This document shows positions 1-64,000 of a stretch of 64,000 nucleotides of DNA, in pieces. The position numbers and the translations under genes are program-made. Below the pieces are notes generated by a model that saw nothing but the letters and a program-made list of their open reading frames with translations, was not told the origin of the DNA and ran no database searches. Source of the stretch: an uncultured Gemmatimonadaceae bacterium (GTDB lineage: Bacteria > Gemmatimonadota > Gemmatimonadetes > Gemmatimonadales > Gemmatimonadaceae); NCBI GenBank assembly GCA_963761305.1, contig CAVXGK010000002.1, forward strand, positions 2,912,001 through 2,976,000, read 5' to 3'. Within the stretch, counting starts at the first letter, position 1; the number at the start of each line of letters is the position of its first letter.

Positions 1-1020
1 GTAGCGACCTCGATCGTAGACCCGCGACCGAAGATTTCGCTGAACCCGCTCGCAGATCTCGACGTCCTCGTCCTGAATCTCGTCGCTGAATTCCACCAGC
101 CGCGACCACGACGGGTCGGTCGCCGGATCCTCGGGCGGGTTCGACGCGAACCACTCGAAGACGACGACCGTCCTGTCGTGCGAGACCGGCACCACGACGT
201 TCGTCTGCATCTGCCCGAGGTAGACGTTGAGCATGATGTTCGGGAAGACCCAACCGTAGACCGCCTCAGGCACCTTGGCGAGCGACGGGTCGTAAAAGCG
301 CGGACTGCCCGGGCTCACGGGCTTGAGCGGCGCGTGCTGGATCGAGCTGTAGCGCTGCGGCTCCACGCGGTAGCTGTCGTAGTCGATCTCTTTGTTCAGC
401 GTCGGGTGCACGATGGGGATGTGGTATCCCTCGAGGTAGTTGTCGACGTACACCTTCCAGTTGCACGCGAGCTCGTACTCCTTGCGCATCACGTAGCGCA
501 TCGATTCGCAACCGAACGCCGCCACGCGCCCCGGAATCGATTCGAGCATCTCGCCGAGGGGCGGCGCCTTGCCGTCGAGATTCGCGAACACGAGGGGGCC
601 CCACGTGTCGATGGCGACCGAGCGCAGCCGCATCTCCTCGCGATTGAAGAACTCCGCGTCTTCCATCTCCGGCGCGCGCAGCAGCTCGCCTTTGAGCGTG
701 TACGTCCAACCGTGGTAGCGACACTGGAGCGTCTGCCGCTTGCCGCAGCCGTGCGCCACGGGACCGGCGCGATGCAAACACACGTTGTGAAATCCGCGCA
801 GCGTGTCGCCGTCGCGGAGCACGACGATCGAGTCGTTGCCGATCTCCGCCGTGAAGAACGCCCCGTGCTCGGCCACCTGATCGAGCCTGCCGACGAGCTG
901 CCACGTATGCGCGAACACGCGCTCGCGCTCGAGCTCCAGGTAGACGGGATCGACGTACAGTCGCGCGGGGATCGTCGACGCGCGACGGATGTCCGGATCG
1001 AACGGAAAGACGAGCGGCAT
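1..1020 (-). CDS. Rieske aromatic ring-hydroxylating oxygenase alpha subunit (choline monooxygenase-like), 3' end runs off the window
   Basis: Not in the ORF track; translated by hand from ATG at 1020: MPLVFPFDPDIRRASTIPARLYVDPVYLELERERVFAHTWQ... It has the Rieske motif NVCLHRAG...CRYHGWTY and the mononuclear Fe motif NWKVYVDNYLEGYHIPIVHP. Confidence 0.9.
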   Translation of the reverse strand, partial: MPLVFPFDPDIRRASTIPARLYVDPVYLELERERVFAHTWQLVGRLDQVAEHGAFFTAEIGNDSIVVLRDGDTLRGFHNVCLHRAGPVAHGCGKRQTLQCRYHGWTYTLKGELLRAPEMEDAEFFNREEMRLRSVAIDTWGPLVFANLDGKAPPLGEMLESIPGRVAAFGCESMRYVMRKEYELACNWKVYVDNYLEGYHIPIVHPTLNKEIDYDSYRVEPQRYSSIQHAPLKPVSPGSPRFYDPSLAKVPEAVYGWVFPNIMLNVYLGQMQTNVVVPVSHDRTVVVFEWFASNPPEDPATDPSWSRLVEFSDEIQDEDVEICERVQRNLRSRVYDRGRY

Positions 1021-1031
1021 GTGAGAATCGG

Positions 1032-2963
1032 CTACGGCAGCGCGAACGCCTGGAGCTTGGCGCCCGTCGCCGCTCCGGTGGCGATGACCACGAACTGCTT
1101 TCCGGCCTTCGTGCGATACGTCATCGGCACCGCGTAGCCGGTCTGCCCGAGGTCGGCCGACCAGAGGGTCGACCCGTCACGCGAGTCGACGGCGTAGAGC
1201 GTCGACCCGCCGCCGGTCGCGAAGATGAGCCCCGACGCCGTCACCATCGGACCCGGCGAGCCCGCGACGCCGAGCGGCGGCAATTTGAGATCTTTGAGCA
1301 ACGGATGGTTGCGCACGCCCGGCGTGTCGCCGAACGGAACGCTCCACTTCGTGTCGCCCGTGTTGAGATCGATGGCCGTCAGCGTGCCGTACGGCGGCCG
1401 GTTGATCGGCAGCGACGGCAGTCGCTGGCCGCTGTCGCGCGCCGGCATCGTCACGCGCAGTCCCGACGCGGCGAGGTCGGCGGAATAGTCGGCGTCGACC
1501 GTGTCCGAGTGCGCCGGCTGGACGATCTTGTACATCGCGGGCGAGTTGGTCGCCTTGATGAAGATCGTCCCCGTCGTCGGATCGAGCGCGCCGCCGCCCC
1601 ACCCCGCGCCGCCGATCGCGCCCGGCATCACGATCGTCCCCGACGGCGAAGGCGGCGTGAAGATCGGCCCGAACCGAAAGTCCTTGGCTTCCTCGAGCGC
1701 GCGCGCTCTGATCTCGGGCGTGAAGTCGATCAGGTCCGCGAAACCAAAACCTTGCTTGGCGAATGGTTTGGGTTTCGTCGGAAACGGCTGGGACTGCGAC
1801 GCCTTCTCGCCCGGAACGTCGCTCGGCGGTACGGATCGTTCCTCGATCGGCCAGATGGGCGCGCCGGTCACGCGATCGAATACGAAGAGAAATCCGGTCT
1901 TCGCCGGCACGGCGACGATGTCGCGCGACTTGCCGTCCACGAGCACGGTGGCGAGCACGGGAGCGGCGGGGAGATCGTAATCCCAAAGACCGTGATGCAC
2001 GGTTTGAAATGCCCACTTGAACTTCCCCGATTTCGCCTCGAGACACACGATCGATTCGGCGTAGAGATCGTTGCCGAGCCGTGCGCCGCCGTACCAGTCG
2101 TTGCTCGGCGTGCTCACCGGCAGGTAGACGAGTCCCCGCTCGGCGTCGACGCTGAACGGCGCCCACACGTTCGTGTGGCCGGTGGTCTTCCACGATTCGT
2201 TTTCCCACGTCGCGGCGGCGGTGTCCTTCGCGTCTCGTGGAACCGGACTCCAACTCCAGGCGCGTTTGCCCGAGCGAACGTCGAACGCCTGCACGTCGCC
2301 GGGCGGATCGTTCGGGTAGATGATGCGATCGGCGACGCCGTTGCCCACGATCACGAGGTCGCGCCACACCACCGGCGCCGACGTTTCCGTGTAGTGGAGC
2401 TTGTTCACCTTCTTGCCGTTGCGGTCGAGCTTCGCCGTGAGATCCACGACGCCCGTGTCGCCGAACGAGCGAATCGGCTGCCCCGTCGACGCGTCGATCG
2501 CGATCAGGTTCCAGCGGCTGTTGATGAAGACGCGCCGCTGCTTGCCGTCGGTCCACGTCGCCACACCGCGATGCACGAAGCCGGTGCCGTTCGACGGCTG
2601 CCCCGCAGTGTACGGCTTGGGATCGTACTCCCAGAATTCCTTCCCCGTCGACGCGTCGAGCGCGACGACTCGGTTGTACGACGTGCTCAGAAACAGCGTG
2701 TCGCCGAGCATGAGCGGCGTCGCTTGAAAATTTCCGGGACGCGTTCGGAATTCGGGCTTCGGCGTCTCGCCGGTCGCCCACTCCCACGCTTTCGCGAGAC
2801 GCGCGACGTTCGAGCGATCGATGTCGGTCAGTTTCGAGAATTTGGTCGACGCGAGATCGCCGCCGAACGTCGGCCACTCGACGATCTGCGCGCGCGCCGT
2901 CGCTAGCGGCACTTCTGTCGCGGCGAGAACGGCCAGCAATGCGAGCGGTGCGGCGAGTCTCAT
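1032..2963 (-). CDS. PQQ-dependent (quinoprotein glucose-type) dehydrogenase, secreted
   Basis: Signal peptide, then EWPTFGGD, QATPL, HRGVATW, VHHGLWDYDLPAAP and GGAGWGG motifs plus PQQ propeller W-repeats. Confidence 0.9.
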   Translation of the reverse strand: MRLAAPLALLAVLAATEVPLATARAQIVEWPTFGGDLASTKFSKLTDIDRSNVARLAKAWEWATGETPKPEFRTRPGNFQATPLMLGDTLFLSTSYNRVVALDASTGKEFWEYDPKPYTAGQPSNGTGFVHRGVATWTDGKQRRVFINSRWNLIAIDASTGQPIRSFGDTGVVDLTAKLDRNGKKVNKLHYTETSAPVVWRDLVIVGNGVADRIIYPNDPPGDVQAFDVRSGKRAWSWSPVPRDAKDTAAATWENESWKTTGHTNVWAPFSVDAERGLVYLPVSTPSNDWYGGARLGNDLYAESIVCLEAKSGKFKWAFQTVHHGLWDYDLPAAPVLATVLVDGKSRDIVAVPAKTGFLFVFDRVTGAPIWPIEERSVPPSDVPGEKASQSQPFPTKPKPFAKQGFGFADLIDFTPEIRARALEEAKDFRFGPIFTPPSPSGTIVMPGAIGGAGWGGGALDPTTGTIFIKATNSPAMYKIVQPAHSDTVDADYSADLAASGLRVTMPARDSGQRLPSLPINRPPYGTLTAIDLNTGDTKWSVPFGDTPGVRNHPLLKDLKLPPLGVAGSPGPMVTASGLIFATGGGSTLYAVDSRDGSTLWSADLGQTGYAVPMTYRTKAGKQFVVIATGAATGAKLQAFALP

Positions 2964-3005
2964 GGAAGACCGTCGAAGTGGATCGCCCTAATTGTGCATC
3001 GCGCG

Positions 3006-4604
3006 TCAGCGCTTGGGCAGACCGCGCTCGATTTCGCGCGCCGACCGGAGCGACAGCGCACAGAATGTAAGCGTCGCGTTTGCACAGCCGCCGCTGACCG
3101 CCGTCGGCGCGCCGACCACGAACAGGTTTTCGTGATCGTGCGTTCGTCCCCACGAGTCGACGACGCTCTGGGCCGGATCCGTGCCCATGCGACAGCCGCC
3201 CGCCGGGTGATCCTGGAAGTTGTCGACGTTCGTGCGCAGCACCTTCCCCTTCCCCGCGCGCGCCATCTCGTTGAACAGCGTGCGAATCGACTCCTCCGTC
3301 GGGCCGCGCTCGGCGACGGACTCCGGCGCGTCCTGGAAGGAAAGCTTCGGCAACGGGTCGCCCCAGCGATTCTTGCGGCTCGCATCCAGCGTCAGCTCGC
3401 TCGAGCGGTCCGGAATCACCTCGTAGTAGGCACGGACGCGTGCCGCGCCCGTCGCCGTTCGTGCGCGCCAGTCGTCGAGGATGGCGTCGCCGAGCATGAG
3501 CGCGCCCGAGTCGTCGACCAGACGCGCCGTCTTGCCGACGGACGATTCCCAGACGCGCAGGTCGTGGCGAATGAATCGCGTGCCGGGGCGCGTGCGCATG
3601 AACTGCTTGGTGACGAGACTGTGCTGCTCGTTCATCCCGGGGTACAGCTTGATCGGCAGGTCGACGTATCCGCCGACGTTGCGATGCCCGGTCAGGTATT
3701 TGCCGACGAGCTTCGACCGATTGGCCACGCCGTCGGGCGCGTCCTTCTGCGCCGAGAGGAGGAGCAGATGCGAGCTCCAGGTGTAGCCCGCGGCGACGAC
3801 GAATATCTTGGCGTGAAGTTCGACCGGCGTGTCCGGCTGATCGAAGCTGGCGGCGATGGCGTATGACACCGACTTCCCGCCCTCGTCGAGCACGAGCTTG
3901 CGAACGAGCGTTCTTGGAATCAGCTCGATTCGCCTGGTGCGGAGCAGCGCGCTCCACGTGAAGTCCGGCGAGTACTTGGCGCCGATCGGGCAGATCGGTG
4001 CGCAGGTGTCGTTGCGGCAACACTCCGGCCGGCCGCGGTACGCCGTCGAATTCTTGGCCGACGGCTGGCTCCACATCGGAATACCGGACTTCGCCGCCCA
4101 CGCCTTGAGCAGCTCGAGATTGTACGTGAGCGGAATCGGCGGCATCGGGAACGGCTTCTTGCGCGGATCGAGATCCGCGGGCCCCTGCTCGCCCGCGACG
4201 CCCATGACCTCTTCGGCTTCCTGGTAGAACGGATCGAGTGCGTCGTAGTCGATCGGCCAATCCGTCCCGACGTCGTAGAGCGTGCGTTGCTTGAAATCCT
4301 CGGGCGAAAAACGCGGCGTCACCGCGCCCCAGTGCATCGCCAGGCCGCCGACCTGCATCGAGCGCGACTGCAGCGGACCTTCGATCTCGTATCCCTCCAA
4401 GTGATCGCGGCCCCACGGATTCTCGCCGTAACGAAGGAACCGGTCGCGCGCCGCCGGGCGCGCCGTCGGCGGCACCGTGTTGTCCCCCGCTTCGACGACG
4501 ACGATTCGCGCCGTCGTCGTTCGCGCGAGACGGTCGGCGACCATCGCGGCGCTGATCCCCGAGCCGATGATGCATACGTCGCTCTCGACGACTCGCCGTG
4601 TCAT
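3006..4604 (-). CDS. GMC family FAD oxidoreductase (gluconate/sugar dehydrogenase flavoprotein-like)
   Basis: IIGSGISA dinucleotide-binding motif, VGGLAMHW, CCRNDTCAPICPIGAKY Cys cluster, HPAGGCRMG and NATLT. Start set at ATG 4604, which overlaps the upstream stop (ATGA). Confidence 0.88.
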   Translation of the reverse strand: MTRRVVESDVCIIGSGISAAMVADRLARTTTARIVVVEAGDNTVPPTARPAARDRFLRYGENPWGRDHLEGYEIEGPLQSRSMQVGGLAMHWGAVTPRFSPEDFKQRTLYDVGTDWPIDYDALDPFYQEAEEVMGVAGEQGPADLDPRKKPFPMPPIPLTYNLELLKAWAAKSGIPMWSQPSAKNSTAYRGRPECCRNDTCAPICPIGAKYSPDFTWSALLRTRRIELIPRTLVRKLVLDEGGKSVSYAIAASFDQPDTPVELHAKIFVVAAGYTWSSHLLLLSAQKDAPDGVANRSKLVGKYLTGHRNVGGYVDLPIKLYPGMNEQHSLVTKQFMRTRPGTRFIRHDLRVWESSVGKTARLVDDSGALMLGDAILDDWRARTATGAARVRAYYEVIPDRSSELTLDASRKNRWGDPLPKLSFQDAPESVAERGPTEESIRTLFNEMARAGKGKVLRTNVDNFQDHPAGGCRMGTDPAQSVVDSWGRTHDHENLFVVGAPTAVSGGCANATLTFCALSLRSAREIERGLPKR

Positions 4605-5194
4605 CGGTCCGGCGCTCCGAGCAGGAGCAGCGGTTTGCGCGCCTGCTGCGCCAGCGGGCGGCACGTCTGTTTGCCAATGCGCGACTGATAGCACAGGTCC
4701 GTCGCGGAGGAGCTCTCGTAGAAATGCGCCAGCAGCGCGACGGCAACGTGATCGGCGTCCACGACGCTCGGCATGCGGTCGAGGCGTTCGCCCTTGAGCG
4801 CATCGCGCACCAGATCGGCGCGGTCGGCGACTTTCAACGTTTTGAACGGCCGCGCGAACTTCGACCGTGCCGCCGCGTCGAGCGCATCGAGCTGCGACGT
4901 CCAGCGCGTGACGGGCGTCGGGCCCGTCGTACGAAGGCGCGACGTGCCGTAGCCGTGCAGCAGCTCGGCGTCTTCGTGATAGCCGGTTCCCCAGTCGCGA
5001 AACGCCGCGACGGCGCGCGTGATTCCCGCGCGGCCGAGCGGCGACGGAAGCACGGCTTCACCGAGCGCGTCGAGTGTAGCGGGGTCAGAGGCGAGATGCC
5101 GAACGGCGGCGGCGTGGGCGCGCCGAACGATGATCGTGAGTGGAACCGCCGCGGCGAGCGAGGCGAGAAAGCGTCGGCGCGAGATGCCCGTCAT
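4601..5194 (-). CDS. Tat-exported small subunit of the GMC dehydrogenase (gluconate 2-dehydrogenase subunit 3-like)
   Basis: SRRRFL twin-arginine signal; translationally coupled to the GMC gene. Confidence 0.65.
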   Translation of the reverse strand: MTGISRRRFLASLAAAVPLTIIVRRAHAAAVRHLASDPATLDALGEAVLPSPLGRAGITRAVAAFRDWGTGYHEDAELLHGYGTSRLRTTGPTPVTRWTSQLDALDAAARSKFARPFKTLKVADRADLVRDALKGERLDRMPSVVDADHVAVALLAHFYESSSATDLCYQSRIGKQTCRPLAQQARKPLLLLGAPDR

Positions 5195-5234
5195 GCGGGC
5201 AAATGTGCGCGGCGGCCCGTCGCCTCCGACAGGG

Positions 5235-6095
5235 TCACCGCACCCAGTGGCCGAGGCGCGTCCAGCGAATGTCGGTGATGAACGAAACCGGGCGGTCGCT
5301 CACCTGGCCGGAGCATGGGTCGTTCGAGTCGTCGGGCCCCGGGACGTACGAGTAGTACACGAACAGCGGCCGTCCCCTGATGTTGTCCCGCGGCACGACG
5401 CCCCAGTAGCGGCTGTCCTTCGAGCAGTAGCGGTTGTCGCCCATCATGAAATACCGGTTGGCCGGAATGATGAGTGGACCCCAATTGCCGAGCGTGGGCT
5501 GCGCCGGCGGCGGGCCGAAACGGGTGTTCTTCGCCTCGATCGTGTGCTGCCATTCGAAGTTCGCGGCGACCGAGTTGTTGTCGCCACCGGGGTTCGACGA
5601 CGCGAACGACTGACGCTGCGGAACGCCGTTCACGTTCAGCAGACCGTCGCGCATGAAGAGCGTGTCGCCCGGCATGCCGATGAGCCGCTTGACGAGCGTC
5701 GGGGTGAAATCCGGAGCGTTGTCCGCCTGGTACGGCGACACGAATACCATGACGTCGCCGTGCTTGGGACTCGTGTAGCCGGGGAGATGCGAGTTCGTGA
5801 ACGGGATCGTCGGGCCGTACGCCAGCTTGTTGACGAAGAGCCAATCGCCCACGAGGAGCGTGGGGATCATGCTCCCCGACGGAATCCGAAAGGCCTCGAC
5901 GAACAGCGTCTTGATGAACAAGTAGATCACCACGGCGCCGGCGATCGACTTGACGTTTTCCCAGAACACGCGCCCCGCGGGGCGGGCGGGTTTCTTCCCG
6001 CCGTCGCGCGCCTGCGAGACGACGTTCTTGGGTTTGTTGCCCGTCGCTGACGACGGTTTGCGAGACGGATCGGGCGACGGTGACGGTTTGGCCAT
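5235..6095 (-). CDS. lepB: Signal peptidase I
   Basis: TM segment, IPSGSMIPTLLVGD (catalytic Ser), VKRLIGMPGD (Lys) and GDNR..SKDSRYWG. Confidence 0.95.
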   Translation of the reverse strand: MAKPSPSPDPSRKPSSATGNKPKNVVSQARDGGKKPARPAGRVFWENVKSIAGAVVIYLFIKTLFVEAFRIPSGSMIPTLLVGDWLFVNKLAYGPTIPFTNSHLPGYTSPKHGDVMVFVSPYQADNAPDFTPTLVKRLIGMPGDTLFMRDGLLNVNGVPQRQSFASSNPGGDNNSVAANFEWQHTIEAKNTRFGPPPAQPTLGNWGPLIIPANRYFMMGDNRYCSKDSRYWGVVPRDNIRGRPLFVYYSYVPGPDDSNDPCSGQVSDRPVSFITDIRWTRLGHWVR

Positions 6096-6178
6096 GAGGC
6101 GTCGAGCGGTGGTTGCGGGACCACGAATCTAGTGATTCGTACGGCGCGCGCGGCTCGGCCGTTTCTCGAGGAAAGCAG

Positions 6179-6214
6179 CAGGGGGACGAACTCGCGAGCG
6201 AGTTCGTCCCCCTG
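6179..6214 (-). terminator. Intrinsic terminator-like hairpin downstream of the SWIB gene
   Basis: CAGGGGGACGAACTCGC-GA-GCGAGTTCGTCCCCCTG, a 17-bp inverted repeat with a weak T tail on the - strand. Confidence 0.7.
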
Positions 6215-6232
6215 GCTGAGGCCCGTCAGATC

Positions 6233-6583
6233 CTACTTGACGTGTCTGCTGACGAGCTTGGTCATCTCGAACATCGAGACCTGACCCTTCCCGCCGAACA
6301 CCGCCTTGAGCTTGTCGTCGGCGTTGATCATTCGACGGTTCTTCGAGTCCTGGAGCCCGTTCTTCTTGATGTACTTCCAGAGATTCTTCGTGATCTCGGT
6401 GCGGGGCATCCCGTTGCTGCCGACCACCGCCGAGAGCGTCGCATCCGGCTGCACCGGCTTCATGAACGCGGCGTTCGGTGTGCGCTTCTTCGCGACCTTC
6501 TTCACCGCGCGCTTCGCCGGCTTTTTGGCGGCTTTCTTGGCGACTTTCTTGGTGCTCTTTTTCGCCTTCTTCTTTGCAGCCAT
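6233..6583 (-). CDS. SWIB/MDM2 domain protein with Lys/Ala-rich histone-like N-terminus
   Basis: MAAKKKAKKSTKKVAKKAAKK..., then PRTEITKNLWKYIKKNGLQD..NRRMINADDKLKAVF.GK.QVSMFEMTK. GGAG lies upstream of ATG 6583. Confidence 0.9.
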   Translation of the reverse strand: MAAKKKAKKSTKKVAKKAAKKPAKRAVKKVAKKRTPNAAFMKPVQPDATLSAVVGSNGMPRTEITKNLWKYIKKNGLQDSKNRRMINADDKLKAVFGGKGQVSMFEMTKLVSRHVK

Positions 6584-6711
6584 TCTCACTCCCGGTAGAT
6601 GGAATGGTGGGATCGTCTTCGCGAGGACGGGCGATTCTCCTATGAAAATCGCCCGCCTCCGCGGGCGAAAAGTATAAGCATCGGCGCAGGACGCAATAGG
6701 GAAATCACTCG

Positions 6712-6747
6712 GTTCCCCTCTGAGAATCGGCATTTTTCAGAGGGAAC
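6712..6747 (-). terminator. Hairpin downstream of the hydrolase gene
   Basis: Imperfect inverted repeat CCCTCTGAGAA...TTTTCAGAGGG just after the stop at 6763. Confidence 0.45.
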
Positions 6748-6762
6748 GACGTCACTTCCGCG

Positions 6763-8355
6763 TCACTTGAGACGGTCGCTCAGCCAGTCGGCGATGGCGC
6801 CGAGCACCTCGGGACGCACGTGCAGCGAGGGAAGTTTGGTGTAGCGCAACGCGCCGTTGGCGTCGGCGAACGCACCGTTCGAGTCGGCCAGGAAGAGGTG
6901 GTTCGTCGCCGGAAACATGCGCACCGTGACGTCGGTGTTCCCTCCGGCACGAATCGCATCGGCGAGCGTTTTCGCCTCGGCGGGAGGCACCTGGCGGTCG
7001 GTTTCTCCCTGTACGATCAGCACGGGCGTCTTCACTCGACGCGCCGCCGTGACCGGGTCATACGCGAGGAAAAACCCCAGCCATCCACCGAGGGCGGCGA
7101 TCGAGTCCAACGAGCGGCCCGCCCGAGCGAGCGCCGTGTCTCGCATCGGCCCGCGCACGTGCGCCACGCTGTCGATCGCGTAGCGGTTCTGCTCCATGAC
7201 GATCGCGCGGCCGCGCGACGCCGTTCCGGCCATCAACACGATCGCCCGGAGCTTGGGATCGCCCACGGCGATCATCGGCGCGATGATTCCCCCCTCGCTG
7301 TGCCCCACGATGCCGATGCGGCTCGCGTCGATCTCAGGACGGCTGCGGAGGTACGCGATGCCGGCCCGAATGTCGTCGGCGAAATCGGCGCTCGTCGAAT
7401 TTGACGAACCGGCATCCGAACCACCGACGCCGCGATCGTCCAGCCGCAGCACCGCGATGCCTCGCCGGCCGAGCGTGTCGGCCAGCTCGCGGAACGGGCG
7501 ATAGCCGGGAATCGCTCCCGATTGCTCGTCGCGATCCTCCGGCCCGGAGCCCGTGATGGTGATGATCGCCGGCGCCTTGCCCGAGGGACGCACGCGTGGA
7601 ATCGTCAGCGTCCCGGCGAGGTGCAGACCGGCCGGCGTCGTGACGACGACGTCCTCGGCCAGATACGGCGCGTTGGCGGGCGCCGCGTAGTCGGGGCGTT
7701 CGACGCGCAGTGAGCCGAGCGCCGGTCCACGCGTGATACGGATGCCCTGCGCGGGAATGACGCCGCCGAGCACACGCCCGGTAGGCGAGACCGCGAGGTC
7801 CATCATCACGCTCGCGTACTGCACGCGGACCGAATCGGCGTCGAGGCGGTGCACGGTGCCGGCGAACGGTTGCGGTCCACCGATGACGAAGATCATCACG
7901 GACGCCGGATCCGTCCCGATGGCTCGAGCGCGCATGACGATCTGCTCGATGAATCCGACCGACGGATTCACGATCGCCAGAGCGCCGGCGATGCTGGGAA
8001 TCTTCGCCGGACCGCCGGCGCCGATCTTGGCGACGATCGAGTCGCCGTCGAACGTGAAGCTCGCCGGGTCGCCCGCCGTGTCGCCGACCGAGCGATAGGT
8101 CCGCAGGTCGACGTGCGTGACGAGCGCGAGGTTGTTGAGCGTCGCGTCGTAGGTGACGCGCACGTTCCGCAGCCGGTCGCGGAATTCGCCGGTGAGCCGC
8201 CCCGCCGTGCGGGTGGCCCGTTCGTCGAAGATCGTGTCGCCGCGCAGCAGCAGGTAGAACGACGACTGGTCCGGCTCCTGTGATCGTACGGCGTGCGTCG
8301 TCGCGGCCGAAGCCACGAGGGCGAGCACGGCGGGAACGCATCGGGTGAGTTTCAC
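6763..8355 (-). CDS. Secreted alpha/beta-fold hydrolase (peptidase S9/S15-like) with N-terminal extension
   Basis: GTG start overlaps the sdpI stop (GTGA); signal peptide; GSGPEDRD, LRLDDRGVGGS, GHSEGG nucleophile elbow, QGETDRQV and TNHLF. Confidence 0.85.
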   Translation of the reverse strand: MKLTRCVPAVLALVASAATTHAVRSQEPDQSSFYLLLRGDTIFDERATRTAGRLTGEFRDRLRNVRVTYDATLNNLALVTHVDLRTYRSVGDTAGDPASFTFDGDSIVAKIGAGGPAKIPSIAGALAIVNPSVGFIEQIVMRARAIGTDPASVMIFVIGGPQPFAGTVHRLDADSVRVQYASVMMDLAVSPTGRVLGGVIPAQGIRITRGPALGSLRVERPDYAAPANAPYLAEDVVVTTPAGLHLAGTLTIPRVRPSGKAPAIITITGSGPEDRDEQSGAIPGYRPFRELADTLGRRGIAVLRLDDRGVGGSDAGSSNSTSADFADDIRAGIAYLRSRPEIDASRIGIVGHSEGGIIAPMIAVGDPKLRAIVLMAGTASRGRAIVMEQNRYAIDSVAHVRGPMRDTALARAGRSLDSIAALGGWLGFFLAYDPVTAARRVKTPVLIVQGETDRQVPPAEAKTLADAIRAGGNTDVTVRMFPATNHLFLADSNGAFADANGALRYTKLPSLHVRPEVLGAIADWLSDRLK

Positions 8356-8987
8356 TTGGCGGTCTCCTGTTTCCAGGCGAAGTAGGAGTAGGCGAGCAAG
8401 CCGACCGACATGGCCAGGGCGACGACGATGAACGCGATGAGCGCGATCGGGCTGGTGAAGAACGCGGAGATGATCGCCAGCACGCCGGTGGCGCTCATCA
8501 CGTAGCCGCCGACCCGATGTGTGCGCTCCCACACGCGATCGTTGCTGAGCGTCCACGGCGTGCGAATGCCGAACCACCAGTTCGACCTCGCCCGCGGGAG
8601 CAGATTGCCGATGGCGATGAACGCCACGCCGATCACCGCCGGCATGAGGCGCACGAACGGCACGGGGCTGCCCATCGCGCCGGCGAGAATCAAGAGGTGC
8701 AGCGCTGCCAACATCGTGAGAACGACGTTCACGACGAGATCGTACGTGTCCTGCATTCTGGCGTAGTTCGCGCGACGCGGGTCGATCTTCGGCAGTCCGC
8801 GCATGAGTCCCCACAGCGCGAGAATCATCACGGGAAAGATGACCGTCGGCACCCACTTCGGTCCGTAGGCGTTGGGGTTGCCGCGGAGGTCGAAATGGGT
8901 CGGCACGCGGTCGGGGAGTTTTGGGTAGACGATGATCGACGCGATCGTGGCGATCGCGACGAGCAGGACCGGGTACCACTTACGCAT
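8352..8987 (-). CDS. SdpI-family immunity membrane protein (DUF1648 + SdpI)
   Basis: LPDRVPTHFD..GNPN, GNLLPR..SNWWFGIRTPWTLSNDRVWERTHR and multiple TM helices. Confidence 0.9.
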   Translation of the reverse strand: MRKWYPVLLVAIATIASIIVYPKLPDRVPTHFDLRGNPNAYGPKWVPTVIFPVMILALWGLMRGLPKIDPRRANYARMQDTYDLVVNVVLTMLAALHLLILAGAMGSPVPFVRLMPAVIGVAFIAIGNLLPRARSNWWFGIRTPWTLSNDRVWERTHRVGGYVMSATGVLAIISAFFTSPIALIAFIVVALAMSVGLLAYSYFAWKQETAK

Positions 8988-9273
8988 TGCGCTTTCCTCC
9001 GGCTTTGCCGCGGGCGGGCGGCCTCACCCAATCGAGAATGTGTTCGACCAGGTCGTCGAACACGGTGGTGTTGAGCTCATAGACGATCTGCTGCCCCTGG
9101 CGCTCCGAGAGCACGAGCTTGGCGTCGCGCAACTGCGCGAGATGTCGCGACACGGTCGGCCACGCCGTCGGAAAATGCTCGGCGATTTCGCCCGACGTGC
9201 GCGGGCCGTCACGCAGGAGCCGCAAGATCTCGCGGCGCGTGGGGTCGGCCAGCGCTCTGAAAGCGTCATTCAT
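8980..9273 (-). CDS. SdpR-like ArsR/SmtB autorepressor
   Basis: FRALADPTRREILRLL...GEIAEHF...TVSRHLAQL..AKLV...RQGQQIVYELNTTVF; sits directly upstream of the sdpI-like gene. Confidence 0.9.
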   Translation of the reverse strand: MNDAFRALADPTRREILRLLRDGPRTSGEIAEHFPTAWPTVSRHLAQLRDAKLVLSERQGQQIVYELNTTVFDDLVEHILDWVRPPARGKAGGKRNA

Positions 9274-9290
9274 CGGCAGGCATTGGTTGC

Positions 9291-9314
9291 ATAATTAGCC
9301 AAGTACGTAAGTAT
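9291..9314. promoter_or_regulatory. Putative SdpR/ArsR operator
   Basis: AT-rich imperfect palindrome ATAATTAG-N8-GTAAGTAT just upstream of the ArsR start. Confidence 0.4.
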
Positions 9315-9395
9315 CGGGCCGCAGGTTTCGCCTGTCGCGGTGACAGTTTTTCGGCGGGTGGGATTCGGTCGCCGATCAGGCCTTTACGAATTGGG

Positions 9396-9512
9396 ACTGC
9401 AACGATTTCGCGGAGATGGCGGACTCACGCAGAGAAAGCAACAGAATTCAAAAACCCAAGAGTTGCTGTGCTCTATCCGCGAAATCCGCTCGTTCCGCGA
9501 AATCGGTGCAGT
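9396..9512. repeat. Long imperfect inverted repeat (REP/MITE-like)
   Basis: ACTGCA-A-CGATTTCGCGGA (9396-9414) pairs with TCCGCGAAATCG-G-TGCAGT (9494-9512); inner arms GCGGA/TCCGC and AGCAAC/GTTGCT. Confidence 0.6.
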
Positions 9513-9568
9513 ACCGAGTCGTAGATGCCCGGCTCCCGCGCTCGGGCCCTCGCTCGCCGAGACAGACT

Positions 9569-10459
9569 CTATCCGGCAAGCTCCTCGAGCAGCGCCATCA
9601 TCTTCACGTCGTAGGGATCGGGCGACGGGTCCTCGCCGTCGATCTCCTCGTTCTGCTGCGGCGTCTCGAGCACGAGCGGAATGCCGCGCGACCGCTTGTC
9701 CTTCAGCAGGGCGCGAAACGGTTCGACCCCAATGTGGCCGTCGCCGATCAGCGCGTGACGATCCTTGTTCGAGCCGAGTGGGTTGGCGCTGTCGTTCAAA
9801 TGGAAAAAGCCGGGCGGCTCGCCCGTCGCGGCCTCGAATTCATCGAGCGCGCGTTTGACGCCGTCGGGCGCGGTGATCTCGTAGCCCGACGCGAGCAGAT
9901 GACACGTGTCGAGACCGTAGCCCGTGCGAGCGCGGAGCGCCTTGGGAACGTGGCGGAGGATCGAGCCCACCTCGGCGGCGGTCTTGGCGAACGTACGTCC
10001 CGCACCGGCGGTGTTCTCGACGAGGACGCGCGTCTTGCTCTGTGGCACGGCCTCCAGCGCGTGCAGGATCGCGCCTGCGACACGCTCCGCGGCAACCTCG
10101 CGATCGTCGTCGAGCGCGGCGCCTGGGTGGAAGCAGACGACACCCAGGCCGAGTGCCGTCGATCGCTCCAGCTCCTTGGCGAGACCGGCGCGGGCACGTA
10201 CGTACTTCTCCTCTTCGTGCGTGGCCGTGTTGAGCACGTAGGCCGCGTGCGCGATCACGTTGACCGGATCGATTTTCGTCTCGGTGAACGCGGCCTTCGC
10301 GCGCTCGACGCGATCCGGCTTGATCGACGCCTTGTCGCCGTAGTACATCGGCAGCGTGGTGAACAGCTGCATGGCGTGCATGTGGCCGGCGCCGGCGCGG
10401 CGAATGGCCATGTGCAAGCCGCCGTTGTTGCTCGTGTGAGCGCCGAAGAGATGGGTCAT
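9569..10459 (-). CDS. nfo: Endonuclease IV (AP endonuclease)
   Basis: MTHLFGAH..., HAAYVLN, FHPG, ENTAG, DTCH, HLNDS, DRH and LETP metal ligands; ATGA overlap with the upstream gene. Confidence 0.9.
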   Translation of the reverse strand: MTHLFGAHTSNNGGLHMAIRRAGAGHMHAMQLFTTLPMYYGDKASIKPDRVERAKAAFTETKIDPVNVIAHAAYVLNTATHEEEKYVRARAGLAKELERSTALGLGVVCFHPGAALDDDREVAAERVAGAILHALEAVPQSKTRVLVENTAGAGRTFAKTAAEVGSILRHVPKALRARTGYGLDTCHLLASGYEITAPDGVKRALDEFEAATGEPPGFFHLNDSANPLGSNKDRHALIGDGHIGVEPFRALLKDKRSRGIPLVLETPQQNEEIDGEDPSPDPYDVKMMALLEELAG

Positions 10460-11256
10460 TTGATTCGCCCCACGCGGACGACGCGGCCGGTCCCCGAGTC
10501 GGAGCGGCCGACCGGCATCCATGAAACAGCGAGCTCGCTCCCGGCGAGCGCGACGTCGGGCGCGCGCGCCGCGTCGACGGATCGCGACGCCGGTACGTGC
10601 CAGTCGAAGTTGTGTCCCTGCGTCTCCGAGATCGCGACGTCGATGCGGTGTCGCGTTCCGTTCGGCTCCTCGTACGCGACGACGACGCGCTCGTCGTGCG
10701 CGGCGATCGCCGTCGCAACGACGCGTTCCCCGTAGACGACCGGCACCGGCTCGTGGACCATGCCGCCCATTGTGTGCGCGAAAAACACGCCGCGTCCCTC
10801 CGGTGCAGACAGCGAATACGCGACGAAGACGTCGTCGCCGACGGTCGTCACGGAAGGCGGCGGCCGGTCGCATCCCGCCGCGCTCACGTCGGTCGTGTCG
10901 ACGGAGAGCGGTTTCGTCCACACCGCCGGCTCTCCCGCGCCACTCGAGACGAACAGGGTCGCGCCGCTGTCGCGCCGCATCCCCCACCACGCCAGGTAGT
11001 GATGAGTCGTCCCCTTCGCGCTTCGCACCGACGTTGCGCACACGGTGGCGTCGCCCGTGTTCGGAACGGAGCCTGGCGCGACCCCCGGCGGCATCACCGA
11101 CGTTCGACCCTTGGAATCGACGACCAGACGGCCGAGCGTATCGGGTCCGCGCATTTCAGCCGGATCGTTCCATTCGATCGGCGCCTGATCGCACGCCGCG
11201 ACCGATACAGCGAGCGCGGCCGCGCAGAGCAGTCGAACACCGTGATGTGAGCGCAT
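10456..11256 (-). CDS. Hypothetical lipoprotein (sialidase/BNR-like beta-rich)
   Basis: Lipobox VAAC and an Asp-box-like SETQGHNF segment; coupled to nfo. Confidence 0.6.
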   Translation of the reverse strand: MRSHHGVRLLCAAALAVSVAACDQAPIEWNDPAEMRGPDTLGRLVVDSKGRTSVMPPGVAPGSVPNTGDATVCATSVRSAKGTTHHYLAWWGMRRDSGATLFVSSGAGEPAVWTKPLSVDTTDVSAAGCDRPPPSVTTVGDDVFVAYSLSAPEGRGVFFAHTMGGMVHEPVPVVYGERVVATAIAAHDERVVVAYEEPNGTRHRIDVAISETQGHNFDWHVPASRSVDAARAPDVALAGSELAVSWMPVGRSDSGTGRVVRVGRIK

Positions 11257-11335
11257 GTGAGGTGAGGGGACGTTAGCGCCGACGCGAAGAGGGCAGAAGG
11301 GCGCTAACTTTTCCGCATTCTTTCCCTCTCAAACG

Positions 11336-13057
11336 ATGTCGTCCACCGCCGCTCCGACTCCCGCCGTCCGCGCCGCCGCCGAATCCTCGCAGGCCGTCGA
11401 GACGATCCATCCGCACGCTCCCGCCGTCGCCGGTTTCAACGGCACGCGGCGCGTCCCGCATCCGGTCAACGAGCCGGTAAAGACGTATGCGCCCGGCACG
11501 CCCGAGCGCGCCGCGATCAAGAAGCGCCTCGACGAGATGGCCGGCGAGCGGATCGAGATCCCGATCATCATCGGCGGGCGTGAAGTCCGCACCGGCGAGA
11601 CGGCGACGTCGGTCATGCCGCACGACCATCGCCACGTCCTCGCGGACTATCACAAGGCATCGGCGACGAACGTGCGCGCCGCGATCGACGCTGCCCGCGA
11701 AGCGCGCCGCGAGTGGGCGAACTGGGCGTGGGAGGACCGCGCCGCCGTCTTCCTCCGCGCCGCCGAGTTGCTGGCCACGACGTGGCGCCAAACAGCGAAC
11801 GCGTCGACGATGCTCGGCCAGTCCAAGACCGTTTTCCAGGCGGAGATCGACGCGGCATGCGAGCTGATCGACTTCTGGCGCTTCAACCCCGCGTACGCGC
11901 AGGAGCTCTACGACGAACAGCCGCTGTCGACGCCGGCGATGTGGAACCAGCTCGACTATCGCCCGCTCGAGGGATTCGTCTACGCGGTGACGCCGTTCAA
12001 CTTCACGTCGATCGGCGGCAACCTGCCGACGGCGCCGGCGCTCATGGGCAACACGGTGATCTGGAAGCCCGCGTCGAGCGCCATGCTCTCGGCGTACTAC
12101 CTGATGCGGCTTCTCGAGGCGGCCGGATTGCCGCCGGGCGTGATCAACTTCGTGCCTGGCGACGCGGCCGAAGTCTCGAACGTGCTGCTCTCGCACCGCG
12201 ATCTCGCGGGCGTGCACTTCACGGGTAGCACGAGCGTCTTCAACAGCATGTGGCGCACGATCGGCGCGAACATGTCGCAGTACGCGACGTATCCACGCAT
12301 CGTCGGCGAGACGGGCGGCAAGGACTTCATCCTCGCGCATCCGTCGGCCGATCCGCAGGCGCTGGCCGTGGCCATCGCGCGCGGCGGGTTCGAGTTCCAG
12401 GGCCAGAAATGTTCGGCGGCGAGCCGCGTCTACATCCCGCGCTCGATGTGGAAGGAGGTGCGCGACCGTGTCGTCGGGATGATGGACGACATGCGGATGG
12501 GCGACATCGCCGATTTCCGCAACTTCGTCGGCGCGGTGATCGACGAGAGAGCGTTCAAGAAGATCAGCGACTACGTGGAGGACGCGCGGGCCAACGCGAC
12601 GATCATCGCCGGCGGAAAGACGAACGGCAGCGACGGCTACTTCATCTCGCCGACGCTCGTGCAGGCGAAGTCGCCGGAATACCGGCTGATGTGCGAGGAG
12701 ATCTTCGGGCCCGTGGTGACGGCGTACGTGTACGACGACACCAAGTGGAACGAGACGCTCGAGGTCATCGACCGCACGTCGCCTTATGCGCTCACCGGCG
12801 CGGTGTTCGCGACCGATCGCGCGGCGGTGCGCGAAGCGGCGATGGCGCTGCGCAACGCGGCCGGCAACTTCTACGTGAACGACAAGCCGACGGGCGCGGT
12901 GGTCGGCCAACAGCCGTTCGGTGGCGCGCGCGCGTCGGGCACGAACGACAAGGCGGGGTCGAAGCTCAACCTCATGCGCTGGGTGAGCGCGCGGGCGATC
13001 AAGGAAACGTTCTCGCCGCCGCTCGACTACACGTATCCGTTCATGGCGGACAAGTAG
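11336..13057 (+). CDS. pruA: L-glutamate gamma-semialdehyde (P5C) dehydrogenase
   Basis: AEIDAACELIDFWRFN, PFNFTSIGGNL, FTGST, GETGGKDF, FQGQKCSAASR, EEIFGPV and QPFGGARASGTNDKAG. Confidence 0.95.
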   Translation: MSSTAAPTPAVRAAAESSQAVETIHPHAPAVAGFNGTRRVPHPVNEPVKTYAPGTPERAAIKKRLDEMAGERIEIPIIIGGREVRTGETATSVMPHDHRHVLADYHKASATNVRAAIDAAREARREWANWAWEDRAAVFLRAAELLATTWRQTANASTMLGQSKTVFQAEIDAACELIDFWRFNPAYAQELYDEQPLSTPAMWNQLDYRPLEGFVYAVTPFNFTSIGGNLPTAPALMGNTVIWKPASSAMLSAYYLMRLLEAAGLPPGVINFVPGDAAEVSNVLLSHRDLAGVHFTGSTSVFNSMWRTIGANMSQYATYPRIVGETGGKDFILAHPSADPQALAVAIARGGFEFQGQKCSAASRVYIPRSMWKEVRDRVVGMMDDMRMGDIADFRNFVGAVIDERAFKKISDYVEDARANATIIAGGKTNGSDGYFISPTLVQAKSPEYRLMCEEIFGPVVTAYVYDDTKWNETLEVIDRTSPYALTGAVFATDRAAVREAAMALRNAAGNFYVNDKPTGAVVGQQPFGGARASGTNDKAGSKLNLMRWVSARAIKETFSPPLDYTYPFMADK

Positions 13058-13133
13058 CGCTCACGCGTTCGCGCGCCGCGACGCACGCTGCCGAGCGCCC
13101 GCAGTCTGTTGTCAGACGGTTGAGTGGACGAGC

Positions 13134-13219
13134 GGGTGGGACTGTCCGCAGCGGAGCCGAGCCAGTATTGCCAGGCTGTATCGCAATACTGCTCTGGTCC
13201 GCGGAGGACAGTCCCACCC
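13134..13219. repeat. Nested inverted repeat (REP-like or bidirectional terminator) between convergent genes
   Basis: 14-bp perfect arms GGGTGGGACTGTCC / GGACAGTCCCACCC, with inner arms GCGGA/TCCGC and CAGTATTGC/GCAATACTG. Confidence 0.7.
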
Positions 13220-13277
13220 CGAGCCCGCACCTCGGCGGTTCTATCGGACGCGGAGCTGCGCGACGTAGATCGCGCGG

Positions 13278-13532
13278 CTAGAGATCGTCGTCTTCGTCCG
13301 ACTCGCCGACCTTGCGCTCGATTTTGCCGAACGCGTCTTTGATCTTCCCCTTCGCCTGGTCGATCTTGCCCTCGGCTTGGAGCTTCTTGTTGCCGGTCAG
13401 GTCGCCCGCGGCGTCCTTGACGTGGCCTTTGATCTGGTCGGCCTTGCCGCTCGCGGAATCCTTGAAGCCCTGTCGTTTCAGATCCTTGTCGTCGCGGATA
13501 TTGTCCCGCTTGTCGTCGCGTTTCTCGTCCAT
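13278..13532 (-). CDS. CsbD family stress protein
   Basis: GKADQIKGHVKDAAGDLTGNKKLQAEGKIDQAKGKIKDAFG; GAGGA RBS before ATG 13532. Confidence 0.88.
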   Translation of the reverse strand: MDEKRDDKRDNIRDDKDLKRQGFKDSASGKADQIKGHVKDAAGDLTGNKKLQAEGKIDQAKGKIKDAFGKIERKVGESDEDDDL

Positions 13533-13636
13533 GGTCGTGTCCTCGCTGTTGTCGAGACCGTTCGCCGGTCCCTGGCTCGACCATAACAAAGCAAGCAGAG
13601 TGCCTGGTCGTTGCTGAGCCCGTATTCTTCTCCCCC

Positions 13637-14638
13637 ATGCTGATTCTCGACCAACAAGCGGTCACCGAGCTCCTGCCGATGCGCGAGTGCATCGACCTCA
13701 TGGTCTCGACGCTCTCGGCCCTGGCGCGGGGCGAGACGATTCTGCCGCTGCGCACCGTCGTTCTCATTCCCGACACCAATGACGCGTTCGCCGTGATGCC
13801 CGCGTACATCGGATTGCCCAAGACGATGGGCGCGAAGATCATCACGGTGTATCCCGGCAACCACGGCACGAAGTACGACTCGCATCAAGGCGCGGTGCTG
13901 CTCTTCGATCCCGACAACGGCAGCCTCGCCGCGCTGCTCGACGCGACCGCGGTTACGACGATTCGCACGGCGGCGGTGTCCGCCGTCGCGACGTGGCTTC
14001 TCGCGCGCGAAAACGCGTCGTCGCTGGTGATGATCGGCGCGGGCGTGCAGGCGCACGCGCATCTCGAGGCGATGTGCGCCGTGCGTCCGATCAAGACACT
14101 GCGCGTATGGAGCCGTACCGCCGCGAACGCCGAGCGACTCGCCGAGGTCGCGCGCAGAAAGTTCAAGCTCGACGCGTCGGTGGCGTCGTCGGGCGAAGAC
14201 GCAGTGAGCGGCGCCGACATCGTGTGCACGACGACGTCGGCGCGCGCGCCGGTGCTGTTCGGCGAGTGGCTCACGCCCGGGACGCACATAAACGCCATCG
14301 GCGCGTCACAGCGCACGGCGCGCGAGCTGGACACGCAATGCGTCGTGCGGTCGCGGCTCTACGTGGATCGGCGCGAGTCGGCGCTCAAGGAGCCAGGCGA
14401 CACGCTCGTTCCGCTCGAGGAAGGCGCGATCACGCCCGACCACATCGTCGCCGAAATCGGCGAGCTTGCGATCGGCCGTGGCGTCGGACGACGGGACGAG
14501 AAGGAGATCACGCTCTTCAAATCGCTCGGGCTGGCCATCGAGGACATCGCGGCCGCGTCGTACGTCTACAGCGCGGCGAAACGCGCCGGTAAAGGCGTCG
14601 ACGTGGACGTTGGCGGAGTGCGCCGTGAGGCAGATTGA
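13637..14638 (+). CDS. Ornithine cyclodeaminase / mu-crystallin family protein
   Basis: GAKIITVYPGN, TTIRTAAVSAVAT, GAGVQA, HINAIGA and LFKSLGLAIED. Confidence 0.92.
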   Translation: MLILDQQAVTELLPMRECIDLMVSTLSALARGETILPLRTVVLIPDTNDAFAVMPAYIGLPKTMGAKIITVYPGNHGTKYDSHQGAVLLFDPDNGSLAALLDATAVTTIRTAAVSAVATWLLARENASSLVMIGAGVQAHAHLEAMCAVRPIKTLRVWSRTAANAERLAEVARRKFKLDASVASSGEDAVSGADIVCTTTSARAPVLFGEWLTPGTHINAIGASQRTARELDTQCVVRSRLYVDRRESALKEPGDTLVPLEEGAITPDHIVAEIGELAIGRGVGRRDEKEITLFKSLGLAIEDIAAASYVYSAAKRAGKGVDVDVGGVRREAD

Positions 14639-15584
14639 ACCGATCACGATCGACGATGTGCGCGCGGCGCGAAAACGCATCGCGTCGACCGTGGGACGCA
14701 CGCCGCTGGTTCGCCTCGAGGTAGACGGCCCCGCCGAGATCTACCTCAAGCTCGAGAACCTCCAGCCGATCGGCTCGTTCAAGCTGCGCGGCGCCACGAA
14801 CGCGATCCGGTCGCTGCCGCTCAGCGTCGTGTCAGGCGGCGTGTACACTGCGAGCGCCGGCAACATGGCGCAGGGCGTCGCGTGGGGCGCGCGCGACCTC
14901 GGCGTGCCGTGCACCGTCGTGATGCCCGACAGCGCGCCGACGACGAAGGTGAACGCGGTCAAGCGACTCGGCGCGACGATCGTCCCGCTTCCCTACGACG
15001 ACTGGTGGCAGACGTTGCGCGACCACGGGCGAGAGGGCATGCCCGGGCGATTCATCCATCCCGTCGCCGACCGCGACGTGATGGCGGGCAACGGGACGAT
15101 CGGTCTCGAGATCGTCGAGGATTTGCCGGACGTCGACGCGGTGCTCGTGCCGTTCGGTGGCGGCGGGCTCGTGTCGGGCATCGCCACCGCGGTGCGCGCG
15201 CTACAGCCGCGCGCACGGATTTACGGCTGCGAGGTCGAGACGTCGATGCCGCTTTCGGCGGCGCTGGCCGCGGGGCATCCGGTCGTCGTCGAGCGAACGC
15301 CGAGCTTCGTCGACGGCATCGGCGGACGTGGGGTGCTCGACGAAATGTGGCCGATCGTCTCGAAGCTGGTCGATCAGGCGCTGGTCGCGACGATCGCCGA
15401 GACGCGCGCGGCGATTCGGCTGCTCGTCGAGCGTGCGCGCGTGGTCGCCGAAGGGGCGGGCGCAGTGCCAGTCGCGGCCGCGGTAGCCGGGCGCGCCGGA
15501 CAAGGGCGGATCGTCTGCATCGTTTCTGGCGGGAACATCGATACCGACACTCTCGCCGGCATTCTGGCCGATTCAGCCGCATAG
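14625..15584 (+). CDS. PLP-dependent threonine/serine dehydratase family
   Basis: KLENLQPIGSFKLRGA (PLP Lys), SAGNMAQG, PFGGGGL and SGGNID; GTG start at 14625 overlaps the OCD gene. Confidence 0.9.
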   Translation: MRQIEPITIDDVRAARKRIASTVGRTPLVRLEVDGPAEIYLKLENLQPIGSFKLRGATNAIRSLPLSVVSGGVYTASAGNMAQGVAWGARDLGVPCTVVMPDSAPTTKVNAVKRLGATIVPLPYDDWWQTLRDHGREGMPGRFIHPVADRDVMAGNGTIGLEIVEDLPDVDAVLVPFGGGGLVSGIATAVRALQPRARIYGCEVETSMPLSAALAAGHPVVVERTPSFVDGIGGRGVLDEMWPIVSKLVDQALVATIAETRAAIRLLVERARVVAEGAGAVPVAAAVAGRAGQGRIVCIVSGGNIDTDTLAGILADSAA

Positions 15585-16168
15585 CGGCGGTGCGTGCGCG
15601 CCCCCCCCGCGACCGACGTAACGGCGGGTGCGGAAGACGTGACTTTGTCGTGGCAGGCGTCGGGAGACCAGTCGTGCGTCGTGCGCTCTGTCGTGCAGCG
15701 CACGTGACGCGACGAGCAATGCGTTCCTCGGCGACTCGAGCCCGTACCTCGTCGACGACAACTCAGGCAACCCCTACACGGACCAGCGCGCGTTCGCCCG
15801 AACGCGCGTGCGACACACCTGCGCGGCGGTGCTACCTGTGTTGGACTCAGTGGCGATCTGGTTGCACGTCATGCATGAAGAGCACGCAGGCCCGCAGCCA
15901 ATTCTGCCTGCGGGTCCGCTCGACGATTACATCGCGGCGTCCTGCCGAGGATTGGCGTTACGCCGGCGACGCTCACGACAAGAGAAAACTGCCCGCGAGT
16001 GCGAACGCGACGGATGTGATTCGCGAGCCGACGCGACCGAAGGCGCTCGAAATGGCGGTGCGTGCTCGGCAAGTGGTAGCGCGTGCGCCACATCTGACCA
16101 TCATGCACAGGGAGCGCACAGTGCGTACGCCGGACCGCGCACCGCGTTCTATTCTCCGGACCGTACGT

Positions 16169-16670
16169 GCAACTCGGCCTTTCGCCCGGCGATGTACCAC
16201 GCTCGCGAGGCAAGTCTCACACGCTCCCGCGCAAGTTCCTCGCAGTCAGAGGCAAGTCTGTCGCGGACGATGAAATGTGAGAGTCCATCATATGGTAACA
16301 TCGCTCTCTCTCCACGGATGTCGCCCGGCGTGACTCGATAGTCGGACGGCATCGCCGGCGAAGAGAAGTGGGTCGAGGAGCATGGAACATGCGCCGACGC
16401 GAATATGAATGGCGAGCAGCGGAAGGTGGTGCATCCAGTGACGCATCTCCGATGCAACCGCCGTCAAGCGAGAAGCCCGTGTCGCAAAGTCGCCTTGCAT
16501 CGAGGCAAAATGTGTCATCGCCCGGGGCAAGTGCGTCACGGCGCCGGGCAACTCCTGTGGGCGGCGCGGCAAGTCAGTCACCCGGGACAACAAGTGTCCG
16601 CGCGACGGCGGAAAGTCGGATTCAGCCGCGGACAACTCGTTCGCACGTCCCGGAAAGTCGCTCGCTCAGG
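16169..16670. repeat. Degenerate 21-bp-period tandem array
   Basis: A GCAAGT/GAAAGT/ACAACT-like core recurs at 16485, 16506, 16527, 16548, 16569, 16590, 16611, 16632 and 16653, and separately at 16210, 16231 and 16252. Confidence 0.7.
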
Positions 16671-17721
16671 ACTGCGGAAGGAGCGGTGCCAGCTCCGGAA
16701 CGGTTCGCGCTGCCGCCCAGTTGGCCATGCCGGCTTTCCAGACGAGCGTGTCACCGGTGATCGCGCCCGACGCGCGGAGACCGGCTTCGTCGACCGGGCC
16801 CCGGCGCTCGCCGCCGACGGCATAGTACCACGCGACGACGGGAAGGGGCGGCGGCTCGGCGCCATTGCGGGCACTTGCCGCGGCGACTTGCTGTCCGACC
16901 GCCGCTCCGACGCCGATCGCTATGCCGGCACCCGCGGCGCCGTTCGGATTGCGCGCCGCGTCGCGAATCGCATCGGCGCTCTGGAGACGCGTGTACTGGT
17001 CCAGGTTCCCCAACATGCTCATGCGCGTCTTCTGGTCGAGCGTCGCTTCGACTTCGGGCGGCAACGACACGTTCTCGATGACGAGCTGCGTAATCTGCAA
17101 TCCGTACAGCTGGAACTGCGGCGCCACCTGCTCTTGCACGTGCGAGCTGATCTCGGCGTACTTCGACGACAGCTCGTAGATCGACGCGCTCCCGCTCGCG
17201 AGCACGGTGCTCACCTTGGCGACGACGAGATCGCGGAGTTGATCGGCCGTTTGATCGACGCGGAAGGTCGCGTTCGTTCCGACGAGCTCTTCGACGAAGC
17301 GCCGTGAATCGGTGATGCGCACCGCGTACGTGCCGAAGGCGCGCAGTCGCACGGGACCCAGCTCCGTGTCGCGCACGATCACCGGATTCGACGTCCCCCA
17401 CTTCTGCCCAATGAACTGGCGCGTGTTGAGGTAGACCACGTCGGCCTTGAACGGACTGTCGAAACCGTACTTCCAGCCCCGCAAGCTGGAGAGGACCGGT
17501 ATGTTCGACGTGGCGAGCACGTGACGCCCCGGCTGGAACACGTCGGCGATGCGCCCCTGGTCGACGAGGATCGCGACCTGCGACTGACGCACGATGAGCT
17601 GCGCGCCGTTCTTGATCTCGTTGCCGGGCCGAGAAAAGCGCCACGCCATGGTGTCATCGGTGTCGTCGACCCATTCGATGATGTCGATCAGTTCGCCGGA
17701 GAGGAAATCGCGCAGCGTCAT
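16666..17721 (-). CDS. SPFH/band-7 domain protein (YdjI-like) with C-terminal GYF_2-like domain
   Basis: IDIIEW..., EIKNGAQLIVRQSQ, SPFKADVVY, KWGTSNP and IENVSLPPEVE; C-terminal WYYAVGGERRGPV...TLVWKAGMANW. Confidence 0.88.
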   Translation of the reverse strand: MTLRDFLSGELIDIIEWVDDTDDTMAWRFSRPGNEIKNGAQLIVRQSQVAILVDQGRIADVFQPGRHVLATSNIPVLSSLRGWKYGFDSPFKADVVYLNTRQFIGQKWGTSNPVIVRDTELGPVRLRAFGTYAVRITDSRRFVEELVGTNATFRVDQTADQLRDLVVAKVSTVLASGSASIYELSSKYAEISSHVQEQVAPQFQLYGLQITQLVIENVSLPPEVEATLDQKTRMSMLGNLDQYTRLQSADAIRDAARNPNGAAGAGIAIGVGAAVGQQVAAASARNGAEPPPLPVVAWYYAVGGERRGPVDEAGLRASGAITGDTLVWKAGMANWAAARTVPELAPLLPQS

Positions 17722-17733
17722 GGGCGGTTCTCG

Positions 17734-18492
17734 TTAGGAGAAGAGAGTTTTCAGGACGAAGTGAAGCGTCGCGGTGGCCAGGTCGTCCGAATGCGCGCCG
17801 CCGTTCGACCCGGCTGTCAGGGGGAGCGTGAAGCCCGCCGAAAACGCCGACGTCGCGACCGACACGCTCGGATCCAGTCCGATCGCCGAGAGCTGCGACG
17901 CCTTTCGCTCGGCGTCGGACGCGCGCATGCGATCGAGTCCGCCGTTTGCCACGAACTGCAACACGCCGCGAAGCTCGTCGCGCTCGAACCACACACCGTG
18001 GTTCTTGCAGACGTCGATGATGATCCCCGACATCTTTCCGAAATTCACGCGGTTCATGACTTTGTCGCAGACCGCGCAATGGACGTAGCGTATTCTGGCG
18101 GCGCCTGGCGCCTGTGCCGCCGCCGCTCCCGCGCCGAGCGAAGTGAGGACGGTGCCGCGCGCCTCGCGATCGCTGCATAGTGACGCGAAGTCGCCCGGCG
18201 CGAGCCACGCACTCCCGCATTGGTCGCATTGATGGAGCGGCGCCGGTCCCAGCTTGACGGGATGCATCTCGCCGGAACAGCCGGGACATTTGAGCGACTT
18301 GCCGTCCGCGGCGTCGGGCGCTTCGATCTTGGTGCCGCAGTGCGGGCAGAACTGCGCGCCGACGAACATCGAGCCGAAACACGACGGGCACGCGACGACC
18401 GCGAGGCGTGAGCCGCAGTAGTCGCAGCGAGTCGCGTCAGTGGCTGCTGGGGCGCCGCAGTTGGGGCAGTTGAGCGACGAGGCGGGGGGCAT
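17734..18492 (-). CDS. Multi zinc-ribbon protein (double zinc ribbon + two zf-TFIIB-like modules)
   Basis: CPNCG, CDYCG, CPSC, CPHCG, CPGC, CDQCGSAWL, CAVC and IDVCKNHGVWFERDEL. Confidence 0.85.
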   Translation of the reverse strand: MPPASSLNCPNCGAPAATDATRCDYCGSRLAVVACPSCFGSMFVGAQFCPHCGTKIEAPDAADGKSLKCPGCSGEMHPVKLGPAPLHQCDQCGSAWLAPGDFASLCSDREARGTVLTSLGAGAAAAQAPGAARIRYVHCAVCDKVMNRVNFGKMSGIIIDVCKNHGVWFERDELRGVLQFVANGGLDRMRASDAERKASQLSAIGLDPSVSVATSAFSAGFTLPLTAGSNGGAHSDDLATATLHFVLKTLFS

Positions 18493-18575
18493 CGGCGTGG
18501 GTGGGTCGTCTGAGGAGGCGCGCCACGAGGCGCCGCCTCCGGACGAAGACGACCACGCCGGATGCCCGGCAACCG

Positions 18576-21500
18576 CTACGGCTTCTTGCCCTTGCCGATC
18601 GCGCGGTAGTACTCCTCGACGTTCTGCTTGTACGCCGGCGGAACGTCGCCCGACCGCTCGAGCAGCACGCGCGTCGAATCGGATTCGCCCAGCTTGCGAC
18701 GGAGTCCGAATTCGAAATCCTTGAAGCCCTCGATTGTCTTGGCGCGCAAGTCGGTCGAGATGCGCGTATCCTCGAGCGTGTGCGCGTTGGTGAGCTGGCG
18801 CAGGTTGTCGATCGCCTGATCGAGCTCCTTGGTCGCGAGGCCTTGGCGCTGCAGCTCGGTGCGCAGCGCCTGAGCGTCGGCGAGACGCTGCTGCGCCTCT
18901 TTGCTGAATTGCTGCGCGTCGCCGGGCGAGAGACGACCGTTCGGCACACCGCCGCCCGGCATCCCGTTGGGATTCAGCGCGCCATTACCAGGTTGGGCCT
19001 GCTGTGAGCCGGGGCGACCATTGCCCTGTCCCGAACCCTGACCTTGACCCTGACCTTGCTGCCCTTGTTGGCCCTGACCCTGACCTTGCCCCTGCTGTCC
19101 TTGCTGGCCCTTGCCCTGACCCTGACCTTGCTGGCCCTGATTGCCTTGGGCCTGACCCTGCCCTTGCTGTCCTTGCGCTCCCTGTGCCTGTCCCTGGCCT
19201 TGCTGCCCGCGCTGGCCCTGCCCTTGTCCTTGGCCCTGTTGTCCTTGTTGTCCTTGCGCCTGTCCCTGACCGCGCTGGCCCTGCTCGGATTGACCTTGGC
19301 CCTGCTGTCCGGACTGGCCTTGCTGCAAACGACGACCTTGATCGGCACCCTGTCCCGCAGCGCCGCCTTGTTCCGCACGTTGACGCATCCGCTCGTCCAT
19401 CGACTCGAGGCCGCGCACGAGGTCGCGCGTCTTGTCGGCCGCCTGTGATTGCTGGCGCTGTCCGTTGCCGTTCTGCCCGGCCGTCTGCGCCTGCTGCAAC
19501 CGCTGTCCGAGGTCGGCGATGTCCGACGCGATCTGCGGCTCGGTCGAGTTGAGCCATTCCGCCGGCGCGGTGCGCGCGGCGCCCGCTGAATAGCGCAGCT
19601 TCTCTTCGGTCTTTCGTCCGCGCAACGTGTCCGCGGCGCCACCCAGCGCGCGTGAAAGATCCTTCTGATCGCGGCGCGAGTCGTTCGACATGCGATCGAG
19701 CTGCGACTTGAGGTCCTTCACGCCGTCGGCCATCGCGCTCTTCTGATCGGAGATCGACTGCTGAAGCTCGCGCTGCTGCTGCTGCCCCGCGCCCGACGCG
19801 CCGCCGCCGGCCTGACCTTGCGTGAGCTTCTGTTCGTCGGACTGAACCTTCTTCTCCTGATCGGCGAGCTGCTGCGCCTTCTTCATCGCGTCGTTGAGAT
19901 CGCGCGACGAACGGCCATCGCGCTCCTGATCGAGTAGCCGGCGAGCGTCGTTGATCGCCTTCTCGGCCTGCGCGGCGTCGCCCTGTCCGCGATTGCCGTT
20001 GGCGGCGGCGCGGCGCATCGCGTCGGCCGCATCCTGCAAACGGCGCGCGGCGTCGGCCAATGACTGATTCTGTTGCTCGCGCGAGAGCCGCTCGAGCTTG
20101 TGCGCCTCGTCTTCCGTCTGCTGCGCCAGATCGCGCTGACCCTGTCCGCCCGACGCGCCCGACTGGCCCATACGGCTCAAGCTGTCGGCCTTGGCGCGTG
20201 CGCGCTCGTTCTCCTGCTGCTGCCGCGCCGCGAGCTGCCGGAGCTTCTCGGCCGTCTCGTCGACCTGATTGTCGGCTTGCTGCTGTTGCTGCTCCTGCTG
20301 GCCACGCTGCACGGTCTCGTACTGGTTTCGGACCTTGTCTTTTTGCAGTTCGAAGATGTCGGCGAGGTCCTGCGCGTCCGTCTTGTTGCCACCTCCACCG
20401 CCTCCGCCACCTCCTCCCATGGACACCTGGATGTCATGGAACACAGCCTCCGCGCGCTGCAACTGCGCGAGCGCGCGCTGCTCGGGCTGCAACGCCGACG
20501 TCGGCGCACCTTTGGTCAGATTCTTCTCCGCGGTGTCCATCTCGGCGGCGGCCTTCGGCAGGATCTGCGCGATCTTGCTCCAGTTGCTGTCGCCCTGCGC
20601 GATGCCACGCTCGACGAGACGGCTCGCCAGCTGGCTCGTTTGCTCGCGGAGCCGCTGCTGCGAGAGACGCAGCGTCGCGAGATTCTCGTCGAGCGATTTC
20701 TTGTCGGTCTGCAAGCTGTCGCGCGCCGTCTTGAACGTCGCGGCGATGATCTCGCGCTCCGTCTGCGAGAGCTGGTTGGCATCGTTCTGCTGACCACCAC
20801 CGCCCCCGCCGCCACCACCGCCCTGTTGCTGGCGGTAGTCGTTCTCGAACGGCCGAACCTGCAGGAAGTAGATGTCGGTCGACGCGCCCTGCGCACCGGC
20901 CACGGCGTTGTTGTCGGTGGCGTGGGCGTAGTACGACACGACGTCGCCCGGCTCGAGCTTCATTCCTTCGAGCATGAAGGTGTAGCCGGCGGAGATGTCC
21001 TTGATCGCCTTCGCGCCGTCGTGCAGCGACATCGTTTGATCCGCGCCGCCGTTCACCGAGAAGTGCAGATCGACTTTCGCGACGCCGTAGTCGTCCTGCG
21101 CGCGGACTTCGGTGTACACCTCGTCGACGGAGAGCACCTTCGTGTCGCGTCCCGGTTTCGTGAACTGAATCGTCGGCGGTCGATCGGGCAACACGTCGAT
21201 CGTGTAGTTGAGCGAGCCGGTGACCATGCGGCCGTCGGGCCCTTGGAGCTCGACCTTGTAGAAACCGGGTTTGTCGACGCGAAGCATCGCCATCAGCTTG
21301 CCGTCATCGGTCGGCACGAGCTTGAGCGTGTCGCCGCCCTCGACGATGATGCGGCCGCCGTTGGACGGCACCGTGGGCGCGACGCGCACGCGGACAATGG
21401 TGCCCTTGAGCGCCGCGATGTCGCCCGTGCTGTCGACGTCGCTCGGCGGCAGCTGCGTGTACGCCGGATATCGATACTGAAGATCGATCTGCTTGACGAA

Positions 21501-22373
21501 CGGCAGATTCGAGACGTCGAGCGTGTACGTGTTCGACCGCACGCCGTTCGCTTCGACCGAGTACTGCGTCTTCGATCCGATGTCGAACAGACGAAACGCG
21601 AACACGCCGTTCGAGTCGGGCGTCATCGGCAACCGCGTCCACGTCGTCGAGTCAGCCGGACGCACCAATAGCTCGACGCGATCCGACTGGAACCCGCGCA
21701 GATTCGCCGAAATCATCTCGTCGCCGCCCTTGGCGACTGTCGCGTTGCCGGGTTCGACGGCGATGCTGAACAACGTCGACGCAGCGTCACCGCGCCACGG
21801 AAGAGCGACCAGCTTGAGTCCGTTCCTCAGCGCCGGCGGCCCGAAGATGGTGAGCAGCAGCGCGGCGCCGATCACGGCGGCCAGAATGCCGCCGTTGGCC
21901 TTGAGCTCTCCGGCGTCGATCGCCTTGCCGTCGCCGGCGAGTCGCACGCGCTCGAGCGCCGTGGTGGTCAGCCGGTCGATCAACGCCGGCGAGCGCACCG
22001 GCAGAGTCGACGCGCGTTCGCTGTTCTGCATCTCGACCGCGGTGATGACGCTCGCCTTGAGCGAACGCTCGTGCTCTTCGAGATACAGTGCGACCTGCTC
22101 GTCGTGCAGCCTGGGCAGCAGCGGGCGAATGACGAACCACACCAGCATTCCCAGAATCGCCGCGATCGCGACGATGCGGACGCCGAGCACGACGGCGTCG
22201 TTGTAGTGGAAGGCGTTCATCACGATGCCGCCGAGGGCCACCAGCGCCCATCCCGCGGCCAGGGTGATCGTGGCGCCGCGCAGCGCGAGCTTGGCGCGGT
22301 AGCGTGTGCGTACGCCGCGCACGACGTCGAGAAGCTGCGACTGCTCGCGACCGGTTCCGTGAACGCTTTCCAT
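18576..22373 (-). CDS. Large membrane-anchored DUF4175-like protein with Ig-like region, coiled coils and Gln/Gly-rich tail
   Basis: N-terminal TMs, YPAYT, PDRPPTI, AQDDYGV, LEPGDVVSYYAHATDN; long Q-rich helices; C-terminal VPPAYKQNVEEYYRAI. Confidence 0.75.
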   Translation of the reverse strand: MESVHGTGREQSQLLDVVRGVRTRYRAKLALRGATITLAAGWALVALGGIVMNAFHYNDAVVLGVRIVAIAAILGMLVWFVIRPLLPRLHDEQVALYLEEHERSLKASVITAVEMQNSERASTLPVRSPALIDRLTTTALERVRLAGDGKAIDAGELKANGGILAAVIGAALLLTIFGPPALRNGLKLVALPWRGDAASTLFSIAVEPGNATVAKGGDEMISANLRGFQSDRVELLVRPADSTTWTRLPMTPDSNGVFAFRLFDIGSKTQYSVEANGVRSNTYTLDVSNLPFVKQIDLQYRYPAYTQLPPSDVDSTGDIAALKGTIVRVRVAPTVPSNGGRIIVEGGDTLKLVPTDDGKLMAMLRVDKPGFYKVELQGPDGRMVTGSLNYTIDVLPDRPPTIQFTKPGRDTKVLSVDEVYTEVRAQDDYGVAKVDLHFSVNGGADQTMSLHDGAKAIKDISAGYTFMLEGMKLEPGDVVSYYAHATDNNAVAGAQGASTDIYFLQVRPFENDYRQQQGGGGGGGGGGQQNDANQLSQTEREIIAATFKTARDSLQTDKKSLDENLATLRLSQQRLREQTSQLASRLVERGIAQGDSNWSKIAQILPKAAAEMDTAEKNLTKGAPTSALQPEQRALAQLQRAEAVFHDIQVSMGGGGGGGGGGNKTDAQDLADIFELQKDKVRNQYETVQRGQQEQQQQQADNQVDETAEKLRQLAARQQQENERARAKADSLSRMGQSGASGGQGQRDLAQQTEDEAHKLERLSREQQNQSLADAARRLQDAADAMRRAAANGNRGQGDAAQAEKAINDARRLLDQERDGRSSRDLNDAMKKAQQLADQEKKVQSDEQKLTQGQAGGGASGAGQQQQRELQQSISDQKSAMADGVKDLKSQLDRMSNDSRRDQKDLSRALGGAADTLRGRKTEEKLRYSAGAARTAPAEWLNSTEPQIASDIADLGQRLQQAQTAGQNGNGQRQQSQAADKTRDLVRGLESMDERMRQRAEQGGAAGQGADQGRRLQQGQSGQQGQGQSEQGQRGQGQAQGQQGQQGQGQGQGQRGQQGQGQAQGAQGQQGQGQAQGNQGQQGQGQGKGQQGQQGQGQGQGQQGQQGQGQGQGSGQGNGRPGSQQAQPGNGALNPNGMPGGGVPNGRLSPGDAQQFSKEAQQRLADAQALRTELQRQGLATKELDQAIDNLRQLTNAHTLEDTRISTDLRAKTIEGFKDFEFGLRRKLGESDSTRVLLERSGDVPPAYKQNVEEYYRAIGKGKKP
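19020..19330 (-). repeat. Low-complexity coding repeat (QGQGQ..QGQQGQ)n
   Basis: About 100 aa of Q/G repeats within the DUF4175-like CDS. Confidence 0.85.
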
Positions 22374-22397
22374 TTCTTGCCCCCTTACCGACCTGCG

Positions 22398-24485
22398 TCA
22401 GCTCGTCGCGCGGGACAGGCGATTCGACACCGCCGTCTCGCCGGCCAAAACCAGCACCGCGACGAGCAAGAGATACCACCACAGCCGCTGGCGCCGCTCC
22501 TGATCTTGCGGCGTCGCGACGTTGAAGTCACTCCCTGCCTGCTCTTGAGCCTTCGCCGACGTCACCGCGGCGACGACGTCTTGCGGATCGAGATGCGAGA
22601 GATCCGACTCCGACGCATCCACGTTTACCGCGATCGGCCGTCCGCTCCCGACCGGTGTGTCGCGGCCGCGCAATTCGTAGAATCCGCGCTCGTGCAACGT
22701 GACCAGATGATTCGGTCCCGTTGCCGTCACGCGCCGTTTCACGCCCGACGGCGACTCGATCGTCAGTTCGGTGAGCGTGTCCGCGGCGCGTCCGCCGAGG
22801 AACGGCGCCGTGAGCTCGCCGTGCCGCGAAAGATCCAACACTTCGCCCGTCACGAACGACGGACGCGGATCGATGTACCGGCCGGCATGTTTGCCGAGTT
22901 GATGCACGAACGGCAGAAACACGGGCTGGAGCGGCAAGTTCGTCCAGTAGGAATCGAGACTCGACGCCCACACGACGACTCGGCCGATGCCGACCGGCCG
23001 TTCGACGAGCGCCGGGGATCCGTCGTCGAATCGCGCCGAGACCGACGCGCCCGGCGCCGCCGTCAAAGCCCGATACCTATAAAAGCGCGCCGTCGTGAAA
23101 TCGCCGCTGCGCGGCGCACTGAACAACTCGAACACCGGGCTCGCGTAGTCGATCGACGACAGCGTGCCGCCGGCGTCCGCCGTGCGATCGACGACTTGGC
23201 CGATCGTCGCGGGCAGTAGCGCACGCCACGCCTGCGGCCAAGTCTCCGTGCGTTCAGTGCCCGGCACGAACACGATGCCGCCGCCATCGTTCACGATCGC
23301 CTTCAAGTGTTCGCCGAGCGGACTGGCCGGCGCGGGCGGCGCGACTTCGTCGAGCACGACCAGCGAGCGTCCGTCCAGATCGCGTGGCGTGATCTCGGTG
23401 ATGGACTTCACGTCGACGCGGAAGCTCGGCCGGTCGCCGATCGACAACGCTCGGCTCACGTACAGGCTTTGGTTCGGGCGCGCCGTCGCCGGCTCGACGA
23501 TCAGCACGGGAACGGCCGCGTCGGGTGCAATTGTGAAGTTGCTCACGTCGTCGAGCGTCAGTGAATCCGGCGTGATGCTCACCGACGCTTTCGTCGGACC
23601 GTTCGGCACCGGGATGGACGTGAATGCCACCTGAAGGGCGCCGCTGGCCGGCACGTTGACGTGCTGCGTCTGCACCGCGCGGCCGCCCACCGAAAGCGTC
23701 GCGGCGATGGGGCGCGCGGTCCTGCCGGTGTTGATGAGCCGCGTGGCGACGGTAACGTGATCGCGTACGCCATTGCTGTCGCGGTCGGTCACCGGCTGCG
23801 TCACGGCGACGTCCGACGCCGACGCGCCGCCGACGTCGATCGGCGTGACGACCGTACCCTGCGGGAAGACGATCTCGTTGTGATTCGCCCAGGCGTTCTT
23901 CTGGAAATCGGAGACGACGACGACTTCGCGCTGCGGCAGCGTCGACGCCGAGACAATCTGCGCTGCGAGCTTGAGCGCCGGCGCGAACTTGGTGCCCTCG
24001 TCGCCCAGCTTCGCGGCGCCGATCGCCGCGGCGACGCGATCCGGCGTCGCCATCGGTTCGCTGGCGACGGATGCGTCGTCGTCGAACAGCACAAGCGTCG
24101 CCCGGTCGGTACCGGCGAGCGAGCGCACGGCCTTGCGGGCGGCCGCCTGCGCGCGCGACCAGCGATCTCCGTACGCCATGCTCGCCGAGCGGTCGAGCAG
24201 TACGACGACTTCCTTGGCGCCGCTGGTGCCGATCGCGGCTTGGTGTCGCGCGAAGAACGGCCGGGCGAATGCGGCGACGAGCAGGGCGAGCGCCGCGCAG
24301 CGCAGGGCGAGCAGCAACAGATGTCGCAGCTTCTGGCGGCGCACTGATCGGTACGGAATGCGCTGCAGGAACATCAGCGACGGAAACTCGACGACGACGC
24401 GGCGCTCGCGGTGGATCAAATGAATGATCACCGGCACGGCGATCGCGGCGAGACCGGCGAGGAACGCGGGGGCGAGGAAATTCAC
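22398..24485 (-). CDS. BatA N-terminal + vWA domain membrane protein
   Basis: MNFLAPAFLAGLAAIAVPVIIHLI..FPSLMFL (BatA), LLDRSASM (MIDAS), VVSDFQ, and C-terminal ESDL + TM helix. Confidence 0.88.
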   Translation of the reverse strand: MNFLAPAFLAGLAAIAVPVIIHLIHRERRVVVEFPSLMFLQRIPYRSVRRQKLRHLLLLALRCAALALLVAAFARPFFARHQAAIGTSGAKEVVVLLDRSASMAYGDRWSRAQAAARKAVRSLAGTDRATLVLFDDDASVASEPMATPDRVAAAIGAAKLGDEGTKFAPALKLAAQIVSASTLPQREVVVVSDFQKNAWANHNEIVFPQGTVVTPIDVGGASASDVAVTQPVTDRDSNGVRDHVTVATRLINTGRTARPIAATLSVGGRAVQTQHVNVPASGALQVAFTSIPVPNGPTKASVSITPDSLTLDDVSNFTIAPDAAVPVLIVEPATARPNQSLYVSRALSIGDRPSFRVDVKSITEITPRDLDGRSLVVLDEVAPPAPASPLGEHLKAIVNDGGGIVFVPGTERTETWPQAWRALLPATIGQVVDRTADAGGTLSSIDYASPVFELFSAPRSGDFTTARFYRYRALTAAPGASVSARFDDGSPALVERPVGIGRVVVWASSLDSYWTNLPLQPVFLPFVHQLGKHAGRYIDPRPSFVTGEVLDLSRHGELTAPFLGGRAADTLTELTIESPSGVKRRVTATGPNHLVTLHERGFYELRGRDTPVGSGRPIAVNVDASESDLSHLDPQDVVAAVTSAKAQEQAGSDFNVATPQDQERRQRLWWYLLLVAVLVLAGETAVSNRLSRATS

Positions 24486-24493
24486 CTGGAGTC

Positions 24494-25450
24494 CTATCGC
24501 ACCCGGTTGAAGTTCTGCCGCGACGCGAGGAACGAGAACAGCGCGCGGTCGAGCGGCTTCGACGTGTCGAACAGCGCGTAGTCGGCGCGCGATTCACCGA
24601 TCCGCTTCGACAACGCGTCGGTGTGCTGCGCGACGATCTGGCGATACTGCTTGCGCAGGTATTCGGGGATGATCGGCATCTTCACCCCGGTTTCCATGTC
24701 GATGAAGTTGCTCGCGTCGGAGAACGAGAAGTCGATCTCGCGCGGGTCGAGGAGTTGGAACACGATCAAGTCGTTGCCGCGCCCGCGCAGATTCGCCAGC
24801 GCGCGCAGCACCTCGTCCGGATCCTCGTAGAGATCCGAGATCAACACGACGAGACTCCGCCGGCGCAGCGATTCGGACAGCTTCTTGAGCGGCGGCTGAA
24901 GCAATGTCTGGCCCGGCGCGGGCTTCGCGTCGCGCGAGCCGCTCTCGATGCGCTCCAGCGACTGCAACACGAGCTGCAGATGCTTGGCCGACGGCGGCAC
25001 GTAGTCCACGATGTCGCGATCGAACGCGGCAAAGCCCACGCGGTCTCGCTGCAGACTCGAGAAATACGTGAGGCACGCCGCCAGATAACATCCGTAGGTC
25101 AGCTTCGACACTCGACCCGACTCGCCCATTCCGGTGCTGCCGCCGTACCGCATCGACGGCGACACGTCGAGCAGGACGAGGAAATTGGTATTCGTGTCGG
25201 CCTCGTACTCCTTCACGAAGTGCCGGTCGGTGCGCGCGTAGAGCCGCCAATCGATGCGCCTGATGTCGTCGCCCGGCATGTACGCGCGATGCTCGGCGAA
25301 GTCCGTCGACGATCCAAGGTGCGGCGAACGATGCAGGCCGTTGATGAAACCTTCGACGACGACCTTCGCCAGCAGCTCGAGATTCCCGATCCGCGCGAGG
25401 ACCGCGGGATCGAGAAAACTGGTGGGCTGGGTCGTGACTGCGGTTGCCAT
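24494..25450 (-). CDS. DUF58 domain protein (MoxR-associated)
   Basis: GLHRSP..GSSTDFAEHRAYMPGDDIRRIDWRLYAR, LLDVSPSM and LISDL. Confidence 0.92.
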   Translation of the reverse strand: MATAVTTQPTSFLDPAVLARIGNLELLAKVVVEGFINGLHRSPHLGSSTDFAEHRAYMPGDDIRRIDWRLYARTDRHFVKEYEADTNTNFLVLLDVSPSMRYGGSTGMGESGRVSKLTYGCYLAACLTYFSSLQRDRVGFAAFDRDIVDYVPPSAKHLQLVLQSLERIESGSRDAKPAPGQTLLQPPLKKLSESLRRRSLVVLISDLYEDPDEVLRALANLRGRGNDLIVFQLLDPREIDFSFSDASNFIDMETGVKMPIIPEYLRKQYRQIVAQHTDALSKRIGESRADYALFDTSKPLDRALFSFLASRQNFNRVR

Positions 25451-25463
25451 GTCTGCGATCGTC

Positions 25464-26507
25464 CTACATGCCCGATTTGGGGAGCGGCACCGCGCGCAGC
25501 AGCTTCTCGATGATCTGATCCGACGTCACGTGCTCCGACTGCGCGTGGAAATTCGTGAGCACGCGGTGACGAAGCACCGGCTTCGCCAGTGCGCGGATGT
25601 CGTCGAAGCTCACGTTGTAGCGGGCGTCCATCAGCGCGCGCGCCTTGCCGCCGAGGATGAGATGCTGCGGCGCGCGCGTGCTGGCGCCGTACGACACCCA
25701 CTGCTTGATGAAGTCCGGCGCGTTGGGACCGGGCCGGCTCGTGCGCGCGAGGCTGACGGCGTAGCGAGCGACGGGTTCCGCGATCGGCACGCGACGGATG
25801 AGTTGCTGGAACTCGACGATGTCGTCGCCGGTCACGGCGTGCTGGAAGCGAGGGTTCTGCACCGCCGTCGTCTGCGTCGCAACGCGGACCTCATCGTCTT
25901 CCGGCAGATAGTCCATCACGATGTGGAACATGAATCGATCGAGCTGCGCTTCGGGCAGCGGATACGTGCCTTCGAGCTCGATCGGGTTCTGCGTGGCGAA
26001 GACGTGGAACGGCTCCTTGAGTGTGTACGTCTTCCCTTGCACCGTGACGCGGTGCTCCTGCATCGCCTCGAGTAGCGCGGCCTGCGTCTTGGGCGGCGTG
26101 CGGTTGATTTCGTCGGCGAGGACGATGTTGGCGAAGATCGGTCCCGGCGTGAACACGAGCCGCCGTCCGCCCGTCTCCGGGTCGTCCTGGATGATGTCCG
26201 TGCCGGTGATGTCGCTCGGCATCAAGTCCGGCGTGAACTGAATGCGCGAGAACTTGAGGTCGAGCACCTGCGACACGGTGTTGATCAGCAGCGTCTTGGC
26301 CAAGCCCGGCACGCCGACGATCAGGCTGTTGCCGCCCGTGAACAGCGACAGCAGCACGAGCTCGATCACGTCTTCCTGGCCGACGATCAGCTTGTGCAGC
26401 TCGGCGATGATCTGATCGTGTCCGGTCTTGAGCCGGTCGGCGAGCGCGATGTCGTCGTGTGATTCGAGTGCCGGTGCCTTAATCGAAGGCGAGATCGTCG
26501 AGGCCAA
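25464..26507 (-). CDS. MoxR family AAA+ ATPase
   Basis: GVPGLAKT, RIQFTPDLMPSDITG, DEINRTPPKTQAALLEAM and ATQNPIELEGTYPLPEAQLDRF; start (TTG 26507) is approximate. Confidence 0.95.
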   Translation of the reverse strand: MASTISPSIKAPALESHDDIALADRLKTGHDQIIAELHKLIVGQEDVIELVLLSLFTGGNSLIVGVPGLAKTLLINTVSQVLDLKFSRIQFTPDLMPSDITGTDIIQDDPETGGRRLVFTPGPIFANIVLADEINRTPPKTQAALLEAMQEHRVTVQGKTYTLKEPFHVFATQNPIELEGTYPLPEAQLDRFMFHIVMDYLPEDDEVRVATQTTAVQNPRFQHAVTGDDIVEFQQLIRRVPIAEPVARYAVSLARTSRPGPNAPDFIKQWVSYGASTRAPQHLILGGKARALMDARYNVSFDDIRALAKPVLRHRVLTNFHAQSEHVTSDQIIEKLLRAVPLPKSGM

Positions 26508-26527
26508 GAGAAATCTCGGTTGAAGTG

Positions 26528-27379
26528 TTAGTGCGTCAGCGCGTAGACCACGTAATTGATGCCCAGCTTGTAGATCTCGTTCGCCTGTGACACGGGCACG
26601 AAGCCGGCGGCGGACCACTGCCACGACTCGCCGATGTCGTCATCGACGTTGGCGAGCACCATCATTCGCTTCTTCGGGTCGTTGTCCTGATAGATCGTCC
26701 AGTACGTCGGCGGGCGCGTCCCGTACGCCGACGTCGACGGCCAGACGACGGCCGACTTCATGTCGATGTCGAAGAACGAATGAAAGATCGCCTCGTCGCC
26801 GTTGAGCTGGACCCACTTCGCGTTCGGGATCGCCGCCGCCATGATCTCGCGCAGATGCGACCAGTCGTAGTCGCCGCGCCAGTCCTCGCGGAAATCGTCG
26901 AAGATCATGAAGCCGCCCTTCAACAGATACGAGCGAAGCGCGGCGACCTCCTTCCCCGACGGATGCCAGCCCCCGGGCTCGGACAGGTAGCTCACCGGAT
27001 ACTTGAATAGAAGCGGGTCGTCCACCGCGACGAGCACGCTACCCACCATCGGCCCCTGTTCGATGAACGGCCGGATATTGGTGACGTCGCGGAGGATCTT
27101 CGCAAAATTCTCTTCGGCGTCCGGATAGTCGTGCGCCCATCCCGGACCTTCTCGCCCGGCCCAGTGCTCGAAGCCCTTGTATCGCACGCGCGCGAAGGTG
27201 AACCGGCCGTCGTACGGAACGTTCCCGACAAAGGCAGGCGGCTCGTACATGTCTTCCGCACCACCGAAGTAGTTGTTGAAACCGCTGCCGCCGCGCTTTG
27301 GGCGCGTCTGACCGTGCACCGCGCCGAAGGCGACGGCGCTCAGCGCGCACGCGACGACGGCGATCCTGCATCGGTTCAC
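26528..27379 (-). CDS. DUF4159 domain protein, secreted
   Basis: FTFARVRY, WAHDYPDAE.NF, YPVSYLSEPG, LRSYLLKGGFMIFDDF and KLGINYVVYALTH. Confidence 0.85.
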   Translation of the reverse strand: MNRCRIAVVACALSAVAFGAVHGQTRPKRGGSGFNNYFGGAEDMYEPPAFVGNVPYDGRFTFARVRYKGFEHWAGREGPGWAHDYPDAEENFAKILRDVTNIRPFIEQGPMVGSVLVAVDDPLLFKYPVSYLSEPGGWHPSGKEVAALRSYLLKGGFMIFDDFREDWRGDYDWSHLREIMAAAIPNAKWVQLNGDEAIFHSFFDIDMKSAVVWPSTSAYGTRPPTYWTIYQDNDPKKRMMVLANVDDDIGESWQWSAAGFVPVSQANEIYKLGINYVVYALTH

Positions 27380-30024
27380 GGCCGCTTCTCCCCCGCCTGC
27401 TTCGTTCGCAGATCGTAGAGCGTCAGCAGCAACGTCTGCGCCTTCTCGAAATTCGGCGCTTCCTCGAGCGAGCGCAGCACGCTCGTCCGCGCATGCACGT
27501 CGTCGCCGGCCTCGTGTTGAGCGACCGCCAGATCATACTCGGCGGCCGCTTTGTCCACCGGCCCGAGCGCGACGATCGCCGCGCGCTCGCGCACCGTGCG
27601 CTCCTTGTCGCCCGCTGCATGTGACAACTCGGCCAGCTTCTGATGCATGCCGACGTCGAACGGATTCACGAACATCGCGCGGTCGAGCGCGTCCGCGGCA
27701 CCCTTCGCGTCACCGAGCTGCTCGAGCAGCGTCGCGAGCTTCTGGAGCGCCTTGATGTTGGTCTCGGTGAGCGACGTCCACTTGGCGAGCGCGTCGGCCT
27801 CCTTGCGCTGATCGCCCTTCTTCTCGTACAGGACCGCGAGCAACGCGTACGGGCTGTCGTCACCGCCGTACTCGGGAAAGATGTCGCGCGCCCGCTCGAT
27901 ATATGGAAGCGCCTTGTCCAGTTCGTTGTGCGCGATCAACGCTTCGCCGGCGAAGAGCTGCGTGCCGAAATCGTTCGGCGATTTGGCGGCCAGGGCGATC
28001 ACCGCCTCAATGGGCGTTTCGCCCGTGATTTTGGGCGGCTGCTTGGTGAGCCCCGGCAGCACCGCGGCGAAGCGCGTGTTCAGATACGTGTCGAACCGCT
28101 TGTCGAACGACGGGAGATCGGTGTTGAGCACTTTCTGAAACACCTGATCCGTCGTCGCGCCGTCCTTGTACGCCTGAAGCATGCGCAGGATCGCCGGCTC
28201 GCCGAAGTCGCGCGCGATCAGCTCGCACACGAGCGACGCCTGGTAGTACGAGAACTGCACCTGCTCCGGATACGCCGGATGCATGAAGCCGTCGTTCATC
28301 CGGCTCACCGGCACGAGCTTCCCCGCCTTGTACGCGGCGAGGAAATCCGGCGTCACGCCGAAACCCCAGCCGGGCTTCGCGTGGTGCTCCTCGTACACCG
28401 ACAGCCCTTCGCTCAACCACCGCGGAATTCGGTTGTCGGTGCTGCCGAGCGTGAACGTGTGCGCCAGCTCGTGCCAGACCGTCGAGCCCCAATTGAACGG
28501 ACCGGCGTCCTTCGCCGCCGGCGAATCGAACGCCAGCGTCGTTCCGAAGCTCACGCCCAGCGCGCCGAGCCCGGCGAGCCCCACGGTGCGCACCGAAAAG
28601 TCGGCGTGGCTTCTGAAGACTTCGATCCGCACCGGCGGCGGCGGTGTGTACGCGTACCTCTTCTGGAACGTCGTGTACGCCTGCTCGGCCAGATCACGCA
28701 GGTAGACGGACAAGATCGCCGACTCGTCCTTCTCGATCATGAACTGGAAGTGCGTGCTCGTCGTGAGATCGTAGTTCTTGTACGTGTCGAGCAGGTCGAG
28801 CGTGTTCTTGACCCACACGTTGTACGGGTCGCCCTTGAACGACTTTTCGAGGCTCACGCGACCGGTGTCGATCTGCCCGAGCCGCAGCTGGTTCATGCCG
28901 AGCACGCTCCACGCGTGCCAGTCCTTGGCGTCGAGCGCCACGCCCTGCCCTGCGAAGTCGGCCGCCTGCTTGTACAGACGAACGTCGGCCGACAACTCGG
29001 CGAGCGTCGCGTACAGCTCGGCGTCGTGCGAATCGGCGGCGAGCGCGCGCTGCTTGATCGTTTCGAATCCCGCTTGGTCGTGCGTGAGATACTTGATCGC
29101 CGCCGCGACGGCGAGCGCCCGCTCGCCGACCGGATTGGTCTTGAGCGCGCGATCGATATCGATCTGCGCGCCCGCGTAGTCCTCGAGCCCGAGCAGCGCT
29201 TCAGCGTGGAGGACGCGCGCCTGGGGATCGTCCGGATTGATTGCGAGCGCCGCGCGCAGCAGCGAATCGCCGCCCGCCTGACCATCGGCTTGGAGCCGCC
29301 GCGCAGCGCCGACGAGCGCGCGTGGGTCGTTGGGATTGGCCTGCAGAACTTCCTCGAACGTCTTCTGCGCGTCGTCGAAGTCGTACTTCTGCAGGAACAG
29401 CTCGCCGAGCCGCACCTTCGCCGCGTCGTTCGTCGGGTCGACGCTCGTCGACCGGTCGTACGCCTTCTGCGCGTCGTGGAACAGCTGCGGATCGTTCTCG
29501 CCGAGGTACTCGCACGCGACGGCGACGGCCATCAAGTCGTCGCTCGTGAGATCGTTGCCGAGCGAGCGGTTGTAGACGTCGATGAACCGGTCGAACTCTT
29601 TCATCGCGCGGTCGCGCTCGCCGCGATCGTAATGCAAGACGGCGAGGTTGAGCGACGCGATCAGACTGTCCGGCGTCGCCTGCGCGCGCACGAACGCGCT
29701 CTCGGCGGAAGCGAGCCTGCCGCGCGTGACCAGCACCTCGCCGAGAGGATTCCATAGAATCGCGCCTTTCGGTGACGCGATCGCTTTGCGAGCCGTCGCT
29801 TCAGCTGCGTCGTATTTGCCGATCGTCGCGTACGCGCGCACGAGGTCGCGCTGCGCCGCCGCCCAATCGCTGTCGCTCGGCGGCACCTTGCTCAGCGCGG
29901 CGATCGCCGCCTGATACTTGCCGCTTTGGAACAGGTCGTGACCGTCGTCCTGGGCCGCGAGCACGCGCGGCGCGCACAGCGCGACGACGGTGGCGAGCGA
30001 TGCGGCCCGAACGAAGCGCGTCAT
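27376..30024 (-). CDS. Secreted TPR protein with peptidase MA-like (HExxH) domain
   Basis: Signal peptide, many TPR-like helices, and WHELAHTF...PRWLSEGLSVYEE. Confidence 0.82.
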   Translation of the reverse strand: MTRFVRAASLATVVALCAPRVLAAQDDGHDLFQSGKYQAAIAALSKVPPSDSDWAAAQRDLVRAYATIGKYDAAEATARKAIASPKGAILWNPLGEVLVTRGRLASAESAFVRAQATPDSLIASLNLAVLHYDRGERDRAMKEFDRFIDVYNRSLGNDLTSDDLMAVAVACEYLGENDPQLFHDAQKAYDRSTSVDPTNDAAKVRLGELFLQKYDFDDAQKTFEEVLQANPNDPRALVGAARRLQADGQAGGDSLLRAALAINPDDPQARVLHAEALLGLEDYAGAQIDIDRALKTNPVGERALAVAAAIKYLTHDQAGFETIKQRALAADSHDAELYATLAELSADVRLYKQAADFAGQGVALDAKDWHAWSVLGMNQLRLGQIDTGRVSLEKSFKGDPYNVWVKNTLDLLDTYKNYDLTTSTHFQFMIEKDESAILSVYLRDLAEQAYTTFQKRYAYTPPPPVRIEVFRSHADFSVRTVGLAGLGALGVSFGTTLAFDSPAAKDAGPFNWGSTVWHELAHTFTLGSTDNRIPRWLSEGLSVYEEHHAKPGWGFGVTPDFLAAYKAGKLVPVSRMNDGFMHPAYPEQVQFSYYQASLVCELIARDFGEPAILRMLQAYKDGATTDQVFQKVLNTDLPSFDKRFDTYLNTRFAAVLPGLTKQPPKITGETPIEAVIALAAKSPNDFGTQLFAGEALIAHNELDKALPYIERARDIFPEYGGDDSPYALLAVLYEKKGDQRKEADALAKWTSLTETNIKALQKLATLLEQLGDAKGAADALDRAMFVNPFDVGMHQKLAELSHAAGDKERTVRERAAIVALGPVDKAAAEYDLAVAQHEAGDDVHARTSVLRSLEEAPNFEKAQTLLLTLYDLRTKQAGEKRP

Positions 30025-31067
30025 GACTTCCTCCCCGCGGCGGTTCCTTCCATCTCGCGGATCGTTTTCGCTTTTCGCGCGAGCTGTACGAGCAGCGCCT
30101 CGAGCGCGTCGTCGTAGGCGTCGGGCGTCATCGCCGACTTCTTGAGGCGAAGCTGACCGATCTGATCCTCGAGCGCGAACTTGTCCTTGTAGAGCGTCGC
30201 CAGCTGCGGATCGTTGGCCGCCGTCGAGCTGAGACCGGCGTCCAGAAAGAAGCGCCGCGCCAGCACGCCTTCCGCCGAGTTTCCGTCCGGATCCGCTACG
30301 CCGGCCTTGGCGCCCATGTCGTCCAGTTGCGCGTGTTCGGTCTGGAGGCGCGTGTCGTTGTCGTACACCCGCTTGGTCTCGGTCACCGCATAACGGAATG
30401 CTTCGAGCAGCGACACGCGTCCGTCCTTGTCCGTGTCAGCGACGTCCTTGCTGAACGCGGCGACGAAGAATTCGGCGAAGTGCGATTCGTTCCGCTCGAA
30501 GCTGCTCTTGGTCGCCGTGATCACCACACGATTGCGCGCCGCGACAATGGGCAGCATGTCGCCGCTGGCACTCGTCAGGTCGACGAACGCGACGCGCTGC
30601 GTCGGGAACTTGGAAAGAAGGTGCGCGAAGTCCGTCGCGCTGAGGTCGGGACCGGGAATGCTGATCTTCGAGTCGGCGCCGTCGCCGCTGCCGTGGCCGA
30701 TGAGCACGAGCACGACTTGATCGCCCGCTCCGGCGCGCGCGGCGAGCTGCCCCATCGCCCGCTCGACGTTCGTTTTCGTCGACTGGCCGCGGAAGTACGG
30801 ATTCTTCGAGACGCTGTCTTCGCCGAACCAGAGAATGTCCGCCGCCGGAATCCCGAGCTTCTTGCTCGCCGCGTCGGCGAGCGTCTGCGAGAGATTGGCG
30901 AACGACGCCCGATACTTCGCCTCTCCACCGAGGCCGCTCACGATCACGAGATGCGTTTGCGCGAATACCGCGCCGAGCGGGAGTGCGCAGGCCACGACCA
31001 CGCTCGCGACGCGGCGACGAAGCCGCCGTCCACCCGTCCACCTGTCCACCTGTCCACCCGCGATCAC
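30021..31067 (-). CDS. Secreted caspase/C13-like fold protein lacking an obvious catalytic Cys
   Basis: LVIVSGLGG, VLIGHGS, FVDLTSASG, RVVITAT and ADTDKDGRVSLLEAF. GTG 31067 overlaps the upstream stop; the true start may be slightly downstream. Confidence 0.65.
   Translation of the reverse strand: MIAGGQVDRWTGGRRLRRRVASVVVACALPLGAVFAQTHLVIVSGLGGEAKYRASFANLSQTLADAASKKLGIPAADILWFGEDSVSKNPYFRGQSTKTNVERAMGQLAARAGAGDQVVLVLIGHGSGDGADSKISIPGPDLSATDFAHLLSKFPTQRVAFVDLTSASGDMLPIVAARNRVVITATKSSFERNESHFAEFFVAAFSKDVADTDKDGRVSLLEAFRYAVTETKRVYDNDTRLQTEHAQLDDMGAKAGVADPDGNSAEGVLARRFFLDAGLSSTAANDPQLATLYKDKFALEDQIGQLRLKKSAMTPDAYDDALEALLVQLARKAKTIREMEGTAAGRKS
31028..31059. repeat. Four tandem 8-bp units GTCCACC(C/T)
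   Basis: gtccaccc gtccacct gtccacct gtccaccc. Confidence 0.85.
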
Positions 31068-33397
31068 GCGAGTCCCCTCGATTTCCGGTACGCCCACTCT
31101 GCACTCACGAGAATCACGAGCAACAAGAACGTCGCCGGCATGTCCCACAGATCCATCTGATTCACGACCGTCACGCCGCGCTTGCTCATCGCGACGTCTT
31201 CGGCAAGCGTGGACGCCGTCTCCGGCGTGTAGAACCGTCCGCCCGTCTCCGAGGCGATGCGTTTGAGCAGCGGCGCGCGCATTTCGGCGTCGAAGTACTC
31301 CGTGTTCAAGTCGGCGACGCGCACGTAGCCCGTGTCGGCAGCGATCGCGCCGTTCGGCAGCGTCGCGGTGACGTGAATCGAATACACACCGTTCTGATCG
31401 GGGGTGAACGTGCCGCGATACTCGCCGTCGCGGTCGATCGCCCAGTCGAGCGGCAGGTCGCGCGACACGCCGCTGTCGCTCGAGATGTGCGCGGTGACCT
31501 TGGCGTCGTTGCGCGCGATGTAGATGCTGTCCATCACCGTCGCGCGAATCGCGATCGGCGAACGCGGATTCGCCTTGTCCGTCGGCAGCGATACGACCAC
31601 GCGCCCGGGCGAGTCGCTCGTGAGCCACCGGAGCATCTGGCGCCAGAACCGCGAATAGGTCTCGTCGTCCGCCGGCGTGTTGGGATCCATCTGCCAGGTC
31701 CACGAGTCCTGCACGGGAAACGCGACCGACATTCCGCGTCCATAGCGCTGGTACACGAGCACCGGCTGGTCGTAGCTGCGCACCGGCGCGCCGGGCACTC
31801 CCGCGCGTCCGTCCGACGGAACCGAGCCGGTCACCAGCGTGACCGCGCCGGGTTTCACCTCGCGAATGCGATTCACCGTGGTGAGAGTCGGGAGCGACTT
31901 CCACCGCTGCGCCGACAGCGACGGCGTCGCCGCGACCTGCGCGACCGCGTGGCTCTCTCCCGCCGGCGTGAGCGACACTTTCAGATTCGCGAAGAAGGTG
32001 AGCGAATCGGGAACCGCGTCCCCCGTGAGCACCACGGGCATCACGTCGGCGAGCGGCGTTCCGGCGTATCCGCCTTCGGCGAACGCCCGGCGCCCGCCGA
32101 GCAACAGGAGTCCGCCGCCCCGCACGTTCACGAAATCCGAAAGCATCGCGAGCTGGTCATGCGTGAAGAAGCTCGCTTCCACGTCGCCGATGATGATCGC
32201 GCGATAGCGGAACAGATCGGCGCGCGTCTTCGGAAAGCCCGTCGCCAGATCGTTCGCGCTGTCGACGTTCAGGCGAAGGAACTTGTTGTCCGCCGTCCGC
32301 TGCAACACGACGAGCTGCAGGTTGGAATCCGCTTCGACGGCCGCGCGGATGAAGCGCATCTCGGGACGCGGCGTGCCCTCGAAGTACAGCACGCGCTCGC
32401 GATCGTTGCGCACGTCGACGAGCGCCTGCTGCGAATTGTTCTGCGTGACTTGCTCGCCCGGCTGGGGCGGAATGCGGAAATTGAGGGCGCGCGCACCGGG
32501 ATCGTTCGCCGCGACGCTCACGCGCACGGGCGCCACGTCGCCGTCCGGCGGCAGGGTGATCGAGTCGCGCGACACGATGCGCCCGCCGTCCTCGACGACC
32601 AGCGGCACTCGCTGCCCCGCGTAGCCGCGCTGGCGAATCATGATGTCCGCGACGAGCGTCCCGCCGCGCAGCACCGACGGCGACGTCTCGACGCGCTGGA
32701 TTTCGATGTCCTTGTCGAATCGCTCGGCGCCGAGTCCGATCGTGAAGATCGGCACCGACTTGGCGCGCAGCGCGAGCAGCTCGTCGCCGATCGGCGCGCG
32801 CGAATTGTCGGCGCCGTCGCTCAGCACGACGAGCCCGGACAACGGCACCGCGTCGAGCTCTTGCCGCGCCTGCTCGATCGCGTCGGCGACGTGCGTCTCG
32901 CCGGCGTTGAAGGTCAGCGCCGACGCGCTGTCGATCCGCTGCGCGCCGGACGAAAAGCGGAACACGCGCACCTGGAATTTCTTGCGCAGCGACGCGAGCA
33001 GCACGCTGTCGGGACCGCCGAACGCATGTTCGGCCCACGCGCTGCGCGGCTGGCCGTTGCGATCGGCGATGCGCATGCTGCGTGAATCGTCGATCAGCAC
33101 GCCCACGTAGTTCCGTTGCGGCACCGCGGCCGACAGCAGGAGCATCGGGCGCATGAGACACGCGAGCAGCACGACGAGCGCCGACACGCGCAGCGCGCCA
33201 AGCACCCACCGGTCGCGGCGCGTGCTCTTCGCTCGCACGCCGGCGTAGCTCAACACAGCGGGCACGCCGATGGCGGCCGCCGCGAGCAGCAGCAGCATGA
33301 CCGAAAACGGGACGCCGAACGCCAGATTGCCGTTCGCGAACTCGTTCGGACGGTACTTGAAAAGGAACTGAAAGAGAGAGGCGAGCAATGTGACCAA
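31064..33397 (-). CDS. Membrane protein with vWA and class-I glutamine amidotransferase-like domains
   Basis: N-terminal TMs, LIDDSRSM, VLSDGADN, VLYFEG.PRPE, GGGLLLLGG, YGRG..., RFWRQMLRWL, LKRIASETGG and C-terminal TM EWAYRK. Confidence 0.8.
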   Translation of the reverse strand: MVTLLASLFQFLFKYRPNEFANGNLAFGVPFSVMLLLLAAAAIGVPAVLSYAGVRAKSTRRDRWVLGALRVSALVVLLACLMRPMLLLSAAVPQRNYVGVLIDDSRSMRIADRNGQPRSAWAEHAFGGPDSVLLASLRKKFQVRVFRFSSGAQRIDSASALTFNAGETHVADAIEQARQELDAVPLSGLVVLSDGADNSRAPIGDELLALRAKSVPIFTIGLGAERFDKDIEIQRVETSPSVLRGGTLVADIMIRQRGYAGQRVPLVVEDGGRIVSRDSITLPPDGDVAPVRVSVAANDPGARALNFRIPPQPGEQVTQNNSQQALVDVRNDRERVLYFEGTPRPEMRFIRAAVEADSNLQLVVLQRTADNKFLRLNVDSANDLATGFPKTRADLFRYRAIIIGDVEASFFTHDQLAMLSDFVNVRGGGLLLLGGRRAFAEGGYAGTPLADVMPVVLTGDAVPDSLTFFANLKVSLTPAGESHAVAQVAATPSLSAQRWKSLPTLTTVNRIREVKPGAVTLVTGSVPSDGRAGVPGAPVRSYDQPVLVYQRYGRGMSVAFPVQDSWTWQMDPNTPADDETYSRFWRQMLRWLTSDSPGRVVVSLPTDKANPRSPIAIRATVMDSIYIARNDAKVTAHISSDSGVSRDLPLDWAIDRDGEYRGTFTPDQNGVYSIHVTATLPNGAIAADTGYVRVADLNTEYFDAEMRAPLLKRIASETGGRFYTPETASTLAEDVAMSKRGVTVVNQMDLWDMPATFLLLVILVSAEWAYRKSRGLA

Positions 33398-33473
33398 TCA
33401 GTGTTGCAAACAAGGTTGAGACACGCGCAGACAACCGCCAGTTCCTTCACCTGAGCAACTACATTTTCCCTAC

Positions 33474-34382
33474 ATGCGCGCCCGCTATCTCACCGCCGAC
33501 GTCTTTACCGACCACCTCTTTGGCGGCAACCAGCTCGCGGTCTTCCCCGACGCCCGGGAGATCGAACCGGGCCTCATGCCAAAGATCGCGCGGGAGTTCA
33601 ACTACTCGGAAACGACGTTCGTTCTCCCCCCTGACGACCCGAGCCATACCGCCAAGGTGCGCATCTTCACTCCCGGGGGCGAGCTGCAGTTTGCCGGCCA
33701 CCCCACAATCGGGACCGCGCACGTGCTCGCCACGATCGGCGCAGTCCGATTGACGGGGTCCGAGACCCGAATCGTGCTCGAGGAAGGCGTCGGGCCCGTT
33801 CCGGTCACCATACGGGCGACGAACGGGCGGCCGGAGTTTGCACAGCTCTCGGCGGCCAAGCTGCCGGAAGTCGGCCCACCCCCTCCGTCAAGGGAAACAC
33901 TCGCGGACATGCTCTCGTTGGCCGCGGGCGATCTGCTCGACGGGACCACGCTCCCCGAATCGGTCTCTTGCGGTACGCCGTTTCTCTTCGTTCCGCTGCG
34001 CGACCGCCGCACCGTGGGCCGGGCCCGCGTCCGAAGCGATCTCTGGGAGTCCGCGCTCACCGGCTACGTGACCGACAAGGTCTTCGTGTTCGCGATGGAT
34101 CCGGAGCACGTCGGGCACCACGTCCGCGCGCGGATGTTCGCACCCGGCATCGGCGTCCCCGAAGATCCGGCCACCGGCAGCGCCTGCGTCGCGCTCGGCG
34201 GGTATCTTGCCGCAAGAGATCCCCGGACGGACGGCACGCTTCGCTGGGTCGTCGAGCAGGGCTTCGAGATGGGGCGGCCGAGTATTCTCGAGGTCGAGGC
34301 CGACAAGAAGGCCGGCCGCACGACCGCCGCACGCGTCGGCGGCCAGACTGTCGTCGTGTGCGAAGGAGAGATGCAGCTGTGA
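33474..34382 (+). CDS. PhzF family epimerase/isomerase
   Basis: DVFT..FGGNQLAV, EFNYSETTF, RIFTP..ELQFAGHPTIG, EDPATGSA and EQGFEMGRPS. Confidence 0.93.
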   Translation: MRARYLTADVFTDHLFGGNQLAVFPDAREIEPGLMPKIAREFNYSETTFVLPPDDPSHTAKVRIFTPGGELQFAGHPTIGTAHVLATIGAVRLTGSETRIVLEEGVGPVPVTIRATNGRPEFAQLSAAKLPEVGPPPPSRETLADMLSLAAGDLLDGTTLPESVSCGTPFLFVPLRDRRTVGRARVRSDLWESALTGYVTDKVFVFAMDPEHVGHHVRARMFAPGIGVPEDPATGSACVALGGYLAARDPRTDGTLRWVVEQGFEMGRPSILEVEADKKAGRTTAARVGGQTVVVCEGEMQL

Positions 34383-35125
34383 CGATCGAATCGAACGGCG
34401 ACCTGACCGGGATGCGCGCCGTGGGCCGGCTGGTCGGACTCGCGCTGCTGGAGATGAAGAACGCGGTTCGGCCCGGAATGACGACCGCCCAGCTCGATGA
34501 TGTCGGCGCGGCGTTTCTTCGCCGCCACGGTGCGCGATCGGCGCCGCAGCTCACCTACGACTTCCCCGGCTTCAACTGCATCAGCGTGAACGACGAGATC
34601 GTGCACGGCGTTCCCGGCCGACGGAAAATCCTCGCGGGCGACGTCGTGAAGATCGACGTGACCGCCGAGCTCGATGGCTTGATCGCGGATTCGGCGATCA
34701 CCGTGTTGGTGCCGCCGGTCGCGTCGCGTGGACGGAAGCTCGCTCATTGCGCCAAGTCGGCCTTCGATCTCGCGCTCGCCCGGGCCGCCGCGAACCTGCG
34801 CATCTCCGAATTGGGCAGAACGGTCGAGAACGAAGTGCATCGCTGGGGTCTCTCGGTCGTTCGTGACATGACCGGTCACGGCGTCGGGCGCGCGCTGCAC
34901 GAAGAGCCGGCGGTCCCGAACTTCTATAGTCCGTTCATCCCCGGGCGCCTCGAAGAAGGCATGGTGATCGCGCTCGAGCCGATCATCAGCGAGCGGCCGA
35001 CCGCTCTCGTCGAAGCCGAGGATGGCTGGACCATTCGCACCGCCAACGGCTGCCTCGCCGCGCACCACGAGCACACGATCGTGATTCGCCAGGGCCGTGC
35101 CGAGGTGCTCACACTCGCCGCCTAG
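34379..35125 (+). CDS. map: Type I methionyl aminopeptidase
   Basis: CISVNDEIVHGVP, KIDVTAELDG..ADSA, GHGVGRALHEEP, ALEP and AHHEHT; GTGA overlap with the phzF-like gene. Confidence 0.93.
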   Translation: MTIESNGDLTGMRAVGRLVGLALLEMKNAVRPGMTTAQLDDVGAAFLRRHGARSAPQLTYDFPGFNCISVNDEIVHGVPGRRKILAGDVVKIDVTAELDGLIADSAITVLVPPVASRGRKLAHCAKSAFDLALARAAANLRISELGRTVENEVHRWGLSVVRDMTGHGVGRALHEEPAVPNFYSPFIPGRLEEGMVIALEPIISERPTALVEAEDGWTIRTANGCLAAHHEHTIVIRQGRAEVLTLAA

Positions 35126-35140
35126 CGGCGGTGCGTGCGG

Positions 35141-36040
35141 TCAGGCGTTGAGGCGTTCTTCCATCTCGTCGAGACTGCGGGGCCAATCCTCCTTGAGTAG
35201 TCGGGACAGGCCGCGATCCGCGAGCAATTTGCCGTCGGTCTGACAAATCGCGCAGTAGTTCGTCTCGTTGTCGGCGTAGCGAATGCGCTGAACCGGCGAA
35301 CCGCACACTGGACACGGCTCGCGATACTTGCCGTGCACCGCCATCTCCGGGCGAAACGCAGTCACCTTTTCGGGAAACTCGCCGCCCGACTCGGCGCGCA
35401 GGCGCTCGGTCCACTCGCGCAGCGTCGAAAGCGTCGCCGAGAAGAGCACCGCGATTTCGTCGTCGGACAACCGGCTCGTCAATTTCACCGGCGACATCCG
35501 CGCGCGGTGCAGCATCTCGTCCGAGTACGCGTTGCCGATGCCGCTGAAGAGTCGCGGATCGGTGAGCGCGCGCTTGACGGTGTGATTCTCCGATCGCAGC
35601 CGCGCCGCGAACGAATCGAGCGTGGCGTCGAGCACCTCGAGCCCGCCGCGATCGATCTGCGCCATCGCGTCGCGTCCGCGCACGAGCGAGAGTGATGCTC
35701 GTCGTTTCGAGCCCGCTTCGGTGAGCGTGAGCCAACCCTTGGGGAATCCGAATGCCGCGAGGTCGGTCTTCTTGTGGGCTTTCGGTCCCACCGGTTGCCA
35801 GTGCAGCCGGCCCGCGATCATGAGATGCAGGACCATGAACAGCTCGCCGTCGAACGCGAACACGATGCGCTTGCCGAGCCGGTCCACGCTCTTCACGGAC
35901 TTGCCAATGAACGCGTCGAGCCGCGGCTCGACGGTGCGCAGCAAGAACGGCGTCTGGATGAGAATCGTCTCGAGCGGCTTGCCGACGACGCGCGCCCGGA
36001 TCGCTTCGATGTAGACCGTGATGTCGGGCAGCTCGGGCAT
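35141..36040 (-). CDS. Fpg/Nei family DNA glycosylase
   Basis: N-terminal MPELP, RLGK, HLMIAG, H2[11 protein letters not shown] and zinc finger CPVC...YCAICQ. Confidence 0.92.
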
Positions 36041-36138
36041 GGGCGAAATCTACGGTGAGACGGCGGTCGGTCTCACCGCGATCGGCGGGACGCGCACTGC
36101 GGGCAACCGTTTCCCCGGCAGCCGTGTCTGAAGGATTG

Positions 36139-36162
36139 CTCCCCCTGAACGCCTGAGGGGAG
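36139..36162. promoter_or_regulatory. Putative PadR operator
   Basis: Imperfect palindrome CTCCCC-N12-GGGGAG about 55 bp upstream of the padR start. Confidence 0.4.
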
Positions 36163-36217
36163 TAGCGCGAGCGCGGTTCGTCGCGCAGGATTCCGACAAC
36201 CACTCTCCGGGACCCAC

Positions 36218-36550
36218 GTGGCGACCACCGATCTCGATCTGCTTCAAGGCACGCTCGACCTGTTGATCCTCAAAGCCCTCACGTGGGGCGCGAGGCACGG
36301 ATACTCGATCGCCTGGTGGATCCGCGAGACCACGCACCAGCGGCTGCAGATCGAAGACGGCGCGCTCTACACCGCGCTCCATCGCATGGAGAAGCGCCGG
36401 TGGATCGAAGCCGAGTGGGGTGTCTCCGACAACAACCGCAAAGCGAAGTACTACCAGCTCACGACGCAGGGCCGGCGACAGCTGCGCAGCAAGACCGCGG
36501 TCTGGACGGAGTACGCGACCGCGGTCTTTCAGGTCCTTCGAACGGTCTGA
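36218..36550 (+). CDS. PadR family regulator (acidobacterial type)
   Basis: LLQGTLDLLILKAL..GARHGYSIA..I...LYTALHRME..W.EAEWG.SDNNRKAKYY.LT..GR. Confidence 0.93.
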   Translation: MATTDLDLLQGTLDLLILKALTWGARHGYSIAWWIRETTHQRLQIEDGALYTALHRMEKRRWIEAEWGVSDNNRKAKYYQLTTQGRRQLRSKTAVWTEYATAVFQVLRTV

Positions 36551-36556
36551 CGCTCC

Positions 36557-39280
36557 ATGACTCGCCGATTCCCCGGATTGAAACGGCTGCTGCGCATCGA
36601 TCGCGGACGCGCGACGGTCGATCGCGCCGTCGACGACGAGCTGCGATTCCACTTCGAGATGACGATGACGGAGCTCATGGCCAGCGGCATGACACCGGAC
36701 GACGCGCGCCGCGAAACGGAGCGGCGCTTTGGCGACTTGCAGCGCACGCGCAAACGCCTGGCGACGATCGACCGCGGCCGCGTCGAACAGGAGCGGCGCG
36801 CCGAGTGGTGGAGCGGATTCGCGCAGGATTTCCGATACGCGCTGCGCGGGCTGCGACTCAAACCGTGGTTCGCCGTCGCCGTGATCCTCACGCTCGGACT
36901 CGGCATCGGCGCCAACGCGGCGATGTTCGGCATCGTCGATCGCCTGCTGTTCCGGCCGCCGGCCTTCCTCAACGCGCCCGATCGCACGGCGCGCTTCTAT
37001 CTGGCTCGCTCGTTTCGCGGCGTCGAGAACTTCGGCAGCTACACCGGATATCGTCGCTATCTCGACCTGCGCGAGGGCACGACGTCGTTCGACGCGATGA
37101 CGCCGTACTACACAAACGATCTCGCCGTCGGAATGGGCGACGCGACCAAGGAAATGCGAGTCGCGGTGAGCGGCGCCGACTTCTGGAAGATGTTCGACAT
37201 CAAGCCGGTGCTCGGCCGCTTCTTCTCGGATGCCGAGGACGTGCCACCGGTCGGGACGCGCGTCGCCGTGCTGTCATTCGCGTACTGGCAAACACAATAC
37301 GCAGGACGCAGTGACGTGCTCGGTTCGCCGATGGACATCGGACCGGCACGGTACACGATCATCGGCGTGGCGCCCGAGGGCTTCAACGGATTCGAGACCG
37401 ATCCGGTCGTCGCATTCCTTCCGATGGCGGCCGAGAACGGGGCGGCGTCGCGCGGGAATACGAAGAATCCGTGGTACAGCACCTACAACATGACGTGGTT
37501 CGAGGTGTTCGCACGCCGCAAGCCAGCGGTCAGCGCGCAGGCGGCCACGACGGATCTGACGCGCGCGTACCAGCAGAGCTACAAGAAGCAGCTCGCGGTG
37601 AATCCCGGGACGACGGCGTTCGACATCGCCAAGCCATACGCGATCGTCGGCCCCCTGCTGCGTGACCGCGGACCAAACGAGGGCAGCGACGCAAAGGTTG
37701 CCAGCTGGCTGATCGGCGTGGCGGCGATGGTGCTGCTCATCGCGTGCGCGAACGTCGCGAACCTCTTGCTCGCCCGCGCGCTCAGGCGCCGACGAGAGAT
37801 CGCGGTCCGGATCGCCCTCGGCGTGAGCCGAAGCCGGCTGTTGATGCAGCTGCTCACCGAGAGTCTGTTGCTCGCGGCACTCGGCGGCGTGACCGGCCTT
37901 GCGATCGCGCAGTGGGGCGGCGCCGCGATGCGGCGTCTCCTGCTCAACGAAGCGGATTCCGGGGCGACGGCGTTCACCGATCCGAGGCTGATCGGCCTCG
38001 CCGCCGCACTGGCGATTCTCGCCGGGCTCCTGACCGGGCTGGCGCCTGCCTTCCAGACGGGACGCGGTGACGTGGCGGCGGCACTCAAGGCGGGTGCGCG
38101 AGAGGGCGTCGTGCATCGGTCGCGCCTGCGCGCGGCGCTGCTCATCGCGCAGGCGGCGATTTCCGTGGTGTTGTTGATCGGCGCCGGACTGTTCCTGCGC
38201 AGCCTCTCGAACGTCGAGAACGTTCGCATGGGTTACGACGCCGACCGTCTGCTGTGGGTGGACCTGCGCGCTCGCGGCGTGACGCGCGATTCGGCGCAGA
38301 ACCTCGCGCTGCGTCGCGAGCTGCTGGCGCGTGCGCAGTCGCTGCCCGACGTCGAGCGCGCATCGCGCGCGCTCACGGTGCCGTTCTGGTCGACGTGGGA
38401 GTACGAGCTATTCGTTCAAGGCATCGACTCGGTTTCCCGGCTCGGCGACTTCACGATGCAAGGGGCCACACCCGGGTTCTTCGCCACCATGGGTACGCGC
38501 CTGCTGCAAGGCCGCGCGTTCACCGACGCGGACGGTGCGAACGCGCCACACGTGATGGTCGTCGGACAGTCGATGGCGAAGAAGCTCTGGCCCGGCGAGA
38601 GTGCGCTCGGCAAGTGCGTTCGCATCAACGCCGACACCGTGCCGTGTACAACGGTCATCGGTATCGCCGAGGACGTGCGCCGCGGGAGCATCGCTGAAAC
38701 GGAGATGCACTATTACATGCCGATCGACCAGTTCCAGCCGGCGAACGGTGGACTGTTCATTCGCACGCGCGGCATCGCGGCCGGAAAATCGGAGGCGATC
38801 CGTCGTGCGCTCCAGCCGCTCATGGAAGGCGGATCGTACGTGACCGTGACGCCGATGACGACGATCATCGCCCCGGAGATCCGATCGTGGAAGCTCGGCG
38901 CACTGATGTTCTCGATCTTCGGCGCGCTCGCGTTGGTGCTCGCGGCGATCGGGCTCTACAGCGTCATCGCGTACAACGTGACGCAGCGGACGCACGAGAT
39001 GGGCGTCCGCGTCGCGCTCGGCGCGCAAGCGCGAGACGTGATCCAGCTGATCGTCAGCGAGGGATTGCGAATCGTTGTGCCGGGGGTGGCCCTCGGCGCG
39101 GTCATCGCGCTCGTCGCCGGGAAGTGGATCGCGCCGCTGCTGTTTCAAGTGTCGCCGAAAGATCCACCCGTGCTGGTCGGCGTCGTGACGATCTTGCTCG
39201 CGGTGGCGATCGCCGCCAGCTGGTTGCCGGCGCGGCGCGCGGCGCGCGTCGATCCGAACGAGGCGTTGAGAGCGGACTGA
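36557..39280 (+). CDS. ADOP-type duplicated ABC permease (MacB/FtsX-like) with permease-prefix domain
   Basis: DDELRFHFEM prefix, QDFRYALR, TLGLGIGAN, LLIACANVANLLLAR, REIAVRIALG and PARRAARVDP. Confidence 0.92.
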   Translation: MTRRFPGLKRLLRIDRGRATVDRAVDDELRFHFEMTMTELMASGMTPDDARRETERRFGDLQRTRKRLATIDRGRVEQERRAEWWSGFAQDFRYALRGLRLKPWFAVAVILTLGLGIGANAAMFGIVDRLLFRPPAFLNAPDRTARFYLARSFRGVENFGSYTGYRRYLDLREGTTSFDAMTPYYTNDLAVGMGDATKEMRVAVSGADFWKMFDIKPVLGRFFSDAEDVPPVGTRVAVLSFAYWQTQYAGRSDVLGSPMDIGPARYTIIGVAPEGFNGFETDPVVAFLPMAAENGAASRGNTKNPWYSTYNMTWFEVFARRKPAVSAQAATTDLTRAYQQSYKKQLAVNPGTTAFDIAKPYAIVGPLLRDRGPNEGSDAKVASWLIGVAAMVLLIACANVANLLLARALRRRREIAVRIALGVSRSRLLMQLLTESLLLAALGGVTGLAIAQWGGAAMRRLLLNEADSGATAFTDPRLIGLAAALAILAGLLTGLAPAFQTGRGDVAAALKAGAREGVVHRSRLRAALLIAQAAISVVLLIGAGLFLRSLSNVENVRMGYDADRLLWVDLRARGVTRDSAQNLALRRELLARAQSLPDVERASRALTVPFWSTWEYELFVQGIDSVSRLGDFTMQGATPGFFATMGTRLLQGRAFTDADGANAPHVMVVGQSMAKKLWPGESALGKCVRINADTVPCTTVIGIAEDVRRGSIAETEMHYYMPIDQFQPANGGLFIRTRGIAAGKSEAIRRALQPLMEGGSYVTVTPMTTIIAPEIRSWKLGALMFSIFGALALVLAAIGLYSVIAYNVTQRTHEMGVRVALGAQARDVIQLIVSEGLRIVVPGVALGAVIALVAGKWIAPLLFQVSPKDPPVLVGVVTILLAVAIAASWLPARRAARVDPNEALRAD

Positions 39281-39307
39281 GCGCCCGCTCTCGACGCCGT
39301 CCGTCGC

Positions 39308-39586
39308 CTAGCGGCGCGCTTCCCAACCCTTCTTCGCGGAGCGGCTGCGCTCGGCGCTCGACGCGTTCGAGCTGGCTTTGAGCCCGCCGCGGCGCGACGG
39401 CTCCGAGATCTCGGCGCGTCCGCGGGCCGTGCCCGACTTCTTGGCGCTCGGCACGATGTTCACGCTCCCTGACGCGCGACGCGCGGACTCTCTCGATGAG
39501 GCGCCGCGTCCTTCGTCGCCGCGCGGGGCGTGCTCGGCATGGCGTTTCTGCTTGCTCGTGTCTGAACTCTTGCTGCTTCGTGCCAT
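39308..39586 (-). CDS. Small basic stress-type protein (often annotated 'plasmid stabilization protein')
   Basis: SKQKRHAEH..G.E.RG.S..ES.RRA...VN...KKSG..RG pattern; strong AGGAGG RBS before ATG 39586. Confidence 0.6.
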   Translation of the reverse strand: MARSSKSSDTSKQKRHAEHAPRGDEGRGASSRESARRASGSVNIVPSAKKSGTARGRAEISEPSRRGGLKASSNASSAERSRSAKKGWEARR

Positions 39587-39758
39587 CGTGTCCTCCTGAT
39601 TCCGTCCGAAAATTGGCGAGCGGTGATCGATTGTCCTGACGTCGCACGCGTCGTGCCGCCCGCGTCGCAACGCGGCGATTCGCTTGCCGGCCATTGACGC
39701 TGCGTCGCACGCCGCGGAGCTTCATCGAGCCTCGTCAACACGCAATGGAGAGCAGTCG

Positions 39759-42641
39759 ATGTTGTCCGTGATTCTCACCGCGGCTCTGCTGCAGGCCGCG
39801 AGCACGCCCGATTCGAGCGGGATCCGCAATCCCACGTACGCGCGCGACGGCCGCCTCGCCGTGAGCGTGGCCGGTGACATCTGGATCGTGTCGAAGTCGG
39901 GCGCATGGTCGCGTGTGACGTCGGGGCCGGCGTGGGACCGCGAGCCGGCGTGGACGCCTGACGGCGCGGCCATCGTGTTTTCATCCGATCGATCGGGCAC
40001 GTTCAGTCTGTGGCGTGTCGAGGTGCGCGGGGAGCAAGGCGCCACCGAGCCCGCACCGGAGCGCCTGACGTCGTCATCGCTGCCCGACGCCGAGCCGACC
40101 GTGTTGCGCGACGGCCGGGTCGTGTTCGTGCGCGGACGGTTGGGCGCGGCTCGCCTTTGGATTCGCTCGACGGCCGGTGCCGAGTCGCGTCTCACGAAGG
40201 ACGACGCGTCCGAAGAATGGCCGGTGGCGTCGCCGGACGGTTCGCGCATCGCCTACGTGTCGATCGCGTCCGGATCGAGAAAACTGCAAGTCCGCAACGC
40301 CGACAACGGACAGGACAGCACCGTGCTGACCGACGCGCGCGTCGAGCACCCGGCGTGGTCGCCGTCCGGCGATCGTCTCACGTGGACGGCGACCGGCGCG
40401 CGCGGCGCCGTGTACGTGTCGCCGCTCGACGGGCGCTACGTGAACGTCGCGAGCGCGCGCCACGCCGAGTCGGCGTGGAATCCCGACGGAAAGACGATCA
40501 CGCTCGCCGATCTGCCTCCTTCGGAGCCGATCGCGCCGGTCGCCTACAACGGAGACCCCGACCGCACCGGCGATCGCGAAGCGAACCTGCTGGCGTCGGC
40601 CGGCGGACGTATGTGGACCGTGTCGGCGCCGGTTCCACCGGACGTCGAGCTGGTGCAGCAGCAGGGTTCACCGGCGCTCGATCGCGCCGCGCGCAACGCC
40701 GACGCGTTCGACCAGCTGTGGGATCGCACGGCGGCGTTGTACTACTCGTCTGCCGACGCGGCGCCGCGCCGCGCCCAGTGGGAATCGCTGAAATCCAAAT
40801 ACCGTCCGCGCGCGATCGCCGCCAAGAACGATGACGAGCTCGCGTTGGTGCTGCACGACCTCGTTCGCGAGCATCCGCCGTATCGTCAGTCGGCGACCGG
40901 ACGCGCCGCGGTGTCGAGCGCGCATCCCGTCGCCACCGCCGCCGGACTCGAGATGCTCGCCAAAGGCGGCAACGTGGTCGACGCCGCCGTCGCGGTGTCG
41001 TTCGCGCTCGGCGTCGTCGAACCCGACGCGAGCGGTCCGGGCGGATACGGACAGCTGCTCGTCTTCACGCAAGGGCTCGACCGTCCGCAGCTGATCGAAT
41101 TCATGTCGCGTGTGCCGGAGGACGCTGGGCTCAACAACACGTCGCTGCTCACGAACGGCCGATTGCCGGACGGCGGACCGGTGTTGGCGAACGTGCCGGG
41201 AACCGTCGCTGCGATGTATCTCGCGTGGCAGAAGTTCGGCAGCAAGAAGCTTCCGTGGTCCGACCTGCTTCAGCCGGCGATCCGCGCCGCGCGCGACGGC
41301 TACGTCGTGAGCGAAGGTCTCGCGACGACGCTGGCGACCGAACGCGACCAGTTCCTCAAGTATGACGCGAGCCGCGCGTTGTTCTTCCGCGACGGCGAGC
41401 CGGTGCACGCGGGCGACACGATCAAGAATCCCGATCTCGCGTGGACGCTCGATCAGATCGCGCGCGGCGGCGCCGACGCGTTCTACAAGGGCGACGTCGC
41501 GATGAAGATGGTCGCCGACCTTCGCGCGCACGGCAACGCGATGAAGGCGAGCGATCTCGCGCGCTACTTCGCCGCCGAGCGCGATCCGGTCTCGAGCACG
41601 TATCGCGGCTACACGCTGTTCTCCACTGCTCCGCCGGTCGCCGGCGGAGCGGAGCTCGCCGCGAAGCTCAACTCGCTCGAAGCATTCGGAGCGCTGCAGC
41701 CGTATCCCGACGACGCGACTTCCCTGCACGCCATGATCGCGGCGTGGCAGCTCGTGCCGTCCACGCGCAACCGCATCGCCGACCCCGGCATCTGGTCGAC
41801 GAACGTCGAGCCGTTCACCGACAAGGACACGGCACGCGCGCGCTGGCGCTGCTTCGAGCGCGACAAGGCGATCAGTCTCGCGACGTTGCGCGGCGACACG
41901 CTTCGCTGCGGCGACGCCGCCAAGACGGCGAGCGTCGAGCTGGCGCGTCCGCCGGAGTGCATCGCGCACGGATACGACGCCAACCAGGCCGCGTCGTGCC
42001 GTTCAGCGGGAACGACGGCGTTCGTCGTCGCCGACGCGGCGGGCAACGTCGTCGCGGCGACGCAAACGCTCGGCACCTGGGGCGGCGGGTTCTACGTGTC
42101 ACCCGGATTGGGATTCTTATATAACGACAAACTGGCGTCGTACGGAACCGACCCGGGCGGTTACGGGTCGCGGGTTCCGTACGCGCGCCACGGCAGCACG
42201 ATCGCGCCGACGATCGTGTTCGAGGGCAGCGGCAAGTCGCGCCACACGGTGATGGCCGTCGGCGCCGCGGGCAACGCGTGGATCACGTCGGCCGTGTACG
42301 AAACGCTCATCGGCATGATGGATCAACACCTCGGTCCGCAAGCCGCGCTCGAGCTGCCGCGGTTCCTCGTCGGCGGCGGATTCGGCGGAGGAGGAGGCCG
42401 CGGCGGCGGGCGAGGCGGAGCCGCCGCCCAACCGGCGCCGAGCGGGGCGACGATCGAGCTCGAGGACGGATTCTCGCCCGAGGTGATGAAGCGGCTCGGG
42501 GAGCTCGGATACCGCACGCAGCTCGTGTCGCTGCCTGGCGAGCTGCGCGAAGGCTACGGCGCCGCGTTGCGCATCGATGGCGGACGCGTGACCGCCGGCG
42601 CCGATCCTCGCCGAGCGGGCGCCGCCGGCGCGATTCCGTAG
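39759..42641 (+). CDS. Secreted PD40/TolB beta-propeller + gamma-glutamyltransferase fusion
   Basis: Repeats PAWTPDG/SPDG/PAWSPSG/SAWNPDG, then GGT motifs SAHPVAT.AG..ML..GGNVVDAAVA, VVEP.ASGPGG, VPGTVA, AFYKG, GTTAF.VAD..GN and GADPRR. Confidence 0.88.
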   Translation: MLSVILTAALLQAASTPDSSGIRNPTYARDGRLAVSVAGDIWIVSKSGAWSRVTSGPAWDREPAWTPDGAAIVFSSDRSGTFSLWRVEVRGEQGATEPAPERLTSSSLPDAEPTVLRDGRVVFVRGRLGAARLWIRSTAGAESRLTKDDASEEWPVASPDGSRIAYVSIASGSRKLQVRNADNGQDSTVLTDARVEHPAWSPSGDRLTWTATGARGAVYVSPLDGRYVNVASARHAESAWNPDGKTITLADLPPSEPIAPVAYNGDPDRTGDREANLLASAGGRMWTVSAPVPPDVELVQQQGSPALDRAARNADAFDQLWDRTAALYYSSADAAPRRAQWESLKSKYRPRAIAAKNDDELALVLHDLVREHPPYRQSATGRAAVSSAHPVATAAGLEMLAKGGNVVDAAVAVSFALGVVEPDASGPGGYGQLLVFTQGLDRPQLIEFMSRVPEDAGLNNTSLLTNGRLPDGGPVLANVPGTVAAMYLAWQKFGSKKLPWSDLLQPAIRAARDGYVVSEGLATTLATERDQFLKYDASRALFFRDGEPVHAGDTIKNPDLAWTLDQIARGGADAFYKGDVAMKMVADLRAHGNAMKASDLARYFAAERDPVSSTYRGYTLFSTAPPVAGGAELAAKLNSLEAFGALQPYPDDATSLHAMIAAWQLVPSTRNRIADPGIWSTNVEPFTDKDTARARWRCFERDKAISLATLRGDTLRCGDAAKTASVELARPPECIAHGYDANQAASCRSAGTTAFVVADAAGNVVAATQTLGTWGGGFYVSPGLGFLYNDKLASYGTDPGGYGSRVPYARHGSTIAPTIVFEGSGKSRHTVMAVGAAGNAWITSAVYETLIGMMDQHLGPQAALELPRFLVGGGFGGGGGRGGGRGGAAAQPAPSGATIELEDGFSPEVMKRLGELGYRTQLVSLPGELREGYGAALRIDGGRVTAGADPRRAGAAGAIP

Positions 42642-42648
42642 CGGCGAG

Positions 42649-43269
42649 CTAGTCCGGCTTCTTCGCTCCGCGCTGCGGCGCCGGCTTCGTATTGGAAGGC
42701 GGCGTCGCGGTCGAGGGCGACATGCCGGGCATCGTCGCGCCCGGCGGCATCGCGGCCTGCGCGGAATCAGGCAACGTCGGCACGTCGGACAGATGCTCCT
42801 GCACGACGTACCAGCGTGAGCCGCGCTTCTCGAACGCGGCCGTCCACGCGCCGGCGATCACATGCGGCTGGTTCCGCGGCGTGAGATGCGGAATGTGGTA
42901 CGTCGCCGTCATGACCGCCGCGTTGGGAGCGAGAACGTCCACGACCATTTCGTCCCAGACCCACTGCGGTTGGCGCATGTTCACGCCGACATTGTCCCAG
43001 AACGCCTTGATGCCCATCGCAAGCGTGTCTCGAGAAGTGATCATTCGCCCCGCCGACGCGGAAACGATGGGGCCGGCCGGCGGATAGAGACTCAGCATCC
43101 GCTGGGCGACGTCGGGTTTGGACAGGTCGTACGCCGCCCTCACCTGGCGGGCGAGCGAGTCGGCGATGGCTCGGCGGTCGCCCGACGAGAGCGTCGACGA
43201 GTCGCACGCCGTGATCGCCGCCGATAGGCAAGCCGCCGCGAGGATTCGGAACGAAGTTGTGCGTCGCAT
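42649..43269 (-). CDS. NTF2/SnoaL-like (DUF4440) lipoprotein
   Basis: Lipobox ITAC; VDVLAPNAAV...AWTAAFEKRGSRWYVVQEHLS. Confidence 0.75.
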   Translation of the reverse strand: MRRTTSFRILAAACLSAAITACDSSTLSSGDRRAIADSLARQVRAAYDLSKPDVAQRMLSLYPPAGPIVSASAGRMITSRDTLAMGIKAFWDNVGVNMRQPQWVWDEMVVDVLAPNAAVMTATYHIPHLTPRNQPHVIAGAWTAAFEKRGSRWYVVQEHLSDVPTLPDSAQAAMPPGATMPGMSPSTATPPSNTKPAPQRGAKKPD

Positions 43270-43569
43270 GTGGTTGAGTACCCGCCTGAGGTGGCGACGG
43301 CCACGCTCAACCGACACCGGAATCCGGCGAAACACCCACGAAACACCGATGAGAACGCGGAGCCGGCGCGAACATATCGGACTCGAGTCGTAGGGGACAG
43401 CTGTGCCCCGCGTGTCCTCGGACTGGGACGGGGTGCGTCCTGCGAGAGAGACGGAGCTCGGCACGTAAGTTTCTCTTTCGACCGTTTACAATTGGCGCGT
43501 GGTGTGCCATTGTCAGAGTTCGACCATCGCGCGCGCGACGCGCGAGTCGTCCCGCCCTGGGGGGCTACG

Positions 43570-44178
43570 ATGCGAAAACTCGTGTCATTGGCGCTCGGAT
43601 CGACCGCGATCGTGGCGCTCGCGTGCGGAAAGTCGAAATCGAACGCGACCGCGTTGAACGACGACCTCAAGCGCGACCTGCAGATGGCCACGCAGTCGCA
43701 GGCGATCCAGATCAGTCCGGACGAGATCTCGCCGCGCAGCCATCAGGAGATGGCGCTCAAGCCGAAGGCGGCGCCCAGCGGGCCGCGCACCATCCGCAGC
43801 GACCACCCGACCCGAAAGGCGTCGGTGACACCGGTCCAGGAAGCCAACATCAAGACAGAGCTCCCGCCGGCCCAGGTGATGGCGTCCACGGCGACGGCCG
43901 CCCCGTCGCCGGCGCCCTCGAATGACGCACCGCCGCTCGCACGCCCATCGCCCCTCCCGGCGCCGAGTTATCCGGCCGCCGCCCCGATCGGCGACAACGG
44001 ACCGGGCGGAGTAGGCGCGGTGCTGGGCGGAATCTTTGGTGCGGTGATTCGCGGCGGAGTCATCGACGACGATCACTGCGATCCGCGCCGCGCGCCACGC
44101 ACCGGCAGGCCCATCGGAGGCGACATCCCGACGGGGATTGGCCGTTCGCCGATCTTTGGCGGAGGCCGGCGGTTCTAG
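43570..44178 (+). CDS. Hypothetical Pro/Ala-rich lipoprotein
   Basis: MRKLVSLALGSTAIVALAC lipobox, DDLKRDLQMA, and C-terminal VIRGG..DDDHCDP. Confidence 0.7.
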   Translation: MRKLVSLALGSTAIVALACGKSKSNATALNDDLKRDLQMATQSQAIQISPDEISPRSHQEMALKPKAAPSGPRTIRSDHPTRKASVTPVQEANIKTELPPAQVMASTATAAPSPAPSNDAPPLARPSPLPAPSYPAAAPIGDNGPGGVGAVLGGIFGAVIRGGVIDDDHCDPRRAPRTGRPIGGDIPTGIGRSPIFGGGRRF

Positions 44179-44205
44179 GCGGGCGGTAGTTCTGGTGTGG
44201 CAAAC

Positions 44206-44236
44206 GGGGCTCCCGAGAGGGGGCCCCTTCGTTTTT
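44206..44236 (+). terminator. Rho-independent terminator
   Basis: GGGGCTCCC-GAGA-GGGGGCCCC followed by TTCGTTTTT. Confidence 0.85.
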
Positions 44237-44362
44237 GATGCCGTTCGTTCTCCCGGTCGCTGACGCTGACTGCGTACTTGTCTGCGTTTCGCCAAGTGCT
44301 CGAACCCTTTCCCGCCGCCAACTGTCGAATCCGAACGCCCTTCCCTCCCCCCGAGGTCCCTG

Positions 44363-46804
44363 ATGGACGCCCTGCTTCGCGATATCGGCTACAGCTTTCG
44401 GCGACTCAGAAAGAGCCCGGTTTTCACGGCGATCGTCCTCGTCACCTTGGCGCTCGGCATCGGCGCGAACACGGCGATTTTCAGCGTCGTCAACACGGTC
44501 CTTCTTCGGGCGCTTCCCTATCGCGACCCGGGCGCGCTCGTCTCGATCGAGCATTTCTATCCGTCGCTCAACAGTATGGAAGCTCCGGTTTCTGCCGCCG
44601 GCTTCCGCGACTATCGCGACAAGACGAGCAGCTTCGAGTCGGTCGCGGTCGAGACGAATTTTGGCGCGAACCTCACGGCGGCGGGCGGCGATGCCGAGCG
44701 CGTGCCGGGTGAGCGGGTTTCCGGCGATTGGTTCCACGTGTTGGGTGTGGCGCCGCAGGCGGGCCGCGTGATTCAGCGCGATGACGACCAGCCGGGACAC
44801 GAGCACGTCGTGGTCATATCCGACGGACTGTGGACCCGGCTGTTGGCACGTAAACCATCGGCAGTCGGTTCGACCATCGAGCTGAACGGCGAGTCCTACC
44901 AGATCATCGGCGTGATGCCGCCGGAGTTCCGCGCCTTCTACTCTCGCTTGGCGGATCTCTACGTGCCGCTCGCGCTCGCGCCCGCCGCGTTCAACTCGGG
45001 CTACACCAACGAGTACCTCAACTCGGTCGCGCGCCTCAAGAGCGGCGTGCCACTCGAGCGCGGACAGGCGGAGATGAAGATCTTCGCCGAAAACTTGAAA
45101 AAGGCGAATCCGAACAACTTTGCGCCGACCTGGACGCTCAAGGTGCGCAGCCTCGACGACCTGTCGACGGGACGCATTCGTCCGGTGCTGCTCGTGCTGC
45201 TCGGCGCCGTCGGCTTCGTGCTGCTCATCGCCTGCGCCAACGTCGCCAACCTGTTGCTCGCCCGCGCGGCGATCCGCATCAAGGAGATCGCGATTCGCGC
45301 TGCGCTCGGCGCCGACCGCGCGTCGTTGGTTCGGCAGCTCCTCACCGAGAGCATGATGCTGGCGTTGGGCGGCGGCGTGCTCGGACTCGCGCTCGCGCGG
45401 TGGAGCGTGGCGTCGCTCGTCGCGCTCAATCCGACTCTGCCGCGCGCCAACGAGGTCGGCGTCGATTGGCACGTCATGCTGTTCACGCTCGGCCTGTCGA
45501 TCGCCACGGGACTCTTGTTCGGACTGGCGCCGGCGTTGCAGACGTCGCGCACGAATCTTCACGAAACGCTCAAGGACGGGAGCCGCAGCGGAGCAGCCGA
45601 TTTCGCGGGGCGCAGCGTGCGGCGCGGGCTGGTCGTCGCCGAGGTGGCGCTCTCGCTCACGTTGCTCGCCGGCGCCGGCCTCTTGATCAAGAGCGTGGCG
45701 CGCCTCGAAGGCGTCGATCCGGGCTTCGACCCGCACAACGTGCTCGTCTTCAATCTCAATTTGCCGCGCGTGAAGTACGGCACCGACACGGCGCAGATCC
45801 TGTTCATGCAACAGCTCATGCCGCGCCTCAACGCGATCTCCGGCGTGAGGGCGGCCGGAGCGACGTCGGTCATCCCGTTCGGCGGCGGATGGTCCACGGC
45901 CAGCTTCAGCATCGAGGGACTGACCGTCCCGCCGGGGCAGAACGGTCCCTGGGGCGACCTGCGCGTCGTCTCGCCGCGTTTCTTCGACGCCATGCGCATC
46001 CCGCTCAAGAAGGGACGCGTCTTCGACGACAACGACCGGCAAGGCGGACCGCAGGTCGCGATGATCGACGAGCAGTTCGTGAAGAAGTATTTCCCGCACA
46101 CCGATCCGATCGGCAAGCGCATCACGTTCGGCCCGACCAAGCGCGGGGCATCGGATTCGACCTGGATCACGATCGTCGGCGTCGTGGGACACGCGGCGCA
46201 TGAGGGACTCGACGCGGAACCGAGGCTTCAGTACTACTTCCCCACGAGTCAGTCCGGCATCGGGGGCATGACCGTGGCCGTGCGCGCCACCAGCGGGAAT
46301 CCCACCGCGCTGCTCTCCGCGGCGCGCGAGGCGGTGCACTCGATCGACCGCAACTTGCCGCTGTCCGCGGTGAACACGATGGACAAGCTCGTCGAATCGT
46401 CCGTCGGCCAGCGCAAGCTGTCGATGATGTTGCTCGGATTGTTCTCGCTGATCGCCGTCGTGCTCGCGTCGATCGGCATCTACGGCGTGATGAGCTACTC
46501 GGTGACTCAGCGGTCCCGCGAGCTCGGAATTCGCATGGCGCTCGGCGCGGCGCGCTCGCGCGTCCTGGGGCTCGTCGTCGGCCAGGGAATGACGCTCGCC
46601 GCCGTCGGCATCGTGATCGGCCTCGTCGCCGCGTTCGCGCTCACTCGGTTCCTCTCCAACCTGCTGTTCTCGGTCGGCGCCACGGATCCGGGCACGTTCC
46701 TACTCGTCTCGGCGGTGCTGGTCGCGGTCGCGCTGCTGGCGACGCTGATTCCGGCGCTGCGCGCTACGCGCGTCGATCCGGTCGTCGCGCTGCGCGACGA
46801 GTAG
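44363..46804 (+). CDS. ADOP-type duplicated ABC permease
   Basis: RDIGYSFRRL.KSP.FT, TLALGIGANTAIFSVVN, LLIACANVANLLLAR, RELGIRMALGA and RATRVDPVVALR. Confidence 0.93.
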   Translation: MDALLRDIGYSFRRLRKSPVFTAIVLVTLALGIGANTAIFSVVNTVLLRALPYRDPGALVSIEHFYPSLNSMEAPVSAAGFRDYRDKTSSFESVAVETNFGANLTAAGGDAERVPGERVSGDWFHVLGVAPQAGRVIQRDDDQPGHEHVVVISDGLWTRLLARKPSAVGSTIELNGESYQIIGVMPPEFRAFYSRLADLYVPLALAPAAFNSGYTNEYLNSVARLKSGVPLERGQAEMKIFAENLKKANPNNFAPTWTLKVRSLDDLSTGRIRPVLLVLLGAVGFVLLIACANVANLLLARAAIRIKEIAIRAALGADRASLVRQLLTESMMLALGGGVLGLALARWSVASLVALNPTLPRANEVGVDWHVMLFTLGLSIATGLLFGLAPALQTSRTNLHETLKDGSRSGAADFAGRSVRRGLVVAEVALSLTLLAGAGLLIKSVARLEGVDPGFDPHNVLVFNLNLPRVKYGTDTAQILFMQQLMPRLNAISGVRAAGATSVIPFGGGWSTASFSIEGLTVPPGQNGPWGDLRVVSPRFFDAMRIPLKKGRVFDDNDRQGGPQVAMIDEQFVKKYFPHTDPIGKRITFGPTKRGASDSTWITIVGVVGHAAHEGLDAEPRLQYYFPTSQSGIGGMTVAVRATSGNPTALLSAAREAVHSIDRNLPLSAVNTMDKLVESSVGQRKLSMMLLGLFSLIAVVLASIGIYGVMSYSVTQRSRELGIRMALGAARSRVLGLVVGQGMTLAAVGIVIGLVAAFALTRFLSNLLFSVGATDPGTFLLVSAVLVAVALLATLIPALRATRVDPVVALRDE

Positions 46805-46873
46805 CGATCGCTGCATGCACGGTTGCGGGATGACGGCCCCGGCGGCAACGTCCGGCTGTCTCCCGCAACCTTC

Positions 46874-48523
46874 ATGACGACACGACGCGATTTTCTGAAA
46901 ACCGCGAGCGGCGCCGCCGCCGCGTTCGCCGCCGCGCCGGCGCTGCATCTTCGCTCGCATGCCGCGGCGGACGTCGTCGTCCGCGGCGGAACGGTCTTCG
47001 ATGGCTCTGGTGCCGCGGGACAAGAGCTCGACGTCGTGATCGCCGGCGGCAAGATCAGCGCGCTGAGTCGTCGCGCCGGCGAACGAGGAGCGGTCGAGAT
47101 CGACGCGCGCGGACGCGCCGTGGCGCCGGGATTCATCGACATCCACTCGCACGGCGACGGATCGCTCTGGGAAGACGCGCGCTCGGAATCGTTGATCCGC
47201 CAAGGCGTGACGACGATCGTCGTCGGACAGGACGGCTCGTCGCGCGCTCCTCGCGCGCACGGCGGCGGCGCCGAGGACGACGCGCGCCATCAGTTCGACG
47301 CGTTTCGCGATCTCTGGTCGGCCCTCGCTCGCGTGCAACCATCGGTCAACGTCGCGTCGATGGTGGGTCTCGGCACGATTCGCGATGTCGTCGTCGGAGG
47401 CGACAATCGGCCGGCGACGGCGAGCGAGCTGGCGCGCATGGAGCAGTTCGTTCGCGCCGCGTTGGCCGACGGCGCATGCGGGGTGTCGACTGGACTCGAG
47501 TACACGCCGGGCGCCTTCGCGCTGCGCGACGAGCTGATCGCGCTGTGCAAACCGCTCGCCGGAACGGGGCTTCCCTATGCGACACACATGCGCAACGAGG
47601 ACGATCACGTCCTCGAGGCCATCGACGAAGCGATCGCCGTGGCGCGCGGCGCGAACTGCGCGCTCCAGATCTCGCACCTCAAGACGCAGGGTCCGCGCAA
47701 CTGGGGCAAGCTCGACGAAGCGTTCGCGCGCGTCGCCGCCGCACGGTCCGCCGGCTGCGACGCGGCGTTCGACCGGTATCCTTACATCGCCTATCAGACC
47801 GGCCTGACGAATCTCTTTCCGGTCTGGAGCCGCGACGGCAGCAACGACGCGTTTCTCGCGCGGCTCGGCGACCTGGCCACGGCCGATCGCATTCGAGCCG
47901 AGACGCTGGCCAAGGTCGAGCTCATCGGCGGCTGGAACAACGTGCTGATCGCCAGCGTCGCGAACGTCGCTGATCGTGCCGCCGAGGGACAACGGCTCGA
48001 CGCGTACGCAGCGAGCCAACACGCCGAGCCGTACGCGACCGCCGTCGCGCTGCTCCAGCGCAACCGCGCGAACGTGGGCATGGTGGGATTCGCGATGAGC
48101 GAAGACAACCTCGCGCGGATTCTCGCCCATCCGCACGGCATGGTGTGCAGCGACGGTGGCGCTTTCGCCATCGACGGGCCGTCGCGACGCGGACATCCGC
48201 ATCCGCGCGGACTCGGCACGTTCCCGCGAGTGCTCGGGCGTTATGTACGCGAGCGAAAGGCGCTCACGCTCGAACAGGCGATCAACAAGATGAGTGCGCT
48301 GCCGGCCTCGCGCGTGCACCTGCGAGATCGCGGCCGGCTCGCCCCGCGCATGGCGGCGGACGTCGTCGTGTTCGACGCGGCGACCGTCATCGACAAGGCG
48401 ACGTACGAGGATCCGTTCCAGTACCCGGTCGGGATCGACGCGGTGATCGTGAACGGCGCGATCGCGCTGCGCGACGGCCAGCGCGGTGCGGCGCACACCG
48501 GTGCGGCCCTGCGGCCGATCTGA
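46874..48523 (+). CDS. Tat-exported N-acyl-D-amino-acid deacylase (D-aminoacylase)
   Basis: TRRDFLK Tat signal; APGFIDIHSH, STGLEY.PG, THMRNE, QISHLK, CSDG and HPRGLGTFPRVLG. Confidence 0.9.
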   Translation: MTTRRDFLKTASGAAAAFAAAPALHLRSHAAADVVVRGGTVFDGSGAAGQELDVVIAGGKISALSRRAGERGAVEIDARGRAVAPGFIDIHSHGDGSLWEDARSESLIRQGVTTIVVGQDGSSRAPRAHGGGAEDDARHQFDAFRDLWSALARVQPSVNVASMVGLGTIRDVVVGGDNRPATASELARMEQFVRAALADGACGVSTGLEYTPGAFALRDELIALCKPLAGTGLPYATHMRNEDDHVLEAIDEAIAVARGANCALQISHLKTQGPRNWGKLDEAFARVAAARSAGCDAAFDRYPYIAYQTGLTNLFPVWSRDGSNDAFLARLGDLATADRIRAETLAKVELIGGWNNVLIASVANVADRAAEGQRLDAYAASQHAEPYATAVALLQRNRANVGMVGFAMSEDNLARILAHPHGMVCSDGGAFAIDGPSRRGHPHPRGLGTFPRVLGRYVRERKALTLEQAINKMSALPASRVHLRDRGRLAPRMAADVVVFDAATVIDKATYEDPFQYPVGIDAVIVNGAIALRDGQRGAAHTGAALRPI

Positions 48524-48532
48524 TTCGCAGAA

Positions 48533-49282
48533 TCAGCCGGAGTACGTGCACCCCGCTTCCTGCGCGCGGTGCACCGCGTAGATCCCCGACGGTTGCAGAA
48601 TGACGCCCGGGATCAAGTTCGCTTTGAGCTCCTCGTAGACCGCGCGATCCTCGCGCTTCGTCTTCTGGGCGATGATCTGCGACATGCCGCGCGTGGCGAG
48701 GTCGCACGCGAGAAGGACGTGACCGTTCTGCGCGAACCACGCCAGGTTGCTCGCCGGCCGGTCGGGCGAATTCGGCCGCACGGTCGAGTCGGTCGGGCTC
48801 ACGCGCTGAGGCGATCCGTACGGATTTCGCACGGCCCATTTGCCCGTGAGGTCGTCTTTCACCTTGCGCTCCTTACCGAGTTCGTATTTCGCCCACATCG
48901 CGTCGTTGAATGCGAGTATGACAGCCGCGTGGCGAATGACGACCACCGCCTGCGCGTCGCTCGGCGCCGCGCCGAGCGCGTCGTATGTGCCTCGCAGCCA
49001 AAGCACCGCGTGCTCGATCGCCAGGCCGTCGTCCACCTCCGGCATGTCGAACACCGCCTTGTGCTTGGCCGTGAGACGCGCGAACCATGAATCATCCCAG
49101 TGCGTCGTCCGCGCCGGCGGTTCCCCTGATCCACTGGGTGCTGGTCCCGGAGTCGGGGCGGGAGCCGTTTGGGGCGCAGCCGCCGGCGTCGCGCAGGCCG
49201 TGCCGGCCAGAACGATCGCCGAGGCCGCGATCTGACCGAGGAATTCGCGCCGGTGCGTCGGCTCGTTGGATCGACTCGACAT
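48533..49282 (-). CDS. Tat lipoprotein of unknown function (DsrE-like fold suspected)
   Basis: RREFL plus lipobox GTAC; KHKAVFD, VVVIRH, LACDLA and PSGIYAVHRAQEAGCTY. Confidence 0.65.
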   Translation of the reverse strand: MSSRSNEPTHRREFLGQIAASAIVLAGTACATPAAAPQTAPAPTPGPAPSGSGEPPARTTHWDDSWFARLTAKHKAVFDMPEVDDGLAIEHAVLWLRGTYDALGAAPSDAQAVVVIRHAAVILAFNDAMWAKYELGKERKVKDDLTGKWAVRNPYGSPQRVSPTDSTVRPNSPDRPASNLAWFAQNGHVLLACDLATRGMSQIIAQKTKREDRAVYEELKANLIPGVILQPSGIYAVHRAQEAGCTYSG

Positions 49283-49312
49283 GGTTGGGTTGGGGTTGAA
49301 GCGCGTGAAAAG

Positions 49313-50176
49313 CTACGCCAGCCGCCGCACGATCGCGCGCGCAAAACGATCGGCCGATCCCTGAGCCGCCGCGAGAAAGACGTTCGGCTCGATGAGCTCG
49401 AGCTCCATCAAACGGAACGACCGCTCGTCACCGACGCCGTCGACGCGCGCGTAGAGCGGCACCTCGTCGAGCACATCCAGCGAGGCCTTCGCCCGGGCGA
49501 CGATCGCCGGCAGGACATCGACCGGCGCGACGGTTCCACCGTGCTCGGTCTGCACGCGAAAGTCGCCGTGACGCGTGCGCTTGATCGCCGCATGGCTGAA
49601 CACGCCGTCGAAGAAGATGAGCGACAGCTCTCCGTCGGTGGGCACTTCGTCGAGAAACGGCTGCACCAGCACGTCGCCTTGCGCGACGACGCGATCGATC
49701 GCCGCCTGATCGCCGTCGGCGAGCGGCAGACTGAGCGCGTGCGTCTCGTATGCGCTGGCCGAAACGGCCGGCTTCACGACGAACCGCGCCCAACCCTCGG
49801 CGCGAGGCACGTCGATGACATGACGAGATCCCCGCTCGACGATTCGCGTCGGCACGGTTGCCACGCCGCGACTCGCCAGATCCACCAGATACCGCTTGTC
49901 CGAATTCCAACGCACGACCGACGTCGGGCTCCACACTCGGCAGCCGGCCGCGTCGAGATGATCGAGCCACGCCATGAACTCGGCGTGACGCCGGTGATAG
50001 TCCCAGCACGATCGAATCACTACGGCGTCGAACGTCTTCCAATTCACGGACGCATCCGACCACACCGCGGGCGTCGTGCGGACGCCGGCGCGAGCGAGCG
50101 CGGCGGCGAGAAGCCGGTCATCGGCCGCGAGCTCGGGCGCGCCGGCGTACGTGGCGAGCGCGACGAACGCCGCCAC
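49313..50176 (-). CDS. ATP-grasp ligase (RimK/glutathione synthetase-like)
   Basis: VIRSCWDY, WNSDKRYL, VVKPAVSAS, VQPFL, DFRVQ.EHGG, YARVD and MELELIEP. Confidence 0.85.
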   Translation of the reverse strand: MAAFVALATYAGAPELAADDRLLAAALARAGVRTTPAVWSDASVNWKTFDAVVIRSCWDYHRRHAEFMAWLDHLDAAGCRVWSPTSVVRWNSDKRYLVDLASRGVATVPTRIVERGSRHVIDVPRAEGWARFVVKPAVSASAYETHALSLPLADGDQAAIDRVVAQGDVLVQPFLDEVPTDGELSLIFFDGVFSHAAIKRTRHGDFRVQTEHGGTVAPVDVLPAIVARAKASLDVLDEVPLYARVDGVGDERSFRLMELELIEPNVFLAAAQGSADRFARAIVRRLA

Positions 50177-51433
50177 CTATTGGCGGCAATTCACGTGCGG
50201 ATTCGTCGGCCGCGGCGCGTCGAGCCGAGGCGCGTGATCCGCGTTCGCCACGAACAGCGCCGCGTCGAACACCATCTGCACGAGCCGAGTGTAGTCCGGA
50301 TAGTCGATATACTGCGACTCGTCCGTCACTTGGTGATAGTCGCGATGCTCGCCGCGCGAGAGCGACACGCTTGGAATGCCGTAGCGCGCGTAGCTGTAGT
50401 GGTCGGCGCGACAGTAGTACTGCAGCGGATGGCCGGGCACGTCGAACTCGTAGTCGAACACGAACGGCTGCGGCTCTTTCGCGTTCACCGATTCCACCCA
50501 GTCGCCGAACTCCTTCGACAACCGGCGCAGGCCGACGACCTCGAGATACGTCGGACCACCGCCCGCGATGTCCGACGCCGCGCCGCGCCCGATCATGTCG
50601 ATGTCGAACTCGGCGACGATCGAATCGATCGGTACCGTCGCGTGATCGGTGTACCACGCCGAGCCGAGCAGTCCCTTCTCTTCCGCCGTGTGCGAGACGA
50701 GGAGAATCGAGCGCCGCGGATGGACACCGCTCTTCGCGAACGCCTCGGCGATCTCGATGAGACCGATCGTGCCGCTCCCGTCGTCGTCGGCGCCATTGTA
50801 GATCGAGTCGAGCCGCGGTGTGTGCAGACGCCGCAGCGAATCGAGAATCGTGCGGATCTGCGCGGCTTCCTCTGGCGACGGCGCATGCACGCGACTGTCG
50901 GCGCCGAGCGGACGGATGACCTGATCGAAGGCGCGGATCGAGTCGTGATCCACCGGCGCGTGGTTGAATCCGACGTGATCGTTGTGTCCGCTGATCGACA
51001 CGTACTCGCCGCGCAGCGCCGGGTCGCTTCCCGGAATGACGGCGATGACGTTTCTGGCCGGTCCGCGCGGTGCCTGCGCGTCGCGCACGCGGATGTTGGG
51101 GACGGTCTGGAAGTAGCCGCCGTCTTCACCAGCGGGCTGCAACCCGAGCGCCTGAAACTGCGCCGCGACCCAATCGGTCGCCTTCACGTTCCAGATCGTT
51201 CCCGCTTCGCGGCCCATCATCGTGTCGTGGGCGAACGCGGTGAGGCGCACTTCGAGATCGTGTGCCGTGATCGCGGCCGACGTCGCATACATGGACGCCG
51301 ACGGCATCGGCGCCGCCGGCGTTGGACTTGTCACGGGCGCGTTGGCCGGATGCGCGCACGCTGAGGGCATCGCGAGCACGAGCGCCGTTCCGGCGACGGC
51401 GGTGATTCGCGTCAACGCTTGATTGGGGTGCAT
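50177..51433 (-). CDS. M28 family aminopeptidase, secreted
   Basis: HDTMMGREAG, SGHNDH, NGADDDGSG, AEEKGLLGS, DMIGR, RADHYSY and DYHQVTD. Confidence 0.92.
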   Translation of the reverse strand: MHPNQALTRITAVAGTALVLAMPSACAHPANAPVTSPTPAAPMPSASMYATSAAITAHDLEVRLTAFAHDTMMGREAGTIWNVKATDWVAAQFQALGLQPAGEDGGYFQTVPNIRVRDAQAPRGPARNVIAVIPGSDPALRGEYVSISGHNDHVGFNHAPVDHDSIRAFDQVIRPLGADSRVHAPSPEEAAQIRTILDSLRRLHTPRLDSIYNGADDDGSGTIGLIEIAEAFAKSGVHPRRSILLVSHTAEEKGLLGSAWYTDHATVPIDSIVAEFDIDMIGRGAASDIAGGGPTYLEVVGLRRLSKEFGDWVESVNAKEPQPFVFDYEFDVPGHPLQYYCRADHYSYARYGIPSVSLSRGEHRDYHQVTDESQYIDYPDYTRLVQMVFDAALFVANADHAPRLDAPRPTNPHVNCRQ

Positions 51434-51576
51434 GTGCGCAAGATCGCGTTTGCGTGAAGCCGCGGGCAAGCTCTGTAGTCAGACCGCGCGAAACCTTACA
51501 GATATTTCGGCGTACGAATCGGCGGCGCACGCTTCGTTGTTGACCCGCCGCCGGACGTCCCGCCTCCTCCCTGGTC

Positions 51577-52587
51577 ATGAGAAGCCTCCGAGCCGCCATT
51601 TCCTCATTTGCCCTGGTCGCCGCCCACTCGCTGTCGGCGCAGGTTCTCGATCTCACGGTCCACGACGTGGGCCTGGCCATCGGCGACAAGCCGACGATGA
51701 CCGGGCTACGGCTCAATTTCCGCGACGGTCAACTCGAGCGGATCACCGGCGCGAACGTCACCATCTGGGGGCCGTACAAACCGGTGCACGGCGTGGTGCA
51801 GGGACTCGCGCTTGGCATCCCGGTCACCGGCGCGAACCGAATCGACGGTTTCGGCGTCGGGTTGCTCGGCCTGAGCGCCGACAACTCGATCACGGGGCTG
51901 GGCGTTGCCGGCCTCGGTCTTGGGTCGGGCGGCGATCTGCACGGCATCATGCTGGGCGGCATCGGCGTCGGCTCCGGCGGCAGCGTCGAGGGCATCACGC
52001 TGGGAGGAATCGGCGTGGGAGCCGGCGGCCGACTGCGCGGATTTCAGGCCGGCGGAATCGGCGTCGGCTCCGGCGGCAACGTGAGCGGAATCAGTCTTGG
52101 CGGCGTCGGTGTCGGCGCGGGCGGAAATCTGACCGGTCTCGCCATCGGAGGTGTCGGGGTCGGCGGCGGCGGTGATTTCAAGGGAGTGGCCGTCGGCGGA
52201 GTCGGCCTCGGCGTGGGCGGCGACGCAACCGGGATCATGATCGGCGGCATTGGCGTCGGCGCCGGCGGAAAGTTGAAGGGGCTGACGATCGGCGGCATCG
52301 GCGTCGGCGCGCCGGCGATCAGCGGCGTCGTGCTGTCGCCCGTCGCGGCCGGCGGCCTCAACGTTCACGCGATCGTCGTGAGCGGACTCTATTTCAAGAT
52401 CGAAGACGCCGGCCGATTCGACGGCGGCGCGGTCAGCGCGATCTCATACATCCAGGGTGCCCAGCACGGCCTGACGATCGGTCTGTTCAACTACGCGCGC
52501 GAGCTCCACGGCGCACAGATCGGACTCCTCAACATCTCCGACAACGACGGGCACCGCCACGTGATTCCGATTCTCAGCATTCGCTGA
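51577..52587 (+). CDS. Secreted Gly-rich 15-aa-repeat protein (LA_2272-like surface repeat)
   Basis: Signal peptide; about 10 repeats of G(I/L).(L/I)GGIGVG(A/S)GG.(L/V); C-terminal GLTIGLFNYA..LHGAQIGLLNI. Confidence 0.75.
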   Translation: MRSLRAAISSFALVAAHSLSAQVLDLTVHDVGLAIGDKPTMTGLRLNFRDGQLERITGANVTIWGPYKPVHGVVQGLALGIPVTGANRIDGFGVGLLGLSADNSITGLGVAGLGLGSGGDLHGIMLGGIGVGSGGSVEGITLGGIGVGAGGRLRGFQAGGIGVGSGGNVSGISLGGVGVGAGGNLTGLAIGGVGVGGGGDFKGVAVGGVGLGVGGDATGIMIGGIGVGAGGKLKGLTIGGIGVGAPAISGVVLSPVAAGGLNVHAIVVSGLYFKIEDAGRFDGGAVSAISYIQGAQHGLTIGLFNYARELHGAQIGLLNISDNDGHRHVIPILSIR

Positions 52588-52600
52588 GCGCGCGTCACCG

Positions 52601-54313
52601 TCAGCTCCGTCGCGGGGCGCGGCTGACTTCGTCGAGGTACGTGATCACACTGAGCAGCATCTGGTCGAGCCCGGCGAGCACTTCGGTTTTCGGGACGGCA
52701 CGCATGGTCGCTACCCGCATTCGATAGGACTGCACGGCGCCCAGGTCATTCACCTGGAAGTAGAGAAACGCCGAGTCGTGCGGCAGCGCGGTGATGCGAA
52801 TGGCGACCGACAGATCGCTCGACAGGCTGTGCGTCAACTCGGCGAGATCGCGCGTCGTCCCCAGCGCCAGCTTGACCGAGTCCGGGTCGACGATGGTGTA
52901 CTGCCTGGCGCGTGAGCGCAGCATGCGTCGCAGGCTGTCGGCGACGGCATGCCCGAGAAGCTGTGCCTCGGGCCAGTTGCGGACCGATGGTGGTTCGGTG
53001 ATGACCAGACGCCGCGGTCCGATGGCGGTCGGCGCGCCGCCGCCATTCGCGGCAATGATGGAGTCCATCATCTTGCGCTCGGTTTCTTCCTGCAGCCGTG
53101 CCTTGGTGATCGAGTCGCGCGTCTTCGCCGCGGCGAGTCGCTTTCTCACCGCTTCGGCGATGCGTAGGGAATCGTCGTGCGTGATGACCGGCTTGGGCGT
53201 CGGCGGCGGTTTCATCACCGTCGCCGCGGGCGCGCCGGCGGGCGTCGGAGTCGCGGCGGGCGAGGCGGCGGGTGCCGACGGGGCAGCCTGGGCCGGCCGC
53301 GCCACCCGTGTGCTCGAGTCCGGTCGCGCGGTCGGAACGACATATCGTCGGGAGACGCCATATGCCGCCAGCGCAGCGACGATGAGAGTAGCCGCCGCAA
53401 TGCCCGGCGCCATCCACGATCGGCCGCGAGGCTTCGCGTCGATGCCCCCGTTTTGAGGCGTGACGCCGAGCGGCATCGTCATGGCATCGAGTTCTTTCAG
53501 GATCTCTTCGGCGCGCTGCGGACGCCCGGCCGGGTCTTTCGCGAGGCATCTCATCACCACTGCCGACAGCCCTCGCGGGACTTCGGGCAACACCTCGTGC
53601 AGCGGCTTCGGGTCGCGCGTGAGCTGGGCGGCGAGCGTTTCTCGAGGCGACGGGCCGGTGAACGGCGATGCGCCCGTCAACAACTCGTAGGCGAGCAACC
53701 CGATGGCGTAGATGTCGATGCGATGATCGGCCGCCGAGTCGCCGGCGAGCTGTTCCGGGGCCATGTACGCCGGCGTTCCGATCGCGATGCCGGCCGAGGT
53801 GACACCGCTGATCGGCAGCGCCGCGCTGAGCGCCTTGGCGACGCCGAAGTCGGTAACGAGCGCGTGCGATCCTTGGCGGAGGATGTTGCCGGGTTTGATG
53901 TCGCGGTGGATCACGCCGCGCGCGTGGGCGAACGCGAGCGCGTCGACGACGTCGTGCATGATGCGTGTAACTTCGCGAACTCCGAACGGCTTCTTGCGTT
54001 CGAGCACGGTGCGGAGCGATTCGCCGTCGATGAACGGCATGGTGTACCACAGCAGGTCGCCCTGCTCGCCCGCCGAAAGCAGCGGGACGATGTGGGGATG
54101 CTGCAGCTGGGCGGCGACCTGGATCTCCCGTCGGAAGCGCTCGCGATTGACGCCGGCAGCGAGGTCTGGCGGCAGGACTTTGACGACGACCTTCCGGCCG
54201 AGCGAGCGGTCGACGGCGACGAAGACGCGGCTCATGCCTCCGCCGGCGAGCTCGGACTCGAGTTGATACCCGGTGCCGAGCGCGGCCTGAAGTTGTTCAG
54301 CGAAGTCAGTCAT
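52601..54313 (-). CDS. Hanks-type Ser/Thr protein kinase with TM and extracytoplasmic domain
   Basis: GGGMSRV, VVVK, RFRREI, HRDIKPGN, DFG and GTPAYMAPEQ; start set at MTDFAEQL. Confidence 0.93.
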   Translation of the reverse strand: MTDFAEQLQAALGTGYQLESELAGGGMSRVFVAVDRSLGRKVVVKVLPPDLAAGVNRERFRREIQVAAQLQHPHIVPLLSAGEQGDLLWYTMPFIDGESLRTVLERKKPFGVREVTRIMHDVVDALAFAHARGVIHRDIKPGNILRQGSHALVTDFGVAKALSAALPISGVTSAGIAIGTPAYMAPEQLAGDSAADHRIDIYAIGLLAYELLTGASPFTGPSPRETLAAQLTRDPKPLHEVLPEVPRGLSAVVMRCLAKDPAGRPQRAEEILKELDAMTMPLGVTPQNGGIDAKPRGRSWMAPGIAAATLIVAALAAYGVSRRYVVPTARPDSSTRVARPAQAAPSAPAASPAATPTPAGAPAATVMKPPPTPKPVITHDDSLRIAEAVRKRLAAAKTRDSITKARLQEETERKMMDSIIAANGGGAPTAIGPRRLVITEPPSVRNWPEAQLLGHAVADSLRRMLRSRARQYTIVDPDSVKLALGTTRDLAELTHSLSSDLSVAIRITALPHDSAFLYFQVNDLGAVQSYRMRVATMRAVPKTEVLAGLDQMLLSVITYLDEVSRAPRRS

Positions 54314-54546
54314 CAAGGTCTCACAAAGATCATCGCGCAATGATTTGCGCGTTCATCGCCAGCGTTCTGATATTCCGATTCGTACTACGGGTGAATCGGA
54401 TGGTGCGTGGGAGGTCGTGAATTGGACACAAAGAAAAGACAAATCGACTCGCCAAAAATCACATTCGACCCTTTCGTTCGGGGCCGGTTGCGCTAAGATT
54501 AAAGCGCTCTAATGTTTCAGGACATCCTCCTCTGACCCAACGGACC

Positions 54547-54843
54547 GTGGCTAGATCCCATGCGCTGCGCCGCCCTCGGGCGGTCCCCGAATCCGTGATC
54601 CCGAAGAATGTCCTCGCGAAGGAAATCGCGAGCATTCTCGACGATCAACAGCTCACGCAAACCGAAGCCGCTTACATCATGCGAGACGCACCGTCGCAGA
54701 TCTCCCTGGTAGTTACGGGGAAATTGCGCGGTTTTTCCACCGAGCGCCTCATTCGCATGCTAGCTCGGCTCGGCCGCGACATCGATATCGTGATTCGCCC
54801 CGCCAAGGGCAAGACGGGTAAGGTCACCGTCACCCGCCGCTAA
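54547..54843 (+). CDS. XRE/HTH_37-type regulator (HigA2-like), no adjacent toxin
   Basis: LAKEIASIL...LTQTEAA......QIS..V.GKLRGFSTERLIRML..LGRDIDIVIRP. Confidence 0.8.
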   Translation: MARSHALRRPRAVPESVIPKNVLAKEIASILDDQQLTQTEAAYIMRDAPSQISLVVTGKLRGFSTERLIRMLARLGRDIDIVIRPAKGKTGKVTVTRR

Positions 54844-54855
54844 CGGCGGCGTGGA

Positions 54856-54904
54856 CGCCCCTCGCGCCATGGCGCGAGGGGCGCCGCGGCTCGACGAGCC
54901 GCGG
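54856..54904. terminator. Tandem hairpins between convergent genes
   Basis: Perfect 28-bp palindrome CGCCCCTCGCGCCATGGCGCGAGGGGCG (54856-54883), then CCGCGGCTCG-A-CGAGCCGCGG. Confidence 0.6.
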
Positions 54905-54915
54905 TTCCTACGAAA

Positions 54916-56163
54916 TTAGGTGCTGGAGTTCGAAACGAGCGGGATGTCGTGAGCCGGTGTGAGCGACGTCGCGAACGCGTCGTCCCATTCTCGCACCTGG
55001 TCGCGCCCGCCACGTTTCGCGGCGTAGAGCGTGACGTCCGCGCGCTCCTTGAGGCTCGACGCGACCGCGTCGCCGCCGACGCCGGGCGACGTCACCACCC
55101 CGACGCTCACCGTCAGCTTGAGGCGCGTCCCGTTCACCATGAACGAGTGATTGCGCACGGTCTCCCAAGTACGGACGGCCATGCGATACGCGCCCTCGGG
55201 TCCCGTCTGTGGCAGCAGAATCGAGAATTCTTCACCACCGGTTCGCGCCACCATGTCACCGGAACGAGCCGCCTGGCCAAGCAGCATCCCGAGCTCGCGC
55301 AGCACGACGTCGCCGGTGATGTGGCCATAGGTGTCGTTGACCTTCTTGAAATGATCGAGGTCGACGGCGATGAGTGAGATCTGCTGGCCGGTGCGTCCCG
55401 CGCGCGCGATCTCGCGGGCCAGCACCTGATCCAACCCTCGGCGGTTGAGACACGCTGTGAGCGGATCGGTCAGCACCATGCTCGCGAGCTGCAACCGCAC
55501 CCGGTTGTAGGCACGGCCCACGCGTGTGATCGACTCGGGGTTCGTCGTCGTGTTGACGTCGTACGCCCGGCTGAAATCGCCGTCCTCCGCCCATTCGAAC
55601 AGCTCGACGATGTGTTCGAGGCGGCGTTGGATGTTGCCGAACTGCGCGATAAAGAGCAGGCCTGCCGTCGCGAACAGCGCGATCGACCACAGCTCCTGGA
55701 TAGGGTCCTGCGCCGCCCCGTGCGTGATCGCCCCCACACGCACCGTGACGAGATATCCGACCACCACGGCCAACAGCGTCAGCGTCGCGGGCGTGCGCCC
55801 GAAGTACGACTCGACCGAATGAATGACGAAGAACGACAGGATGAGGATCCTGTCATAGTACCCGACGGGCGACGACGCGATCGTCGATATGAAGATGAAC
55901 GCCAGATCGGCGAAGATCGTCGTCGAAATGAGCAGGTTGCCTGCCGTCCCGGTCTCGCGCATGCGATGGCTGAGCAGCCGGACGGCGATGACGTAGCCGA
56001 CGAGCGCGGCCGCCACCCACAGGTCGCTCCCCCCGAGGATGTCGAGTTGTTGAAAGAGCAACTCGAACAGCCCGAGGAACATCGCGATCGCGATGCGGCC
56101 TGGAGCCTGCCAAAGCAACACGTCCGCGTTGGCGCGGGCGGGATCAACTGTATCCTGTTTCAC
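54916..56163 (-). CDS. Membrane-bound diguanylate cyclase (GGEEF)
   Basis: About 6 TMs, TDPLT..LNRR, DLDHFK.VNDTYGH..GD, RSGD I-site and RTGGEEF. Start is uncertain (GTG 56163 or ATG 56229). Confidence 0.9.
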   Translation of the reverse strand: MKQDTVDPARANADVLLWQAPGRIAIAMFLGLFELLFQQLDILGGSDLWVAAALVGYVIAVRLLSHRMRETGTAGNLLISTTIFADLAFIFISTIASSPVGYYDRILILSFFVIHSVESYFGRTPATLTLLAVVVGYLVTVRVGAITHGAAQDPIQELWSIALFATAGLLFIAQFGNIQRRLEHIVELFEWAEDGDFSRAYDVNTTTNPESITRVGRAYNRVRLQLASMVLTDPLTACLNRRGLDQVLAREIARAGRTGQQISLIAVDLDHFKKVNDTYGHITGDVVLRELGMLLGQAARSGDMVARTGGEEFSILLPQTGPEGAYRMAVRTWETVRNHSFMVNGTRLKLTVSVGVVTSPGVGGDAVASSLKERADVTLYAAKRGGRDQVREWDDAFATSLTPAHDIPLVSNSST

Positions 56164-56405
56164 GCTTGAGAATGAACCGGGAGAATGTGCGTTCGCTGGC
56201 GCATTTCCGCGCCGGAATTCCTTGCCCATTCGTAAGTTTCGACCCCACTGGCGACAACTGAGCCTGCCTGTCCAACTCTTTGCAACGGATTGATTTAAGT
56301 ACGTCCGCAACCCCTGTTTAGCGGACATCCGTTGTCAAGTCCTTCGCCGCAGCCTATCGCGGCCGTCCGCGCGGGACTCAGCGCCTCGCCGCAGTCGCCA
56401 GCATT

Positions 56406-56451
56406 ACAAATGAACGACCCGGCGCACCCCCGCAACGGGGGTCGCCGGGTC
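56406..56451 (-). terminator. Terminator of the ATP-grasp/LLM operon
   Basis: Long GC stem GACCCGGCGACCCCCG-TTG-CGGGGGTGCGCCGGGTC then GTTCATTTGT on the - strand. Confidence 0.7.
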
Positions 56452-56528
56452 TGGCTTCATTTCGGCTTGTGTTCGGCTCGTCCTTCGGGCTCCGATCGAC
56501 TTTTGAGGTCGGTCCCAGTCCGCCTCTG

Positions 56529-57581
56529 CTAGACCCGAGCCGAAATCACCTCTTCGGCGAAGCGCTCCATTTCCTCCAGCTGCGGGCTGCATTGAAGCAG
56601 CAGCAGGTCGACTCCCGCTTCGGCGAATTGCGCCGTCCGTTCCGCCACCTGGTCTGGCGTACCCACGAGCCCAGCGCGCAGTCCACGATTCGACACCGAG
56701 TAGTCCTGCAGGGTCACCTGCTGCTCGAGCTTCGTGTTGGCGATCCAGTCGCGGTAGTTCCCGTAACCCGGCGACCCGATCGCCACGTTCGTGATCCGCT
56801 CGATCTCCCTCTTGACCTCTGCCTCGGAATCGCGGACGATCGTGTACGCCGCGACGCCGAACTGCATCGGCGCGAGGTCCACGCCAAGCGCCTCGGACGC
56901 CTGCTCCCGGCGCCCGCGCATGTCGGCGATCTTGGGCGCGATCCGCTCCGGCGGATCGCCGTGCATGACGTACGCATCGCACTGGCGCGCGATCAGCGTC
57001 TTCGCCGCGTCGGATTCCCCGCCCGCGTAGATCGTCGGGCGCGGACGGCCCAGCTTCGGCACCGGCTTGGGCTCGAGCACGATGTCGTCGTGATTGTAGA
57101 ACTTGCCGTGGTACGTGAACGCCGGCTCCCGCCACGCGCCGTCCACGACGTCGAGCCACTCACGGGTGCGCGCGTAACGGTCGTCGTGCTCGTCGAACGC
57201 CGCGCCGAATCGGCGCGCTTCGTCCTTCCACCACGCCGAGACGACGTTGAGCGCGAGGCGTCCGCCTGAGATCTGATCGATGTTCGCCGCCTGCTTGGCG
57301 AGAATGGCCGGCGGATGGAACGACGGCCGCACGGCGACCATCAGCTCGAGCCGCTCCGTCACCGCCGCGAGCGCGGCGGCCGTGGACCAGGCATCCAGCG
57401 ACGGCGCGTTGATCCCCTTGATGTCGTTGAGCAACAGCTCGGCGATCAGCGTCAGATCGTAGCCGATCTCCTCGCTGCGCTGCGCCAGACGGCGCACGTA
57501 GTCCCACGACGCGGCCATCCCTTCGTCGTCGACGTTGCGCAGCCACCCGCCGAAGACCGGCAACCAGTAGCCGTATCTCAT
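56529..57581 (-). CDS. LLM-class flavin-dependent monooxygenase (SsuD/SfnG-like)
   Basis: MRYGYWLPVFGGW, LDAWSTAAALAAVT.RLELMVAVRP, DQISGGRLALNVVSAW, IYAGGES and LVGTPDQVAER; ATGA overlap with the ATP-grasp gene. Confidence 0.9.
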   Translation of the reverse strand: MRYGYWLPVFGGWLRNVDDEGMAASWDYVRRLAQRSEEIGYDLTLIAELLLNDIKGINAPSLDAWSTAAALAAVTERLELMVAVRPSFHPPAILAKQAANIDQISGGRLALNVVSAWWKDEARRFGAAFDEHDDRYARTREWLDVVDGAWREPAFTYHGKFYNHDDIVLEPKPVPKLGRPRPTIYAGGESDAAKTLIARQCDAYVMHGDPPERIAPKIADMRGRREQASEALGVDLAPMQFGVAAYTIVRDSEAEVKREIERITNVAIGSPGYGNYRDWIANTKLEQQVTLQDYSVSNRGLRAGLVGTPDQVAERTAQFAEAGVDLLLLQCSPQLEEMERFAEEVISARV

Positions 57582-58585
57582 GGCAAGCTCGCCTGGAACG
57601 TCGAGCGCTCCCGGGTGCGCTCGACGGTGCGGCGCGCCGGCGCGCCGCGCGAGACGAGGTAGTCGACGAGCTTCGCCCACGGATCGAATCCGATCACGTT
57701 CACCGGATCGGCCACGAAGTTGGACAGCGCGTTGACGTCGTAGAAGTAGTGTTTTCCGTCGCGGTCGTCGATCAGGTACTCGATGCCGCCGACGTCGAGT
57801 CCGGCGCGGCGCGAGATCGCCTCGACCTGCGCGATGATCTCCAGCGGCGCGTCGTAGCGTTCGACGCGAAGACCGGTCTTGGGCGCATCGACCGCGCACG
57901 CGCCGCGCACGAGCTCGACCCCGTCGGCAGTCTGGCAGGCATCCGCGGGACAGAGATCGAACGATCCCACCGCCGGGAACACCTTGATCGCATACAGATA
58001 TTTCCCGCCGAGTGTTTCGACGCGCACGATGTGGCCGTCGCGAAGCGGCGCCGATTCCTGCACGAGCGCCACGCCGTCGACTCCCAGCTCCACTTCGCCG
58101 CGCTCGATCGCGCCAGCGAGCGCGGTCTCCGACTCGTACCGCACGATGCCCGCGCCGCTCCCCCCGATGTTCGCCTTCACGAGCACCGGATAGCGCAGAC
58201 CCTTCGCCGCCTTCAACGCCACGGCAGGATTGTTGATCGCCCGTGCGCGCGGAAATGGAAGTCCGAGCTCCTCGAGGAGATCGAGCTGCGACGCCTTGGA
58301 GAGCTCGAACGCGTACACATGCGCGCCGTTCACGACCGGTACGCCGATGCGCTCGAGATGCCTCAGCCAGTGCAGCGTGTGAAACGTGGTCTGGCGATGA
58401 TTGCGGAGATACGCCGACGGGCTCGCCCGATTGAACACGAGCGAGTACGGCACGTCGTCCTCGGACGGATCGAACACGTGCAACGCGGCGTCGACGCGTT
58501 CGTACGGAAGTCCGCGCCGCTCGAGCTCGAGGAAGAGCGGCTTGAACCAGTCGGGATGTTCGTGGAAAACGGCGATCGGTTGCAT
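57578..58585 (-). CDS. ATP-grasp ligase (RimK-like)
   Basis: VFNRASPS, VVNG, SKASQL, YPVLVKANIGGSGAGI, LVQE, GGIEY and YDVNALSNF. Confidence 0.88.
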   Translation of the reverse strand: MQPIAVFHEHPDWFKPLFLELERRGLPYERVDAALHVFDPSEDDVPYSLVFNRASPSAYLRNHRQTTFHTLHWLRHLERIGVPVVNGAHVYAFELSKASQLDLLEELGLPFPRARAINNPAVALKAAKGLRYPVLVKANIGGSGAGIVRYESETALAGAIERGEVELGVDGVALVQESAPLRDGHIVRVETLGGKYLYAIKVFPAVGSFDLCPADACQTADGVELVRGACAVDAPKTGLRVERYDAPLEIIAQVEAISRRAGLDVGGIEYLIDDRDGKHYFYDVNALSNFVADPVNVIGFDPWAKLVDYLVSRGAPARRTVERTRERSTFQASLP

Positions 58586-58662
58586 GGCAGTCCTGAGTGT
58601 GGGTCGCGGGTCGTGCGGTTCGCGGGGTTTTCACTCGGGACCGGCGGCGACTTCAGGAGAAC

Positions 58663-58698
58663 AAAAACGCCCCGATCCCTTGGTGGGGAACCGGAGCG
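58663..58698 (-). terminator. Intrinsic terminator in the 5' leader (attenuator)
   Basis: On the - strand, CGCTCCGGTTCCC-CACCAA-GGGATCGGGGCG then TTTTTGTT; lies between the leader ORF and the ATP-grasp start. Confidence 0.8.
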
Positions 58699-58718
58699 CG
58701 AGTCGCTGCTAAGAAGTG

Positions 58719-58802
58719 CTAGATGCGAACGCCCAGAGCCTCACATGTCGGTTGACACATGGGACACATGCACATACAACACATGGTTTGGGCGCGGCTC
58801 AT
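58719..58802 (-). CDS. Putative Cys/Met-rich leader peptide (27 aa)
   Basis: MSRAQTMCCMCMCPMCQPTCEALGVRI*; 6 Cys (5 of them TGT) and 4 internal Met. Confidence 0.75.
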   Translation of the reverse strand: MSRAQTMCCMCMCPMCQPTCEALGVRI

Positions 58803-58809
58803 GGCACAG

Positions 58810-58837
58810 AAGGTAAGGCTGGGTGGAAGCGCGTCAA
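58810..58837 (-). promoter_or_regulatory. sigma70-like promoter giving a leaderless transcript
   Basis: TTGACG-N16-TACCTT, then 7 nt, then the leader ATG; no SD sequence in between. Confidence 0.6.
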
Positions 58838-58869
58838 GGCTCGTCACACAATCTTGACGAACCCTTTCA

Positions 58870-61350
58870 TCAGAACTTCGATTCGAGGTACAGATCGACA
58901 CGGAACTGCTTTCGCGGATACAGGCCGCGAGCGACGTCGAAACGAAATAGGCCATCGAGGAACGACACGCCCGTGCCGACGCCGCTCATCGGTCGGCCAA
59001 TTTGACTGAGCTGTGTGCGATCGCCGACCCACCCGAGATCGGCGAACAGCGCTGGGCGGATTCCCGCGTCATTCGTGCCGAGCTCGGCCCGCGTCAACCA
59101 AAACGCGTTCCCGCTTTGTGCGGTATCAGGGCTCTGTCCGCGCACCGTCTGCGAACCACCGAGATACCATCGGCGCTGCGGCGGCAGTTCCCCGACCGAT
59201 GCACCCGCTGACGCCGTCAGCGACGCGGCCACGCGACCAAGTCCGTGCGACGCGGTCACGTCGAATGCGGCCCGTCCATACGCGGAATCGCCGGTCCCGA
59301 TCGCGCTCTCGAGACGCAGGCTCGAGAAGATGCGCAGCCCCTGCGGGTCGAGTCCCGACACGTCATCGATGTGGGCCGAGAAACCCAGGTACCCGCCGCG
59401 TTGCGCGACGAGGTTCGCCGGAAAATCGGAGCCGTCGACGGCGAAGTTCGTCTTTACCGCCGCGGTGCGCTCCTGTTCGGCGAACACACGCCACCCGAGC
59501 TGCGCGCCGCCGCCGAACGCGCCGTCGAGCGAACGCGTGAGGTCAACGCCCGACGCGCGATAGTAGAATCCTTCGTCGCGCCCGAACATCAGCGCCGAGA
59601 ACGAGCTTCCGAAGCTGAGCGGATGTCCCCAGTCGCTGGCGCTCACGAGACGGTTGTACGCCGTGAATCGAATCGTCTTCGTGAGGTTCGAACGCGCCAC
59701 CGAGAGCTCCACGTTGGGCTCGAGGTCGGCGAACCCGAGGCGCCCCACCGCCATTCCGCTGTAGCCGCCGCCAAGTTGCTGCTCGACCGACGCGCCGACC
59801 GAGAAGCCTTCGACGCGATTATAGCGCATGAGCGCCGGCCCATACGAGATCGTCGGCGGAGGCAGCATCGACAACCGGAATTGCAGCGGCGCCTGCGCGT
59901 CGAGCGAGAGCGCCTCCGCCTTGAGATCGGCGAGATCCTTGGCGGCGAAGAGCTCTTCGCCGGCGTCATAGATCGACGGCGGCAGATCGGGCGAGTGGGA
60001 GAGCTTCGCCGTGTCGCACGGCACGCGCAGCGCCACCGGCATCGAGACGTCGTAGCGGCGAGTGGTCGTCACGCGCACGTCGGACGTGTCGCACTGCGTC
60101 GAGCGCGGCTCCGCCTTCTTGAGTCCTTGTCGGATCGAGTCGCGCACCGCTCGCGAATGCACGCGGCTGGCCGTGCGCACGGAATCGCGCCACGCGATTC
60201 TCGCTTCTTCACTCAACGAGTCGGGCGGTTGCCCCCGACCCGGTTGAAGATGAATCATCGGCAGCGTGTCGGTGCCGTTCACGCTCGCATACTTGAAGCT
60301 CTCTTCGATCTTCACCGGCACGCGCATGAAGCTGACCTGCGCGTAGGCCTCGGCGAGTCGAAGACGCGGCAACCAGAAACGACCCTCGTGCAGGCTGTAC
60401 TCGACCGCGATCGCGGAGACTTCCGCCTTCATCGGCGTGATGAACGGCTTGACCCACACCGGGACGTCGTCCATCGACTTGGGATCGTCCTCGGTCGCCA
60501 CGGCCCAGATGTCCATCGGGACCGACAACCGGTACGCCGCGCGGACGAGCTGTCCTGAATGCGTATCGAACCACAGCGAGCCGACGCCCAGATTCCATTT
60601 CGGCTGCCGCGGCCGAACGCGCAGCTCGCGCAGCTGAATGACTTTTCCGTCCGGCAGCTTGAAGCTCACGGAATCGCCGGTCTCGTACGTGTAGTACGCC
60701 TCGGCCCCATCGGCGATCGGATGGACGATCTCGGTTTCGTCGACCTGGGCGCGGGCGATGTCACCGCCGCCGACCCACAACGGCTCGTATCCCGGATAGT
60801 AGGGGATCTCCCCCATCAGGTCGGGATCGTTCGTGTCGTTGTTGATCTCGACGTCAGCCTTGGTTCCCAGCATGGGGGCGGCGTTGCGCGCGCCCTTCAC
60901 GTCGACGTATGCGCCGACGCCTTGGCGCCACCGCACGTGCGTCGCCGCCTCGTGTCGAAACAGAAGCCGGTCGCGGCCGATGCTCCCGAATCCGAAGCCC
61001 ACGGAGATGCGCTCGTACGTCGTCGCGTCGTAGGCAACCAACGCCGAATCCTGTTTGAGGCGCGCGGCGCGTGCGGCTAGCAGCGTTATCTTGGCCGTCG
61101 CGTCCTTGAACGCCGTTGCCTGAAGCTCCGCGGTGACCGCGCGGCGCACGCCCTGGTGCCGCCGCCCACTCGCCGAATCACGCGGCTCGTCGGTCGTGCT
61201 GTCGCGAACGACGGGCGTTCGTCCGCGCCTGGCCTGCTGCGCCGGAGCCGACGCCGGGGTCGGGGGAGCCGGCGGCGTCTTTGGGGGCTGAGCGGGGGGC
61301 GAACCCTGAAAGTTCAGCGCGGCGACAACGCCGAAAACGAGGAGAATCAC
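58870..61350 (-). CDS. Outer-membrane beta-barrel protein (Omp85/TamA/ShlB-like C-terminus)
   Basis: Signal peptide, RYNRVEG, LGGSQTVRG, ALFADLGW and amphipathic strands ending in terminal Phe (LESKF). Confidence 0.75.
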   Translation of the reverse strand: MILLVFGVVAALNFQGSPPAQPPKTPPAPPTPASAPAQQARRGRTPVVRDSTTDEPRDSASGRRHQGVRRAVTAELQATAFKDATAKITLLAARAARLKQDSALVAYDATTYERISVGFGFGSIGRDRLLFRHEAATHVRWRQGVGAYVDVKGARNAAPMLGTKADVEINNDTNDPDLMGEIPYYPGYEPLWVGGGDIARAQVDETEIVHPIADGAEAYYTYETGDSVSFKLPDGKVIQLRELRVRPRQPKWNLGVGSLWFDTHSGQLVRAAYRLSVPMDIWAVATEDDPKSMDDVPVWVKPFITPMKAEVSAIAVEYSLHEGRFWLPRLRLAEAYAQVSFMRVPVKIEESFKYASVNGTDTLPMIHLQPGRGQPPDSLSEEARIAWRDSVRTASRVHSRAVRDSIRQGLKKAEPRSTQCDTSDVRVTTTRRYDVSMPVALRVPCDTAKLSHSPDLPPSIYDAGEELFAAKDLADLKAEALSLDAQAPLQFRLSMLPPPTISYGPALMRYNRVEGFSVGASVEQQLGGGYSGMAVGRLGFADLEPNVELSVARSNLTKTIRFTAYNRLVSASDWGHPLSFGSSFSALMFGRDEGFYYRASGVDLTRSLDGAFGGGAQLGWRVFAEQERTAAVKTNFAVDGSDFPANLVAQRGGYLGFSAHIDDVSGLDPQGLRIFSSLRLESAIGTGDSAYGRAAFDVTASHGLGRVAASLTASAGASVGELPPQRRWYLGGSQTVRGQSPDTAQSGNAFWLTRAELGTNDAGIRPALFADLGWVGDRTQLSQIGRPMSGVGTGVSFLDGLFRFDVARGLYPRKQFRVDLYLESKF

Positions 61351-61431
61351 AGTGCCTCGGGGAACGTGCGGCTCAACGCGATACGGGTGCGGACCAGCCC
61401 AGGTTTCGCCTGCCCCTGCGTGGCGCCGGCC

Positions 61432-61782
61432 TCATGGCCGCCGTCGCGCCGTCTCGGGATCACGGGTCCAGAGTGCGATCAACCCGCGTATCGTGCCGCG
61501 GGTTCTGGACTCGGCGGGGGTTTCGGACGCGCTACGGTACACCTCGATCCCTCGAGCGATCCCGGTGGGAAATCGTCGCTCCCATTCGGGTGGGGACTGG
61601 CGTCCACGTGCAGAAGAACGGCACAGGTCGCCTCGTTCGTGGAGTTGGACGAGCGCCGCGTGTGCACCGGCTGCGGCTCGCCGGCCGCCCGTGGCGAGAC
61701 GGTCACACCAGGGACGCATCGAAGCAGCTCGCTGACGGATGCGGAGCGCCGTTTCTCGACGTCGTCTCGCGTGACGAACAGA
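61432..61782 (-). pseudogene. Truncated, frameshifted TonB-plug-like domain remnant
   Basis: LFVTRDDVEKRRSASVSELLRCVPGVTV...CAVLLHVD...DDFPPGSLEG, a frameshift near 61549, then IEVYRSASETPAE...GLIALWTRDP*. No plausible start. Confidence 0.6.
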
Positions 61783-61803
61783 GGCTGTAGGTTACAGCCC
61801 CGT

Positions 61804-62751
61804 ATGTCCCCCCCAGCGAACCCGTCGTCCGCGCTTTTTGTTCAGGATCTTCACAAGCACTACGGCGACGTGCGTGCGGTGGACGGACTCGACCTGGACG
61901 TCGGCGCCGGTGAATGCTTCGGGCTGCTGGGCCCGAACGGCGCCGGCAAGACGACGACGATCGAGATCTGTGAAGGCCTGCTCACGCCGGATTCGGGCCG
62001 GGTGGAGATCCTCGGCCTTCGCTGGGACCGTGACGAAAACGAGCTGCGTCAACGACTCGGCATTCAACTTCAAGAAACACAGCTCGCCGACAAGCTCACC
62101 GTCGCCGAGGTCGTGCGCCTCTTCCGCAGCTTCTACGATCGCGGGCGAGCCGTGGACGACGTCATCCGGCTCGTGCAGCTCGACGAAAAGCGAGACGGAC
62201 GCGTCGGGAAACTATCGGGCGGTCAGAAGCAGCGACTCGCGCTCGCCTGCGCGATCGTCGGCGATCCCGATCTCCTGTTTCTCGACGAGCCGACGACGGG
62301 CCTCGACCCGCAGTCGCGGCGCCAGCTCTGGGACTTGATCACCGATTTCAAAGCGCGCGGCCGCACGATCATGCTGACTACGCACTACATGGACGAGGCC
62401 GAGATCCTGTGCGACCGCGTGGCGATCGTCGACCATGGCAAGGTGATCGCGCTCGGCACGCCGAGCGATTTGATTCGTTCGCTCGGCGCGGAACACGTCG
62501 TCGACTTCGCGCTCGGCAACGACGGGGCGAGCCTCGATGAACCGACGCTGCGGTCGATCACCGGCGTGCGCGCTGCGCGACCGCGGGCGGGCGGCTACGA
62601 GCTCAACGTCGCGGCCCTCCACCAAACGGTGCCCGCGCTGCTCGGCTTTCTGGCCGAGCGACATCTCGAGCTCGCGCAGCTCACCACGCACTCGGCCACG
62701 CTCGAGGACGTCTTCGTGTCGTTGACCGGCCGCCAACTCCGGGAGGATTGA
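61804..62751 (+). CDS. ABC-2 exporter ATP-binding protein
   Basis: GPNGAGKTT, LSGGQKQR, FLDEPTTGLD and TTHYMDEA. Confidence 0.95.
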   Translation: MSPPANPSSALFVQDLHKHYGDVRAVDGLDLDVGAGECFGLLGPNGAGKTTTIEICEGLLTPDSGRVEILGLRWDRDENELRQRLGIQLQETQLADKLTVAEVVRLFRSFYDRGRAVDDVIRLVQLDEKRDGRVGKLSGGQKQRLALACAIVGDPDLLFLDEPTTGLDPQSRRQLWDLITDFKARGRTIMLTTHYMDEAEILCDRVAIVDHGKVIALGTPSDLIRSLGAEHVVDFALGNDGASLDEPTLRSITGVRAARPRAGGYELNVAALHQTVPALLGFLAERHLELAQLTTHSATLEDVFVSLTGRQLRED

Positions 62752-62753
62752 GC

Positions 62754-63800
62754 ATGGCGGAGCGCGACAACCCTCTCCTGCAGCTCATCACCGTCCGGTT
62801 CAAGGAATACACGCGCGAACCGGAGGCGCTCTTCTGGTCGTTCGGCTTTCCGATCCTGCTGGCGATCGGGCTCGGCATCGCCTTTCGCGCGAAACCGCCC
62901 GACGTCGTTCACGTCGCCGTCGCCGAGGGCACGCCGCAGTCGACGACGCTTACTGCTTCGCTGCGCCGCGATTCGTCGCTGGCGGTCGAAGCGATGTCGC
63001 TCGACAGCGCGCGTCTCGCGCTGCGCAGCGGACGCGTCGCCGTCGTCATCGAACCGACGGGCGATCGCGGCGTCGCATACGAGTACGACGACACGCGTCC
63101 CGACGCGCGGACCGCGCGGCTCATCGTGGACGACGACATCCAGCGCGGCGCGGGACGCGCCGACCTGTTGCCGGCGAGCGAGAAGCACGTCCGCGAAGCT
63201 GGGTCGCGCTACATCGACTTCGTGGTGCCGGGCCTGCTCGGCATGACGATCATGGGCGGCGGCATTTGGGGACTCGGCTTCTCGATCGTGGATCAGCGGC
63301 GGCGCAATCTGCTCAAGCGACTCGTGGCGACGCCGATGTCGCGGGCCCAGTATCTGGCGTCGTATCTGATCTCGCGTCTGGTGCTGCTGGCGATCGAAGG
63401 CATCGTGCTGCTGGGCGCGACGCTCGCGCTGTTCGGTGTGCCGCTGCGCGGCGGACTGGGTCCGGTGGCGGTGATCGTCGTCGTGGCGGCGATGGCGTTC
63501 GGAGGACTTGGACTGTTGATCGCGGCGCGTCCGTCGACGATCGAAGGCGTGTCGGGGCTGATGAATCTCACCATGCTGCCGATGTGGGTGCTCTCCGGCG
63601 TCTTTTTTTCGTCGGAGAATTTTCCGCGTGTCGTGCAGCCGTTCATCAAGGCGCTGCCGCTGACGGCGACCAACGACGCGTTGCGCGCCAGCATGCTGCG
63701 CGGCGCGCCGCTCCACTCGCTGTGGCCCGAGTTCGCCGTCTTGCTCGCATGGATGATCGTTTGCTTCACCATCGCGTTGCGAGTCTTCCGGTGGCGATGA
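62754..63800 (+). CDS. ABC-2 exporter permease
   Basis: REPEALFW.FGFP, RYIDFVVPGLLGM, LKRLVATP and LSGVFFS; multiple TMs. Confidence 0.92.
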   Translation: MAERDNPLLQLITVRFKEYTREPEALFWSFGFPILLAIGLGIAFRAKPPDVVHVAVAEGTPQSTTLTASLRRDSSLAVEAMSLDSARLALRSGRVAVVIEPTGDRGVAYEYDDTRPDARTARLIVDDDIQRGAGRADLLPASEKHVREAGSRYIDFVVPGLLGMTIMGGGIWGLGFSIVDQRRRNLLKRLVATPMSRAQYLASYLISRLVLLAIEGIVLLGATLALFGVPLRGGLGPVAVIVVVAAMAFGGLGLLIAARPSTIEGVSGLMNLTMLPMWVLSGVFFSSENFPRVVQPFIKALPLTATNDALRASMLRGAPLHSLWPEFAVLLAWMIVCFTIALRVFRWR

Positions 63801-64000
63801 CCGGCGACTTGCCGCGCGAGGAGCTGCTCGCCCAGGGACGCGCAGTACTCGACTGGATCGCGAATTACCTCGACACGCCAGAGCGCTATCCGGTGGTGTC
63901 GCGCGCGCGCCCCGGTGAAATTCGCGCTCAACTTCCGAAATCGCCGCCGGCCTCCGGCGAACCGATGGCGGACATCCTGCGCGATTTCGAGACGACGATC
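63797..64000 (+). CDS. Group II PLP-dependent (aromatic amino acid) decarboxylase, N-terminal part
   Basis: Hand translation: MTGDLPREELLAQGRAVLDWIANYLDTPERYPVVSRARPGEIRAQLPKSPPASGEPMADILRDFE; ATGA overlap; runs off the window. Confidence 0.85.
   Translation, partial: MTGDLPREELLAQGRAVLDWIANYLDTPERYPVVSRARPGEIRAQLPKSPPASGEPMADILRDFETTI

Follow-up and report, generated by a model that had tools for sequence, protein, structure and literature searches.

A putative leader-peptide attenuator for sulfur amino acids upstream of an ATP-grasp/luciferase-like monooxygenase operon in Gemmatimonadaceae

Results

Genes and Features at the Locus

The window (the whole stretch of DNA analyzed, 64,000 nucleotides) carries on its minus strand a gene for a RimK-like ATP-grasp protein followed by a gene for a luciferase-like flavin monooxygenase (LLM), and upstream of this operon lie a predicted promoter, a short cysteine- and methionine-rich open reading frame (ORF) and a predicted intrinsic terminator (Table 1). 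The Atlas clusters of the ATP-grasp protein comprise Gemmatimonadota and Acidobacteriota and carry RimK/CPSase Pfams. For the LLM, the nearest structures are 3RAO and 8VW6, and the best model is SfnG, with a score (233.9 bits) below the cut-off of 383. Substrate residues of SfnG are given as Q53, R55, Y60, W11, and W121 in the accessible text of PMC11588060; when the LLM was aligned by reading with 8T0U, both Trp residues were kept and Q53, R55, and Y60 were not. With a score under the NCBIfam cut-off and three of five substrate residues missing, the LLM was not accepted as an SfnG dimethylsulfone monooxygenase. An earlier note on this DNA had spoken of an SsuD/SfnG-type enzyme, and of this claim the family relation stands whereas the SfnG identity does not; judged from its sequence, the LLM is probably alkanesulfonate/SfnG-related and SfnG-like in family only. 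The putative role of the operon is likely organosulfur scavenging.

Some orthologous operons begin with a gene for an SsuE/MsuE-like FMN reductase, and among the neighbor genes of the orthologous operons no sulfur link beyond this reductase was found. In Spirosoma, genes for two amino-acid permeases and an LLM come after the homolog, and the Bacillus and Pediococcus plasmid homologs (33%) are uninformative. The usual upstream neighbor of the operon encodes an 826-aa protein with a weak Omp85/ShlB C-terminus (58870-61350, minus strand; 32 ORF calls in its cluster). No terminator was predicted between this gene, which runs in the same direction, and the leader promoter, so that the leader hairpin may also end the upstream transcript. 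Elsewhere in the window, a 336-aa secreted-looking protein with many GxGVG-type repeats (51577-52587, plus strand) had no NCBIfam match.

Table 1. Features of the leader region and operon, with positions in the window, and loci of relatives with tandem regulators
Feature	Position	Strand	Basis or remark
-35 hexamer TTGACG (predicted)	58832..58837	-	sequence
-10 hexamer TACCTT (predicted)	58810..58815	-	sequence; 16-nt spacer to -35; 7 nt to ATG
Leader ORF, 27 codons plus stop	58719..58802	-	ATG at 58802, stop 58721-58719
Segment 1, predicted protector-helix strand	58789..58794	-	pairs with segment 2 when ribosome-free; MFE fold
Cys/Met tract, codons 7-16, predicted sensing stretch	58755..58784	-	9 of 10 codons Cys or Met
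Conserved hairpin over last Met-Cys codons	58740..58763	-	10 pairs, 4 with two-sided changes
Segment 2, 5' strand of predicted antiterminator	58725..58735	-	pairs with 58706-58694
Segment 3, common to antiterminator and terminator 5' arm	58694..58706	-	folding/duplex analysis
Intrinsic terminator hairpin and T tract (predicted)	58657..58699	-	stem 58699-58667, 13 pairs
Hairpin over likely ATP-grasp ribosome-binding site	58590..58641	-	tentative second layer
RimK-like ATP-grasp protein, 335 aa	57578..58585	-	TIGR00768 51.5 bits, cut-off 143
Luciferase-like flavin monooxygenase (LLM)	56529..57581	-	PF00296; start overlaps ATP-grasp stop
Tandem loci	L028:1150, L050:2949, L101:2547, L105:3635		SAM-II plus Cys/Met ORF

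The elements described earlier for the minus strand, namely the promoter hexamers, an ATG lacking a purine-rich Shine-Dalgarno (SD) sequence on inspection, the 27-codon ORF with its Cys/Met tract and, after the stop, a hairpin with T tract ahead of the ATP-grasp/LLM operon, were all found in their places, with 133 nt between the ORF stop and the ATP-grasp ATG. From the position of the hexamers we infer that transcription starts at or beside the leader ATG, which would make the leader ORF leaderless; across leaders, A and T are enriched at the positions matching the -10 hexamer. The promoter scores 8 of 12 against the consensus, a consensus promoter scan made no call (0 found), here or elsewhere in its range, and terminator-like sites are not rare by themselves (3 found, 2.0 expected), so that predicted promoter and terminator gain weight only because they are conserved.

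When all ATG-started ORFs of 8-61 codons in the 5.2-Mb genome were scanned, the leader was the sole one with nine Cys/Met codons in a 10-codon stretch, and the two runners-up had six each. Its consecutive Cys codons are a pair at codons 8-9. The TGT bias, earlier called unexpected, was confirmed, as five of the six Cys codons are TGT versus 18% genome-wide (1098 of 6108 in 1878 long ORFs; binomial P about 0.001). Codon 20, the sixth Cys, is probably not a sensing codon, because TGT occurs there in only 6 of 25 genus leaders and a ribosome at this codon does not favor the predicted antiterminator. Five leader peptides compared with NCBIfam matched no family, and an Rfam search of the stretch 58400-59100 gave no match to RF00521 up to an E value of 5; a match to Pxr was dismissed as chance-level (21 bits, cut-off 80). 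Among assembled contigs from two soil metatranscriptome runs, 5-8% of the words were present. One 242-nt contig (58705-58939) includes the promoter and stops shortly ahead of the terminator, such contigs being unable to show starts, ends or strand; it contains one extra in-frame Met-Cys pair when compared to the leader of the window.

Conservation of the Leader in Gemmatimonadota

Among 110 orthologous loci collected, 90 were distinct, and the closest orthologs belong to Gemmatimonadaceae. The 90 loci comprise 25 leaders of this clade plus one truncated copy, nine leaders of a second clade, two further leader-like ORFs, 45 loci with only a SAM-II-type motif, four tandem loci and four unexplained ones. 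Conservation of the Cys/Met ORF and the terminator in orthologs, proposed by the earlier note as a check, was borne out: 25 of 27 same-genus loci possess both in full and one more has the truncated copy, counts that overstate independence since orthologous loci are kin. In 24 of the 25 full same-genus leaders, the start is preceded at 34-36 nt by a TTG[AC]C-type hexamer. For 41 candidate ORFs, searched at 33-38 nt, a -35-like hexamer was present 34-37 nt upstream of an in-frame start in 34 and at exactly 35 nt in 26; the seven misses are L008, three tandem loci and three frames taken as chance.

Codon content varies within a fixed layout. Genus leaders have 4-10 Cys and 2-5 Met (averages of 7.0 and 3.4), in second-clade leaders Met outnumbers Cys (4.1 vs 2.6), and at least two internal Met codons occur in all 33 aligned leaders. 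In relatives the tract grows by six-base Met-Cys units, its indels are multiples of three, reading frame and stop position are kept, and in all 25 genus leaders its last codon lies 12-13 codons ahead of the stop. In the 3' half of the ORF, conservation is highest at codon position 3 (0.91 vs 0.85 and 0.84 at positions 1 and 2), whereas the ATP-grasp gene shows the reverse pattern (0.73 vs 0.92 and 0.96), which points to a constraint on the RNA and not on the peptide. TGT accounts for 111 of the 195 leader Cys codons (57%). A wobble-codon design is not claimed: TGT, and AAT in the Asn leader described below, are enriched, but TAC is the preferred codon of Tyr leaders, and the TGT excess can be accounted for by hairpins.

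In a phylum-wide search, 41 of 201 genomes matched, and 20 loci were taken from two other families. In 16 of these a leader ORF with Cys codons was present, and 12 of the 16 also have a terminator of -16 kcal/mol or lower. Cys occurs in every one of the 16 distant leaders; internal Met is lacking from two, and a third has just one Met. Among the loci with no leader, a SAM-II-like motif at L160 scores below the Rfam cut-off, L161 and L169 showed nothing, and L173 comes with no upstream DNA. Two distant loci (L162 and L163) have a leaderless ORF that ends in four Cys near its stop, with no Met and no terminator found, and look like the mycobacterial type. The four unexplained loci among the 90 are L066, L070, L022 and L052. 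The upstream regions of L066 and L070, about 150 nt long, are related to each other and contain no leader ORF and no Rfam match, although both loci are nested among leader-bearing ones in the tree; L022 lacks a leader, its ATP-grasp gene being joined in frame with an unrelated frame upstream, which may reflect mis-assembly; and at L052 the contig ends.

SAM-II Motifs at the Equivalent Position

In 45 of the 90 distinct loci, by pattern match, a SAM-II-type motif replaces the leader at the same position; where the leader ORF is missing, this motif and then a hairpin with T tract precede the operon. The Rfam model RF00521 (SAM_alpha, SAM-II) scored above its cut-off in 5 of 10 motif-only loci tried and in 4 of 6 motif-bearing loci of a second set, in which the other two reached 31 bits (E about 0.003); the remaining assignments rest on the pattern match. 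Four leader-only loci gave no RF00521 match, and no Cys-rich ORF was found within 450 nt upstream of SAM-II-led operons. In the four tandem loci, a SAM-II motif, a terminator-like hairpin, a Cys/Met ORF and a second terminator precede the same operon; the start of this Cys/Met ORF is not leaderless and shows no clear SD.

Regulator labels cluster on the tree of the 90 ATP-grasp proteins (11 changes vs 40 after shuffling), a quick, midpoint-rooted tree with weak deep branches that gives no order of gain and loss; the tandem locus L101 entered this comparison under the label 'other'. A link of the leader to sulfur is backed by SAM-II riboswitches at the same place in other lineages, which is the best independent evidence obtained. 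The Rfam family is named for alpha-proteobacteria, yet it is common among these Gemmatimonadaceae. In the same genome, a SAM-II match (43.7 bits) followed by a terminator-like hairpin also lies before a metH-like gene (L111:1501-1575; G000:C2:2538916-2538990).

RNA Structures and the Predicted Switch

None of 200 dinucleotide shuffles folds as well as the leader RNA (58802-58655; z -3.07). The alignment analyzed comprised 33 leaders, with two divergent leaders, the truncated copy, L083 and the tandem leaders omitted. Eleven terminator pairs are 99.7% paired in this alignment and three of them show two-sided changes, a level reached by 0 of 500 shuffles; T tracts are weak in second-clade leaders. 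One pair of the hairpin that spans the last Met-Cys codons, a structure that may act as a pause site or belong to the protector, varies between U-A (17 of the 33 leaders), C-G (8) and G-C (8), even where Cys becomes Trp.

Segment 2 has alternative partners, segment 1 near the start or the terminator 5' arm. Against shuffles, the duplex of segments 1 and 2 ranks above 95% in 17 of 33 leaders, with the leader of the window failing (p 0.10), and that of segments 2 and 3 does so in only 16 of 33. Five antiterminator core pairs are formed in 95.8% of the cells of the alignment, with one-sided changes only, and the conservation of segment 3 is not independent evidence for the antiterminator because the terminator also fixes this segment. 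The earlier note had drawn an antiterminator from the 3' part of the ORF: a pairing from there is indeed predicted, but its core runs from 58735-58725 into the terminator's own 5' arm, and a 5' protector helix is added.

The effect of ribosome position was modeled by masking the transcript to ten bases past the A-site codon and computing the cost of freeing the terminator 5' arm. For the leader of the window this cost amounted to 4.5 kcal/mol when ribosome-free, 7.5-10.6 with a ribosome at codons 7-16, and 3.8 with one at the stop, and the corresponding means for 33 leaders were 3.0, 7.9, and 3.4 kcal/mol. A ribosome on the Cys/Met codons favors the antiterminator in this model, in agreement with the stalling proposed by the earlier note, and so does a ribosome at codons 1-2 (9.0); one at the stop, or none, favors termination. 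The tract cost exceeds the stop cost by more than 1 kcal/mol in 29 of 33 leaders, four having no such gain. Compared with controls, it lies above the synonymous-recoding mean in only 22 of 33 leaders (7.9 vs 6.9) and above shuffles in 26, and for the leader of the window 1 of 40 recodings and 6 of 40 shuffles reach the observed value. An antiterminator that excludes the terminator, dependent on ribosome position, is obtained in silico with controls of moderate strength. A cruder pairing-probability measure separated the states poorly (0.87 vs 0.55), being confounded by local hairpins, and was abandoned for the opening energies. At equilibrium the full leader folds into the terminator, and the choice of the antiterminator must therefore be co-transcriptional, that is, kinetic.

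Downstream of the terminator, most genus leaders contain a second copy of its 5' arm, and the hairpin over the likely ribosome-binding site (RBS) might tentatively be regarded as a second-layer switch. In the folding model, freeing the terminator 3' arm eases RBS opening by more than 1 kcal/mol in 16 of 22 genus leaders; in the leader of the window RBS opening is unchanged between states (8.6 vs 8.9), in the second clade only 2 of 8 leaders respond, and three genus leaders lack the module and retain the other elements.

Parallel Leaders in the Same Genome

A genome scan for units of promoter, ATG, short ORF and terminator gave 48 candidates for examination, of which five were kept; besides the Cys/Met leader, two of the five have a clear codon run, and both share its promoter spacing. 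A Tyr-rich leaderless ORF of 25 codons with terminator (G000:C1:600025, minus strand; L114) precedes a DAHP synthase gene and a prephenate dehydrogenase-like gene and is kept in 20 of 20 loci (relatives L138-L156). An Asn-rich, AAT-rich leaderless ORF of 21 codons with terminator (G000:C1:276585, plus strand; L113) immediately precedes one of two tRNA-Asn genes in the genome and is kept in 20 of 22 loci (relatives L117-L136), all 20 same-genus loci being positive and the two misses being other genera. In three separate units the codon content matches the target gene, which argues that the ORFs are translated sensors.

Discussion

We propose that the leader is a leader-peptide transcription attenuator responding to sulfur amino acids, a reading to which we give a probability of roughly 0.86. 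Transcription would start at the ATG and translation would be leaderless. With no ribosome on the RNA, segment 1 is predicted to pair with segment 2, and the terminator would form. When Cys and Met are ample, the ribosome would reach the stop and cover segment 2, and the terminator would form again. A ribosome held on codons 7-16 would hide segment 1 and leave segment 2 free to capture the terminator 5' arm before the 3' arm is made, so that the polymerase is predicted to read through, by a kinetic choice. In this way scarcity of charged tRNA-Cys, and probably also of tRNA-Met, would slow the ribosome and allow transcription of the ATP-grasp/LLM operon. The attenuator suggested by the earlier note is supported by the conservation of ORF, promoter spacing, terminator and antiterminator together with the SAM-II replacement. 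Its further claim of a dual sensor holds in part: Cys would be the constant signal, whereas Met sensing is a prediction, two of 16 distant leaders having no internal Met. Given sulfur-amino-acid attenuation, we consider joint sensing of Cys and Met the probable arrangement.

A less probable reading is that the same attenuator senses Cys only and that the Met codons owe their presence to slippage of ATGTGY repeats and to RNA hairpins. This would fit the presence of Cys in every leader while three of the 16 distant ones have one internal Met or none, the excess of Cys over Met in the genus, the lengthening of the tract by six-base Met-Cys units, and the location of the last Met codon inside the conserved hairpin. 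It is harder to reconcile with two or more internal Met codons in all 33 aligned leaders, with a second clade in which Met prevails, and with the operon's alternative regulator sensing SAM, a Met derivative. Improbable is mainly translational control of the mycobacterial kind, in which a stalled ribosome unmasks the RBS and termination at the hairpin is constitutive or weak, also for the upstream gene. The hairpin over the likely RBS, the downstream copy of the terminator 5' arm in most genus leaders and the two distant leaders that end in a Cys run with no terminator speak for it, but the terminator, with its T tract, shows covariation, 133 nt separate the end of the ORF from the ATG, three genus leaders keep everything except the downstream module, and at the locus of the window RBS opening is the same in both states.

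RiPP clusters resemble the arrangement found here, with a Cys-rich short ORF beside an ATP-grasp gene and an oxygenase, and the C-terminus of the peptide looks conserved within the genus. That the Cys-rich peptide is itself the product, as a RiPP precursor or metal-binding mini-protein with the terminator setting stoichiometry, is nevertheless very improbable: Cys number (4-10 among genus leaders) and order are free to vary, conservation peaks at third codon positions, the peptides of other clades share no common C-terminus, a comparable ORF is missing from the 450 nt ahead of SAM-II-led operons, the score with the MvdD maturase model is 18.7 (cut-off 475), and the Spirosoma homolog sits with amino-acid permeases and an LLM. 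A graspetide-type precursor was rejected, as neither a conserved core peptide nor an MvdD-type maturase was found. Least probable of all is a ligand- or protein-binding leader RNA, or an arrest peptide, with tRNA charging uninvolved; several helices are conserved at the RNA level, as it would predict, but no riboswitch family matches at the locus (Pxr being at chance level), frame and stop are kept through tract indels in multiples of three, and the parallel Tyr and Asn leaders match their target genes.

Classical leader-peptide attenuators include trpL, hisL, thrL, pheL, and ilvL, of which thrL combines two amino acids, and comparative attenuator surveys of Vitreschak from 2004 and of the Lyubetsky group reportedly list Met codons in some thr leaders. 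The literature used for comparison comprised the accessible parts of 10.1101/834739, PMC1262725, PMC8632094, PMC13236596, PMC11588060, PMC2965389, and PMC9373788. Like the classical transcription attenuators described there (PMC1262725; PMC2965389), the present leader combines a short ORF and a run of cognate codons with predicted alternative 1:2, 2:3, and 3:4 helices and a predicted intrinsic terminator; unlike them, it uses Cys/Met codons, is apparently leaderless, occurs in Gemmatimonadota and precedes an operon outside known biosynthetic pathways. For mycobacterial polycysteine leaderless sORFs, the tested case frees a sequestered SD and is translational (Canestrari et al., 10.1101/834739), and mycobacterial cys leaders are described in the accessible text of PMC1262725 as having no conserved terminator hairpins. 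The present leader resembles these sORFs in its leaderless ORF (here by promoter spacing only), consecutive Cys codons and predicted first place on a probably sulfur-related transcript, whereas it differs in its covarying terminator, the mixing of Cys with Met and a run 12 codons before the stop; SD sequestration of the mycobacterial type with no terminator is not what the locus of the window shows. The uORFC-8-2 motif before cysS of Rhodobacterales is, in the accessible text, a predicted uORF with Cys codons and an intrinsic terminator (PMC8632094), having two tandem Cys, mostly UGC, before a synthetase gene, whereas here 4-10 Cys plus Met, TGT-rich, precede a two-enzyme operon. Other Gemmatimonadaceae have SAM-II riboswitches in this position ahead of the operon, also followed by a terminator-like hairpin, and a terminating SAM-II form has been predicted for S. 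meliloti metZ (accessible part of PMC9373788); SAM-II binds a metabolite, whereas the leader of the window, where no SAM-II is present, is predicted to be ribosome-based. Swaps of sensing systems are known for T-box versus leader peptide (accessible part of PMC2965389).

The core mechanism belongs to textbook knowledge, and Cys leaders have been published; the literature searched, with few subscription papers, contained no mixed Cys/Met attenuator of the terminator type, leaderless or otherwise, and no leader-peptide swap with SAM-II. Nor did it contain an attenuator for which reading of elongator Met codons, or of Cys and Met together, has been tested, the mycobacterial sORF table possibly including Met-rich cases, and the attenuator literature searched did not mention Gemmatimonadota. 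Whether Gemmatimonadota possess a leaderless dual Cys and Met sensor that can be swapped or stacked with SAM-II as a two-input gate, within a leaderless family including the Tyr and Asn leaders, is in our estimate an even question. If so, the stacked gate would read low SAM together with low charged Cys/Met tRNA, a spare tRNA-Asn would be under Asn codons, and DAHP synthase would be under Tyr codons. One operon offers a natural series of riboswitch only, leader peptide only and both in tandem, permitting a direct comparison of metabolite sensing with sensing of tRNA charge. Also, a widespread, uncharacterized ATP-grasp/LLM gene pair would be linked to sulfur supply, and leaderless ORFs are predicted to drive terminator-type attenuation outside actinobacteria. 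No attenuator before a tRNA-Asn gene was found in the literature searched, and the Asn leader, a candidate for feedback control of a spare tRNA gene, is arguably more unusual than the Cys/Met leader.
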